Below are positions 1-64,000 of a stretch of DNA of 64,000 nt, piece by piece. The notes below the pieces were generated by a model that had not been told where the DNA came from, ran no database searches, and saw only the letters and a program-made list of their open reading frames with translations. The position numbers and the translations under genes are program-made. The stretch lies in the NCBI GenBank assembly GCA_964188305.1, contig OZ076890.1; one strand, 5' to 3'. This stretch comes from Podarcis bocagei (lineage: Eukaryota). Position 1 is the stretch's first letter. Every line of letters starts with the position of its first letter.

Positions 1-883
1 TGGATCAGGCTGTATTATTCCAACTTTAAAAGAGTACTACCTTCTGCTTTTCATTGTGCTTGAATAACTCAGCCACATGATCTTCTGAATGCTCTGAAGC
101 AGGGGTGAGGTATCTGTGGCCTCCATATGTCAATGGAATATCATCAGCTCAAGCCAACATGTCCAATGGTCAATCCAACAATGTCTGGAGGGAGGACTAA
201 AAATTTCCTGCTCTGTTTTAGAGAACTATAGGTGCCACTTCAGATGTTTTGAATTAGTAAAATGACAGCAAATATGAATCTGCTTCCATCTTCTAATAAC
301 TCGCTTTGGAGGAGGACTTGATATTTTGTATAATATCATATTTGCCTTTAAATTATTTATGTTTCTCAGGGCAAAATACATCAGACTAAACTATTTTATC
401 TGCACGATAACCTTGAGTGAAATAGGCTGAAATACGGATTTGTCAAAGACCACTAAGTTAACATTAGAGCTGAGCAAGGATTCAATCCCACAAGAACATA
501 AGAAGAGCCCTACTAGATTAGACCGAAGCCTACCTAGTTCAACATCCTGTTTCCCACAGTAGTCTGCCAGATGCTCAAGGGAAGCCCATTGGCAGGATGT
601 GAACCCAGTAAATAGCCTATTGCTGCTGAGTATCCAGCAACTGATACTCAGAGACTTGCTACCTCTGAACCTCTGAAAGCCATGCTCTCCATGCATTTTC
701 TAATCAAGGTCTCCCAAATTAAATCCAACAGTGATACTACACTACTTGATTATATTTATGATTAGGTAGACAGTCCAAAAATGCCGTTAAAACAGAGTAT
801 GCCGCACATTATTTGAATACACATTCTAAAATCCTGAACTCTCGGATTTTCCTTTTTTAAGAGACTATCCTTTACTCCAACAG

Positions 884-958
884 TTACCAGCAAATTGCTT
901 CCAGTTCCCACCACAACTAAGATTTCTCACACTGTCGGACATCCAGGGGCAACAATGG
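884..958 (+). CDS. ABI3BP: ABI3BP mucin-like region exon (75 nt, phase 1-1): (V)TSKLLPVPTTTKISHTVGHPGATM
   Basis: tttactccaacag acceptor, G|gtaat donor, 75 nt open frame, P/T-rich like the neighbouring exons. Confidence 0.7.
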
Positions 959-2675
959 GTAATATATTTTACTTCAGCTAATTGTCACTATCCAGCTGGT
1001 TCTTTTAATTTCTTCTCATTACTACAAGGAACCTTTCATTTACTACAAGTGCATTTTCTACCACAATTTCATCTTTAGAATTTTGCTAGCCTTTCAAATT
1101 TTAGGGTTAGTCTACCATAACATCCACCTTAGACATTGCTGCTGCTGCTGCTGCTGTTTTAGGAGAGTAGTTCCCATGTACAGTATGTGAAACATACCCT
1201 ATCCTACTAGCCCCGTATTTTCTGCAAAAATCTTCAAGATCCTTTTCTTGCATGGGTGAAACTCTTGACCACTAACACATGAGAAACCAAGCCTATGACA
1301 TGGATGCTACAGTTGCCACATATTGCAGACATTTGTGGCATACCAAGACTGAAGCAACAGGGATCATGAGCATGGCTTTGACAGAGTCAGGTCTATACGT
1401 CTGCCTGTCTCTTCTGCAAAGCTGCCAACTCCTCAGGTCAATAGACTGCTGACAAAAAACAACAACAAAAAACCACACCAAAACCCAGTGCTCCTATATG
1501 ATGTACCATAGTGCTATCAGTATCTCAGACTTGAGACAGAATCTATTGCAACACTTTGCCTTCCCACAAAACAACAAACACATTTATTTATTTTTTGGCC
1601 CACTTTGCACTAAAGCGTGTCATAGGAACTCCTGCTGAGTATAGAATAATTCAAACCAATGCACTGGAGTGGAATGTCATATCCTATTAAGCAAAGCTTG
1701 ACAGTTTAACTTGGTTTCACTGCTAGGAATTACCGTAGACACATCTAGTTAGCATCTGAATCCCCTCAGCTCCAGTCTTCCTCCAAACTGCCAAATCCTC
1801 CAGCCTGTCAGCTTTTATCATACTTCCACAGTCATTGCCAGCAAAAGTATTTGGTAACCCAGCTGTGAAAATTTGTAAACTCTATACATTAAATTAATTT
1901 TAATCTCAAAATAAATAGCGCAAGTACACTTAGTCTGATTGCCCTTTTGTTTTACCATTAAATCCATAAGGAATCTTTTAGGAATATTTTTGTTTAAAAT
2001 GTTTAACTGACACAAAACCGTCATATAAAACCCTCCAGAATCAAATAAACTTTCATAATTAGGTTTGAATGTTGATGGTTTGAATCAACTGGTTATTCAA
2101 ACCAGACTGGCTCAGAAATTTCTGTGGAATCATGGTTAAATAGATGATGCGCCTGAGAAGGTACAAGCAGACTCTGTAATATATTGAGTTCCGATGTTTT
2201 AAAATAAATCATACCAGATAATCAAGGGGAGTAGTTCCTCTGAATGGTGGAGTCCTGCTCAGGGAAAAGAGTTTGTAAAAGGCACCATTTTGCTGTGGCT
2301 CAGCAAAAAATTAAAGCTGAAATAATGCATCTTAAAAAAAAAGGTGCTTGTATGTTGGATATAACAGGACAGACTTCATATAGAAAAATGTCTCCTTTTG
2401 AGCATGAACAGTAGGAGTGCTTCCATCCTTGTGGATTACACTTGAGAGTTCTGGAGAGATGAAAGGTAGGAGATATTGAATGTTGGCTCGGTGCATCACA
2501 AGAACATGTCGAGTAAGAGAGCAAGCCCCACTGAAGGCAGCAAACTTACTTCTGAGTAAACATGCAAAGGAATGCACCATCAATCTTTAAGAAAAATGTC
2601 ATCTGAACCATATGATACAAACACATCCTTTGAGTTGGCATGCACTTGAATTATTTACCGATGTTTTTTCCCCAG

Positions 2676-2744
2676 CTGTAACTGAAGCAGATCAGTTTCC
2701 TTTTAAACCATCCACAGCACCAGAACCCTCATTTACTAAATCTG
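2676..2744 (+). CDS. ABI3BP: ABI3BP exon (69 nt): AVTEADQFPFKPSTAPEPSFTKS
   Basis: ttttttccccag acceptor, G|gtaatt donor, phase 1-1, fits the repeat-exon family. Confidence 0.8.
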
Positions 2745-3854
2745 GTAATTATGTGTTTTTACAAATGGGCTTAATGAAACCTTCTGTGATGTCATTGCTG
2801 GTAGGGATTTTGTTGGTGCTACTCGTGTAGGCATTCCTTGTTCAAGCATAGTCCCCGAATAGGGCTCTGGTGGTATGACTGCAAATATACTGCAGGTGCC
2901 ATCTTGATTGGTCACTAGACTGTTTCCTGTCTAGACTCCCAGCAATCTAGATCTCAGCATTTTGGCACTTTGGATTGTTAGATTGTGAGCAATTGATCCT
3001 GCCTGCTGGGCTGACGGTCTGAAACAATCACCAACATGGCCTCTGGTTAACAGTTTGACTATTCAACTGTTTTAACATTTCCAGATGTTCTTGAAGAATG
3101 TGAATGGGAGGTCTGATTGAATAACAGAGCAAATCAATTACAAATAAAAATATAATAGGCAGTAACTGCCTCTCAGAGAGGTACATTTCAAAACGAGGTT
3201 GCATAAGGCATTTGATTGTATGTATGTATGTATGTAAAATATCGCTCTAGTCCGCCTTTCCCAGTGTCAGAAAAGTATTTTGAAAACTAATACAATAAAT
3301 AATCCATTAAAATTCTATGACTGCAAAAACAGAATGATAACCGAAATAATAGCAACATCCATCCATCCACCTATCCCCAAGCCTTCACAAACAGGGTAGT
3401 CCTTACAGAAGCAAGTGAAACAGGAGTGGTTAACTGTTTTCAGGATGAAGGGCACTTTGACCCATGGACAACCTTCCACATCCTGCATAGCAAGGTGGGA
3501 ATGACGAAGATGGGAAACCACTTTCCCCCCATATATTTTTTTTAAATTGTAAACAAAACACCACAGAATTATTAGACCCTAACAGAAATCTCTTGGTTGA
3601 CCATACATGAGCCACAGATTAGCCACCCCCGACCTAAAGATTAAGAGGCAGAAATGTACTTCCAGATTGTGGATCTTCAGTAATATTTTCTTGCGTGTAT
3701 GTTTTCCACTGTTAACTCGCTTGATTCTAAGATTTTGTATCAAACTCTCACTTTAAAATAGCCGTATAGCCTTATGTTTATAGGGTAATGCAATAGTTAC
3801 ATTCATTCTGAAAGGTTTTCCTCATTTTAATCGTTACCTTTTTTTCTGGTGCAG

Positions 3855-3896
3855 TTTCGGAGCCTATTACATTTAGCAATGAACTTCCAATAGTAG
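3855..3896 (+). CDS. ABI3BP: ABI3BP exon (42 nt): VSEPITFSNELPIV
   Basis: polypyrimidine tract + gcag, G|gtaat donor; resembles the EPVTFRTE-type short repeat exons. Confidence 0.7.
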
Positions 3897-4414
3897 GTAA
3901 TGGTGTTTTCCTCGTGCACTGACTGGTCTTGTTCACTTTCTTTTCTCAGAAACCATTTGCATTTTCTCCTTCTGAAAGGTCATCTAACACCATCCTTCTC
4001 TCCCCCCCATTAAAATTCACCCTTTCTCTAGGTATGTTGATCACTTAGCACATTTGTAACCATTTTCATTTCCACCCCACAGAATTACTTTTTCTTTCCT
4101 CGCACAGTGATTCTGTCACCTTTTGAAAACAGCTGGAAGTAGCCACATTACACTGCAGTCAAGTCTTTCGTGTGTGATGCGCATTCCTTTTTTAAGCTAG
4201 GCTCCAGAAATGGCCACGAATCATATGAATCACTTTAACCAACCTTATACATGTATTATGGCAACTTTCCTTTCGAAAGTCTCTTGTGTTGTCTGCCTTG
4301 GTACACTTCTTTCCCACAGCATGATTTTGTTTCATCACCTTCACCTTCGCATCTGAAAAGCCAGAGCCAAACATATTGGTCTTTAACAGCTCCTAACCAA
4401 GTTTTCTCTTTCAG

Positions 4415-4486
4415 CTCCAGAAGTCAAGCATCGTGTTTCAAGTCCTAAGACAACCATTGGCCCTCATGTGCTGCATACTAAACCTG
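4415..4486 (+). CDS. ABI3BP: ABI3BP exon (72 nt): APEVKHRVSSPKTTIGPHVLHTKP
   Basis: ttttctctttcag acceptor, G|gtaat donor, ends in TKP like its sister exons. Confidence 0.82.
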
Positions 4487-4542
4487 GTAATTTTCCTCAG
4501 TTGTCACATTTAAAATGGTCTGTGTATGCATCTCAGTAACAT

Positions 4543-6359
4543 TGCATGGGTGTAGTTGCCTTTGGTAATACATGAATACACCCCATTCAGTTTAAAGGAA
4601 ATTTTGCAACCAAAATGAAGTGCAGGATTTCATTCTAAGCCCATAATGGCTTGCATTCAGTGGTGCCCTAGCAAGAGCAGAAGGGGCAGTTTCAGACCCT
4701 CTCCTTCACATTGCATCAAACACCAGTCCAGAGGGTCCTCTGAGGGCTGCAGGTGCTTTTGTGGAAAGAGAAAGTTGGGAATGACGCTTTCTGCAAATGG
4801 AACTCTTTTTACAGTTCTTTGGATCTAAGACATTGATAGTAATTGCGTGGACAGGCGGAGTCCCCAGATCCTGCACGGTCCCCCCGTCATGTGGAATAAC
4901 GACTCAAGACAACGTGCTATGGGATTAAATTGGCTACAACTTTATTAAATTTCAAATGTGGGTAGACCTTGGCTCAGGCATTGGGCGTTCTCCCTCCCCG
5001 GTCCCCAGCCGGGGACCTAGGGAGCATCAGGGTTATCCAGTGTGGGGGGGGATGGGCCGGCTCTGGAGAACATATGTTCAAGCAGAGATGGCCGCCCCCG
5101 TAACGCCGCCGCCGCAGGAGAGAGCAATGACGACCTTTCGGTGTACGGCCAAAGCCTCCCTTCAGAAAACCCCTTTAACGGGGAACCCTGGTATTGCCGC
5201 CGCAAGAGGAAGATGGACAAAAGGATTCCGCCCAAGGCCTGATACCACCAAAGTTGTGATGTTTTGCTACGGGAAAGGCGAAACCTGCCAATGCAGGGAA
5301 ATTCCTTTCTGGCCCTTTAACAGCGACCTTAATGTAGCAGCGCCCGCATACCTGTGAAGAAAAGTTAACCTGCAAAACCTGTGAAGAAAAGTTAACCTGC
5401 AAAATATGACATTAACTGAGGGTGGGTAGGGTGGGAGAAGCTCTGGAGCCAAGTGAGGATTCCTAGGTAAGATCCTCCCTCTATTGTGTGGGCAGGTAAT
5501 CCCTCCCCTACCTGGCCTGGTCTCCTTGGCAACGCTTCCCCCAGGTGGGATTGGACAACTGACTGAGGTAGGCGGAGACCTCCAGGTATCACACCTGAGG
5601 GAAGGCAAAGCCAAGCCTATGCTGTTGGGGCCGCTCCAGACCTAGGGGCTGCACGCGTCCACGCAAAGGGCGCCCCCCGTTTTAAGCGGGGAGCGGTCAT
5701 TATATAATTATCTCGTTTTGGGGTGCTTGAGCATTTTGTTTGGTCTACATTTTTAAGCAAACTGATTTGATCTGCACTTCCAGGACTAATATTATCTTTA
5801 CACAGAATATAGTTAAATGTTTCATTCTCACACACTTCTCCGAATTTTGCAATAACAGTTCTTTGCTCAAAAAATTACCAAAACGCACATATAAAAGCAT
5901 GTTTTAAGTTAAAATGCATACAAAGGTTGAGGAAGAAATAGAATGATTCCTCCATCCTTAGCATTATTATAAAACCAGGCCTCTTACAAGTATGTTGTCA
6001 AGATAGCCTCTTGTTACCCACCCCACAATTGCCATTTCACATCTCCGTGCATAATCATCACTGTTGATGTCTGACCACTTTCCTTCCTTTCCTCACTTTG
6101 CTCATTAGCATGACATCTAGATTATCCTTTGATTTGATACAATTTTGGAAAGAAAATTATTAAGAATACATGCATGGGTGTAGTTGCCTTTGGTAATACA
6201 TGAATACACCCCATTCAGTTTAAAGGAAATTTTGCAACCAAAATGAAGTGCAGGATTTCATTCTAAGCCCATAATGGCTCGCATTCAGTGGTGCCCTAGC
6301 AAGAGCAGAAGGGGCAGTTTCAGACCCTCTCCTTCACATTGCATCAAACACCAGTCCAG
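4543..6359 (+). repeat. 189-bp direct repeat pair (4543-4731 and 6171-6359)
   Basis: the two copies match base for base except one substitution (ggcttgc vs ggctcgc). Confidence 0.9.
4844..5704 (-). mobile_element. probable solo LTR (ERV/LTR retroelement)
   Basis: abrupt GC/CpG-rich ~860-bp block in an AT-rich intron; minus-strand AATAAA at 4941-4946, about 100 nt from an end reading ...CGCA; candidate 4-bp TSD TAAT (4840-4843/5705-5708); internal 27-bp tandem duplication 5350-5403. Confidence 0.5.
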
Positions 6360-6608
6360 TGTTTGGCACATAGATTAATAAGTATTGATTTATCTTTAGT
6401 AAAATTTAATAATTCTTCTGATCTACCAGCAGACATTAGTAATATTGTTTTCAGTGTAAATTAAGATTTTTTTCATATTTTATTTTATACGTTTACTCCT
6501 TGTTATGTTTTACTATTTTTGTTTGTCATTGTTCTGATGATTTTGTTCGTCACTTTGGCAAGAAGCATCATTTATTATATATAAAAGTTTTGTTTTGTTT
6601 TTGTATAG

Positions 6609-6656
6609 ATATGAAACCTGTTGCACATAGAACTGAGCCACCCAAGTCTGAACTAG
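6609..6656 (+). CDS. ABI3BP: ABI3BP exon (48 nt): DMKPVAHRTEPPKSEL
   Basis: T-rich tract + tag, G|gtaat donor; paralogous to 9884-9931. Confidence 0.82.
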
Positions 6657-6909
6657 GTAATGATGCTTCACTGAAGATTACATTCTTCTGTTTTTTATTT
6701 TGATTTTTTTATTGTTGATGTATGCCACTCTGAGTACACTATCAACAGAATATAAAAATATGTAAACATTAAGTAAAACCAAGTGGTATTATAGGAAATG
6801 CATTTTATTTTCTGAAATGCACATGTGTCTTGTTCTTATCTCATATGTGACTCAGACAAGACAAGCCTAATCTCAGATCCACCCCACCCCCCTGTTTTGT
6901 TTCCAACAG

Positions 6910-6981
6910 TACCATTTATTACGGACTTGGACTCAATTAACCTCCATATTCATGTTTTCAATGGTCCCAAAGCTACTCCGG
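6910..6981 (+). CDS. ABI3BP: ABI3BP exon (72 nt): VPFITDLDSINLHIHVFNGPKATP
   Basis: ttttgtttccaacag acceptor, G|gtaat donor; paralog of 26338-26409. Confidence 0.78.
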
Positions 6982-7267
6982 GTAATGGATTATTTACTTC
7001 CTTGAAAAGTATATTTTATCTGTTTATCCTTCTTACAACTTTATGAAACACTAATTGCACTTTGATTCTTCTGCTTGTCATGACTTCCAAACCATTTCTT
7101 TGCTGTTCCATCAAAGAACAACCACCCCCCCAAAAAATCTTCTTCATAAGAAGATTGCCATCAAACACAGCTTCCACACTTCTCTATACTTTTTGGTCAA
7201 ACTTCATTCTATTCGATTTGAAGAAGGCACTGTGTACACTTAGTAAGTTCAAATGTTTTGATTTTCA

Positions 7268-7327
7268 TTTCATCCAAGCTCTTCAGTGGTGTAACAACAA
7301 GAACAGAAGGTCCAAATTTGAAAGCTC
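7268..7327 (+). pseudogene. degenerate (pseudo)exon paralogous to ABI3BP exon 26907-26963
   Basis: aligns to 26907-26963 (SSKLFSGVTTRTEGPNLKA vs SSKPFRGVTATESPHLKT), but the acceptor AG position reads CA and the donor G|gt reads C|gc. Confidence 0.65.
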
Positions 7328-7354
7328 GCAATTTTTTATTAATTTTTTATTAAT

Positions 7355-7710
7355 GGGACGCGGGTGGCGCTGTGGGTTAAACCACAGAGCCTAGGACTTG
7401 CCGATCAGAAGGTCGGTGGTTCAAATCCCCGCGACGGGGTGAGCTCCCGTGCTCAGTCCCAGCTCCTGCCCACCTAGCAGTTCGAAAGCACATCAAAGTG
7501 CAAGTAGATAAATAGGTACCGCTCCAGCGGGAACATAAACAGCGTTTCTGTGCGCTGTTCTGGTTCGCCAGAAGCGGCTTAGTCATGCAGGCCACATGAC
7601 CTGGAAGCTGTACACCGGCTCCCTCGGCCAATAAAGCGAGATGAGCACCGCAACCCCAGAGTAGGACACGACTGGACCTAATGGTCAGGGGTCCCTTTAC
7701 CTTTACCTTT
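7355..7710 (+). mobile_element. Sauria-type SINE, full length
   Basis: gggacgcgggtggcgctgtgggtt tRNA-like head, ggttcaaatccc B box, (accttt)n tail; AT-rich TSD-like flanks. Confidence 0.88.
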
Positions 7711-8807
7711 AATTTTATTAATGTGTTGCTGATTCACTTGAATTTATCCAGTATTTTGAGTGTTTGTTAAGCAGCTCCTTTTGCATTCATTTTGTGTTCA
7801 TATCCTAATAGTATATATAACTACTCTCAGTTTTACTTTTATGTAAGAGTATTTGTTATCTTTCCTTCATCACAATGCAATACCAGGGCAGAGCAGGAAA
7901 ATAAGAAAATCACATCAATAGCAGTCATCAACAAAAATCCAGAACTCATCCTATAGATAGAAGTGGAACCACTGACTCACCATGCCTCCAACTCTTGAAC
8001 TGCAGTCAGTCTAGCAGTACAACGGTTGAGAGATTAATAAACAACAGTGTCCTACTTGTCTCTCTCCAAATCCATCTGATCATATAACTGAGTGACCCAA
8101 ATCTGTTTCATTCACAAAGCTAGACTTAAAGTGAGACTGTAATGGGTCCAGATAAACCACTTCTTCCAATAGCGCCTGAAGTTAAGCAGCTACCACCTTC
8201 CCTAAGAAGGAAACATTTGCAATTGGGGGATTTGCCACAAACCTCTTGATCCACGAGGGCTTCTTAATTAGTGGTCAAGCCATCACACTCTTGCAGTGCA
8301 CCACTCATTTAAGGATGCTTTCAGCATTCCCTGGAACCATCCTTTCAACCCCTTCTGGCTGTGTTGTATCAGTCAAGCTTTGTGCCATTGCTCACAAATT
8401 TCCAAGGATCTTATCTGCCTTCTCCAGCCATAAAACCTGAAACTGATCCAATGACACCTGAGCAGATGGCGCACTTCTCTAATCCTGCCCCTGATTCAAG
8501 ACCTAGTCATGGAGCTTTGCCAAATCAAAGAAGTTTGGGTCTCTCTGGATCAATATTTGTGTGTTTAAATGTCTGTCAAGTTTCCAAGGGGAGCCAGCCT
8601 GTTGTATCCATTCTTATAATCTGCGCCTAAAGTCAAAACATGCTTTTTAAAAATTCCTTTGCATGTCTCTCCTTTATCCTTCTTCATTATCTTTAGTAGG
8701 AAGTAAGACAGAGGCATGTTGTACCCACATTCATTGCATCTGATCTCACACTGAGATTTCTGAACAATGTACCAATTTATAACTTGCATGCTCTATTTTG
8801 TTTCCAG

Positions 8808-8876
8808 AAGAAAGAGACCCTGTGCCTTCCAGACCAAAAACTTGGCTCAGCCCTGATGTGCCCCAGACCAAGCCTG
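8808..8876 (+). CDS. ABI3BP: ABI3BP exon (69 nt): EERDPVPSRPKTWLSPDVPQTKP
   Basis: ttttgtttccag acceptor, G|gtaaa donor, PQTKP end. Confidence 0.85.
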
Positions 8877-9309
8877 GTAAATTCATCTTTGTTTTGTATG
8901 AATTCATTCATCAGTATAGCTTTTTATCTATTTTGGCACAGCCTGGAATACTTCATTCTTTTTCCTAAAAATGCAGTCAAGTATTCTAAGGGGGCAGAAC
9001 AGGGTGCTTGCAGGCTTTTATACGTGATTTCACTGACACATGCGGTGCCTCAGAATGTAACCCTTGCATAAACGGGGGGGGGCACTGCCTGTACTTATTT
9101 CATTTTTAGAACCCTCTTCCTCCCAACTGCTAGGCGCTAGGACACACCCCACATGGTGCAGTCTAGAGAAACCGCACAGAATTACAGTGCAGCTAGCAAA
9201 ATAGAAAGAAGCATGAGTACTGTGGTCTACTGGAAATCCACTTCTCTCTCTTCTTAAGGAAAACAGCCTCTGTAGTAGCTGCACTTGGAACTTCATCCTT
9301 GGGAAAATA

Positions 9310-9622
9310 GTAAAGGCAAAGGGACCCCTGACCGTTAGGTCCAGTCGCAGATGACTGCGGCACTCATCTCGCTTTATTGGCTGAGGGAGCCGCCGTACAG
9401 CTTCTGGGTCACGTGGCCAGAATGACTAAGCCGCTTCTGGCAAACCAGAGCAGTGCACGGAAATGCCGTTTACCTTCCCACTGCATACTTTCAAACTGCT
9501 AGGTTGGCAGGAGCAGGGACCGAGCAACGGGAGCTCACCCCATCACAGGGATTTGAACCGCCGACCTTCTGATCAGCAAGTCCTAGGCTCTGTAGTTTAA
9601 CCCACAGTGCCACCTGCATCCC
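9310..9622 (-). mobile_element. Sauria-type SINE
   Basis: reverse complement of the 7355-7710 family. Confidence 0.85.
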
Positions 9623-9883
9623 ATGCAGGGAAAACAGTAAGAAAACACAAAATAATGTACATTCATTGCCACTACACTGGAAATACTTCCACTTAGAGTT
9701 ATCAGAGGACAAACTTGTACCCACTTGAAGTTGTAACTTGAAGTTAATAAAAATAAAGTGCATTAAATGAGTGCTAGCTGCAAATGAAGCAAAGCTGTGT
9801 TTTTTCATGTTATGCTTATAATGACTTGTAAGCTTATTATTGAATACATGCCTTTTTAATTACTAATGTTATTGATGATGCAG

Positions 9884-9931
9884 ACATGGAAGCAGTTACT
9901 TTTAGAACTGAACAACCAAAGTCAACAATGG
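9884..9931 (+). CDS. ABI3BP: ABI3BP exon (48 nt): DMEAVTFRTEQPKSTM
   Basis: gcag acceptor, G|gtaaa donor, VTFRTE motif typical of ABI3BP repeats. Confidence 0.85.
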
Positions 9932-11089
9932 GTAAAACATTTTAATCATGGATGATCATATTTGCTTGCCTTCATAATTTCCAATAGAATTTCAAATCCT
10001 TTCTGTACCATACTGTACTTTCTTGTTCATCATTTCACCTTGACATTCAGCTTTCTTAGCTGTTAGTGTCTCTTCCATAACATTACTAAAATCACCATGC
10101 TGCACTGGGCCTAGAAAAGGATGACATTGCACTGAAACCCCACATCTTTTAAAATTGGACTCCTAAAAGATTTAGGGGACGGGGTCTTGCAGAGTATATG
10201 TTCACAAGAAATCACAGCAACTCGAACCCAGAGATGCTCTTTGGCTGGCAAAAATCTTCCTCTGCTCTTTCTGACCTACCATAAGAGTGTTGTTTGAGCA
10301 AAGTGACCGAAATATAATGAAGCCACTGCAGCTGCAGAAGACAGTTGCCCTCTTCAGACGTTCTATATTTGTGTTAAGTACACATGCAAGAGGAATACCC
10401 AAGCTCCACTCCCCATCCGGATAAAGCCATTCCTGTCGCTCTCCATGAGTTGGAGGGCAAGCTTCACAAGTGGAGGTTCCCCAGGCATTTTATTGCTCTG
10501 GGAAGTCACAGCTTCAAAATATGAAGAGAGATTGCAGGAGCATAGGAGGCTACTCCCTTAAGAAGATCTCCCTCAGCTGAAACGGTGATAGGGCTTGAAA
10601 CGGTGATAGGTGATCTAACCCCCTGCCCCATCCAGCCTTGCGTGTTCACTTACGATTGAGTATAGAATGCCTAAAGAGGTCCTTTGCACAAATACTTTTC
10701 AAGACCTATTAATGGCCCACTAGAGCCTATATGCTACAGCCTGAGACAAAACAAGATGTGATGAAAAATACCACTGAGGTACTGGAAGCCTGTTATATGA
10801 GATCATGTTGATTTGGTTTCAACTGCCTCATATTATTTTTCATTCTGTATTTTAGAGTTAGACTTCAAATCTCTCTGAACTGCTAATTTCATCAGTGACT
10901 TTATGCCTTCATTTATATCACCCATCTTCATTCAGCATGCACACTCTAATTATCACTGGTGGCTTATTATTTGTTGTTACTTCTTATGCATATGTTTTGT
11001 AGAAGTGATGCTTGTGGGCATCCGCTCCTACTTGCATTTGGCAGCCCTGTGGTATTGTAGTAAAATGGCTCATGTTCAATTCCTTTTAG

Positions 11090-11164
11090 TTCCTAAAGAA
11101 ACTCGCCGTGCCCCTGCCAAACCAAGAACATCTCCCAGCCCTGGTTTAACAACAACCAAGCCTA
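11090..11164 (+). CDS. ABI3BP: ABI3BP exon (75 nt): VPKETRRAPAKPRTSPSPGLTTTKP
   Basis: ttccttttag acceptor, A|gtaagt donor. Confidence 0.88.
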
Positions 11165-11290
11165 GTAAGTGGTTCATTATTTTGAGTTTCTGCTCAGTTA
11201 TATTCAGTATGTGATTACTACTAAGAACTATTTAACATATAGAGGTGCTTCATGAATATCTACTCAGGGAATAGTCTTCAAAATAAATGC

Positions 11291-11342
<52 letters not shown>

Positions 11343-11870
11343 TTTATTTGTACCCCGCCCTCCCCGGCTGGAGCTGGGTTCAGGGCGGCTAACATCATAA
11401 AACTAAAACAGTATACAAAGAACATAAAAACAGGCAATAAATTAAAATACATCTTAAAATTAGTTCAGAGCAAATTAAAATCTGGACAGATGGCAGTCCA
11501 CGGGTAAAATTGAGAGTGGTTAATATTCTCCAGGGCCAACTGTTACCACTGGTCTTATAAAGGACTTGTGAGCAGGCTAGGAGGCTTTTTTAATGCTTGT
11601 TCTTACACAGAAAGGAAAGAATCAGACTGAACCCCAACCAAAGGTCTGGTGGAACAGCTCCGTCTTGCAGACCCTGCAGAAAGATGTCAAATCCCGCAGG
11701 GCCCTGGTCTCTTGTGAGAGAACATTTCACCAGGCTGGGGTCATGGCCAAAAAGGCCTGGCTCTGGTCTAGGCCAGTCTAATCTCCCTGGGGCCTGGGAT
11801 CTTCAGGGTGTTATTATTTGCAGACCTTAAGGTCCTCCGTGGGGCATACCAGGAGAGGTGGTCCCCGATC
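11291..11870 (-). mobile_element. LINE (L2-like) 3' fragment with (AAT)n tail
   Basis: (aat)n at 11291-11340 followed by an aatttatttgtaccccgccct... segment and a gagagaacatttcacc motif shared with copies at ~32100-32340 and 37200-37570. Confidence 0.55.
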
Positions 11871-12991
11871 ACTGAAATTTACTAGCATCTTAAAATACAG
11901 GGGAAATCTGTTTAAATTTTGTTTTTTATTCCTTTTACTTTCTTGCCAAATGGGACTTTCTCCTACCCCATACATAAAAATACCATATATACACCAAATA
12001 TATACACAGGTGAACACCTTTCCCCATAACAGTCCTGCTTGTACCTTGAAATCTCCTAGAGTGGCCCTTTTAGCGATACCCTCTGTACATGAGGTCAGAT
12101 GATGTATTAGTTTGCCAGAAGGCCTTCCTGGTAACAGCATCCCGATTGTGGGACACCCTCCTTGCTTTGGTTCTCTTGAGGCTAACACTGTCCATCTTTT
12201 GGTGCCAACTGAAGACCTTCTGAATACGCAGACCTTCTGAATCTGAAGACCTTTGGTTCCCTTCTGAATACGTACATTGATATTCCTCACTGATACACAG
12301 TGATCACTGTATTTTTCTATTGTAATGGATTAGTTTGACGGTTTCAACTGTATCATATTTTATTGTATTCTATGTCGTTGTTAACGGCCCTGAGATCATC
12401 TATGATGAAGGGAGCAATATGGATTTTAAGAATAAAAATAAAAACTTTATAAAACAAAGAACAATTACAAAAACATTATAAAATATGTACATAAATAACA
12501 GCCATATACCTATATCTATGTTGAGTCTCTTAGCAGTTGGCATGCTCAACAGATAACACAATATCAAAGCACGGGATGAATCACTGCTTAGCAACCAGAA
12601 CAATGTTTCCCCTTTCTAAACACACTTTTAGCCAACTGAACAAGTCATTTATCTTGTACTGCCTTCTGTAAACAACATTTCCATACATAATGTGCTATGT
12701 CTTTTATTCCGCCCATGTAGCCATTTTCTACTTCTAAGAGTCAGTGGTATTCGACCCAACAATGCAAGTTGTTGTCTGGCTTAAGCGACTTGCAGTAACA
12801 ATTTGGATATTGGCCAAGTACAGATATAATGGGTTATATGGTGGCCATGCACAACTTATTTTATAATCAGGATATCATTCTGTATCTTGGTATCAATACA
12901 CATTTGATTGACTTCCAGCTTTTCTTTCTGTGTGGGAAGGCCTTTTGTAGAAATCTGTTGTTGTTTTTTTAATCTTCGGATTTTTTGATTA

Positions 12992-13677
12992 CCGTATTTT
13001 GCGCCCCATAAGACGCTCCGGCCCATAAGACGCACCTAGTTTTTTGGGGGGGAAATAAAGAAAAAAAATTTATTCCCCCCCCCCCAGGTGCGGGGCTGGA
13101 AGAACCAGGTCGGGGAACAGTGGGAAGGCACGCTCTGCCTCCCCGCTGTCCCCCGAGCTTGTGGGGCTGGCGATGGGGAGAAGTGCACCAGTCCCGGGAG
13201 GGCAGGCAGCTCTGTGCCGCCATCCCGAGCGGGGCGGGACTTAGCGCCCCGCTCGGGATGGCGGCGTAGACCTGCCTGCAGTCCCGGACGGCAGGCAGCT
13301 CTGTGCCGCCATCCAGAGCGGGGCGGGACTTAGCGCCCCGCTCGGGATGGTGGCGCAGAGCTGCGCTGGTCCCAGGACCGCAGGCAGCTCTGCACGGCCA
13401 CCGGGAGCGGGGCGGAGCTTAGCGCCCCGCTCCGGATGGCTGCGCAGAGCTGCGCTGGTCCCGGGACTGCAGGCAGCTCTGCGCAACCCTCGGAGCCGGT
13501 CTCCCGGGGGTTGCGCAGAGCTTCCTGAAGCCTGGAGAGCGAGAGGGGTCGGTGCGCACCGACCCCCCTCGCTCTCCAGGCTTCAGCGAAAGCCTGCATT
13601 CGCCCCATAAGACGCAGGCACATTTCCCCTTCATTTTTGGAGGGGAAAAAGTGCGTCTTATGGGGCGAAAAATACGG
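12992..13677. mobile_element. Tc1/mariner-type MITE with internal GC-rich repeats
   Basis: TIRs ccgtattttgcgccccataagacgc / gcgtcttatggggcgaaaaatacgg, TA on both flanks; internal ~70-bp tandem and inverted GC-rich units. Confidence 0.85.
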
Positions 13678-13886
13678 TACTTTAGAAACACCCACTACAT
13701 GCATTTTAGATTCTCTGCTTGTTGAATAATTTTTTCTTCTATTTAACCAGTAGTTAATAGTTAGCATTTGTCCTAAGGTAGTTCGTTAAGCGCCCTTCTC
13801 TGCCAATAGATCTGTTGGAAATGCAGGGAGAAGGAGGCAGTAGCTGCAGTCATTAATGCAAGGATGGGAGAACCAGTGGCTCTGAC

Positions 13887-14267
13887 CACTGGGTTTTTTT
13901 CTTTTCTTTTTTTAAAAAAGGCTTAGGGGTACTGTCATTTTGACTCAAGAAAATCACCATTTTAGAGTTCAAATTGGGAAAAATAAATACAGTAAATGGA
14001 CAAAAGTACAAAGAACATGCATTACCTCATATTACACAGCTGACAGATCACAGTAACTTCACACATTAAATGCTCGCTTCCATCTGAGACTCGGGAAACA
14101 CCATGACAAGAAATGAGGCTGCCATCAGGGGTAGCAATGGAACTGATGATTTACCGTGCTAGAGAATAAACTAAAATATTTTAATTTTTTTAGTTTCTTC
14201 TCCCGTTAGATTCACAAAATGTTTAGGGGTATGCATACCCCTGCGTACCCCCAGGGAAAAAGCACTG
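13887..14267. mobile_element. non-autonomous hAT element
   Basis: 8-bp TSD gctctgac (13879-13886/14268-14275); imperfect TIRs cactgggttttt / aaaaagcactg. Confidence 0.65.
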
Positions 14268-14296
14268 GCTCTGACCATTGGCCATGCTGTCTGGGG

Positions 14297-14386
14297 CATA
14301 GCTGCCAACGTTTCCCTTTTTTAAAGGGAAATTCCCTTATTCCGAATAGGATTCCTCGCAAGAAAAGGGAAAAGTTGACAGCTATG
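14297..14386. mobile_element. 90-bp hAT MITE
   Basis: TIR catagctgccaac / gttgacagctatg; 8-bp TSD gtctgggg (14289-14296/14387-14394). Confidence 0.8.
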
Positions 14387-14709
14387 GTCTGGGGCTGATG
14401 GGAGTTCAACAACATGTGGAGAACCCAAGTTTCACCATTCCTGCCTTAATGGCACTCGCAAAAAAGGGCTGCAGCATGATATGCGGATCTGCTGCAAGGC
14501 TGGTTCAGCAATTTCCCAGCAATTCCATTTGTGAGGGAAAGCATTATTCTGTCTTGTGCAGTAGGCCAGAGCCCTTTCCTGAAAACATGCAAAATGTAGC
14601 ACAGAAACGTAATCGGATCCAGACGAAAACTCAAAGGTGATAGTTTGTTGCATCAAGAAGAAATAGGATGGTATAGATGCAGCTTTAATTCAACTTTTGT
14701 ACCTTTCAG

Positions 14710-14784
14710 GTCAAAAAGGGAGTCGCCGTGTTCCACCCAAGCCTAAAACGTCACCCAGCCCAAAAACACCTCAGACAAAACCAG
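14710..14784 (+). CDS. ABI3BP: ABI3BP exon (75 nt): (S/G)QKGSRRVPPKPKTSPSPKTPQTKP
   Basis: acctttcag acceptor, G|gtaagc donor. Confidence 0.88.
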
Positions 14785-15281
14785 GTAAGCACATCACTTT
14801 CAACAATTATTTTACATCAAAGTGTGTCTTTGGCCAAACCTGTGTCATTGAAACTTACTTTTGCAGTAGTTCACTGTTTATGAATGTATAAAGCTGTCGT
14901 ATACTGAATCAAGCCATTGGTCCACCTAGCCCAGTATTCTGTACTCTGACTGGCAGCAGTTCTTTGGGAACCAAAGCAGAGACTCTTTCTCATCCCCAGT
15001 ACCTGATTTTGTTTTAACTGGAGATGCCAGGGATCGCATCTAGAGCCATATCCAAATGCATGCCCTAAAATCAAAGGCGGATCCCTGCTGGATCACACCA
15101 CAGACCCATATACTCTAAAACATCCTGCTCTCACTGTGGCTGACCATATACCTATGAGGAGCAAAACCTGAATGCATAAGAACAGAAGCAGATGGCCTAT
15201 TTAGTCCAGCATCTGTTCTCACCATGGCCACCAAGATGCCTGTGGGAAACCCTCAAGCACCAGAACACTGTCCTCACCTAT

Positions 15282-15597
15282 GGTTTGAATCCTCATGACA
15301 GAGTGAGCTCCTCTTGCTCTGTCCTAGCTTCTGCCAACCTAGCAGTTCAAAACCATAACAATGCGAGTAGATAAATAGGTACTGCTGCGCCGGGAAGGTA
15401 AATGGAGTTTCCGTGCGCTCTGGCTTCTATCATAGTGTCCCATTGTGCCAGAAGCGGTTTAGTCATGCTGGCCAAATGACCTGGAAAGCTGTCTGTGGAC
15501 AAACGCTGGCTCCCTTGGCCTGAAGCAAAGTGAGCGCCGTACCCCGTAGTCAAATTTGACTGGACTTAACTGTCCAGGGGTCCTTTACCTTTACCTT
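15282..15597 (+). mobile_element. Sauria-type SINE, 5'-truncated and diverged
   Basis: matches the body and accttt tail of the 7355 family. Confidence 0.75.
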
Positions 15598-17092
15598 TTT
15601 ACTGTTGCACTCATGGAAGATAAGGCTATTGGTGGCTAGTTGCCAGTTTCTGGACATGCCTGGTTCTTCTCACAATCTATTTCCAAATGGATTTCCACGG
15701 TAAGCTGACTTCAAAATGTCAGTTTATGTTGGGGTGTGAGGAGTGGTGGCAAATGTGATATGAGCCATCCAAAATTCTGCTGAGTCAATGTATATGTCAC
15801 TGAACCAGGTGGTAAGTTTCTTTTTTATATGGATATTTATAACACATCATGGCATGACAGAGGGTTAAATTCAGTAGTGTTTTGGATCCCTTTCACCTTT
15901 TTTTAATAACTGTTTTTCTAATGCGTAGACCCATACAATAAACCTCATTGGTTTTGTCACAGGACTAATGCAAGATCATTTCTCGTCGGTTAAGATTTAG
16001 AGCTTAATTTGATTTATAGCTCACAACAAAGGATAAGGTGCATGGGCAGAGTGCTTTTTACTTTACCACTGAGTGACAACCACCAGTTCTGATTCATCTG
16101 GAATTAGTTCTGTGATGGGCTTGCAGGGCAGGATGTGGTTTCTAATGAAGCTTGGAATGTTTCAGAGATTATGTGGTTAAAATTGAGAGATGGAAAGTAG
16201 AGGGTATTTAATGCTAAAGGCTTTTGTTGCTATAATTCAGCTCTCCTTTTCTGTGGATTGTTTGAATGGAATGTGACTATACAATATTTACATCTTATAT
16301 TAAAGCATTTCATTTTCTAGCACATTTGTCTTTTAAAGAAGCTTTGTGTATATAAAAAGATTTCCTGGTGAGGTTTGAAATAATGTTGAAATGCAGTGGA
16401 GCTGATTTACATTCTGTGGAGACTGGAATTATAAATAGTGTCACTTTTTCCACTATATAATAGTCTGAAGAAGGCAGCTCTTGAGCATCCTCCTTAAAAA
16501 GAAGCATTTGTTTCAATACATTAGACATATGAGAGTGTTTATTTTCTGAGGCAATTGACTTTCCAAAAAGAAGGCTAAGGCACCAAGAGCTATCAAAATA
16601 CAATGGTGGGAATCAAGCCCTGGCTTTAAGAATGAAACTCTCCTGTCTGTTGAGAACAAATGGTTCCTGTCGACACAAGTCCCTTGTACAGTGCTATCTT
16701 CTGTTCCCTACAGTATCAAAGTTAAGGATATATCTTCTGAGATATCTTGGGCAACTACTCAAGCGTTTTATTTATTTGGGATGCTTGAACACCCTTAGAA
16801 CTCTCCTGTCAGAACTTATTCTCAATGTGGGAAACTTGGGATGGGGAAGATGAGTGGTTGAGGACATGGGAGCTGGCACATACACCCTACTTTTACAGAG
16901 TTAACGCCCTCTCACATGTGGCTGTATGCCTCAAAGGAGCTTTAAAGAGCTCCTGATGTGTGTTTAAGTATTCTGCTTGCAAAGAGAGCAGGAATTACAG
17001 TTTCTTTGGGATAAGGTAGAATTGAAAACACAAATTTAGAGCACATGATTTCACCCAAAGAGTCCTGGGAATTGTAGTTTCCTCCTCAGTTA

Positions 17093-17451
17093 CCGTATTG
17101 GCTTGAATATAAGCCGCACCCAGACATAAGGCACACCTTTAAAATTGGAGGGGGGGGAGAGAAAAAGAAAAAAATACCTGAATATTAGCCGCTCCATTCC
17201 TCGCTGCTCCTGGCTGCATACTGCGGGGGGGGGGGATCTGTGCTGCGTTGCCAGCGGCCTTTCCCCTTCCTCACTCTCTCCGGCCTTGGGGGAGAGGGCG
17301 GGGACTACACACGGGGTGGGCACCACTTTGCCCCTCTCCTGGCTCTGTTTGCCCCATGCTCCCGACTGCATACTGTAAGGTCGCAAATGTAAGCCGCACT
17401 TTTAACTTTTCACGTGGTAAAAAAGTGAGGCTTATATTCAGGCCAATACAG
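17093..17451. mobile_element. Tc1/mariner-type MITE
   Basis: TIR ccgtattggcttgaatataagc / gcttatattcaggccaatacag, TA flanks. Confidence 0.8.
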
Positions 17452-18586
17452 TACAATTAGCAGCACCTATGGGCTTGCCCTGCCGCTGCTGCCACTCCCT
17501 CCACCACCATATCTGCCACTGCCTACACTGCCCACTCTGCTGCCACCGCACACCTTGCTGCATCCGCCTCTGGGGAAGACGTGGTGCCACAATCAGTGTC
17601 AATTCCAGGCAAGATTGCACTGCTTTGGGGTAAGATTTTGTGTGCTCTACAATATCTCATGTGATTTCAGACAAGATCTCACCCTAAATGGACATGATCT
17701 CTCCCGAAATCAGTGATGATGGTGACACTGCTTCTGCACTACAAGCAGAGGGGGCTGGGCAGGCAGGAAGCACGGGGGGGGGGCTGCCTCAGCAACTCCT
17801 GCCACCTGAGGCAATGGGCTCATCCTGCCTAATGGCTGAGCAGGCTCTGGCAGCATCCTTAACAAACAACTCTTCACGTGATTCTTTGGGATAAGTAAAT
17901 GCTCATTGGATGTGCTTTAAATGTATGGTGTATCTGCCAGCGAGTCCACAGCAAATTTACTGTCTCACATTAGGAGGAGAAAACAACTTGCAGAAATAAT
18001 TAAGCAACCATCCTAATTTTGCTCTCATTAAAAATCATTACTTATAGTAAGAATTGTTTTAACAATGAGAACATTTATCTCAGTGCTGGTGGTCTTTCCA
18101 TTTCGCTGGAGGCTTTAATCAGATGCAGGGCAGCCATCTATCAGAGATGCCATGACTCACATATCTTCTAAGAACAAAATATAATCCCCCCCCCTTCAAA
18201 ATATAGTTTTATTCAGGGGCAAATTTATGCAGACTTAATTACTGATCAATTGGCTGAAACAACTGGCATACAAACAAGTGGCTGAGATTTCCTAAGAGGA
18301 GGAACTCGCCAATTTTAATGTATTCTTGAGTTCTTGTCCTAATTTATGTTCTTCAAACAGGATCAGGTTTGTTTTCTTTTTGTTATTGCTTTCTTAATGT
18401 TATTAAAAGCAAAGCTGTCTTTTCTTTGTTTAAAGTTTGTGAATATATCAGATTCAGTGTTCTTTTTTTATCCAGATATATTTACTTTGCCTGTGGAAGG
18501 ACAGACACAAGCTTTGTTGTACAGACACACAAATTTCTGTTCCAGGAAAACATTAAAAAGTATAACACTCCTGGTTATTTTTTCAG

Positions 18587-18661
18587 TTCAAAAGGAAATG
18601 CAGCCTGTTCCTTCCAAATCTAAAATCTCTTCAACCACAGACACACCACAGACTGGACCTG
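18587..18661 (+). CDS. ABI3BP: ABI3BP exon (75 nt): VQKEMQPVPSKSKISSTTDTPQTGP
   Basis: ttattttttcag acceptor, G|gtaaa donor. Confidence 0.85.
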
Positions 18662-19133
18662 GTAAATAACTTTTACATCTGAACATCTTAAATGATCCAG
18701 TTTAAGAGATGGAATATGATATGAAAAGCTTTCTTTTAATTTCATTGTTGTAAAGAAGCAGATATTCATTAAGGCAGGATAAATGTTAAACTCCTTGGAA
18801 ACAGTGACCGCAAAGCTGTCAAGCTCAACGTATATGTTTATGCAAAATTTCCTCAAATAGCCAATGCTTTTCAGGATAGGGAGTTATGGGAAAAAAGTTG
18901 GGATAGTTCAAATGAAGCTGAAAGGGAAAGTCTGGAAGGTCAATCATTTCAGAAGCCTAGTGGCTATTTCAAAAGCACCATTATGGCTCAGTCAATAGGG
19001 TCAGATAAAATCTCTACCTCCGATTAGAATGGGCACAAACAAGTGCCCAAAGATTCCTATGTGGTTAAAGAACATAGTCTTATAAAAGTCATAAAAGGCA
19101 AGAAAACTTCATCTGTGAAATAATGTCACGCCA

Positions 19134-19373
19134 GAGCCAGTGTGGTGTAGTGGTTAAGAGCGGTAGACTCCTAATCTGGGGAACCGGGTTCATGTCTCTG
19201 CTCCTCCACATGCAGCTGCTGGGTGGACTTGGGCCAGTCACACTTCTTTGAAGTCTCTCAGCCCCACTCACCTCACAGAGTGTTGTGGGGGAGGAAGGGA
19301 AAGGAGAACGTTAGCCACTTTGAGACTCCTTCGGGTAGTGATAAAGCGGGATCCAAACTTCTTCTTCTTCTTC
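19134..19373 (+). mobile_element. tRNA-derived squamate SINE (Squam3-like)
   Basis: gccagtgtggtgtagtggttaagagc A-box head, (ctt)n tail. Confidence 0.7.
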
Positions 19374-19432
19374 TAAATAAGAGGGTGAGGGGAATCTGGC
19401 AAAACAAATATGTGACGGCAAATCCAAAATGC

Positions 19433-19477
<45 letters not shown>

Positions 19478-20660
19478 TATTATTTATACCCCACCCATCT
19501 GGCTTGGTTTCCCCAGCCACTCTGGGTGGCTTCCAACAAAATATTAAAATACAGTAGTCTATTAAACATTAAAAGCTTCCCTAAATATATGAAAACAAAC
19601 TATTACAAAAACACATGACAAGTAAGAAACCTTTCAGAGAGCAAGAAGGTAAGGACCATTACAGCAGTAACTGGTGAAGTAGTTCACTTGTGGGACCTGA
19701 CAGAGGCCATTGGTTGGCAGTGTGGGGAAAAGAGAGCCTATCTTTGCCAATAATCATTGAGCCATATGGAAGCGGGCAGCAGTTCAGCCAGCACTGTGCA
19801 AGCCTGCTGTTGTTGTTGACTAACTAGCAGCCTTCTGGTGTTGGAATGGGCTGCTGTTGCCAGCCAATCTGTAACTTCATGCTTGCAAAGTGGTGACTGA
19901 ATCATCTGCTGCCTTCACTATCATTGCCCTACAATTGCTGTTGTTAAATTTCTATCCTGCCTTTCCTCCAAGAAACCCAAGGTTGCATAAATGTCTCTCT
20001 TCCCCATTCTGTCCTAACGACAACCCTGTGCGGTACAATAGGCTGAGAGACAGTGACTGGCCCAAAAGTCACCCAGTGAGCTTCAAGGGTAAGTGTGGAT
20101 TTGAATGCTCGTCTCCCTGGTCCTAGCCAAAAGCTTATCCAGTCATGGCAGCAGAAGATTCCCATCAGAGAATCATTTCATTAGGCACTGCTTATGGCAA
20201 CGGCTTTAAATGGATTCTCAAGGAAGACAGTCAAATAGCAAAGAAAACAAATGGTTTTCTGCTCAGAAGTACCATTCTGTTCAGAACCCACCTGGGTTAG
20301 TGAGCATAGCATTGCAGCCTAAATAAGTTATTTGCATCAGTACTTTCTGCAATGTTGCCTAGGGAAGTGATGGAGCCATATCATGCAATCCAGCCTATTG
20401 CTGAATCCTGACTAAACTCCAACCCGAATATAAATCAAGGGCGTTTCTTCAGCACACCAAAATCTTTTTTATATAAATATGTAGCTTTTTCCTTTCAAAC
20501 TACAGTTTAAGAAACATAATAAAAGTCTCAGTCGAGAAAATTCTGCTATCTTACAGCTTTCAGCTCTTTAGCACGATCTGGGCACACGCACTAATGTAAA
20601 ATAAATAGTTGTATTAATCTTCTCCAGTTCTCTCACGATGTGTCTCAATTTTTTCCCTAG

Positions 20661-20738
20661 CAGAAATTATTCCATTCTCTCAAGGTCCTGCCACCACCAT
20701 CATACCTCATGTTCCTGAAAAGGCAAAGGCAATGCCGG
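20661..20738 (+). CDS. ABI3BP: ABI3BP exon (78 nt, or 75 via NAGNAG): AEIIPFSQGPATTIIPHVPEKAKAMP
   Basis: ttttttccctag acceptor, G|gtaat donor, phase 1-1. Confidence 0.75.
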
Positions 20739-22166
20739 GTAATCCTATTATTTACTCACAGTCATGTTTTTTCTCATAATTCTTTCAGGCAAAGGCATTC
20801 CCTGAAGAACCTTGCATCTTAGTACTGCAGCTAGTAACTAGCCTCTCTTTCCATTTACTCAACTGCCGTTTGATACAAAACACACAATAATTGTTGAACC
20901 TCACATGAAGAAATTATTAAGTCGATGGCATTTCTGCTTATTCTCAGTCTTTGAGACATCAAGATTAATTTTGTTCAACACCATTTCTGTATGAAAGTTA
21001 CTCCATTGCTTTAAAAAAACACACACGTTATCATGATTTCCCTTGAACAAGAGTACAATTTGCCTTACTTGGATCTGGTGTACTTTATAGGGATATTTAG
21101 AACAGACTGCAAAACAGCAAATTATGGCACCATACGAGACTGAGGCTACAATTATAGTGCACCCTTACCTGGAAGTAGGATCCATTGAGCTTATCATATA
21201 TAGGATTGCAGCCTTGGCCTGGAAATAAGTATCATTGAACTAAATGATACTTCTGACACACAGGATTACATTGTAAAGCTGCAGCCTAAAGCAATATATA
21301 TACATAGGTGACAGGGAGAAGGGAAATCTCACATGCAAACAAACCACTGATATTTTACTACAGCAGTTCCTCTGCCAAGGAACCGTTGCTTCTGTTCAAT
21401 TTCGTAAGTAGTGAGTCTTGCCACTACTGTTGCTGTGAAAATGTCAAGTAAAGGTCTGGCTGACTGCATACACTTTCTCCTATGCAGCCTGAGTAGTTTA
21501 TCATAATGTAAAACCCTACTTCATCAGGTACATGAAGTGCAGAGACAAGGTGTTGGGTATGTGTACATGGTCTGGAGTGCAAAGAAGGAAACCATGACTA
21601 AAATGATGCTGGTAATTTGGGCATGAAACATAAATACACAGCACCATCAAACTGATCTGCATTCGCTTGTGCATACAAACATGATGTGGCACTAAATTAA
21701 TGGGGCACGTGTATGAATTTTGTTGCAGAGACAAAGCATTGCTATTCTTCCCTGGATTTTTCTTTAAGGGCCTTGTTGGGTCTTACATTTCAGGCAGGCA
21801 GGGTAAGCATTGGGAAGGTTTGATATCTCTGTTCTCACAGAGATCTCAGCACAAATGAAAATATCAGGTTCATCATCATGTGGGTGGTTAAGTTTTCTTA
21901 ATTTTGGTTTTGGTTTTTTGTATTTTCGTTGTTGTTGTCTGCTTCTCTTCTCCCTGCACAGGGAATACTACTTGAAAGAATATTTGTTATTCAGAAGTTC
22001 ATCCTCCTCCTCATCATCATCACTATTGTCTTCCCTTTTGGTTCTCCTTCCTAGTTGGCTTCTGCATTTTTGCTTTCACATTCTTAGCTTCTTTCAGGCT
22101 GAGAGACAAATATGTTCTTGCGGGTTATAATCCAGGTTTGCATTTTCTCTCTCTCTTCTATTTCAG

Positions 22167-22241
22167 CTTCAACAGTAGAACAGTTCATTCCTAATAAATC
22201 AAAACCAACTACCAGGCCAAGAATGCTAGAGACCAAACCTG
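22167..22241 (+). CDS. ABI3BP: ABI3BP exon (75 nt): ASTVEQFIPNKSKPTTRPRMLETKP
   Basis: long pyrimidine tract + cag, G|gtaat donor. Confidence 0.87.
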
Positions 22242-23426
22242 GTAATTGAGTCACTTTTGTAATTCTATACATTCATATAATTATATTGTTAGCCAAACCT
22301 CGCTTTCTGTATTTTTAGAGGAAAAATAGCCAAATTCCTCCTGGTTATTCCTGAGCAGCTATACTCATAAGGGGAAAATACGATACCATGGCCCTTGTTT
22401 TCTGTGGAAACTATTATATGGTTGCCAGATTTAGCAAAATATCCCAACCTGAGAAGACAGAAATGTCAGGGGTATTATCATGGATAGTCAGAGCTTTCTT
22501 CTTCTTGAAAGGGTGTCCTAATTGTTATGTATTTATTTTGTTACTGAAACTAACAATAAAGACATAAATATAAGCGGCAGAACACTTGTAGGGACTGGAA
22601 GGAGCTGCAGTGGTGAATTAAAGCCTTTTGCTGTTATCAGCATCCTTTTCACCATGCCCAGTTAGCTAAGATACTGTTTGGAACACAATACGCAGCTAGT
22701 GAGCCATTGCTGCTTATATTGTTGACTTTCTACACTTATTTGTGCTCACGCATTCTGAACAATCACACAGCTTGTGTGTGGAATCTATGGGTGGCATTCA
22801 GCTCAGTTTTACTCAGGGTAGAGCCATTGAAATTAACGGGTAGTCATTAGCCATCATTAATTTCAGTGAGTCTACTCTGAGTTAGAATTAGTTGAATATA
22901 CCCCATTTGTGACATTTTGAAGGACACAATCCACAGAGCTCCCTCAGTAAGGGACTGTGTGGATGCAAAGGAGCTTTACCTTTTCTTTTCAGTCCCCAGA
23001 TCCCACAGCAATCTACTTCGTAAACTGTTTCAAACTGCTATGTGTAAAGCTTTATGCGTTGAAACGTTTGCAGATACTTCAATAATCACCCTTTGTCATC
23101 TCTCTATAATGCTGGAGATCACTTAAGTTAGAAAAGAAATTATATCAAATAATATTTTCCAAGCAATTGTTTCCATTTCAGTGTGCTTTTCATTTTTCAA
23201 CATTATTCTTGTATGAAACTTACCCTGACTGAACGTGATATTAAATGCATCTTTGCAGTCGTGTGTGCAAATAGCTGGTCTCACTTGGGACTACAAGGTA
23301 GTGGTAACTGTTTGCGCTATATGGGAAGCTGTTCCTATTCTCAGTGTTGTTTTGATTTGTACATACTATCTTTTATATTTCCTTTATTTCAGCTTTGTAA
23401 AGATGTTCACTTTTTCCTTCCAACAG

Positions 23427-23501
23427 CAGTACACCGAACAACCCCACAACCACTTATAATCAAACCTACCATATCATCTGAACGACAAAAGTCAACTATG
23501 G
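23427..23501 (+). CDS. ABI3BP: ABI3BP exon (75 nt): AVHRTTPQPLIIKPTISSERQKSTM
   Basis: tttttccttccaacag acceptor, G|gtaaa donor. Confidence 0.83.
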
Positions 23502-24760
23502 GTAAAAACTTCCACATTGAAACTAATGCTCTGTTTCTTCCCTCTTCAGCAAAAAGAACAATTTGCCTCATTATTTTGTGTTGTGACGTCCCATTATTTT
23601 ATTTTCTGCTTCTCCATATATGTTGCTGTAATCTCTCATAGCTACCTTAGAACTGGTTTCCCAGGAGCTGAAAACACCATGTTGACCAGTGGTATAATGG
23701 TAAATTTGAAATGCACAAACTTATTGTGACAGCTCTCAAAGCCACACCCCCAAATCCATAGCCACACCCCCAAGAAGAGTAAGAAATGCATGAGCTAGCA
23801 TAGGAGAATATAGTAGATGGCATGTTGGACATGGCTAGGGAAAGACGTATGTTTGCATACTTGGTCAACCCAAGAAATTCACTGGATGACTTTGGGCCAG
23901 TCACTGTCTGTGCCTAGCCATCCCAACAAAGGGATCATATGCCAGGCAATCCCTGCTAGAGTTGTACAAAAATAGCCACAGTGAAGATACATAAATATAT
24001 TTTCCCCCTCCTCTCATAATAGTAGAACCTGGGGTCATCCATATTGGAATTATCAGAACAGACAAACACATCACATAGTTACACTGTGCACTTTGCTAGT
24101 ACAAGATGTAATGATAGCCACCAACTTGGGTGATTTTCAAAAGGGATTGGACAATTCATGGAGGATGCAGCTGTCAAATTATGGCTGCTAGTGGTGATGG
24201 CTATGTACTATCTCCAGTATCAGTTGCTGGGGGACACAAGTAGGGAGAGTCCCATTACACTCACGTCCTCCTTGTGGGCTTCCCATAGACGTCCCATAGG
24301 TTGGCCACTGTGAGAACAGGATGCTGGACTAGATGGGCCTTTGGGTTGATTATACAGTGCTCTTCTTATGTTGTCCAACCCCAGAGCTTACACCAATGCC
24401 AAATACCACCCCAACAGATGGCATCATCACTCCTGTTGTGAAAAAATATTTCAAAGCTGTGCTCCCTCATGTTCCTGCTCCAATACGCCACTGCTGTGGA
24501 CATCCTGTTTTCTGTCTTTCAGACCTGCAATATTGTTTTCTACGGAGCTTGACCATTCTTCTTTATCATTTATTTTGTATCGCACTTTATATCATCGCAC
24601 TCTTCTAATTTTCAAAGTCTTTTTTCATCAGCTGTCAGAAACACATGGAATCATTGTTTTTTTGCTTAATGCTTTTAAGGCATGTACTCTCACTTGAGCT
24701 AAACATGGCATGAATCTGAATTCTAAAGACTATAATAACAATCCTACTCCTTTTTTCCAG

Positions 24761-24835
24761 CTCCAAAAGAAACACGGTTTATTCCTCCTAAACCCAAAAC
24801 ATCTGGCAAACCAGAAGTACCCCAGACAAAACCTG
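24761..24835 (+). CDS. ABI3BP: ABI3BP exon (75 nt): APKETRFIPPKPKTSGKPEVPQTKP
   Basis: ccttttttccag acceptor, G|gtaat donor. Confidence 0.9.
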
Positions 24836-25577
24836 GTAATTGCATTCTTTGTAACATTCAGGGTAGGTAGGATTTTAGCAGACTTTGAAAATGGTGTCAT
24901 TGTGCTTTTAGACTTAGCACATGTGGTATCTTGGAGTATATTAGTCGCATCTTTTTTCAATATATTGTGAACTGTAATAGAAATAGACTGAAAGCTGAAT
25001 TAAAACAACAACAACCCCCCAAAAAATTAGATGTAAGTCTGCCACTGGTCTGCTCCTAGAATCCAAAACAGATGGAGATTTCAGTTTTATCATTGTATAT
25101 GTTGCTTCAGTATCCATTGCTGTGTTTGTTCTCTGTTCAGTAAATAGTAGTGTCAGAAAACAGTGGTAGGGAGAGGGCTGGCCTTCCCTCTCTCTGCCTC
25201 GCTCCTTGGGAAATACTGACAGAGTAGCAAAGGAGCAATTGGATCCCTGTGTTGTCTCCTTCCATGAGAGGAGACAGGCAGAAGGATCCCACATGAGATA
25301 ACTTAACATAACGTGACTTTTTAAAACTTTGCAGCTGGCTAAATCCACATATGAACTTACATAACATCATCTTTTTAAAGTTTTAGCAGGATCCCAAGTA
25401 TTAGTACATGTTTTAACTTCTTTATTTGTTGGAGTGGGTTATTAATTACGTCTTTTTATATTGATTTAGCTTTGGGTTCTTTAAGAGAAACATATTCAGG
25501 GTGTGATCCCACCGCCCTCTATCATGGTGGGGCTTTATGGAGTAGATGTGGTAGGAGGTTGGGGCAGAGGTAGGAGG

Positions 25578-25866
25578 TTTACTGGCCGAGGGAGCTGGCA
25601 TTTGTCTGCAGACAATTTTTCCGGGTCATGTGGCCAACATGACTAAGCCGCTTCTGGCGAAACCAGAGCAGCACACGGAAACACCGTTTACCTTCCAGCC
25701 AGAGCAGTACCTATTTATCTACTTGCACTTTGACGTGCTTTCGAACTGCTAGGTGGGCAGGAGCAGGGACAGAGCAGCAGGAGCTCAGCCCATCGTGGGG
25801 ATTCAAACCGCCGACCTTCCGATCAGCAAGCCCTAGGCTCAGTGGTTTAGACCACAGCACTACCTG
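25578..25866 (-). mobile_element. Sauria-type SINE, 3'-truncated
   Basis: reverse-complement match to the 7355 family. Confidence 0.8.
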
Positions 25867-25937
25867 TGGGCAGAGAGACATAGGTAGGTTTAATATAAAT
25901 AGCTATTCCTTTAGTCTTAGTATCTGCCCAGGAGGCA

Positions 25938-26127
25938 TGTTGTTGTTTAGTCGTTTAGTCATGTCTGACTCTTCGTGGCCCCGTGGACCAGAGCATGCCA
26001 GGCACTTCTGTCTTCCACTGCCTCCCGCAGTTTGGTCAAACTCCTACTGGTAGCTTCGAGAACACTGTCCAACCATCTCGTCCTCTGTCATCCCCTTCTC
26101 CTTGTGCCCTCAATCTTTCCCAACATT
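25938..26127 (-). mobile_element. BovB (RTE) LINE 3' end
   Basis: (caa)n tail and sequence shared with 44568-44921 and 56408-57088. Confidence 0.8.
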
Positions 26128-26337
26128 TCCCAGGAAGCATACAACGTACCTAATTACAGACTTAATAAAAATATCAAATGTTACTTTGTAATATGTCTGT
26201 CCTGCAAGAAAATAGCATATTGTGTCTTATTATTCTCAAACAAAATAAAGAAAGACTCATGCTTGTTCTCATCTCATGTGTGACTCAGACAAACTATGCC
26301 CTAATCTCAGTTGGCAATCCTATGTTGTTCTCTGTAG

Positions 26338-26409
26338 CACCAATTGCAACGGACCTGGGGTCAATTAACCTCCACATTCATGTTTTCGATGGCTCCAAAG
26401 ATACTTTGG
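26338..26409 (+). CDS. ABI3BP: ABI3BP exon (72 nt): APIATDLGSINLHIHVFDGSKDTL
   Basis: ttgttctctgtag acceptor, G|gtaat donor; paralog of 6910-6981. Confidence 0.8.
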
Positions 26410-26906
26410 GTAATATTTATTTTATGTTTTCTTCCTTGGCTGAAATTATTTCTTTACCTTTCCTACAGGTTTATGCTGGGGTTAGGGCAGGGGGAACAAT
26501 GTTAACTTGCTTGATTTATGTCTTAAATTGCATCCAGGCCAGCTTCTTTGCTGTTCCATTTAGAAACAACCACCTCATGCATTAGCCTTGATTGTCATCA
26601 AAACACTACCTCATCATTCTGTTTCTCAGTCTCTGTCTGTTAATGCTGAATTTTCTCCTGGTCTCAAAATTCCCATCATCTGTGAATGCATGACTTTGTA
26701 AATGGCTTAAAGGTTTTCTTACAATCAAGCAGTATAAATATGTTGTTAAATGAATAAAAATAAATAATGCCTTCCTACCAGATTTCCAGCAACAAGCATT
26801 TTAATTTCTGCGCTGCTTTGGAAAAGGGTCTACTTTTTGTTTGAAATCCATAGCATTCCATTTAAAGAAGACACTGTGTACACTAATTCAGATGTTTTCT
26901 TTTTAG

Positions 26907-26963
26907 CCTCATCCAAGCCCTTCAGAGGTGTAACAGCAACTGAAAGTCCACATTTGAAAACTG
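26907..26963 (+). CDS. ABI3BP: ABI3BP exon (57 nt): ASSKPFRGVTATESPHLKT
   Basis: ttttctttttag acceptor, G|gtaat donor, phase 1-1. Confidence 0.7.
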
Positions 26964-27077
26964 GTAATCTTGTTTATTTGATGCTGTTTCATTTGAAATA
27001 ATTCAGTATTTTGAGTGTTTGCTAAGTAGCTCCTGAATGTTAACCATATATTTCCCATTCGTTGTATTATAATAATA

Positions 27078-27331
27078 CAGTGGTACCTTGGGATGCGAAC
27101 CGGATCCGTTCCGGAGCCCCGTTCACATCCCGAATGGAACGCAAGATGCGACGGCACATCTGCGCGTGCGCGGGTCTCGTTTCACTGCTACCGCGCATGC
27201 ATGTGACGTCATTTTGAGCATCTGCACGAGCAGTGAAACCCGGAAGTAACATGCTCCATTACTTCCGGGTTGCCATGGAGCGCAACTCAAATGCGCTCAA
27301 CCCAAAGCACATTCAACTCTAGGTATGAGTG
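27078..27331. mobile_element. Tc1/mariner-type MITE (cagtggtacct family)
   Basis: TA + cagtggtaccttggg left TIR, degenerate right TIR. Confidence 0.65.
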
Positions 27332-28059
27332 TACACACATTTTAACCCTCCAAAAACTACTTTTTGAACATTTGATTGTAACAGAGATAACTCTTCCCTC
27401 TTCTTCCTCCATCAACATGCTCAACCTTCTAAGTGCAAGCTCACAGGTTAGGAGAGGGGCGGCAACTATTTTTCTACTGAAGGCTGCGGTCCCCAAATTT
27501 GGGACCTCAAAGATAATCTATTAGGGGCTGCATGCTGACAATAAAATAAAAGTGGACAAAGCCATTGCTGACAATAAAAATGAAAGCAATCAAACCCTTC
27601 AACCATTCTATGGGTTTCAGTTTTGGCTGTGGATCTGTTGTGCTCAACTCCCAAAGTGGGGTTTGAATTATTTTACCTATACCTTAGCTGCTACATTATA
27701 GTATCAACATTTATGTATCATATAAAATTATGATAAGGACCACAGAATTTATCTTGGTAGGGTGAGTGATGTCTTGAGATAACACCTGAGGGGTTTTTTT
27801 GTTTTGTTTTTTAAAAAAATCAAATGTCAAATGTTGGGATAATTGCTGAAATAGCAGAAATTGTGGATTTGGTTATATAAATGCTTTGTAAGCTTGCATA
27901 ATCCTCTAAAACAGATTTTAGATAATGCTAGACTTTTTTTAACATAACAGACTCCTATTTTGCCTTTAGTTGCAGTACCTGGATCATCTCTTACGCTGCA
28001 TGTTATCTTTACTGTACTTCATATCCTTAGAAATTAAACTAGTTTTGTTTTCCTTCTAG

Positions 28060-28128
28060 CAGCACCACATAAAGTATACTTCACTACTGCAAAACCCAAG
28101 ATGACTGATAAGTCACAGACCAGACCTG
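28060..28128 (+). CDS. ABI3BP: ABI3BP exon (69 nt): AAPHKVYFTTAKPKMTDKSQTRP
   Basis: ttttccttctag acceptor, G|gtaat donor. Confidence 0.85.
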
Positions 28129-28931
28129 GTAATATATTGCTTTTTGGATTTTTAAAAAAGTTGGTCAAATGCTTACAGATCCATATTGTTACTCACAGCC
28201 CAATATCTAAGCAGTACATACCAGCAATTTTGTTTCCTAAGTTTTGAGGGAAGCACATGTTAAAGTTTATTTCCGAAAAAGCTTTTTGCAGCCTTTTTCC
28301 ATAGAGTAACATTCCAGTTCTGTTTGTTTGTTTGTTTGTTTGTTTGTTTGTTTATTAATTGTTGTATTAGGATAGTATTACTTCTTTTATTACTTTGACT
28401 TGGCTTAGATGCTAATCGCTACAAAAGACTGAAGCATTGTTTTGCAATTCTAACCTGCATATTCTGAGATAGTCCAGATATTGGGGCTGATCGCATTTAC
28501 AAAAAGTTCTAGTCCAATTTTTGGAGGGTCTCCAATGATAATTTAATTCAATATTAAAATACATAATTTTATCCATACATCATTACTGATTTAATATACA
28601 TTTAATGTATAAATAATAATAATCTGTTGTCCAGATACTTCAAGTAAAATGTGCCTTGAAAAGAACTTGTTTTTGCAGTTATCTGTATTTGCATTGTTAG
28701 TCATTTTTTGAGCAGCAAAGTTAGTGGAGGAACACACATGTATGATCAGTATTTACCTTTCTGATATTTCCTGATAAATGTTATTTTTAATTTTTCAGAT
28801 TTTTACAAAAACAGGGAAACTAACAGCCATAAAACCATAACCTCAGCTCCCTGCCTAGAAATAGTCGGCAGTGGAAATAAATGTATCATTACCTTCTATT
28901 GATTTTACTTTTCTTTGCAATTTCTTTTCAG

Positions 28932-29006
28932 TTGTTGGTAAAACAACACCAGCCCCTGGCAGAACAAGAACATCTGGAGGCTTGACATGGGATAAAGTAC
29001 CAAAAG
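28932..29006 (+). CDS. ABI3BP: ABI3BP exon (75 nt): VVGKTTPAPGRTRTSGGLTWDKVPK
   Basis: tttcttttcag acceptor, G|gtaac donor. Confidence 0.85.
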
Positions 29007-29152
29007 GTAACAGAGGTTTTCATTATAATGGTTATTATTGTTAAGGTTTAAATATAAATATTGTTTGTGCCCAGGATGAGCAACAAATTATTTATCAGTT
29101 GCATATTTAATTTCTTTTGAAAGACATTTAGCACTTCAATTATATGTACACT

Positions 29153-29475
29153 TAAAGGTAAAGGGACCCCTGACCATTAGGTCCAGCTCATCTCGCTTTA
29201 TTGGCCGAGGAAGCCGGCGTACAGCTTCCGAGTCATGTGGCCAGCATGACTAAGCCGCTTCTGGCGAACCAGAGCAGCGCACAGAAATGCTGTTTACCTT
29301 CCCACCGGAGCGGTACCTATTTATCTACTTGCACTTTCACGTGCTTTCGAACTGCTAGGTTGGCAGGAGCTAGGACCGAGCAACGGGAGTTCACCCCGTC
29401 GCAGGGATTCGAACCGCCGACCTTCTGATCGGCAAGTCCTAGGCTCTGCTGTTTAACCCACAGCGCCACCCGCGT
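29153..29475 (-). mobile_element. Sauria-type SINE
   Basis: reverse-complement match to the 7355 family. Confidence 0.87.
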
Positions 29476-30795
29476 ACCTGGGACCAAACTCCACTTAATT
29501 CAATGGAATTTACTTCAGAGTAAACATCCTTAGGATTCCATTGTGTTTTGCATATTTCTGTTTGGGCTTTCATATTGAACTGCCTACAAAACAGCTGAAA
29601 AGGAAGGTAGAAAGGTGATATAATTAATTGCATGATGCTTATGCAGCTAAAAGGGTAGTGGTCAAATGCTTACAGAATGCTTACAGTCAAATGCTGGAAT
29701 CCTAAACACACATACCTGAAAGAAAGTTTGATTTAAATTATTTTGAAATGATGTGTTTAGGTTATGGAGGTGGAGCAATAATCTCCAAGTGAATTGTCTG
29801 GATGATGGAATGTATTGATCCTGATCCCCAGTACAGTCCCCTGTGGGCTCCCAAAATCTACTTGAGTGGAGGACTGTCAGGAGCAGATTCTGAGGCTGTG
29901 CAGGGCTGATGATAAGTGGGGAGGAGAGGAAAGAAGTAGTTCTGGTGTGCAAGTGGAAAACTCCATGCACAACATTGGATTCTGCACATTATATGGTGAA
30001 CTAATAAAGATAATCTGTGTTATGTAGGTCAAGTTTGAGTTTTACAGTTTCTTCAAACTGTGTTCAGTAAATTATTCCAATCTCTGAAATGTAGTAACTG
30101 TTTCTGCTTAACAATTTGGGTAGTGACCTTTATGTAGACTTTTTATGTAGTGCTGCCATTCAGTAATAACCCTTGCCAATTCAAAGAGTATTTAACCATG
30201 AAACAGTTTCCAAACAACAAATCAAATACGCAATCACATGAGGCTGCTTATATTGGTTGAGGCATCAAAGAATTGGATCATTCAGAAGCAATGTGGTTAT
30301 TAAGTGGTAGGCCAAGAGAAGACAAATTCGTAAGTGTAATAGACATGACAATTTTATTTTCATGGACTTTGGAGGAAGTCAGCTATTCAAACATGGGACA
30401 GCCTTAGTCAACTCTTGTAAGGACCATGCAGTTTTTGTAAGAAATCTCTAATATTCATAAAGGGTATTAAAATAGTGATAAGCCATGTATTTGAATTCCT
30501 ACCCCCAGTATTTCATCTGGACAATGTTTATAAATGAATCAAATATTTCCTATAATCTAGATTTTCATGTGAGGGTTTAACAGCGAAGGCCAAATGTAGA
30601 AATTGTTAAAAGTCCTTCACCCACCTCTTGAATTATTAAAATTATGGATTTACAGTAATTAATGTGTTACTGGTCACTGGATTTTTGACCAGATCCACTG
30701 ACCTTTGGCATTTCACCAGATGTCTGGAGGAAATCCCTTGTGTTTCTTTGAACATGTGCAATATGACATATGCATTTTTAAATGTTATTTCACAG

Positions 30796-30903
30796 GCAAC
30801 AAACTAATAGACCAGGATGCTGCTAGGCTTCTTAGTACAAGCTCTAGTACGGGTTCAAACACATCAGTGCATTCCTCAGTCGCAAGAAAAAAACCAGACC
30901 CTG
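30796..30903 (+). CDS. ABI3BP: ABI3BP exon (108 nt): GNKLIDQDAARLLSTSSSTGSNTSVHSSVARKKPDP
   Basis: ttatttcacag acceptor, G|gtaagt donor; resembles the mammalian NVSVDSTHPTKKP segment (recalled). Confidence 0.85.
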
Positions 30904-31666
30904 GTAAGTAAAGAATCTTCTATTACTATGTCCAGCAACATTTACTGGAAGTAATTTCCCATTTAAATTTAAACCATTATATATTAAAAGCATTTTTTTA
31001 AAAAAACATGTCACTTGTCCTCTTTCCCACTGGCGTTCATTAGCTGAGGAGAGTATCTAGGTCTTAAAGTTGGGGGCATTGGAATATCACCCTTGTTATC
31101 CCACTGAAGCCTTCAGGAGGGAATGGGTACAAATCAAAGTGCATACAGATATTCCTGCTAAATTTTTAACTGGAGACCCAATACTAGGAAAGGACATAAA
31201 CACACTTTGTCCAGTCACTCTATGAAGAGAACACAAGACAAGGAAATGAAATATGTTGTAACTATTCCATGGATTAATTAATAAAAAGTCTCTGTCTTCA
31301 AAGCCTGAAGTGTCACTATTATCTTACACATTATACTGTGCATTAAGCATATTTAAATTATACATTTCCAATGATGTAAAAAATGCATTTTGGCTTGGAT
31401 TTATTTGAGAACTTAAGCAAATGGAGAGCACTTTTGCTTGTGTAAAAGGCAATCTCGGGTTCCTGGCCATGTTTCTTGCTCCTGCCACCCAGGTTTCATC
31501 AGGTTCCTCCAATCCCCAGTATGGGTGGAGAAGACAATTTGGTTTGTTTAGGATCTTAATGTGAACCTGCCTCCACAGGTTCCAAAATAATAAGCAAATC
31601 AAAATACTGAATTCCTTTGAATTTTTCACTTTTCTGAAATTTCTGATGCGGTTCTGCAACCAAATA

Positions 31667-31833
31667 CCATATTTTTTGCACCATAACACACTTTTTTCCT
31701 CCTAAAAAGTAAGGGGAAATGTCTGTGCGTGTTATGGAGGGAATGCCTACGGGTGGCATGCCTACGGATTTTCCTCCTCTAAAAACTACGTGCGTGTTAT
31801 GGTCGGGTGCGTGTTATAGAGCGAAAAATACGG
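31667..31833. mobile_element. Tc1/mariner-type MITE (same TIR family as 12992)
   Basis: ccatatttttt... / ...gaaaaatacgg with TA flanks; a second partial copy starts at 31947. Confidence 0.75.
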
Positions 31834-32503
31834 TAATATGTACAAAAATGAATGAATGTTTATTGTTATGGCTAAACAGCCAGCATAGTTGTACAAAAAT
31901 TGGTATATTGGGGGAAAGTGCATAAAAATGGATACGCTAGTGAGTACCGTATTTTTTCGTGTATAAGACACCCCCATTTATAAGATGACCCCTATTTTTT
32001 GAGCCCCAAATTAAGAAATAATTAATTGCAACATTCCGTGTATAAGATGACCTCCAATTTTAAACTTAAAAAACAGGGGAAATTACAGTATTTAATTAAT
32101 TTAATTTATTTATTTATTAGTCTTACATACAGCTCTTCATTATAGGATCTCAGGGCTGTTCACAAGACTGAAATACAAGGTGAAAACAACAAAACAATAA
32201 CCACCCCTCCCACAAACATATTTAAAAGGCTGTATTTTATTTAAAAGGCCTGATTGAAGGGAACGTTTTTGCCTGGCACCTAAAGATATATAATGAAGGT
32301 GCCAGACAAACCTCCCTGGAGAGAGCATTCCACAAACAAAAATGCCATGAAATACATTAAATGAGGGGAAATTGCTTGCAAAAGTGATACCTTTTTATTT
32401 TTTAAAAAAATCACAAACTGATGAAGAACTGAAGTGAGAGAATGAGAGCAAGAGGAACTGACAGATGTGTTCATGTCCAGTCTGTTGGAGCTGTTTTCTA
32501 AGA

Positions 32504-32642
32504 CAGGCATAGGCAAACTCCGGCCCTCCAGATGTTTTGGAACTACAACTCCCATCATCCCTGGCTAACAGGACCAGTGGTCAGGGATGATGGGAATTGT
32601 AGTCTCAAAAACATTTGGAGGGTTGAAATTTGCCTATGCCTG
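32504..32642. mobile_element. 139-bp palindromic hAT MITE
   Basis: TIR caggcataggcaaa / tttgcctatgcctg; perfect 8-bp TSD ttctaaga. Confidence 0.9.
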
Positions 32643-34150
32643 TTCTAAGAGATGCCAGGAGCAGCAGAGAAAATGAGGAGGCAGGGAATCCCCATTCCAC
32701 AAATGGAATGCTGCTCACTGTTTTTAGCATTGAAGACACTTTTAACAAGTAGAAAAATTCAGTTAATAAATTAATGGCCCAGTCTTAAACTTGATAACCT
32801 GAAACCAAACCCCACCGAGTCTCAATGGAACTTGCTTTCCAGTAAGTGTGCATACAACTGACGTTTAAATTACTTTCTATTTAGAGGGAATGATTGATAA
32901 TCATCTTGGGAACCTGTGTGCTCCTGTTGAAAAGAATGTATACATGATAATAATTTGCATTCATCACAGTAGTCCATACTGCTCAGTGCTGCTTTGGCAT
33001 CTCTGTTTGCTGGTCTTCAATTCACGTACTACAACCTCTCTGAAGCTATGCATGAGCTTGTTATACTGATGTTTTTGAAAGTTTCTCCCTTCAAATTCTA
33101 TCTAGCATTAATTAAATCTTGGAAAGAATGCATGGAAAGAAAAGCTTTAAAAATATAAACTACAGAATGCTTTTAACCCTGTAAAGGACAGTGGGCTTTA
33201 ATTTACGTGAACATAAAAGGGCTGGTTACTGCAGTCTTGACACCAAGTTAAATAACATAACAATTGCAACATTTAACAGATAGGCACCTGGAGCACAAAT
33301 GGAATTAAATTATCCATCAACTGACTTTTCGTAGGATCCATTATAATAGTTCTGAAATCAGAGTATATCCAGCTAATATTATACACTCCACCTGCATTGT
33401 ATCTAGAGAGCCCTTACATTCCAAACCTAGGAATATATCCTGCGTTAGCATGGGCAACTTACTTTTTAAGAGCTGTGTGTCGAGCCTTCCTCCCTTCACC
33501 GGCCAACACATGGATGGGTCAAATGCTTTTGGCACGATCCCTTCCAACTCTACCATTCTATGGTTCTCATTAATTCACAGTGGATTTCTGAAGATCACCG
33601 CTCTCCCACTAGGGCCATCATCTGAACTTGATGTGGGAAGAGCTGTGGGTTCTGCTCTAGGAGAGATCAGGGATGTCTTATTCTATTCCTTTGACCAATA
33701 CCAGTGTTATATTAGTGCCCAAATCTCATATTTTTGCATCGGTGGCAATAGCCTTATTGCAAGAAATTATTGGTTTTTGTGCTCACCTTGACCTAACTGG
33801 CTTGTCAATGCCACTTAATTCTGTTTTCTATCAATGTAAGGTCATGAAAGAAGGGTTCTCAACTGAACAGGAGGCATACATTTTTATGAACTAGCTTAGC
33901 TGCCTTGCTGTGCTGTTGTTTTGGTCTGATGCTGGATGCATGCATATTTTCATGCAAGAAATGTAAAAGCTCAAAATAACTCCTTTCAGCTATTCCCTGT
34001 CTTGTGTTTTGTGTTCTTTTGCAGTTCTTATCGCTGAAGCTCATGCCTTAAAATTTTGCTTGAGAAGTGTAGCTATTAGCCATTTTTCTCTTTCTGATTA
34101 CGTGGTGTGCGGTTCCTCCGTTAACAGTGGTGTCTTGTAACGTTATACAG

Positions 34151-34261
34151 TAGCTACACCACCTGACTCTCCGCGACCTCCCTTAGCTCCTGCCAAGCCT
34201 ACACCAATGCGAAGAAAACCTTTGCCACCAAACACGGTGACCGGTAAACCTGGAGGTTCAG
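34151..34261 (+). CDS. ABI3BP: ABI3BP exon (111 nt): VATPPDSPRPPLAPAKPTPMRRKPLPPNTVTGKPGGS
   Basis: RRKPLPPN.VTGKPG is recognisable from mammalian ABI3BP; cag acceptor, G|gtatg donor. Confidence 0.93.
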
Positions 34262-35452
34262 GTATGTTGTCTCATGAGGCAGTTGTTCTACATTCATTCA
34301 TTCATTCATTCATCCATTCATTATTTTATTTAAGGCACTTCTAGACCACTCTTCACTAAATTCAGTTTCAAGGCAAGGTGCAATATATTAAAAACCATGC
34401 ATAAAACTACATTATAAATTAATATAACCTTCTAAAAATGTTGTTGAAACAAACAACAAATTAGCAAGTCCAGCAAGGGCTGCGCTCATCTCCAACGGCA
34501 ACAATTCAGTCAAGCCAAATACCTGGGCAAATAAATGTTTTTGACCATGGGCATAATCCAGAAATCTTGCTTTTTTTCATATGCTCAAACACTTGCTTAC
34601 ATCTCATGAGGCTTTTGTAATTTGTTTCTAACAAACTCTGTTTTTCTCAGCGTTGAATCAGTTACAATTACAGAATGTGTCAGAGGTATCCAGACAAGAA
34701 GGATTCTTTTGCATTCATTTTGAACTATGATAATGTTTTTACAGCTATCCTGGGAATGATTAAAAGCCCCAGTCTTGATTATAAGCCCCAGTTATCCCAA
34801 GAAAGGAAAGGAGCTGGTTTTCTAGGTTGATGTTCCATTGCATGCTATAGTACAAGCCTCTGGGTTCTTTCCTGGTACAGCAGCAAAATTAAGTCTGAAG
34901 ATTTACATGATCAACCTTGTCCACGTGTTTGTGATATACACACACCTGCACACACACACACACACAAAACCACCTGGGATATTACCATAGAACATAGCTC
35001 AGTGTTCAGATGAAGATGAACTGACTTCATTTAGTGGTTCTGATGTATGCGCGGAGTTCTAAATGCACTGGGGCTTTCCTAGTTTCTTCTATGAACATTG
35101 CAGAGAACTAACCACATGTGCAGTAGAGAGTATGGGGTCTTCACAACTCTAGCATATGTGAAGGGGGTCTTGGATAACAGCATTCCACAAAAAAATGGTG
35201 TTTTAACATGTCCCCAGTTGTTGGTTTTTTTACATTCTCATTAAATTTCATCTGAATGTAAGATACTAAACTGCTGATACCTTTTTATATTTCCTTTTTT
35301 CCTAAAACTGAAGACAGTTTACACATGAACTGGAAGCTACTTGTATAGTAAATTCTAGAGGAGAAAAAGAAAACCTATTAATATGGGGTTTTTATATATT
35401 TTTTAAGATAGGGTATTTCAAGACTCAGCATAATTTTGTGTAAGGAGGGTTT

Positions 35453-35510
<58 letters not shown>

Positions 35511-37026
35511 GACTGCTTTAATTTTATCTTTCAAACTATCTCATTTTTCTTTCTGCATTATGTAAAAAGTGCTTTGTTTGTGTCCTGTGTGACGTGATAT
35601 CATTAATCACTTAAAATGGAAGGAGTAATCAGACATATTAATAAATCTGCTGCAAGCTTCTGAATGTTTACTGGCAGGGCATAACTGTTAATATATCCCC
35701 GCATCCATCTTCAACCATGAAAAGTGCCAAACAGCTTTTTAAGCAGAACTTCAGTTCTTTTGAGTATACAGAAAAGTACTTGTAATAACAAATAACAAGC
35801 AACCTTCTTTGAATTTGCTAAAAGAATTAAGTCTCTCTAGTTTGGATAAATTCTGCCAACATTTCTTCAATGCTCACCGAATTACAGGACAGGAATAACA
35901 GTTTTTAATTGTCTCCCATTTTTAATGGGAGGAAGAAATTAGATTTCTCATCGTAACTAATCTTTTTCCATTGATAATTCAGCACAGAAGTGGGAAAATA
36001 AATAAAGGCAAGCCTCAATGAGGGAAGAGTGCATATATTTCAATAACCTCTACTTAAGTTTAATTTAATTTTAGTTGCAGTAGGCTATGGAGATGAGGGC
36101 ATGGTTTCAAAAGCTTCATGGAAAAGATGGGTTCTGAGGGGAAATTCAAAGAATGTTAGAGAGGTGGCATCACACAGGTGTTCTGGAAGGCAATTCAAGG
36201 CAGGCGGGACAGCAGCTGAGAAAGGCTTTTGTCCATAGAGGAAGCCAAGCAAAAGACCATAGGCAGAGAGGCATTGGAATGGAAGAGAACAGACATAGCA
36301 GGAATGGTCAGGGAAGGAGTTTGTCTGGATTGAAGAGAAGAAAGGAAGCTAGTTAGGGATTTACAAAAGATATTTTAATTGTTTTCCTCAATCTCCCAGA
36401 ATGTGGATGGAGATTCACATTAAATATGAAAATTCCACTGAAAGCTATTCAGCATGGATAGACAGCATTTATGCATGTGTTTATGTCAATTTATGCCTAT
36501 GGGCAGACTCACACTATATAATTAAAGCCTATTTGATTCATAATTTAAGCACATGTCTTCCTTCCCAAAGTTCTGGAAGCTGGAGCCTTTACCTTCACAA
36601 AGCTACCATTTCTAGCACCCTTAATAAACTACAGTTCCCAGGATTCTTTGGGGGTGAAAGGTGCTTTGAAAATACTTTAATACATGTCTGGATCTCTCTC
36701 TTTCTCTCTCTTAGCTGAGCCTGATCCAGTCTACCGTTGTTTATCCATTTATCCCTTTCAACACATAGAGTATGGCACAAATGAACCAAGAAAAAAACCA
36801 CAGAAAGTTGCATAGATATGCAATATAAAAATGTGAATTTATATCTAAATCATTTTATCACTTGAAGCTGACATAAGAATTCGTATCTGCTTGTACATCT
36901 CTAGAATCAAGCAAGAAGATTACTTAAAAAGTTGAATTTCTTCAATGGGCTGTGAAATGTTTTATTTAGAATCAATGCTACATTAATTCTAAGTGGACAT
37001 TCAGATTTGTTTCTATTTTCCAATAG

Positions 37027-37146
37027 GAAATGTCTTGATGCCACGAGCCTCTTCATTTTCCACAGCAAAGCCTACAGGGCCAGCAGCTCATGGGAAAACA
37101 AGATCACATAAAAAAACCCCTACAGCATCATCATCTCCAGATTATA
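37027..37146 (+). CDS. ABI3BP: ABI3BP exon (120 nt): GNVLMPRASSFSTAKPTGPAAHGKTRSHKKTPTASSSPDY
   Basis: ttttccaatag acceptor, A|gtaaga donor, frame-preserving, in the position of the mammalian STPRPTGTP exon. Confidence 0.8.
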
Positions 37147-37199
37147 GTAAGAATTTTAGGTGTACATTTGTAGGTTGTTGTTGTTGTTGTGGATTAAAT

Positions 37200-37573
37200 T
37201 TGTTTACAGCCCGTCATCTGTAGATCACAGGGTAATCACAACATAAAAATACAAGATATATAAAATCTTGTGTACAAAATACATAATAAAAAGAACAAAA
37301 TAAAACAATGACCCCCTCCCCAAACCACAAACTCTTTTAAAAAGGTATAGGGTGTTAATCAGGCAAAGGCTGATGGTTGAAGAAGAAGGTTTTTGCTTAG
37401 TGCCTAAAGGTGTATAATGAAAGTGCCAGCTGATCCTCCCGGGGGAGAGCATTCACAAACAGAGAGCCACTTCAGAAAAGACCTGTTCTTGTGTCGCCAC
37501 CCTCCAGATCTTTTGTGGAGGAGGCGCACATAGAAAGGCCCCACCTGGTGATCACAGGATCTGGGTAGGTTCA
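37200..37573 (-). mobile_element. older L2-like LINE fragment interrupted by the Gypsy insertion (continues after 43050)
   Basis: shares gcctaaagg...ggagagcattc motifs with 32100-32340. Confidence 0.55.
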
Positions 37574-37982
37574 TGTAATGGGATGATTAGCTGCTTGTGC
37601 GTAAAATCGTGCTCCCTCAGAGTTTGTGCGACTCCACAAACCTCTGTGTGTGACAGAGCTCCACAAACATGTCTGCTCTTAGTCACTCGTAGAGTCTGAC
37701 AGTGGCTGTCTGCGGAAGCGTTTCCAGCAAAGAAGCTCCTTAACGGAAACGCGTCTCCTGGACTCACGGCGTGACAGTTTCCGGCGAGGTGTGGGTCTCC
37801 CTATGGGAGACTCAGATACCTCCCCGCTGTTCTCGCTGGAAGCGTCTCTGAGCCCTCCCTCCTGCTCGCATTCCCTCAGAGATCCACTCCTCCCCCTGCT
37901 GGTTCCTGCCTCAGCTGTTGAGTCTCTTTCTTCCTCCCTGAGACCCTCCACCGCCTGATGCTCCGATGGCAGTTCCCTGACA
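37574..37982 (-). repeat. 3' LTR (409 bp)
   Basis: direct repeat of 42637-43045; preceded on the minus strand by the purine tract ...GAGGGGGAGGTGGA. Confidence 0.97.
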
Positions 37983-40900
37983 TCCACCTCCCCTCCAGGG
38001 CCCCCCTCACCCCTTCCCATTTCCTCTTCCCTGGGAGGTGAAGGGTTAAAACCCCGAAAAGAATCTTCTTCATCTTCAGACGTCTCGAACAACTCCCTCC
38101 ATCGATCGCCGTCCTGGCTCGCTGAATCCTCCTCCTCTTCGGAATCTGTGAACCCCTCCAACTCCTCTTCCTCGTCGGTGGTGGCAAAGTATTTCCTTCG
38201 GAACCTCGCTACAGGCTGAGGTTTGCGTGGGAACCTCTGATGAAAAGTTTCTATTAAAAATTCGTCATTGACACCCTCTGCCCTAACCCAGGTGTTTTCC
38301 GACTCCGGTTCCCCTTCCCACATTACCAAATACTCAACTTGATCTCCCTTCCACCTGGAATCGAGGATCTCCGCTACATGGTAGCTGTGTTCCTTCTCCT
38401 CCATTGCTGGTCCCCTAGTGACCCTCCCTTCACTGTCCCCTTTATACGGTGACAGCAATGACCTGTGGAAAACTGGGTGCAGCTTCATGTGGTTCGGTAA
38501 CCGGAGTCTGAAAGCCACTGGGTTGACCTGCTGCATGACTTCAAATGGTCCCAGCCTTTTGGGTCTTAACTTCTTACAACCCCCTTTGAATGGCAACCCT
38601 TGGGTTGACAGCCACACCTGGTCCCCCACCCTGATGCTTTCACCTTCCCTTCTGTTTTTGTCTGCCTGCCTCTTATATTCCTCCTTAGCCCTGTTTAAGT
38701 TGAGTTGGAGCTGGCGATGGATCGCTTCCATTTCTTCAACGAACTGTTCTGCAGCTGGAACGCTCCAGTTCTCCCCTTCCCCCCCTGGGAAGGCTCTGGG
38801 ATGGCACCCGTGATTAGCCAAAAAGGGGCTCATCCCCGTGGACACGTTCTCTGCATTGTTGTAGGCAAATTCTGCCAACGCCAGCTTCTCCACCCAATCA
38901 TTCTCTCTGTCATTCACATAACACCTCAAATATTGCTGGAGAACACCATTAGCTCTTTCCGCCTGCCCGTTGGTTTCTGGATGACGGGCCGTTGAGAAAT
39001 TAACCTCAACATGCAGTAAGCTCATGAGCTTCCTCCAGAACCTGGAAGTAAATTGTTTCCCTCGGTCTGAAACCACCCTCAAGGGGGCGCCATGCAACCT
39101 AAACACATTTTCTACAAACAATTTGGCTGTTTCTTCTGCTGTGACCGCATGTGAGCAGGCTATAAAGTGGGCCATTTTAGTTAACAGGTCTACCACAACC
39201 ATGATGGCTGTTTTCCCTCTAGACCTTGGCAGATCAGTCATAAAATCTATGGCCACTGCTTCCCACGGTCTTTCAGGTGTGGGTAGTGGTTCTAATAAAC
39301 CTGCCGGTGCCCGCCTCTCCCCCTTGGCTCGTTGGCATTGTTCACACCCTCTCACATACTCCCGCACATCTTCCCTGACCTTGGGCCACCAAAATTCCCT
39401 GGTAACCAGCCACATGGTTTTGTGTTGCCCAAAATGCCCTGCTGTGGGGCTATCGTGCAGTTGCTTGAGTACCTTCTCCCTCAATTCCCCTTCGGGTATA
39501 TATAACGCTCCCTTGTAGTACAATGCCCCGTTTCTCTCCTCAAAACCCCCGGGTTTGTCTCCCTCCCTCCTGAGACCCCTGAGTTTGTCCTGGGCGTATT
39601 CATCATGCACCGTACCCTCTACCAACTCCCTTTGCCCCACCAATGCCGCCCCACACACCCAGCGGTCCTCTGGAATGACATGGGTCTCTTCGGGTGCTCC
39701 CTCCCCCTCCAAATATTCAGGTTTGCGTGAGAGAGCGTCCGCCCTAACGTTCTCTGGGCCTGGCACGTAACAAATCTCAAAGTTAAATTTGGAGAACTCC
39801 TGGGCCCATCTCAACTGCCGTTGGTTGAGCACTCGCGCAGTTCTCCAATACTCTAGATTCTTATGGTCCGTGCACACTTGCACCTTATGTTGTGCACCAA
39901 TTAGCAGGTGCCTCCATTTCCGGAAAGCTTCATGAATAGCAAGAAGTTCCCGGTCGTACACCGTGTAGTTCCTCTCGGATTTGTTCAGCTTTCGCGAAAA
40001 GAAGGCACACGGTCGCCACTCTGACTCCTCCTTCCCCGACTGCAGAAGAAGCACCGCCCCTATGGCTCTGTCAGATGCGTCTGTTTCGACCCTCAGCTTC
40101 TTTTGTAAGTCCACATGCAGAAGTTGTTCTTCCGAGGCGAAGGCCCTCTTCAGTTCCTCAAACGCTCGCTCCGCCTCCGCCGTCCATACAAACTTCTTTT
40201 TACTGCTGAGACAGTCCGTAATGGGCGCCGTCAGGTGGGCGAAGTTTCGGATGAACTTACGATAAAAGTTTCCAAACCCTAGGAACCTCTGCACATCCTT
40301 CTTGGTTTTGGGTGTTTTCCAATCCAGCACCGCCTGCACCTTACCGGGATCCATGGCCAATCCCTTGTCTGACAGGCGGTACCCCAGGAATTCCACCTCC
40401 TTGGTATGAAACTGACACTTCTCCAGTTTCACCCACAGCCTGTTGGCTTGCAGCCTGCTCAACACTTCTCTGACGTCTCTCACATGTTGCTCCTCATTCT
40501 CCGAATACACCAACACATCATCTAGGAAGGCAACGCAATTCTTGTAGAGCAAAGGACCCAGTACGTGGTTCATAAAAGATTGAAAGCACGCTGAGCCTGC
40601 TTGTAATCCAAAAGGCATAACGAGATATTCAAATGCCCCCAAAGGGGTAAACATGGTGGTTTTCCATTCATCCCCTTTCCTTATACGTATCAGGTTGTAC
40701 GCCCCCCTTAGATCCAGCTTTGTAAAAATCTTTCCCTTCCTCACCCTGGTCAAAATATCATCAATCCTGGGCATAGGGAAAGTCACTGGTTCAGTCACTG
40801 CATTTAACCTCCTAAAATCACATACAAGTCTCGGCTTGTCCGTGTGCTTTTTATCCACAAAAAACACTGGGCTACCCCCCGCTGCTTTGGACTCTCTGAT

Positions 40901-41581
40901 GAAGCCCCTCTTCAGGTTCTTGTCAATAAATTCTCGCAACTCCTGCATTTCTCTGTCTGACATGGCATACAACTTGCCCACAGGAAGCTGTGCTCCAGGG
41001 AGTAGATTGATCTGGCAATCAAAGGGCCTATGAGGGGGTAGTTGGTCAGCTTCCTTCTCGCTGAACACGTCGCTGAGATCTGCATACTGTGGTGGTACCT
41101 TCACCTTCTCCATTACTTCTGTCCCTGCTAGGGTGGCTTGGGCCCCTGCTGAACCCTTTTCCCCTTTGCAGTGTTCTAAGCAATGTGCTGAACCAAAGGA
41201 AACCACTCTTTGATGCCAGCCCACCAGCGGATCATGTAGCGCTAGCCAGCTCATTCCCAAAATAATGGGAGCGCCTCCCAAGGTGGCCACATTAAACGCT
41301 ATCAGTTCTGTGTGCCTTGCCACCCTCATTATCATTGGGACGGTCTGCAAGCTGACTCCTCCTCCCAACAACTCCCTGCCATCGATCGTGGTCACCTGCA
41401 GGGGGTTGCTTAAAGGGATCGTCTGTATCTGGTGTTCAGCAGCAAACTCCTTGCTCATAAAATTGCAGGAGCTGCCTGAGTCCAACAGCGCCTTTATTTT
41501 TAGGGGGTGTCCATTTTGCAGCTCTAGCGACACATCAATAACTAGAGCAGGTTGAGGAGCTTCTGGCACGGGCACTTTCAC
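37679..41581 (-). CDS. pol: Gypsy Pol polyprotein: protease-RT-RNase H-integrase-chromodomain plus acidic/basic tail (entered by -1 frameshift near 41635)
   Basis: 1300-aa ORF; LLDSGS protease, MPFGL and FLDD RT, ETDAS RNase H, H-x6-H...C-x2-C and DDE integrase, GPF motif, chromodomain ILDSR...YLVMW...ENTW. Confidence 0.96.
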   Translation of the reverse strand: MKVPVPEAPQPALVIDVSLELQNGHPLKIKALLDSGSSCNFMSKEFAAEHQIQTIPLSNPLQVTTIDGRELLGGGVSLQTVPMIMRVARHTELIAFNVATLGGAPIILGMSWLALHDPLVGWHQRVVSFGSAHCLEHCKGEKGSAGAQATLAGTEVMEKVKVPPQYADLSDVFSEKEADQLPPHRPFDCQINLLPGAQLPVGKLYAMSDREMQELREFIDKNLKRGFIRESKAAGGSPVFFVDKKHTDKPRLVCDFRRLNAVTEPVTFPMPRIDDILTRVRKGKIFTKLDLRGAYNLIRIRKGDEWKTTMFTPLGAFEYLVMPFGLQAGSACFQSFMNHVLGPLLYKNCVAFLDDVLVYSENEEQHVRDVREVLSRLQANRLWVKLEKCQFHTKEVEFLGYRLSDKGLAMDPGKVQAVLDWKTPKTKKDVQRFLGFGNFYRKFIRNFAHLTAPITDCLSSKKKFVWTAEAERAFEELKRAFASEEQLLHVDLQKKLRVETDASDRAIGAVLLLQSGKEESEWRPCAFFSRKLNKSERNYTVYDRELLAIHEAFRKWRHLLIGAQHKVQVCTDHKNLEYWRTARVLNQRQLRWAQEFSKFNFEICYVPGPENVRADALSRKPEYLEGEGAPEETHVIPEDRWVCGAALVGQRELVEGTVHDEYAQDKLRGLRREGDKPGGFEERNGALYYKGALYIPEGELREKVLKQLHDSPTAGHFGQHKTMWLVTREFWWPKVREDVREYVRGCEQCQRAKGERRAPAGLLEPLPTPERPWEAVAIDFMTDLPRSRGKTAIMVVVDLLTKMAHFIACSHAVTAEETAKLFVENVFRLHGAPLRVVSDRGKQFTSRFWRKLMSLLHVEVNFSTARHPETNGQAERANGVLQQYLRCYVNDRENDWVEKLALAEFAYNNAENVSTGMSPFLANHGCHPRAFPGGEGENWSVPAAEQFVEEMEAIHRQLQLNLNRAKEEYKRQADKNRREGESIRVGDQVWLSTQGLPFKGGCKKLRPKRLGPFEVMQQVNPVAFRLRLPNHMKLHPVFHRSLLSPYKGDSEGRVTRGPAMEEKEHSYHVAEILDSRWKGDQVEYLVMWEGEPESENTWVRAEGVNDEFLIETFHQRFPRKPQPVARFRRKYFATTDEEEELEGFTDSEEEEDSASQDGDRWRELFETSEDEEDSFRGFNPSPPREEEMGRGEGGPGGEVDVRELPSEHQAVEGLREEERDSTAEAGTSRGRSGSLRECEQEGGLRDASSENSGEVSESPIGRPTPRRKLSRRESRRRVSVKELLCWKRFRRQPLSDSTSD

Positions 41582-41638
41582 TGCTCTTTGGCCTGGCTGC
41601 AGTGCCCCGACTGTGGCAACCAGGCGTTGGCTTTTACC
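41570..41638 (-). promoter_or_regulatory. predicted -1 ribosomal frameshift signal (G_GUA_AAA + pseudoknot)
   Basis: pol is in the -1 frame; heptamer 41632-41638, 6-nt spacer, 10-bp stem 1 and 7-bp stem 2. Confidence 0.72.
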
Positions 41639-42591
41639 TGCTCCGTTTCTCCCTGCTCTCCTCCCTCAACAGCTCCCACCATCCCTTGCCATTCCTTCCT
41701 CTGGGGGCAGACTCTGGCAAAGTGGCCTGGCTGTTGGCAGAGATAGCATTTCCGGGCGCCTTTTCCCTCCTTCTTAACCCCCTCACTGGGTTTTGAAAAT
41801 GCGCGCGCGCGCGCTGTTCCGATTTCCATCGGCTCTGCCGGCGGGAAAGCTGGCTCAGGAATGTCTGGAATGCGGAACTCCTTCCAACGTTCCCCTCTCC
41901 CTTCCCGCCTCTCCAAGGCTCTTGCCTCCTGACGCGCTCCTATGGTCAGCGCAGATTTGGTCAACTGATCCATAGACACCGCCCTGGGGCTCCGGGACAG
42001 CTCGTCTTTCACAGCCGAAGAAAGACCTTCTTCAAATAGCATCTGAATAGGTGCCGCCGATAAATCCCAACCCAGTCTGTGAATCAGCATGGTAAACTCA
42101 GTCCAGTACTCACGGACAGATCGGCTTCCCTGCTTGCAAGCCATTAGCTGTCTGCGCACCACCCCTTCCTCAATATCGCTGGAAAACATGATATCCATTG
42201 CTCTAAAGAACTTCATCGTGTCCTTTAGGACGTCATTGTGCGTTGCCATTAGGGGTCGAACCCAGTCCCGCGCCCCTTTCTCAAGATGCCCAATTACGAA
42301 AGCAACTCGCGATTCCTCATCAGGGAACTCATCGAACTGCACATTAATGGCATATTGCATCTCTGTCCTAAAGGCATGGTAATCCTTGGGGTCCCCCCCA
42401 AACTTCTGCACCAATCCTGGTACCTTTCTGGGGAACTGAGTGGCTCTCCCCTTCTTGTCTGCATCCTGAGCCCTTCTCTCCTCAAGCCTCGCCGTCTGCA
42501 GCGCAAGTTGGACTTCCAACGCTCGGTACCTTTCTTCCAAGCTTGGACCAGCGCCAACTCCTGCTCCTCCGGTTCCGGCTGGTTCGCTCAT
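41578..42591 (-). CDS. gag: Gypsy Gag (capsid + CCHC zinc knuckle)
   Basis: 337-aa ATG ORF in good Kozak context; retrotransposon-gag-like core, EPMEIG motif, CYLCQQPGHFARVC knuckle. Confidence 0.95.
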   Translation of the reverse strand: MSEPAGTGGAGVGAGPSLEERYRALEVQLALQTARLEERRAQDADKKGRATQFPRKVPGLVQKFGGDPKDYHAFRTEMQYAINVQFDEFPDEESRVAFVIGHLEKGARDWVRPLMATHNDVLKDTMKFFRAMDIMFSSDIEEGVVRRQLMACKQGSRSVREYWTEFTMLIHRLGWDLSAAPIQMLFEEGLSSAVKDELSRSPRAVSMDQLTKSALTIGARQEARALERREGRGERWKEFRIPDIPEPAFPPAEPMEIGTARARAFSKPSEGVKKEGKGARKCYLCQQPGHFARVCPQRKEWQGMVGAVEGGEQGETEQVKANAWLPQSGHCSQAKEQ

Positions 42592-42623
42592 GATGCTTTC
42601 TCCTGCACAGGCAGCGTACAGAG

Positions 42624-42634
42624 ACTGTCAGACT
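42624..42634 (-). promoter_or_regulatory. self-priming primer binding site (11 nt, complementary to LTR 42756-42766)
   Basis: no TGG tRNA PBS; AGTCTGACAGT lies 2 nt after the 5' LTR and is the exact complement of ACTGTCAGACT in the LTR. Confidence 0.8.
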
Positions 42635-42636
42635 GC

Positions 42637-43045
42637 TGTAATGGGATGATTAGCTGCTTGTGCGTAAAATCGTGCTCCCTCAGAGTTTGTGCGACTCCAC
42701 AAACCTCTGTGTGTGACAGAGCTCCACAAACATGTCTGCTCTTAGTCACTCGTAGAGTCTGACAGTGGCTGTCTGCGGAAGCGTTTCCAGCAAAGAAGCT
42801 CCTTAACGGAAACGCGTCTCCTGGACTCACGGCGTGACAGTTTCCGGCGAGGTGTGGGTCTCCCTATGGGAGACTCAGATACCTCCCCGCTGTTCTCGCT
42901 GGAAGCGTCTCTGAGCCCTCCCTCCTGCTCGCATTCCCTCAGAGATCCACTCCTCCCCCTGCTGGTTCCTGCCTCAGCTGTTGAGTCTCTTTCTTCCTCC
43001 CTGAGACCCTCCACCGCCTGATGCTCCGATGGCAGTTCCCTGACA
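42637..43045 (-). repeat. 5' LTR (409 bp)
   Basis: direct repeat of 37574-37982, followed by TSD gttca. Confidence 0.97.
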
Positions 43046-44259
43046 GTTCATATGGTGAGAGGCAGTTTTCTCTGGCTATTTTATTATGTCAAATTAGCAG
43101 CGTAAATCATAGGTTAATATTCCAGCAGCACCAACAGCAGTTTTAGCAGTACAAGTAATGTCACTTCGTTCCAAATATATATCGGACCCTCCAAGTGTCC
43201 CTGTTTTCCAGGGACATCCTTGATTTATCTGACTCCCAAGCTGTCTGAAGGCAATCCTGTACAGGGAAGGTTATTTAATGTGTAATGTTTTATCATGTTT
43301 ATATATATGTTGGAAGCTGCCCAGAGTTGCTGGGGCAACCCAGTCAGATGTGTGGGGTATAAATAATAAAATTATCTTTATGGAATGGGACGTCCCTATT
43401 TTCATCGGAGAAATGTCAGAGAGTGTGATATACGTATTGGAGTTATAGCTCACACATCTTGCACCGACCTATCAAATCCCACATAGTAATACTGCAGATA
43501 GCAAGAGTTACTACATGGTTGAAAGAGTGCAGAATAAGCAGGTGAGATGGAGGAAACCTCAGTACTGTAGACACAACAGTGTATGCTAGTTTATGCTTAG
43601 TTCTTTGGAAATATTAGAGCTGTAAACTATAGTCTGGGCAGTGAAGGGGCACTTAGAAAAGTGTTGTCTGATGGGCTGTGATCTCCAAGGTTCATGGGAT
43701 GACAAGAAACCTACAGTGGATATCTGCACTTCTGCATCATTAAAACAAAGCAAAGCAAAAAAGAAACATTATATGTTCCTGGTGGCAACTATGCTTTTCC
43801 TCCGCGGTGCCCCAGAGGTCAGCTCAACTTCCAGGGCATTAAAGAACATGGCATGCTATGGAAAGGGGAATTGACTCAGGTTTCCCTTCCACTTTTTAAA
43901 AAGTGTTGCTAAGTACAAGACCCATGTGCCTCCCTAAGGACTGGAGCATCAGCAAAACATAAAAGAAACTTTTTTAGAAATTCAGAGAGGGTTTTGTATA
44001 TTATGCATGAAGTGACTCCAACAGCAATAATGAGCTCAGCCATTTATTTTATGATTATCTTTGTTTTGGCAGTGCAAAGAGGCTTTTATTTTCCATCACA
44101 GCCAAATTCAGCTCACTCCTAATAGAAAGTGAACATGATTCCAAACAGGCACTAAGGAGTGGATTGAAGGTTAAAATGAGAGATGAAATATGAGGTGCCA
44201 TTTCAACTTTACAAAGGAATGCTTTTATTAAAATTGTGTTGTGGTTTTCCTCTCCTTAG

Positions 44260-44328
44260 GTAATAGAACTTTGTTCAATTCACAGCCTACATCAGATACT
44301 GATGCTTCTGGCAAACGAAGGTTCACAG
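44260..44328 (+). CDS. ABI3BP: ABI3BP exon (69 nt): SNRTLFNSQPTSDTDASGKRRFT
   Basis: ttttcctctccttag acceptor, G|gtatg donor; homologous to mammalian FSSSPTRETDPLGKPRF (recalled). Confidence 0.92.
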
Positions 44329-44567
44329 GTATGTCTAAAATAGCTGCAGTAATGTCAGATTGTGAAAATGATATTTAACCATATTAATTATTTTTGCTCA
44401 TCATCCAAGTTCCCAAATTAAAAGCTCTTTTAATCATTCTCCCTCTCACGAACTTAATCCCTGCAGCTCCTGATGTTCAGTGTGCAGCTTTTTGATGATG
44501 ACTTATTCAATTTGTATACCTCCTTTTATCAAAAGATCCCAGGGCAGTGTACAACATTAAAACACAT

Positions 44568-44921
44568 TTGTTGTTGTTGTTTAGTCGTGTCCGACTCTTC
44601 ATGGCCCCATGGACAAGAGCACGCCAGGCACTCCTGTCTTCCACTGCCTCCTGCAGTTTGGTCAAATTCATGCTGGTAGCTTTGAGAACACTGTCCAACC
44701 ATCTCGTCCTCTGTCGTCCCCTTCTCCTTGTGCCCTCCATCTTTGCCAACATCAGGGTCTTTTCCAGGGAGTCTTCTCTTCTCATGAGGTGGCCAAAGTA
44801 TTGGAGCCTCAGCTTCACGATCTGTCCTTCCAGTGAGCACTCAGGGCTGATTTCCTTAAGAATGGATACGTTTGATCTTCTTGCAGTCCGTGGGACTCCC
44901 AAGAGTCTCCTCCAGCACCAT
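44568..44921 (-). mobile_element. BovB (RTE) LINE 3' fragment
   Basis: encodes LRLQYFGHLMRR...LEKTLML...RRRGRQRTRWLD, the typical BovB C-terminus; (caa)n tail. Confidence 0.9.
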
Positions 44922-45234
44922 AAAACACATTACAGAACATTAATGATAAAACATAATGAAAAGCCTAATAATAAAATAGTCATCAGAATAACAGTCCTCT
45001 CCAAAACACTTTCAAGGGTCTCAGGCTTCTACAAAACTTTTCATGCAGCTGATCATCACTTACTTAACTATATTTTTTAAAAAAACCAAGAACCTTAAAA
45101 ATCGATATCAGGAGAGATATCTGACATGCTAACTTACTTTCAGGTTTTTTTTATGGAGAAGCATTCAGCTGTGGGCCCTACCACCTGAAAAAGTCCAGTT
45201 CTGGCAATTTTACCACCACATTTGCTACTTGGAT

Positions 45235-46136
45235 TTTTTTTTTCCTCTATTATTACTTTTATTTGAAATAAGTGCAGATTACATTCTAAAATACATATAC
45301 ATATATATTACAAGATAAATTCCAACAAGAAAAAAGAAAAAAGAGAAAGAAAAAAGAAAAACCAAAAAAACAAGAAAAAAGAAAAAAGAAAAACACACAG
45401 ATCAAAAACACTAACAAAATAATTAACTTCCGTTCATCTCGGTCTTGGAGTACATAACCTTACATTACTTCTGCAGTAATACTATCATTGACATTGTACA
45501 TCGAGGGCTTTAATTATCGTCTACTGATAAGTTGTTAATTCCCATGTTTATCTCAAAGTAATTTAGAAATTTAATCCATTCATCTTTATGTTTAACTGTG
45601 TTATTTAGCCTTATTTTTTGTGTTAGTCTAGCTAAATCAATATATTGATATAACCTCAGTTGCCACTCACCAATCGTAGGTACGTCAGGGGATTTCCATT
45701 TTTGCGCTATTAAAATCCTCGCCGCGGCCATAGCATATTGAACAAGGGTTTGATCTGTTTTTTTAATTTCCTCACTAATCATCCCTAAGAGAAACAGTTC
45801 AGGAGCTTTGGGAAAATTATACTTCAAAATTTTCTTCAATTCCTCATAAATTTGTCCCCAGAATTCCTTCACTACCTCACAGGTCCACCAAATATGGATA
45901 AAGGTCCCGACCTTGTCTTTGCATCTCCAGCAGCTGTTATCTACATTTTTATACATTTTTCCTAACTTTGCTGGGGTCAGGTACCAGCGGTACATCATTT
46001 TCTCTAGATTTTCACGGAGAGTTGCACACGCTGTAAATTTCATGCCTTTCCTCCAGAGTGTCTGCCATTTATTATATTCAATATTATGTCCGAGGTCTCT
46101 GTCCCATTTTATCATTACTCCCTTCACCAAATCCTC
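45235..46136 (-). mobile_element. 5'-truncated L1-clade LINE (ORF2 C-terminus + 3' UTR)
   Basis: open ORF2 end with CWRC...HIWWTC zinc knuckle (stop at 45510-45512); poly(A) tail; 14-bp TSD tttgctacttggat (45221-45234/46137-46150). Confidence 0.9.
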
Positions 46137-46191
46137 TTTGCTACTTGGATATTTTTTTTTAAGCACCTTAACACAGATGCTATTTTTCTAG

Positions 46192-46404
46192 GTGAAGGTG
46201 TGTTGTATATAAAGAAACCAGAAGATGTGCCATGCTCCATCACAGACACACTCCAATACTTTCCAACGGAAGAGGGGGACAGCACAGAGGTACCTACTAG
46301 CCCTCCACGAAAGCCTCCTACCAACCTCACTGTGGTAACTGTCGAAGGCTGCCCAACCTTTGTCGTACTGGATTGGGAAAAACCACCAAATGAAACTGTT
46401 ACAG
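46192..46404 (+). CDS. ABI3BP: ABI3BP exon, start of C-terminal FN3 domain: GEGVLYIKKPEDVPCSITD...PPTNLTVVTVEGCPTFVVLDWEKPPNETVT
   Basis: strong similarity to ABI3BP PPTNLTVVTVEGCPSFVILDWEKP; canonical splice sites. Confidence 0.96.
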
Positions 46405-46523
46405 GTTAGACTTTGGTTCTCTTAAAGTTTAGAGCCTGAACAATATTGCTAGTCTTTCTCTACTAGCCTGCACTTTCCCCCACAGCTATTCTTGCCTGGT
46501 TCTAAAAACTAGAGGTGTTACTT

Positions 46524-46660
46524 NNNNNNNNNNNNNNNNNNNNNNNNNNNNNNNNNNNNNNNNNNNNNNNNNNNNNNNNNNNNNNNNNNNNNNNNNNNNN
46601 NNNNNNNNNNNNNNNNNNNNNNNNNNNNNNNNNNNNNNNNNNNNNNNNNNNNNNNNNNNN
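46524..46660. other. assembly gap (N run)
   Basis: run of N, flanked on the right by a Sauria SINE remnant. Confidence 0.99.
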
Positions 46661-47283
46661 CCCTGACCTTTCAATCGGTGAGCCCAAGAGGCTCAGTGGT
46701 TTAGACAGACCACAGCGCCATCCACTCCCTTTATTATTATCCTGCTCATCTGGCTGGTACACTAACTAATGTCCTTTAGATTGTGCTTTCCATCCCTTGC
46801 ATATAATGTCAGGATTGTTCGGTTTTGGGGATAATTTGTATTCAGTTTTCAAATAAACATAAACAACAAAGACTAATCAAGACACCATTAACATACAAAG
46901 GAGTTAAGAGGGGTGGAGTCTGGAGATCTGCAGTACTGTCCCTAAGATCTTAGTCTCAGATTATGGTTCTGACACCACTTGAATTCCAACCCTGCTTAGG
47001 TTCTCCTCCTTGTGCATAGGAAGTGTCAGCAGGAACTCTGGGATTTGTAGTTCTTGCTTGAGGGAATGTGTCACACCAGACACATCTCTCTTTCTCCCAA
47101 AGGTCAAGTCACTGAGTTTCCTACACAAGCTCTCATTTGATCTCCCTGTTCTGGGCTGGCACTTTGACATTCCGAATGTTGTTTGCTTTGTTCTATTACT
47201 TGTTTCTGATTCACTCCAGGAGATTAAAGGAAACAAATGAAACTGACAGGATAACAGAACACAAATCTTCTTCATCATTTCAG

Positions 47284-47392
47284 AATATAAAGTTGTATCG
47301 ACTGAAAATGGAAGCCCTGCAGGAAAGGACAAGACTATTATAACGACAAATCAAACTCATTCTACTGTAGAAAACCTGAAACCTAACACGAG
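47284..47392 (+). CDS. ABI3BP: ABI3BP FN3 exon: EYKVVSTENG...TNQTHSTVENLKPNT
   Basis: FN3 motif VENLKPNT; cag / AG|gtaat splice sites. Confidence 0.96.
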
Positions 47393-50384
47393 GTAATACA
47401 ATTAGAAAATACTACCATGTGATATATGATGGGGTTCTAAGCACCCAGGAGTTGCTTCTTTGAAGGTGTGCTCTTCCCAAGTCCCACTCTTGACTTCTGC
47501 AGTAACTCCCCTTCCTGAATTACTCTCAGAGGGAGGGGAGGGGAGAGAGAATGTGTTTTATAGTTGATGTCTAACATTTCAACATTATATTTCATAAGAT
47601 GCAAACAGCCAGTTGTACAAGCAAGCTGACAAGTGTGCATGTTTGTATATATGATTTATGCATTAGAGAGGTGCTACTATAGTCACACCTAAGGATGGGG
47701 AGAAATTTGATTCAGCTCATGCTTAAAGGCAAACCTACCTCATTCACACTTTCTGAAACAATACACAAACCGAAACACAGCCATCCTTCAAAATTTGCAA
47801 TGCTCAAAATTTTGCCAAGGAATGTGTAAAAATGCATATATTTGAATAAAGTGTGCACAAAATAGTATACATAAATGAAAACAGCATTAAAAAGGCATTA
47901 TAATATAGGGAAATTGCTTAAGCAAAATTGCACATAAAACTATGTATATTGAAATAAATTTGCACTAAAATGCTGCTGAATTTTCACAACGCCTTTTGAA
48001 AAAGATTTGCAAACTGATGTGGAAATGTGAAACAAGACTGGGAAAATGAGAATCTGAAGGAAACTGAAATTCACAGATTTGCTTATCCCTACTTGCCCCC
48101 CCCCCCAACCTAAGGGCTGAAGGTTATCTACATAGATGCATCTTCTCGTGTCAGGAAGATATCAGGAACAGCGTCCCAGGCCTTGTTTGTTCATTATGGG
48201 CAAGAAATTATTGTCCTAAACATATCTGAGAATTTGCTCTGTAGCCGGAATTGTGAATGCTGCAAATGAAGGCTAAATCCACTAGAAAGACTAAATGAAA
48301 TAACTTGGATGGCTGTTGTGACAGGGCTAGTGGTTGCTTGTAAGCTTGCTGCATATCTCTTTATTGCAGTCTTATGCACACTGAACAAAATTACCACAAT
48401 GAGGTTTCCTTCCAAGTAACCAAACACAGGATCGCCCTGCTAAAAACATAACTTTGTAGGATCTAGAAGGGTAGAGACATGACATCATGAACTTATTCTT
48501 CTGCCCCACAGTGTTGCTTTAAGGGATATTCATACTGTCCATTACCTGTTTAACACAGTTACAGTTTTAAAACTTGCTGACACTTTCTTGCCTTTTGATT
48601 TTGTTGGACAGCTGGATTGCTGGAAAATTCCATGTGCTTTTTGCAGACCCGATGCAGGTGTTCCATTCTCTCATAGTAACTCATGTCTGATAATCTGTCC
48701 TTTTCATTGGTTATTTTGATTTTGTTTTCCATAGGTGAGGAGTGTTTTGGCTTTTGAACCTGGCGAGCTATCAAAAATAATGTGTGCAGCATTTCAGAGT
48801 GGGGAAAAATAACATCTTTAGACTTGACAAAATGCAAGCAGCTAGGAAAATACAAAGCATCTTACCCCATAATTTGGTTCACTCAGCATTCTTCAAATTA
48901 TTAAATGTTGTTGGAGTGAATAACATTTGGCTGGATCGTCAAGCAAAACAACATTTGTGTATTATGAATCTTCCTACTCAAATGTCTTGATCTTTCAACA
49001 GTTGCTTTCATGTGAGGAGTTTAAAGCAAATCACTCACAGTAAATAAAAACTCCGCATAGAATAAGTTATGGTTGATCAACTAACAATAATAGTTGGACC
49101 ACCATTAAATACTATGCACCCATAGCAAGCCGTGACTAGTTGTATACTTAGGCTACAATCCAATACAGACTTTAGCATGTTTGGGTCTGTGTTGGCATGG
49201 AACCTATGCTGTTAAATCCAGCTTGGATAATGTTGGCTTAACTAGCATGCAGACTCTCCTCCGGATGAAATAGAAAAATGTCCTTGTTGACATATTATGT
49301 TACCGTGGATTCACGGGCTTAGCAGCTATCCAGCTGGAGCCATTGGCTGAGATTTATCCATACTGCCTATGCTGCCCCATTATTTTTAGTAGAGTTGTCA
49401 AACATACACTTTCCTGTGTGAGGTGATTATGTACTGAGAGGTGTGGCAGGTGGCACTGAATCAGCCACAAGCATCACTGAGCAAACAGGCCAGGTAAAGG
49501 AGGGGTCCATGCTCTTACCTACTAGCATCCCAAAGCAGCTGTGGAGGCAAGGGGGCTGGATCAACATCAAGCAAACAGCTGCTAGTATCTAGTCAGCAGC
49601 ACCCAGTGTGATCTGATGATGTCAGAAGTGATGTCTGCACTAGGGATGCCTTTCCAGTTACCAACGGTATGCTTGCATAGTGCTTACCCAGACTCCACCA
49701 CCAATATGTTCAAGAGGTCTTCATGATTACTGTAAGAGCCATTTATTGCTCTCTGTCCCATCATACTGGCCATTGCTGGTGGTTATTCCATGGTTGTCTT
49801 CCTCCCACAATGTTTTCTTCAGAAAGATGCCTTTTCATATTCTGAAATCCACAATTTCTTGCCCTTTTCACATTTGAGTTTACTCAGATTATGGGGCTCA
49901 TGCTTAACTTTTGTTCTTGTTCCTGCAAAGTTCTCCGGATTATGTAGCTTTCAATTATCGCTTTCCTTATGTTTTTGAAAGTAAAGTCTCAGGTTGCTCA
50001 TATGTTGATGTATATAGTTTTGAATCTCTCTATATGCCATCTCCATTTCACACCTTAGCTAGAATTGGGTCTCTAAAGAAATTTATGTGTGCCTTCTTGA
50101 GATATGAAAAATATTTCAAGGTTGTTTAATACAAGAGGACACCTGCCCTCTTCCAATCCAATTAAATTATCCATCTCTGCTATCCTTGTCTGGTAAATGG
50201 CCAGTTCTGTGTGCCTAAAGATTAAGGGAACATCAATGGAATTGGTCTCACTGAATGCCTACTCAGCCGAACAGCTTTGACACTGAACCGGAAAACAGTT
50301 TTCTTGCTTTGGGCCATAGATTAAAAGCTTTATGATTTAACAATTCACAATTTGTCTATATAATTTGAGCATGAACAATAATAA

Positions 50385-50653
50385 AAATTAAGGAGGAATG
50401 TGTGTGCGTCCTATGGGGAGAATGCAGGCTTTCGCTGAAGCTTGGAGAGCGAGAGGGGTCGGTGCGCACCGACCCCTCTAGCTCTCCAGGCTTCAGGAAG
50501 CTCTGCGCAACCCTTGGGAGACCGGCATGACTTCGCACCGGTCTCCTGAGGGTTGCGCAGAGCTGCCTGCATTCCCGGGCTTCGCGGGGGGGAAATAATT
50601 TTTTTTTTCATTATTTCCCCCCAAAAAAATACGCTATGGGGCGAAAAATACGG
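50385..50653. mobile_element. partial Tc1/mariner MITE related to 12992-13677
   Basis: shares the gagcgagaggggtcggtgcgcaccgacccct hairpin and the right TIR ...gcgaaaaatacgg-TA. Confidence 0.75.
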
Positions 50654-51266
50654 TATTTTTTTCAAAACACAGTACTGTGAGCAGAAGCAATGGAAAGAAG
50701 GGATAAGTCTAAAGTTCAAACTTCCTCTAGATCTAAATACTAGTAGGTAAAATGGTGTACAAGCTCAGCAAAGTGGTTAGAAAGATTTTCTAGTAACTTT
50801 CTGAATATGCCAATAAATCTAAATAAAGAGATTTCATGATAGATGTACCTTTTCTGCTTGAGATTTTAAGCCAGCAACTCAACTGAAAACTGCATATTGA
50901 GAGGGTTTTTTATTCCCCTTTTCTATGCACATACATTTCTGCACTGTTGCAAGATCTGGAAAATAGTGCCATTCCTTCTGCTTGCCAAGATTCCATATGG
51001 GATAGCAATTTCCTATGGAAAAAGTCTTTACTGCAATACAAATAATGTTCACTTAATCTGTGCGAGAACATTTTTCTTATATGTGATGTGGTGGACTTCT
51101 TTGGTCCATAACCTGTGCCAACAGTTGAAGGCAAATAACTATTTGGCATACACTGTTTAGGGGTTCCGTGGCCTTGTAATCTAGCTTGCACTTGAGTGCT
51201 GATTGCATATCTGTCTTAGGACTTCAGACAATGTACAACTACAGTGCTTGTCTCAGGAGCTGCATA

Positions 51267-51620
51267 AACGTAAAGGGACCCCTGACTGTTAGGTCCAGTT
51301 GCGGATGACTCTGGGGTTGCGGCGCTCATCTCGCTTTACTGGCCGAGGGAGCCAGCGTACAGCTTCCGGGTCATGTGGCCAGCATGACTAAGCTGCTTCT
51401 GGTAAACCAGAGCAGCACACGGAAACACTGTTTACCTTCCCTCTGGAATGGTACCTATTTATCTACTTGAACTCTGAGGTGCTTTCGAACTGCTAAGTTG
51501 GCAGGAGCAGGGACCGAGCAATGGGAGCTCACCCCATCATGGGGATTTGAACCGCCGACCTTCTAATCGGCAAGCCCTAGGCTCTGTGGTTTAGACCACA
51601 GCACCACCCACGTCCCCAAA
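51267..51620 (-). mobile_element. Sauria-type SINE, full length
   Basis: family match; 10-bp TSD gagctgcata (51257-51266/51621-51630). Confidence 0.9.
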
Positions 51621-52164
51621 GAGCTGCATAGACCACACAAAAGAAATGAAGCTAAAAGCTGTTTCTTGGCATTAAAACACTAGATAGTAAACATGTAGAG
51701 GACACAGTGCACTGTTTTATGCATCTTTGACATGTTGATTTGGGACCTGCACACTTCCACTTTTTACACAGTCATTGTCCCTGATGCCTGTGTTTCCACA
51801 GCTTTCTAGTGGTGAAAAAATATGTAATTACATTACAAAATAGACGTAGGTGCATGGTAACTACTATAACACCTGAAGTGGCCCTGAGGCCTGTCACAGA
51901 ACCACTTGAACAAGCTTTGAGGGTGAGTTCATTGTGCAAGGAATTCCCCTCAAGAGGAGAGAGAGGACCATATACACTTACCCGTATATCTTAAATGTTT
52001 TCATGAAAACTTACACATTCAGAGAGGCTTCATACAAAATGAGTTTCTAACACACAAGTCACTAGGATACAGAAATGTGCTTTCATCCTGTTTCCAAATA
52101 ATCACAAGTAACAAATTCAGGTGTGTGTTTTGTGTTGTTTGTGTATGCATATACAGCAGAATTG

Positions 52165-52228
52165 CCTTGCAGGGGGTTGGACTAGATGACTCTTGGGGTC
52201 CCTTCCAACTCTACAATTCTATGATTCT
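52165..52228 (+). mobile_element. CR1 LINE 3' terminus
   Basis: ggggttggactagatg...ggtcccttccaact...attctatgattct, the canonical CR1 3' end; a related stub lies at ~33510-33566. Confidence 0.75.
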
Positions 52229-52372
52229 AGATTGCCTTACTGATTGTGGGTCCCAGTAGCATGTATATGTGGCAAAATATGCATGTATGCATTTGGTCCA
52301 TGTGATTATATATGTGCAACTTTCGTGCAATTTTCAATGTAGAAATTATAGCTATGTAGCAAAATCATAGTA

Positions 52373-52614
52373 CAGTGGTACCTTGGGTTACATATGCTTC
52401 AGGTTACATACGCTTCAGGTTACAGACTCCGCTAGCCCAGAAATAGTAGCTCGGGTTAAGAACTTTGCTTCAGGATGAGAACAGAAATCGTGCTCTGGCG
52501 GCGCAGCAGCAGTGGGAGGTCCCATTAGCTAAAGTGGTGCTTCAGGTTAAGAACAGTTTCAGGTTAAGAACAGACCTCAAGAACGAATTAAGTTCTTAAC
52601 CCAAGGTACCACTG
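52373..52614. mobile_element. Tc1/mariner-type MITE
   Basis: TIR cagtggtaccttgggtta / taacccaaggtaccactg, TA TSD. Confidence 0.9.
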
Positions 52615-52732
52615 TATTCTCAGGAATACTTACAACAGTCCTTTTAGATAAACCAATGATAAACTTTACCATGCAATGCTTGATGTTTGTAATAAAGAAC
52701 TGGGTGTATCCCCCCTTCCATTTTCTTCCTAG

Positions 52733-52812
52733 TTATGAATTTGTTGTGATACCTAGCAACCCCCTTGGTGAAGGACCAAGCACCGAATCAAAGCCATTTA
52801 AAACTGAATCAG
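52733..52812 (+). CDS. ABI3BP: ABI3BP FN3 exon: SYEFVVIPSNPLGEGPSTESKPFKTES
   Basis: FN3 YEF...NPLGEGP; phase 2-1, consistent with its neighbours. Confidence 0.96.
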
Positions 52813-53415
52813 GTAAGAGTTTTAATAAGTGTACCAATTAGCTACAAGCCTCTCTAGCTCTTTACGCGTTTTAATATCTACCCACTGTAAGAAAAATCAG
52901 CAGATAAAGTGAAAGCTATATGGGAATTATGCATTTACACAAACTTCCTCAAGAATGACGTTTTAATCTGGTACCTGGAAATGTTGTTAATTTTTATTTT
53001 ATTTTCAAATACAACTCCCTGCCTGGTTTAAAATGCCATTAATTAATTAATTACTCTCAAAATTACCATGACCTCATTTAAGGCCTTATGGTTGTTTATA
53101 ATGTAAAGACACAAAATACAATGTAAAGACACAAAAAATATACCCCCCTGACACATTTAAAAGGTCCTAAAATAGATCAAAACATCAGGTAGACAGCACT
53201 TTTAAAAGCACAGTATTTGGTATTTCAAAGTAGTCATGAGCAGCTTATTAGTTTAACGTAAGCTCACAAGTGTTCTGTCTTGATTTCAAACCACGTTGCA
53301 GTTGTACAGATTACAATTCATGTCAACTGAAGAAGTAAACCTTTTTCCCTAGCATACTTCTGAAATGCTAGAAGTTATTTTGCAGTCTGACCCAGCACTT
53401 GTTTTTTCTCCTTAG

Positions 53416-53445
53416 CGGACCCAAGAGTGACGGAGCCAATCTCAA
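53416..53445 (+). CDS. ABI3BP: ABI3BP 30-nt microexon: ADPRVTEPIS
   Basis: matches mammalian ADPRVSEPVS; tag / A|gtaag sites. Confidence 0.94.
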
Positions 53446-54779
53446 GTAAGTCCTTTATACATTATAGTATACTCTGGTGAGAGCATTTTTCTGAGGTGAG
53501 ATAATGTACTGCCGTATGACAGAGTGGATTTGGAAGAGAAAGGCATTTTGCATATGATTTCATGGGTTTTTTTGGGGGGGGGTTGGTTTTTTTGACCTGC
53601 GCTGTTTGCAAAGAGTTCCTGCCAGTCTAAATGTTTACCTGAGGCCTGCCCAATCAATTGGAGGTGGCGCTCCACTGGCTCAGAACCAAGGGGCAGAAAT
53701 GAGCCAGGCACAGCTCATATTTTCTCAGGCCTGTCATTAAATTAAAAGACAGCTCTCTGAAATGAATAGGCTGTTTCTCACTTAATAAGTGATTTAACAG
53801 AGCATGCAGCAGTGTCCAGCCACTGCTATAGAAAATCTGCCATCAGCTTCTGCAGCTCTCTGAAAAATGTTGGCTGCCATCAGCTTTATTGTGGGGGACT
53901 GTAAGCTCTGTATAAGGTCTTTAACTAGGAGGAAAGGATCTGATACAGTTGAGGGAGGGTAAGTTTCTTAATTCATTTAGGAGACTCATGTTTAATATGG
54001 CGTAAAAGGTAGTCTTCCTTTCTGTGGTTCGTCCCCCCCAACAGAATGTGTTTCTCAGCATTTATTTTAGTTACAAAATCCATTTTTACCCCACTTTTCA
54101 GCCCCCAAAGGGGCCTCCAATGCAGCTTAGATCATCAATTGAAACAATAATATAATCAAAGCAATAAAGTGAATAGTGCCGGCTATAGCAACAGCAGAAA
54201 CGCGAACTAGAAAAGCTCAGAACAAACAGTAATTTAAATGCAATAGGGAAGTTACCAGACATTGGTATAAGGAAGGAACCTGCCTGGCTTACTTAGGTAC
54301 CAAGTTCTGCAATCTCAGTGCTGCATTGCAGAAGACCCTTTCACACATCCCGTATTTCTCTTGCTACAATGTATTAAACCTTTTTATTGGTTGAAACCTA
54401 AACTTCAAAGAAATGTACAAATCAGTTGTCCCATCAATTCAGCTGAGCAAATTAGAGCTGTTATTCCTGTCTAACTGGTTACTACGCTTTTGTGCCTGAG
54501 TGCTGATCAGAAATTGGTGTAAATATGAGACCTTTTCATAACCTTTTATTTCCTATTTATACCTACTTTCCTTTTTATCTGCTAGTTCTTCTGGTTTATC
54601 TTCCAACTCTTGTTTATTATACTGTTTTGTTTTGTTTTGTTTTGTTTTGTTTTGTTTTGTTTTGTGAGCTGCCTTGAGGCCATTTCATAGTGGAAGACAG
54701 GGTAAAAATTAAAAAATGTTCCTATATGTCTCTTTCTTTCACTTCATTCCAATGTCTACGCACATATTTTTGAACATAG

Positions 54780-55055
<276 letters not shown>

Positions 55056-55695
55056 TGAAGAAAAAGCTTCCCTTAACTGCTTTGGGTGGCAATGCTGTGC
55101 TCCATCTGCCATGTGGAAGAACACTGGGCAATGACCGACTATGGCTCTCAGTGACTCATCTCTGTGCGATCAAAAATCCAGAAGCCATCCCAGCACCAGC
55201 TGCATCAGTATGTTGTTTTAAGGATTGAACAGGATGTACAGCATTGTAGGCTAGATCATCCCCACTTGCTTCATTCAGTGCTTCACTGATGGTAAAGTGG
55301 AACAAAGATTCCTGCCTTCAACTTTAAAGGGCATGGAATCTGTAGTCACCTGAAAAGGCTGCTGCCGGCTTAGCAGAGATTGTCACTGACAGGGTACATG
55401 CTTGAGATGGCAAATGATCCAGGTAGTGGGCCATATACCCATGGAACAGGCTTCCACAGATGTACAACCAGCTAAATGAGGACCAGCACACACAGATGTG
55501 AATGTGCAAAGCTATGTAAAGTAAGTTGCAATTGGGTCGGTTAGCTTTTTGGGGGTGGGGAGCAGCAAATTGGATTTGGCCAAACATGTTTATAGGGCTG
55601 TAGGCATGGTCCACTGGTCAGGGACTGGTCAGTTTTATGCACCTCTTGTCAAATTCTTTAGGACGGTCATAAACACTCCTCTAATCATTATTTAA

Positions 55696-55875
<180 letters not shown>

Positions 55876-56407
55876 TAAAGGGTTTGTGTCTTGACTTTTT
55901 GGACACTTGACATGGATCCACAGCCAAGCCTGGCTTCCTAAAAGCTTATTTAGGACACACATTTGCAAACTAAAATTTGCTCATGCTTGTCGTTGTCTTG
56001 CCCTATGGGCTAGAGAACTTCAGGCCCAGAGGCTGAATGCCTCCAGACCTCTCTGCTCAGCTCTTCAGATTCTCCTCAGGCCACACTTCCAAGTGGCCTT
56101 GCTCTATGCCCTACTTGAATGCTTTTGGCTGGCTGGAATGAATCATTCAACTGTGATAATGGCTGCCCAGATGGAGAAAAGGGATGTATCAATCTCAGAC
56201 TTTTCCATGGCTAAAACACAAACTACTGCACTAAGAGTCACTCTGCCCACTTTTGTCTGTAGCTGTACCCATGTTTGCCTCTGGTCCTAATCGCCATGGA
56301 CATGCAGTTTCCCCCAAAGGTATAAGGGAATGTGCCCCACAGGTGGAAAAAGTCCACTCCCCTTACTTTACACTTTTAAATGTGCACTTTAAAAATCTTA
56401 GGTGTGG

Positions 56408-57192
56408 TGTTGTTGTTGTTGTTTAGTCGTGTCCGACTCTTCATGACCCCATGGACCAGAGCACGCCAGGCACTCCTGTCTTCCACTGCCTCCTGTAGTT
56501 TGGTCAAACTCATGTTAGTAGCTTCGAGAACACTGTCCAACCATCTCGTCCTCTGTCGTCCCCTTCTCCTTGTGCCCTCCATCTTTCCCAACATCAGGGT
56601 CTTCTCCAGAGAGTCTTCTCTTCTCATGAGGTGGCCAAAGTATTGGAGCCTCAGCTTCACGATCTGTCCTTCCAGTGAGCACTCAGGGCTGATTTCCTTC
56701 AGAATGGAGAGGTTTGATCTTCTTGCAGTCCATGGGACTCTCAAGAGTCTCGTCCAGCACCATAATTCAAAAGCATCAATTCTTTGGCACTCAGCCTTCT
56801 TTATGGTCCAGCTCTCACTTCCATACATTACTACTGGGAAAACCATAGCTTTAACTATACGGACCTTTGTTGGCAAGGTGATGTCTTAAGATGCTGTCTA
56901 GGTTTGTCATTGCTTTTCTCCCAAGAAGCAGGTGTCTTTTAATTTCGTGGCTGCTGTCACCATCTGCAGTGATCATGGAGCCCAAAAAAGTAAAATCTCT
57001 CACTGCCTCCATTTCTTCCCCTTCTATTTGCCAGGAGGTGATGGGACCAGCAGCCATGGTCTTAGTTTTTTTGATGTTGAGCTTCAAACCATATTTGAAG
57101 CTCCACATCAAAAAAACTAAGATAATGGCCACTGGTCCCATCACCTCCTGGCAAATAGAAGGAGAAGAAAGGGAGGCTGTGAGAGATTTTAC
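56408..57192 (-). mobile_element. BovB LINE 3' fragment with an inverted duplication at its 5' end
   Basis: BovB ORF peptide (YGSESWTIKKAE...ELWCW.RLLRVPWTARRSN); 57094-57192 is the reverse complement of 56990-57088. Confidence 0.92.
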
Positions 57193-57198
57193 ACCTAG

Positions 57199-57393
<195 letters not shown>

Positions 57394-58953
57394 AGCAAGA
57401 GATAAGACAAATGGCAGAGCAAAGGATGATACCAAATGGCTGCAATCCAGCTATGGCTAAGCCAGGCAAGCTGAGAGATGGAAATGTGTTGTGGGTGTAG
57501 TATTGTTCATTCTGAAATCTAACAATACTGTGTTAACTGTTTGATAGCATTGGCTGCTTAATTATAGTTGTCCAGATTTATGGATCTGTTGTAGGAACTT
57601 GGAACATGTCATAAAATACTTGGGAAGCTGGCTCCCTCTTAAGTCTCTTCTGGTGCCTTCTACATATTTTGAAAGATGTAGTTTATTATTTATCATTGTT
57701 TGAGGCACCTTTTATGGAAAAGTATGTATTCTGAATTTTATTGATGCATACTGCCGAAGTACGTGTTCTGATTTATTTTTCAACTCATTTAAGTTATTCT
57801 GTCAGGTTAGCTTTTCTGCTACTTTATATGCCCAGGCTGCAAATATACAGTTCTCTATTTGAACATTCTGGAAAGCTAATGATGCTCTCTGTACAGCTCT
57901 GTACTCAGATAGCCTGTGTTTTTAAACATGGCAGCCATATGCCAGAGAACCATTTGACTGAGCCCATGTCAATAATCGTTCTGCCATTTGAAAGTGTGGC
58001 AAAATGCTCACCACTTGGCCTGAGGTAGATTGGATGCCTGCATCATTTTGTGGAGAACTCACCTAAGGGTAGGTTTTATTCTCTATTCATTTTAATTTTG
58101 TATGTCCAACAGGACTTTTATTTGGCAAAAGCAGGTTACAGCTTGCTTGTAAGGCCTGCTCCTCAAGACGCTTGTTTTGCATAGATGGAGCTAACTATTG
58201 AAGGGACTGTATACACATGCTTCTATGGTGCTTTTGGAGTAACTGGAAGCTATGTCTCTGCAGATTTTTGCCGCTCTATAGTGGATTGATTTCAGCTCTG
58301 CTCGAAAGGTAGAATGCAGCCACCTAAAGGTAAAATCTGTTGCTACAGCAAACAACAGGGAGATGATCTGTACAAACCTTAACCTTGTGATCACTATCAT
58401 TATAATGGAGCAAAACAGGATGTTGCATCTCAAAATACTGTGTGCTCTAATACTTACCAAGGTCATATATTTTAAGCACTATGTTTGCCTTTACAGTACA
58501 AAGCAGAGAATCATTCACTGCTTCCAGTGAAACCTGCCTTCCCAACATGTATGCAATATTCATAATTTATAAAGTGCTCCCAAAAAATCAAGACATAAAA
58601 TCAAGAATAAGCAGGTTTAAATGTACCCTTAACAAGCTAGTATGATTATTAGGTTTTAACTGTGTTGAGTAAAGATGAATGCAGACTTCAGTCAAATACC
58701 ATGTAGAATATATTACGGCTGAAGCATACAAAAATCTTTATATACAGTTGAAACAGTAATGTGATCTGTTTTGTAGAATGGAAAAATGAAAGCAGTATTT
58801 TAAAAATGGCTCTGTGCTTCCCCTCTACACAAAGTGATATATTTGTATTGCTTAAACATTTAAACATTATATATATAAAGAGATGTAGGTTTTTAAAGGT
58901 GTTTATTCAGCGTATTAAAAAAGAACACAAGGAATATTGGATTGGTTGTTTAT

Positions 58954-59003
58954 AATAAAAAAAACTTTTAAGTACATTGCCGGTACACTGTACTCTTAAT
59001 AAA
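58954..59003 (+). terminator. candidate ABI3BP polyadenylation signals (AATAAA at 58954 and 58998)
   Basis: two AATAAA after an AT-rich 3' UTR of about 1.6 kb. Confidence 0.55.
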
Positions 59004-60295
59004 GTATTTTAAATCATAAGTAGTATTTGATCCATTGGTATATTCAGCAGACACAAAACTGAAAAATTCTGAAAACAATTCTAAATTCTCTTGAGAGCCA
59101 CTTCAAAGACTTTCCAGTAACCTTTAGTTGCAATTTTGAAATTGTAACTGAAATTATCGGATAGTTTGGGGGAGGTGGGAGTGTCCTGTTTCAGTACAAC
59201 AGATTGACAGCAAACGCAGAGTGTGCCACATCCTTCCTTAACTAAGATTTTGTAAACAATGTGAAATAGAGCATCTCCCTCAATATGGCTTAGCTGAGAG
59301 GCTCCATAGCCTCATGTGGTTGCCTAAGTGAATGTGCTGGGTTTGTCTTACATGGAAGCATTGTGTGACACATTGTGCTCCCGTACAGGACATGCACATG
59401 CAACCTTAGCAAGTTGTGCATTTGTGGCAGCTGCACATATATAAATCGAAATGGTTTTGCAGTATCACAAGGAGCTATTGGTTCATACAGTTGTAATAGC
59501 TGGGTACCTTAAGTCTATTATTGGTTGAAATAGTTAAATCACGTTACTTTATGAACTTTAACATATATGGGGGATTTTGAAAATGTAACCTCTAATAGTT
59601 CAATTGCTTCATTCCACAGAACTAAATGCGAATGGGTTGTCTCCAACGTTAATCATGAAATTAATGGGCACGACTTAGAGCACACTCATTGAAATCAACA
59701 GACCTGAGTAGAATTTAGCTAGCTATAACCCAATGTGTTTCAATATATGCTCTTAACAGGTTATGATTCCCATGCACTATAATAAGCCTGTCACATGAGT
59801 ACTTCACAGAACATTCACTGTCACATTAAGTTTGTGAATCCATTTTGATACAACCATTAATTTGTTGCTCTTGAGTCAGTAAACAGCTATTTCCAAGATT
59901 CCCTTGGATGGTGAAAAGGACATGGTGCATGTGATTCAATAGCTGTGAATACCATGAAGTGGACATCAATCTTTCCTAGTATAGTGCACAGGCAGTGCCT
60001 CAGGCCATTATAGGGATTAGTAGTCACTACACCTAGGACACAGGTACAATGCCTTACACAGTGACTATCATTTCACCTAGTTAACTATTACCTACACTTG
60101 CTGGTAACAATTTGCCAGCATCCAAGGTCTTCTGAAGCCCCCCAGTAAAGTTGGGATGGCTTACATGAAGAATTATATTGGTTGAAGCATTCCTGATTGG
60201 GGGGTGGGGGTTCTTTACTATAGCTGCAGGCGTTGCAATGGATGTAGTAAAAACACAATGCCCGGCAATTGAACAAAAAAGGATGATTTGAGTAT

Positions 60296-60379
60296 TTTAT
60301 TCAATTTCAGTGTGCATGTTACAATTTAAACATCATACCTAGTTTTAACAAGTGGGTCTAATTTAGTACATATTTTATT
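60296..60379 (-). terminator. candidate TFG polyadenylation signals
   Basis: minus-strand AATAAA at 60374-60379 and 60296-60301, 300-400 nt after the stop codon. Confidence 0.5.
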
Positions 60380-60692
60380 AGTAAAAACAAGCCAGATTTC
60401 AGCTAGATTTTTTCACCTAGTAGTTTAATATGGCAAGTCAGAATGTCATTACTTTACAAACATTTAGGTAGTGTTTCCAATATTAAACTAGAAAGCCAAT
60501 ACAATTTAAAGCAGGAAACAAGATTCATTTGGTCATTTATCCCAGCAAATTATACAGCAACAGTGATACCATAGAATATTCTGCCTTTCATTAGTTTCCA
60601 TATTTTAGTTAAAGAACCTTGGAGTCTGTATGGATGGAATAGCAACAGCAACAACTTGGACTTACTTGGGGCCCATCAACAGCACAGCTTCC

Positions 60693-61078
60693 TTATCGAT
60701 AGCCAGGACCTGGCTGGGTGTAACCCTGGCCAAAAGGAGGGCGATTGCGTGCATATGGATTAGGGCCACTTGGAGGGGGTGTCATAGTAGTTCCAGGCGG
60801 TGGAGTGAAGCCTGGTCTTGGCTGATAAGCACCTGGCTGGCTGGGAGCCATTCCAGGTTGCGAAGCTGGGGTCACATTATAGCTGGCCGACTGTGAAGCT
60901 TGTGTTGTGTAGTTCTGTGCAGGAAAGGTGCCTGCCTGATACTGCTGGGGAGGCTGAGCTGGCAGCTGCTGAGGTTGAGGCTGGCCAGGAAACCCAGGAG
61001 CTGGAGCCTGTGAGGGCTGCTGGCTGTAGGCTTGGAACTGCTGTGCTTGTTGAGGAGCAGTCTGCTGGCTGTAGCCTG
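60693..61078 (-). CDS. TFG: TFG (TRK-fused gene) last coding exon
   Basis: ...[28 protein letters not shown] is the TFG C-terminus; ttccag acceptor. Confidence 0.97.
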
Positions 61079-61398
61079 CTGGAAGAGCCAAACAGCAATG
61101 CAGATAAGTGAAAGTAACACAACGGTTCACTTTGTAATGCATTCTTAAAAAAATACAGACACTCCAGACAAAAGCTAAAAACATACATGAAAAACAACAG
61201 GGGGTAGGGGGTAAAACATGAATTGCATTTTTTAATGTAAAAAAACCCAGCCTGGATACATATTAGCCAACTCCAGTGCATAAAAGTGCAGGTGGAGTAA
61301 CATTCTCCAATAGTGTTGCTCTAAAGCAGGAGTGGACAACCTGTAGCCCTCTAGATGTTGTAAGTCTCTACTTCCCACAAGTCCCAACTATCATGGCC

Positions 61399-61492
61399 AA
61401 AACATATTGGAAATAATTGCCTAAATGGTTGTTGGATTAAAACTCCCGTTTTAATCCAACAACCATTTAAGCAATTATTTCCAATATGTTTT
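61399..61492. repeat. 45-bp-arm inverted repeat (hairpin) in the last TFG intron
   Basis: arms 61399-61443 and 61448-61492, 4-nt loop, one mismatch. Confidence 0.92.
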
Positions 61493-63096
61493 AAAATCTA
61501 TCTTTAAAATGCAGGTATATTCAGTGATAACTTAATTTACTAAAGTGCAATTTCATAAATAATCAAGCTATGTATTATTCTTAGTTTGAAACAAGGCAGC
61601 TCACACAACTACTTGAACATATTTAGTTCTGCACACACAAAAATTCCTCCAGACACTAATCTCAAAAGTAGATGCTGGCAACAGTTTAGGTGCTTTTAAT
61701 ACTTGTGCTTCACTATCAGTCTGACTGAAAAGAATTTCAGATTGCAAATGTAAAAAAAAAAAGCTGGTACAAAGACTGATACTCCATTTATTTCTGGCAT
61801 GAAACACACCTGAAACTACTTGCAATGAAACATCTCCATTGACTGGAATCCTGTTAGCATTAAACACCAGATATATAACAATTATTAAAAAGGCAAGACC
61901 CTGAACAGAGAAAGCAAGGATGAGAGAATACAGTGGAGTAAATTTTGAACTCACCTGGAACTTGGGCTCAAATTTACTTTTTAAAACAAGAGCACTACCA
62001 AGCTTAGGTGTGCTTCGGATAGCTCAGTCTAGTCCTACCAAAACTGACACGTGGCGATGATCAGGAGAAACAAATCCTACTACCTGGTATCAATATATAA
62101 GAAACTGCCTCGTATTGGAAAAAGCACACACGGCAGCCAAATAAAAAGGGAATGGCTACACTGCAACAACACCAAACTCAGAAACTTCTACCTCAGGAAA
62201 TAGTTAACTTTGCCTGTAATCGCTTGACTTAGTAGCATCTCTGTGGTATTCACAGAGAAATGGGCCTCAAAAATTGCCCTAGTACGGATAAAAGCAGCTT
62301 ATAGTAAGGACTTCAATGGGTCAATGTTCGAGGCAAATGTAAACACCAGATCTGAGTTTTCTTCAAAAGAAAAAAATGCATTGTTTTCTCAACCTCTCCC
62401 AATTTATTGAGCATTTTAAGGGAGTATTTGACTAATTTCACTTCAACTGAAGAGTTCCAGATGCTTTCTGGAGGCCAATCAGGGGAGAATGGGGAAGCAA
62501 GAAAAACCTCATGCAGGCCGTTTCTTTTGATACTCCACATGTTCATGCAAAAAACCTCACCGCCCACCAGCTCCAAAAGAGTGTGTTCTAACTGGATCAT
62601 CTTCAGTAAACTTTGGGGGGCACAACCTCTTAGCAAGAACAAGTAGGATTGAATGCTATTCCTCCAATAACCTCTGAGATGCTCTTCATACTTAGAAACA
62701 ACTATTTAGGAGCTACCTTTCAGTAAGGTTATCCCGCATTATCTGGTGCCTGTATCAAAACAGTAATCGTTATGTGAACGATGTAACCACTTGGAAAAAA
62801 CTAATCTGCCCTGTCCCCATGGTTGCATTATTCAGATGTTGTCCAGGATCCTCTACTTTCTCTCTCACACACGCAAAGTTTTCATGCTTCTGCAACTGAA
62901 TTGCACCCAAGAAGATAGTTGCTGGGTAAAGTCTTAAGGTCCCTTGCACAGTGGTATTTTGCAAAAAAATACTGAAGTTTACAGAAAATTAGTTTGATTT
63001 CAGAACAGAATTAGAGAGCATGCATTTCAGGATACAGTTAAGTGAACACATTTTGTACTATATACAAAAATTTTGAGGTACCTTCCACCTGCTTAC

Positions 63097-63183
63097 CTGG
63101 ATACTGCATACCATACTGTGGCTGAGGCTGAGGCTGCTGAGCAGGGTATCCAGCTTGTTGTGGATATTGTGGATATATCTGGC
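63097..63183 (-). CDS. TFG: TFG penultimate coding exon: GQIYPQYPQQAGYPAQQPQPQPQYGMQYP
   Basis: homologous to human GQMYQQYQQQAGYGAQQ...QYGIQYS (recalled); tag acceptor, G|gtaagc donor, phase 1-1. Confidence 0.93.
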
Positions 63184-64000
63184 CTACCAATTTAAATTAA
63201 AAGCTTTAAGAAATTTAAGAAATATGAGCAGCTCAGTCTTACCTGCCTCAAATATTATTTTCTTAAGGTTAACCTATATATTTTTAAAAACTGAGAAGCT
63301 ACTGAATCTAACTAAACATGTTTTCTTGAAGAAATTGAGATTTCCCAAGAAAACTGTTTATCTGGTGTAACAAAAAGTGAGGCCCCCTCCAACTCCCTTT
63401 CTTTTCTTTTATATTTAAAAAAATTCATATTATCCAAACATGATTTGAAAGAGGTTATTGGCTAGTAACAGGTCTTTGGAAAGGCTTAAGCGTTGAAGGC
63501 AATCTTGTATGTGTGCATGTACTTTATTTATTTACAGAAATATTTATATACCACTATCATAAAAATATATCAGTGGTTTTCAAGAATATAAAAACATACC
63601 AGTAAAAATAAAAAAGTTAAAAGCAAAAGAATTAAAAATGTATCTGAGATATTTGAAGTCTGTCCTTCACTCAAGAATCCCAGGGAATTAAACACCATTA
63701 AAATCATAATTAAGAATAAAAATTAAACACCAAGTAAATCAACCTTTCAAGAAGTTGGTTCCCACAACTCTCTAGAGCAGATTTGGGAAAGGTATAGGGG
63801 TGCACAAATGGGGCAAGAGGAGAGGGAGGGGAAGTTGTGCTGCACAGCCGGAAATCCTTGCACCAACAGAACTATTCATTGGATAGCGCCCAAAGATGAT
63901 TATTTTAATCTACAATATAGAATACATGCTTTTCGATGCAAACATTCATTTTATAGTTACACAGAACCTAGCATGAGGAATGTAAACACTGCTCTGCAAA

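Follow-up and report, generated by a model that had tools for sequence, protein, structure and literature searches.

The window, i.e. the whole stretch of 64,000 nt that was analysed, contains one complete copy of a Ty3/Gypsy chromovirus, located on the minus strand between positions 37574 and 43045. The copy is bounded by direct repeats with TG..CA ends and flanked by the identical pentamer TGAAC, a 5-bp target-site duplication. Its two 409-bp LTRs (5' LTR at 42637-43045, 3' LTR at 37574-37982; both on the minus strand, as are all features of the element given below) are 100% identical. The gag ORF (41578-42591) encodes 337 aa with Pfam matches to Retrotrans_gag and zf-CCHC, i.e. a CCHC zinc knuckle. 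The pol ORF (37679-41581), 1300 aa long when counted from the first start codon, was assigned by translation and domain search, and specifies protease, RT, RNase H, integrase (H2C2, rve, SH3_Tf2-1), chromodomain and a tail, in this order. All features of the chromovirus class are present (LTRs, gag, PR-RT-RH-IN order, chromodomain at the integrase C-terminus), and in a quick ML tree with SH-aLRT support the element groups with squamate chromoviruses. It is a young, intact lizard Gypsy element. Of nine large ORFs examined beyond the ends of the element, none contained a host-gene Pfam domain; the sole Pfam match in ORFs outside it is a weak zf-RVT at 45510-46166.

The chromodomain (aa 1067-1116; 38234-38383) is recognised by Pfam PF00385 with an E of 1.2e-10. 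The earlier note had drawn attention to a Pol tail peptide following this domain and described it as bearing two tandem motifs that end in (F/L)xGF. Translation of the minus strand gives exactly the reported peptide, with two motifs placed 10-60 residues past the Pfam chromodomain. Motif 1 (aa 1126-1144; 38150-38206) reads RFRRKYF-ATTDEEEE-LEGF. Motif 2 (aa 1160-1178; 38048-38104), delimited by translation and an alignment of six tails, reads RWRELF-ETSEDEEDS-FRGF. By alignment, a variable acidic spacer lies between them (aa 1145-1159; 38105-38149). A polypurine tract, translated as Gly/Glu-rich codons within the pol frame, forms a purine run abutting the 3' LTR (37983-38018). Since both motifs are upstream of this tract, they belong to internal coding sequence and not to the LTR. 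FxGF in the strict sense is present in motif 2, which ends in FRGF; motif 1 of the window copy ends in LEGF and is LxGF, not FxGF, and relatives have FVGF or MEGF there.

Both window motifs consist of a putative helix ending in Phe, an acidic Ser/Thr linker (ATTDEEEE, 8 residues, in motif 1; ETSEDEEDS, 9 residues, in motif 2) and (L/F)xGF. The hydrophobic anchor is F1132 in motif 1 and F1165, together with W1161, in motif 2. AF2 gives the tail a pLDDT of 43-58, compared with 85-91 in the chromodomain, and predicts one helix in it, at aa 1125-1132 and ending with F1132; for motif 2 in isolation, no helix was predicted. Low pLDDT and indel-rich relatives together point to an intrinsically disordered region, in which the models place the tail with both motifs. 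By sequence, putative CK2 sites of the form S/T-x-x-D/E (T1134, T1135, T1167, S1168) are present and conserved. The host protein JPO2 also has two tandem motifs.

The likeness to IBM/TIM architecture proposed in the earlier note stands up to comparison with the literature. A TIM comprises a helix with a conserved F/V/L/I, a linker of 8-16 acidic/Gly/Ser/Thr residues and FxGF, the last of which is possessed and needed by all known partners of LEDGF and HRP2 (PMC9987994); in sequence, both window motifs match this definition. The consensus of IBMs is S/E-x-F-x-G-F, and binding to HRP2 is lost on F-to-A replacement and strengthened by phospho-Ser (PMC7337902). Interaction of FxGF with the LEDGF domain is conserved from flies to humans, with the consensus DFxGFDE in Drosophila JIL-1 (10.1101/624023). 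Host IBMs/TIMs (JPO2/CDCA7L, POGZ, MLL1, IWS1, ASK, MED1, DPF3a and Drosophila JIL-1) share with the lizard tail the disorder, the conserved upstream Phe, the acidic/Ser/Thr linker of 8-16 residues, CK2-type sites and an FxGF followed by acidic residues (PMC9987994; PMC7337902; 10.1101/624023). The candidate lizard motif differs in being borne by an integrase, that of an autonomous retrotransposon, and not by a cellular transcription factor; certain lizard sublineages, moreover, have L or M at the position of the first Phe of motif 1.

Next, we compared relatives of the window element (family 1). Across four diverged sublineages, between-lineage identity is 0.53 for motif 1 and 0.55 for motif 2, against 0.18 for the spacer and 0.13 for the post-motif region. 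W1161, F1165, F1175, G1177 and F1178 of motif 2 are invariant in all six tails, each of which has FRGF or FLGF, and motif 1 is kept in family 1 with the exception of P0122. Linker length and D/E/S/T character are retained, substitutions staying among these residues. Flanks and spacer change fast and with indels; the spacer varies in length among sublineages and is replaced in copies from other organisms. Well-supported variants in contigs of four other organisms are either synonymous or represent K1130E/Y1131H at variable helix positions. The earlier note had staked its proposal beforehand on the motif being more conserved than the surrounding tail, and this is what we found, invariant anchors being embedded in indel-rich flanks and spacer. 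The search for short tail-only fragments found none.

Conservation near the polypurine tract might reflect a cis-acting signal at the nucleotide level, an RNA or DNA element, instead of a peptide. The adjoining stretch encoded by the tract does show 76% identity because of nucleotide-level constraint. In the motifs, however, the window, L001 and L002 use different synonymous codons for conserved Phe and Gly, the exchanges at Phe, Gly and Arg being TTC/TTT, GGT/GGG and CGA/AGG, and linker D/E/S/T residues interchange by multi-base changes. Synonymous differences at conserved residues mean that conservation acts at the protein level, and a nucleotide signal is hardly credible as an explanation. 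Evidently, purifying selection at the protein level has maintained the motifs throughout an old clade.

A sister family (family 2; P0007-P0013) forms one clade with family 1 (SH-aLRT 100), the two being about 1.35 substitutions per site apart. Its tails contain F-x4-F-x8-FxGF in the same 28-residue register after the anchor FP.[KR]P, and the first motif is retained at equal spacing. The family 2 motif reads LF-TPTLSAST-F[QHR]GF-[SD]S[AD]EE, with a Ser/Thr-rich linker of 8 residues (TPTLSAST), and F[QHR]GF occurs in all eight family 2 proteins. It resembles the DPF3a peptide LFGSTSESDTSTFHGFDEDD, for which HRP2 binding was validated experimentally (PMC7337902). A profile made from the lizard motif scores this peptide at 10.6 bits, above 1986 of 2000 shuffles (14 of 2000 reach it), which is a modest match.

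It could be argued that FxGF strings are mere accidents of an acidic low-complexity tail. The composition of the tail is biased, and a background of 205,487 residues contains 139 instances of F.GF alone. A longer pattern, defined post hoc after seeing the data (F, a linker of 7-16 residues with at least 60% D/E/S/T and without K/R, then [FLM]xGF), matches every member of both lizard families, recognises the published DPF3a IBM peptide as well, and matches none of 254 unrelated Pol proteins (the same 205,487 residues), the tails of which are short and basic. When the lizard tail was shuffled 200,000 times with its composition retained, the same post hoc pattern turned up once or more in 0.23% and twice or more in 0.001% of cases (1e-5). 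Moreover, the anchors have been kept over the distance separating the two families while the flanks turned over with indels. It is very improbable that such a picture results from chance; sequence comparison indicates that we see a real, selected linear motif and not chance low complexity. Both chance and nucleotide-level constraint were rejected, on codon, shuffle and phylogenetic evidence.

Database searches were also carried out. FxGF is a low-information motif. A PDB sequence search with the tail retrieved no IBM chain, only a chance match to Rubisco activase (E 0.25), and a PDB search with a profile of 14 motif instances, at E up to 10, yielded no IBM-bearing chain, only chance matches to GldN; with an acidic profile 23 positions long, such an outcome is uninformative, though it lends no support either. 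A feature search of the ESM Atlas, a language-model atlas, gave no usable match.

What might be the function of these motifs? Our main reading, to which we assign a probability of roughly one half, is that they may be functional linear motifs in a disordered integrase tail, mimicking the host IBD-binding/TND-interacting motif. We infer the partner, the phospho-switch and the targeting effect as follows. A short amphipathic helix would put the conserved Phe (F1132, F1165) into the first hydrophobic pocket of the five-helix integrase-binding domain of LEDGF/HRP2, the acidic linker with its CK2-phosphorylatable Ser/Thr would rest on a basic patch, and both aromatics of (F/L)xGF would occupy a second, shallow pocket. 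Many tails per multimeric intasome would then tether it to LEDGF/HRP2 at H3K36me2/3 nucleosomes, and integration would be biased to transcribed gene bodies.

The same selected motifs may have another partner, either a protein with a TFIIS N-domain (TFIIS, Elongin A, IWS1, PNUTS, MED26) or an unrelated acidic-aromatic reader acting in targeting, nuclear import or transcription. Conservation is evidence of function and does not name the partner, and the acidic helix DFFDDWLF of family 2 also looks like generic acidic activation-type helices. No other reader of acidic-FxGF is known to us. For a TIM as such, a helix and an acidic linker suffice; the best-conserved part of the lizard motif, however, is FxGF, a feature specific for recognition by LEDGF/HRP2 and dispensable in other cases (PMC9987994), and we hold another partner to be rather unlikely. 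Alternatively, the conserved islands could serve the element itself without any host tether, by bringing integrase multimers together, by keeping the chromodomain or catalytic core autoinhibited, or by acting in particle assembly. Disordered integrase tails can indeed act intramolecularly, a general argument with nothing specific to this tail. Tandem duplication of the motif with a freely variable spacer length is, however, typical of independent docking motifs and not of a fixed intramolecular contact, and the match to the host motif class is point for point; a purely internal role seems improbable.

Mimicry of the LEDGF/HRP2-binding motif would have several precedents in part. Lentiviral integrase reaches the outcome proposed here, since the LEDGF/p75 integrase-binding domain tethers it to H3K36me3 chromatin in transcribed genes. 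In HIV, the contact is made by a folded part of the catalytic core whose surface is pre-arranged, and not by a linear motif (PMC10854676), which is what the lizard element would use. The interaction of integrase with LEDGF is reported to be lentivirus-specific (Busschots 2005, cited in PMC9987994). In MLV, a short peptide of the disordered C-terminal integrase tail binds the ET domain of BET proteins and sets integration preference (PMC4027182). This is the closest mechanistic precedent for tethering by a tail peptide, but MLV employs another motif, its partners are acetyl-lysine readers at promoters and enhancers, and it is a gammaretrovirus and not a Gypsy element.

Integrase of Ty5 contains a six-residue, phospho-regulated Sir4-binding motif. 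In yeast Ty1-AC40, Ty3-TFIIIB and Ty5-Sir4 pairs alike, a short stretch of integrase recognises a host factor and steers integration (PMC7459421; 10.1101/2021.07.27.453949). The yeast elements have their partners in the Pol III machinery or among heterochromatin proteins, and no TND/IBD is involved. POGZ, a DDE-type protein derived from a mobile element, binds LEDGF/HRP2 through an IBM (PMC7337902, PMC8534522); it is a domesticated host gene that originated from a DNA transposon (pogo transposase), whereas the lizard element is young, intact and multi-copy.

The landing sites of retroviruses and retrotransposons are explained by tethering of integrase to chromatin readers, and until now the use of LEDGF has counted as a speciality of lentiviruses, realised via a folded interface. 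If our reading is right, the same hub has been captured convergently, by a very different route, in a naturally active vertebrate retrotransposon, and this would be the second case of tail-peptide mimicry after MLV-BET. A bias of insertions towards gene bodies would be expected, with consequences for the evolution of lizard genomes, and integration tools could be retargeted with the motif, a natural peptide of compact size. Our literature search found no earlier report of such LEDGF-type motifs in a Gypsy integrase tail.

The chromodomain preceding the motifs deserves attention too. Chromoviruses of the MAGGY/Tf1 type belong to the same element class and carry the same chromodomain fold in the same integrase C-terminal position as the lizard element. 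In the latter, however, the cage is incomplete (family 1) or lost (family 2), and the conserved feature is the linear motif behind the domain. At the three positions which, following HP1, we take to form the aromatic cage, the alignment shows Y/S/N/H, W and E in family 1, with Glu in third place and variation among relatives in the first. Family 2 has N, R/E/K and T/F there, i.e. the aromatic cage is lost. Sister lizard families have F/Y, W and F/Y; their cage is intact and they are devoid of FxGF. Judging from these alignments, the FxGF clade seems to correlate with a degenerate chromodomain cage, the correlation resting on one evolutionary event.

It is possible, and we suggest it tentatively, that this squamate chromovirus clade let its methyl-lysine cage decay and replaced chromodomain targeting by host-mimicking IBM motifs hijacking LEDGF/HRP2. 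Among retrotransposons, and among retroelements other than lentiviruses, it would then be the first on the LEDGF pathway, which it would have reached convergently by linear-motif mimicry and not by a folded interface. In that event, a switch of targeting from chromodomain to linear motif would have taken place inside one element lineage.

Beyond the motifs and the polypurine tract, the pol frame runs open for about 300 nt into the 3' LTR up to the stop at 37679. The basic Pol C-terminus encoded by the LTR is kept in P0001-P0003.

The retrotransposon occupies 37574-43045 of the window on the minus strand. It is bounded by two LTRs of 409 bp each, with TG..CA ends and 100% mutual identity, and the pentamer TGAAC stands on either side of the element. 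Both gag (337 aa; Retrotrans_gag and CCHC knuckle) and pol (1300 aa counted from the first start codon) are open, and the latter encodes protease, RT, RNase H, integrase zinc-binding domain, catalytic core, SH3_Tf2-1 and a chromodomain (aa 1067-1116). By its identical LTRs, TGAAC duplication, open gag and pol and set of domains, the element is a Ty3/Gypsy chromovirus, apparently intact and very young. Among database proteins it most resembles 'Gypsy retrotransposon integrase-like' entries of Podarcis muralis, the wall lizard, with 96% identity across integrase. Gag ends at 41578 and the open pol frame extends further upstream than its own first start codon at 41581 (window 41578-41700), an arrangement implying putative frameshifting or overlap in gag-pol expression. 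About 2.5 kb from the element, a 218-aa ORF (45510-46166, minus strand) with a weak zf-RVT match (E 7e-4) is probably a LINE-type remnant; a run of 137 N lies beside it (46524-46660).

The earlier note had described a tandem pair of motifs in the Pol tail, each a helix with Phe, an acidic linker and (F/L)xGF. The peptide is exact on translation, with the qualification that motif 1 of this copy carries LxGF rather than FxGF. Motif 1 (aa 1126-1144, window 38150-38206, minus strand) reads RFRRKYF, ATTDEEEE, LEGF, and motif 2 (aa 1160-1178, window 38048-38104, minus strand) RWRELF, ETSEDEEDS, FRGF. AF2 modelled the chromodomain confidently and the tail with low confidence, predicting one helix in the tail, exactly over ARFRRKYF, and none in motif 2. 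The pol frame crosses the polypurine tract (PPT) and continues for about 300 nt of the 3' LTR; both motifs lie upstream of the tract and are thus unambiguous internal coding sequence. The roughly 100 codons within U3 (window 37679-37982) finish with a strongly basic stretch (RRKLSRRESRRRVSVKELLCWKRFRR...), near-identical between sublineages of P. muralis proteins (P0001-P0003) whose tails share just 69-74% identity, reflecting either nucleotide constraint on the LTR or a genuine LTR-encoded basic tail.

Relatives came from two sources: 5.8 billion proteins searched by word index, and 1.84 billion cluster representatives scanned exhaustively with phmmer, for which the SH3-chromodomain-tail segment was the query. 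Similar tails are rare. They comprise three P. muralis clusters (P0001-P0003, tail identity 69-90%), a Logan contig protein (P0121, 65%), an ENA contig protein (P0122, 48%) and a frameshifted fragment (P0128), which together with the window element we call family 1. The proposal that motif residues are better conserved than the surrounding tail was borne out in an alignment of six intact tails: between-sublineage identity is 0.53 in motif 1 and 0.55 in motif 2, versus 0.18 in the spacer and 0.13 in the post-motif stretch, both of which also change in length. The chromodomain reaches 0.66 and the PPT-encoded stretch, under nucleotide-level constraint, 0.76. Only W1161, F1165, F1175, G1177 and F1178 of motif 2 are invariant, exactly the predicted hydrophobic anchors and glycine, and in the linkers D, E, S and T swap for one another. 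Motif 1 has a true FVGF in P0121 and P0128; P0122 is devoid of motif 1 and keeps motif 2 as QWKTVF-ESDENEDTD-FLGF.

As to protein-level versus nucleotide-level constraint, the window copy and two others (L001, L002) show synonymous codon differences at conserved residues (Phe TTC/TTT, Gly GGT/GGG, Arg CGA/AGG). In public-run contigs of at least nine coded organisms, the motif-bearing stretch reaches high copy numbers. When four public runs were compared, the well-supported in-motif differences among those listed were two synonymous ones and, in addition, K1130E and Y1131H, the latter two at helix positions variable among protein relatives as well; no anchor was changed among the listed differences, beyond which there are 78 more. 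In two other organisms, contig joints at 38026-38157 skip or replace about 94-121 nt (spacer and motif 2 of this copy). One loose end there translates to GGSFRGFAS, of P0002 type, so the replaced segment retains FRGF.

A more distant P. muralis family (family 2: P0007-P0013, P0269, P0270; integrase identity about 52%) has a tail reading DFFDDWLF, TPTLSAST, F[QHR]GF and then [SDA]S[AD]EE, which aligns with motif 1 without gaps, in the same 28-residue register past a conserved FP.[KR]P anchor. A quick maximum-likelihood tree of 27 Pol proteins places both families in one clade on a long branch (SH-aLRT 100), nested in a squamate chromovirus group (support 98), the path between them being about 1.35 substitutions per site. 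The simplest reading of these sequences is that the F-x4-F-linker-FxGF element arose once, was long retained and was later duplicated in tandem in family 1, the duplication being suggested by the similarity of motifs 1 and 2. Members P0007-P0013 also have a Trp-rich conserved island, SYWWD[DEN].PEE.W[RS]R[KRE]W, about 45-65 residues past FP.[KR]P and without counterpart in family 1. P0011 is an NCBI 'vomeronasal type-2 receptor 26-like' gene model of Podarcis muralis holding a 73%-identical piece of family integrase; at least one related copy therefore lies within, or was merged into, an annotated gene.

Host TND-interacting motifs (TIMs) are defined by an obligate short helix with conserved F/V/L/I and an acidic linker of 8-16 residues enriched in Gly and phosphorylatable Ser/Thr; FxGF is optional, although all known LEDGF and HRP2 partners contain and need it (PMC9987994). 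The IBD-binding motif (IBM) of LEDGF partners is linear and disordered and has a conserved Phe and a helical element upstream; HIV integrase, by contrast, offers LEDGF a pre-arranged folded site (PMC10854676). In sequence, with a conserved Phe, an acidic linker and (F/L)xGF, the window motifs agree with these definitions and qualify as candidate IBM/TIMs. In HRP2-DPF3a binding the consensus is S/E-x-F-x-G-F; F325A and F328A abolish the interaction and phospho-S323 enhances it (PMC7337902). The DPF3a peptide, printed as LFGSTSESDTSTFHGFDEDD (PMC7337902), is especially close to family 2, sharing LF, a Ser/Thr-rich linker and STF[HQ]GFD; against a profile built from 14 instances of the lizard motifs it scores 10.6 bits, which 14 of 2000 shuffles attain. 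Fly JIL-1 uses DFxGFDE to bind the JASPer LEDGF domain, and contact between FxGF and LEDGF domains is therefore ancient in animals (10.1101/624023). IBM chains were not found in PDB with either the tail or the motif profile, and a protein atlas search gave no match.

Among 254 further Pol-type proteins (205,487 residues in all, from fish, amphibian and metagenome-derived chromoviruses) none showed an IBM-like pattern; beyond the chromodomain, most of them have a short, basic tail. Shuffles of the tail's own composition gave two or more matches in 1e-5 of trials; these numbers agree with the conservation evidence and overstate significance, since the pattern was written post hoc, from data already seen.

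The motifs are very probably (roughly 0.9) functional linear motifs under purifying selection. As a single explanation, docking to LEDGF/HRP2, by which integration would be steered, is the best that we can infer from sequence, with the odds about evenly balanced. Such docking would belong to a known kind of process, host-factor tethering of integrase; near precedents are the MLV integrase tail with BET (PMC4027182), targeting domains of yeast Ty elements (PMC7459421; 10.1101/2021.07.27.453949) and the domesticated transposase POGZ, which carries an IBM. A full-text literature search, with most subscription journals outside its coverage, returned no report of an IBM or TIM in a retrotransposon integrase.

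The chromodomain's aromatic cage was examined at positions which we take, from HP1, to be equivalent. In the nearest other lizard families (P0014/P0017 of Anolis; P0015; P0018; P0136 of Rhineura; P0139 of Vipera) the cage F/Y, W, F/Y is complete and FxGF is absent from the tails. Family 1 retains only Trp, to which the window's sublineage adds Tyr; family 2 retains none of the positions and has lost its Pfam chromodomain score. The correlation of cage loss with FxGF, based on one evolutionary event, fits a switch of targeting device. Integrase tails of three cage-intact sister proteins (P0014 and P0017 of Anolis carolinensis, P0018 of Podarcis muralis) end in RRSARI or RRSARL, strings very similar to RRSARLSA, the nucleosome-binding core of HMGN; chromatin-tethering peptides may have been acquired repeatedly by the integrase tails of lizard Gypsy elements.
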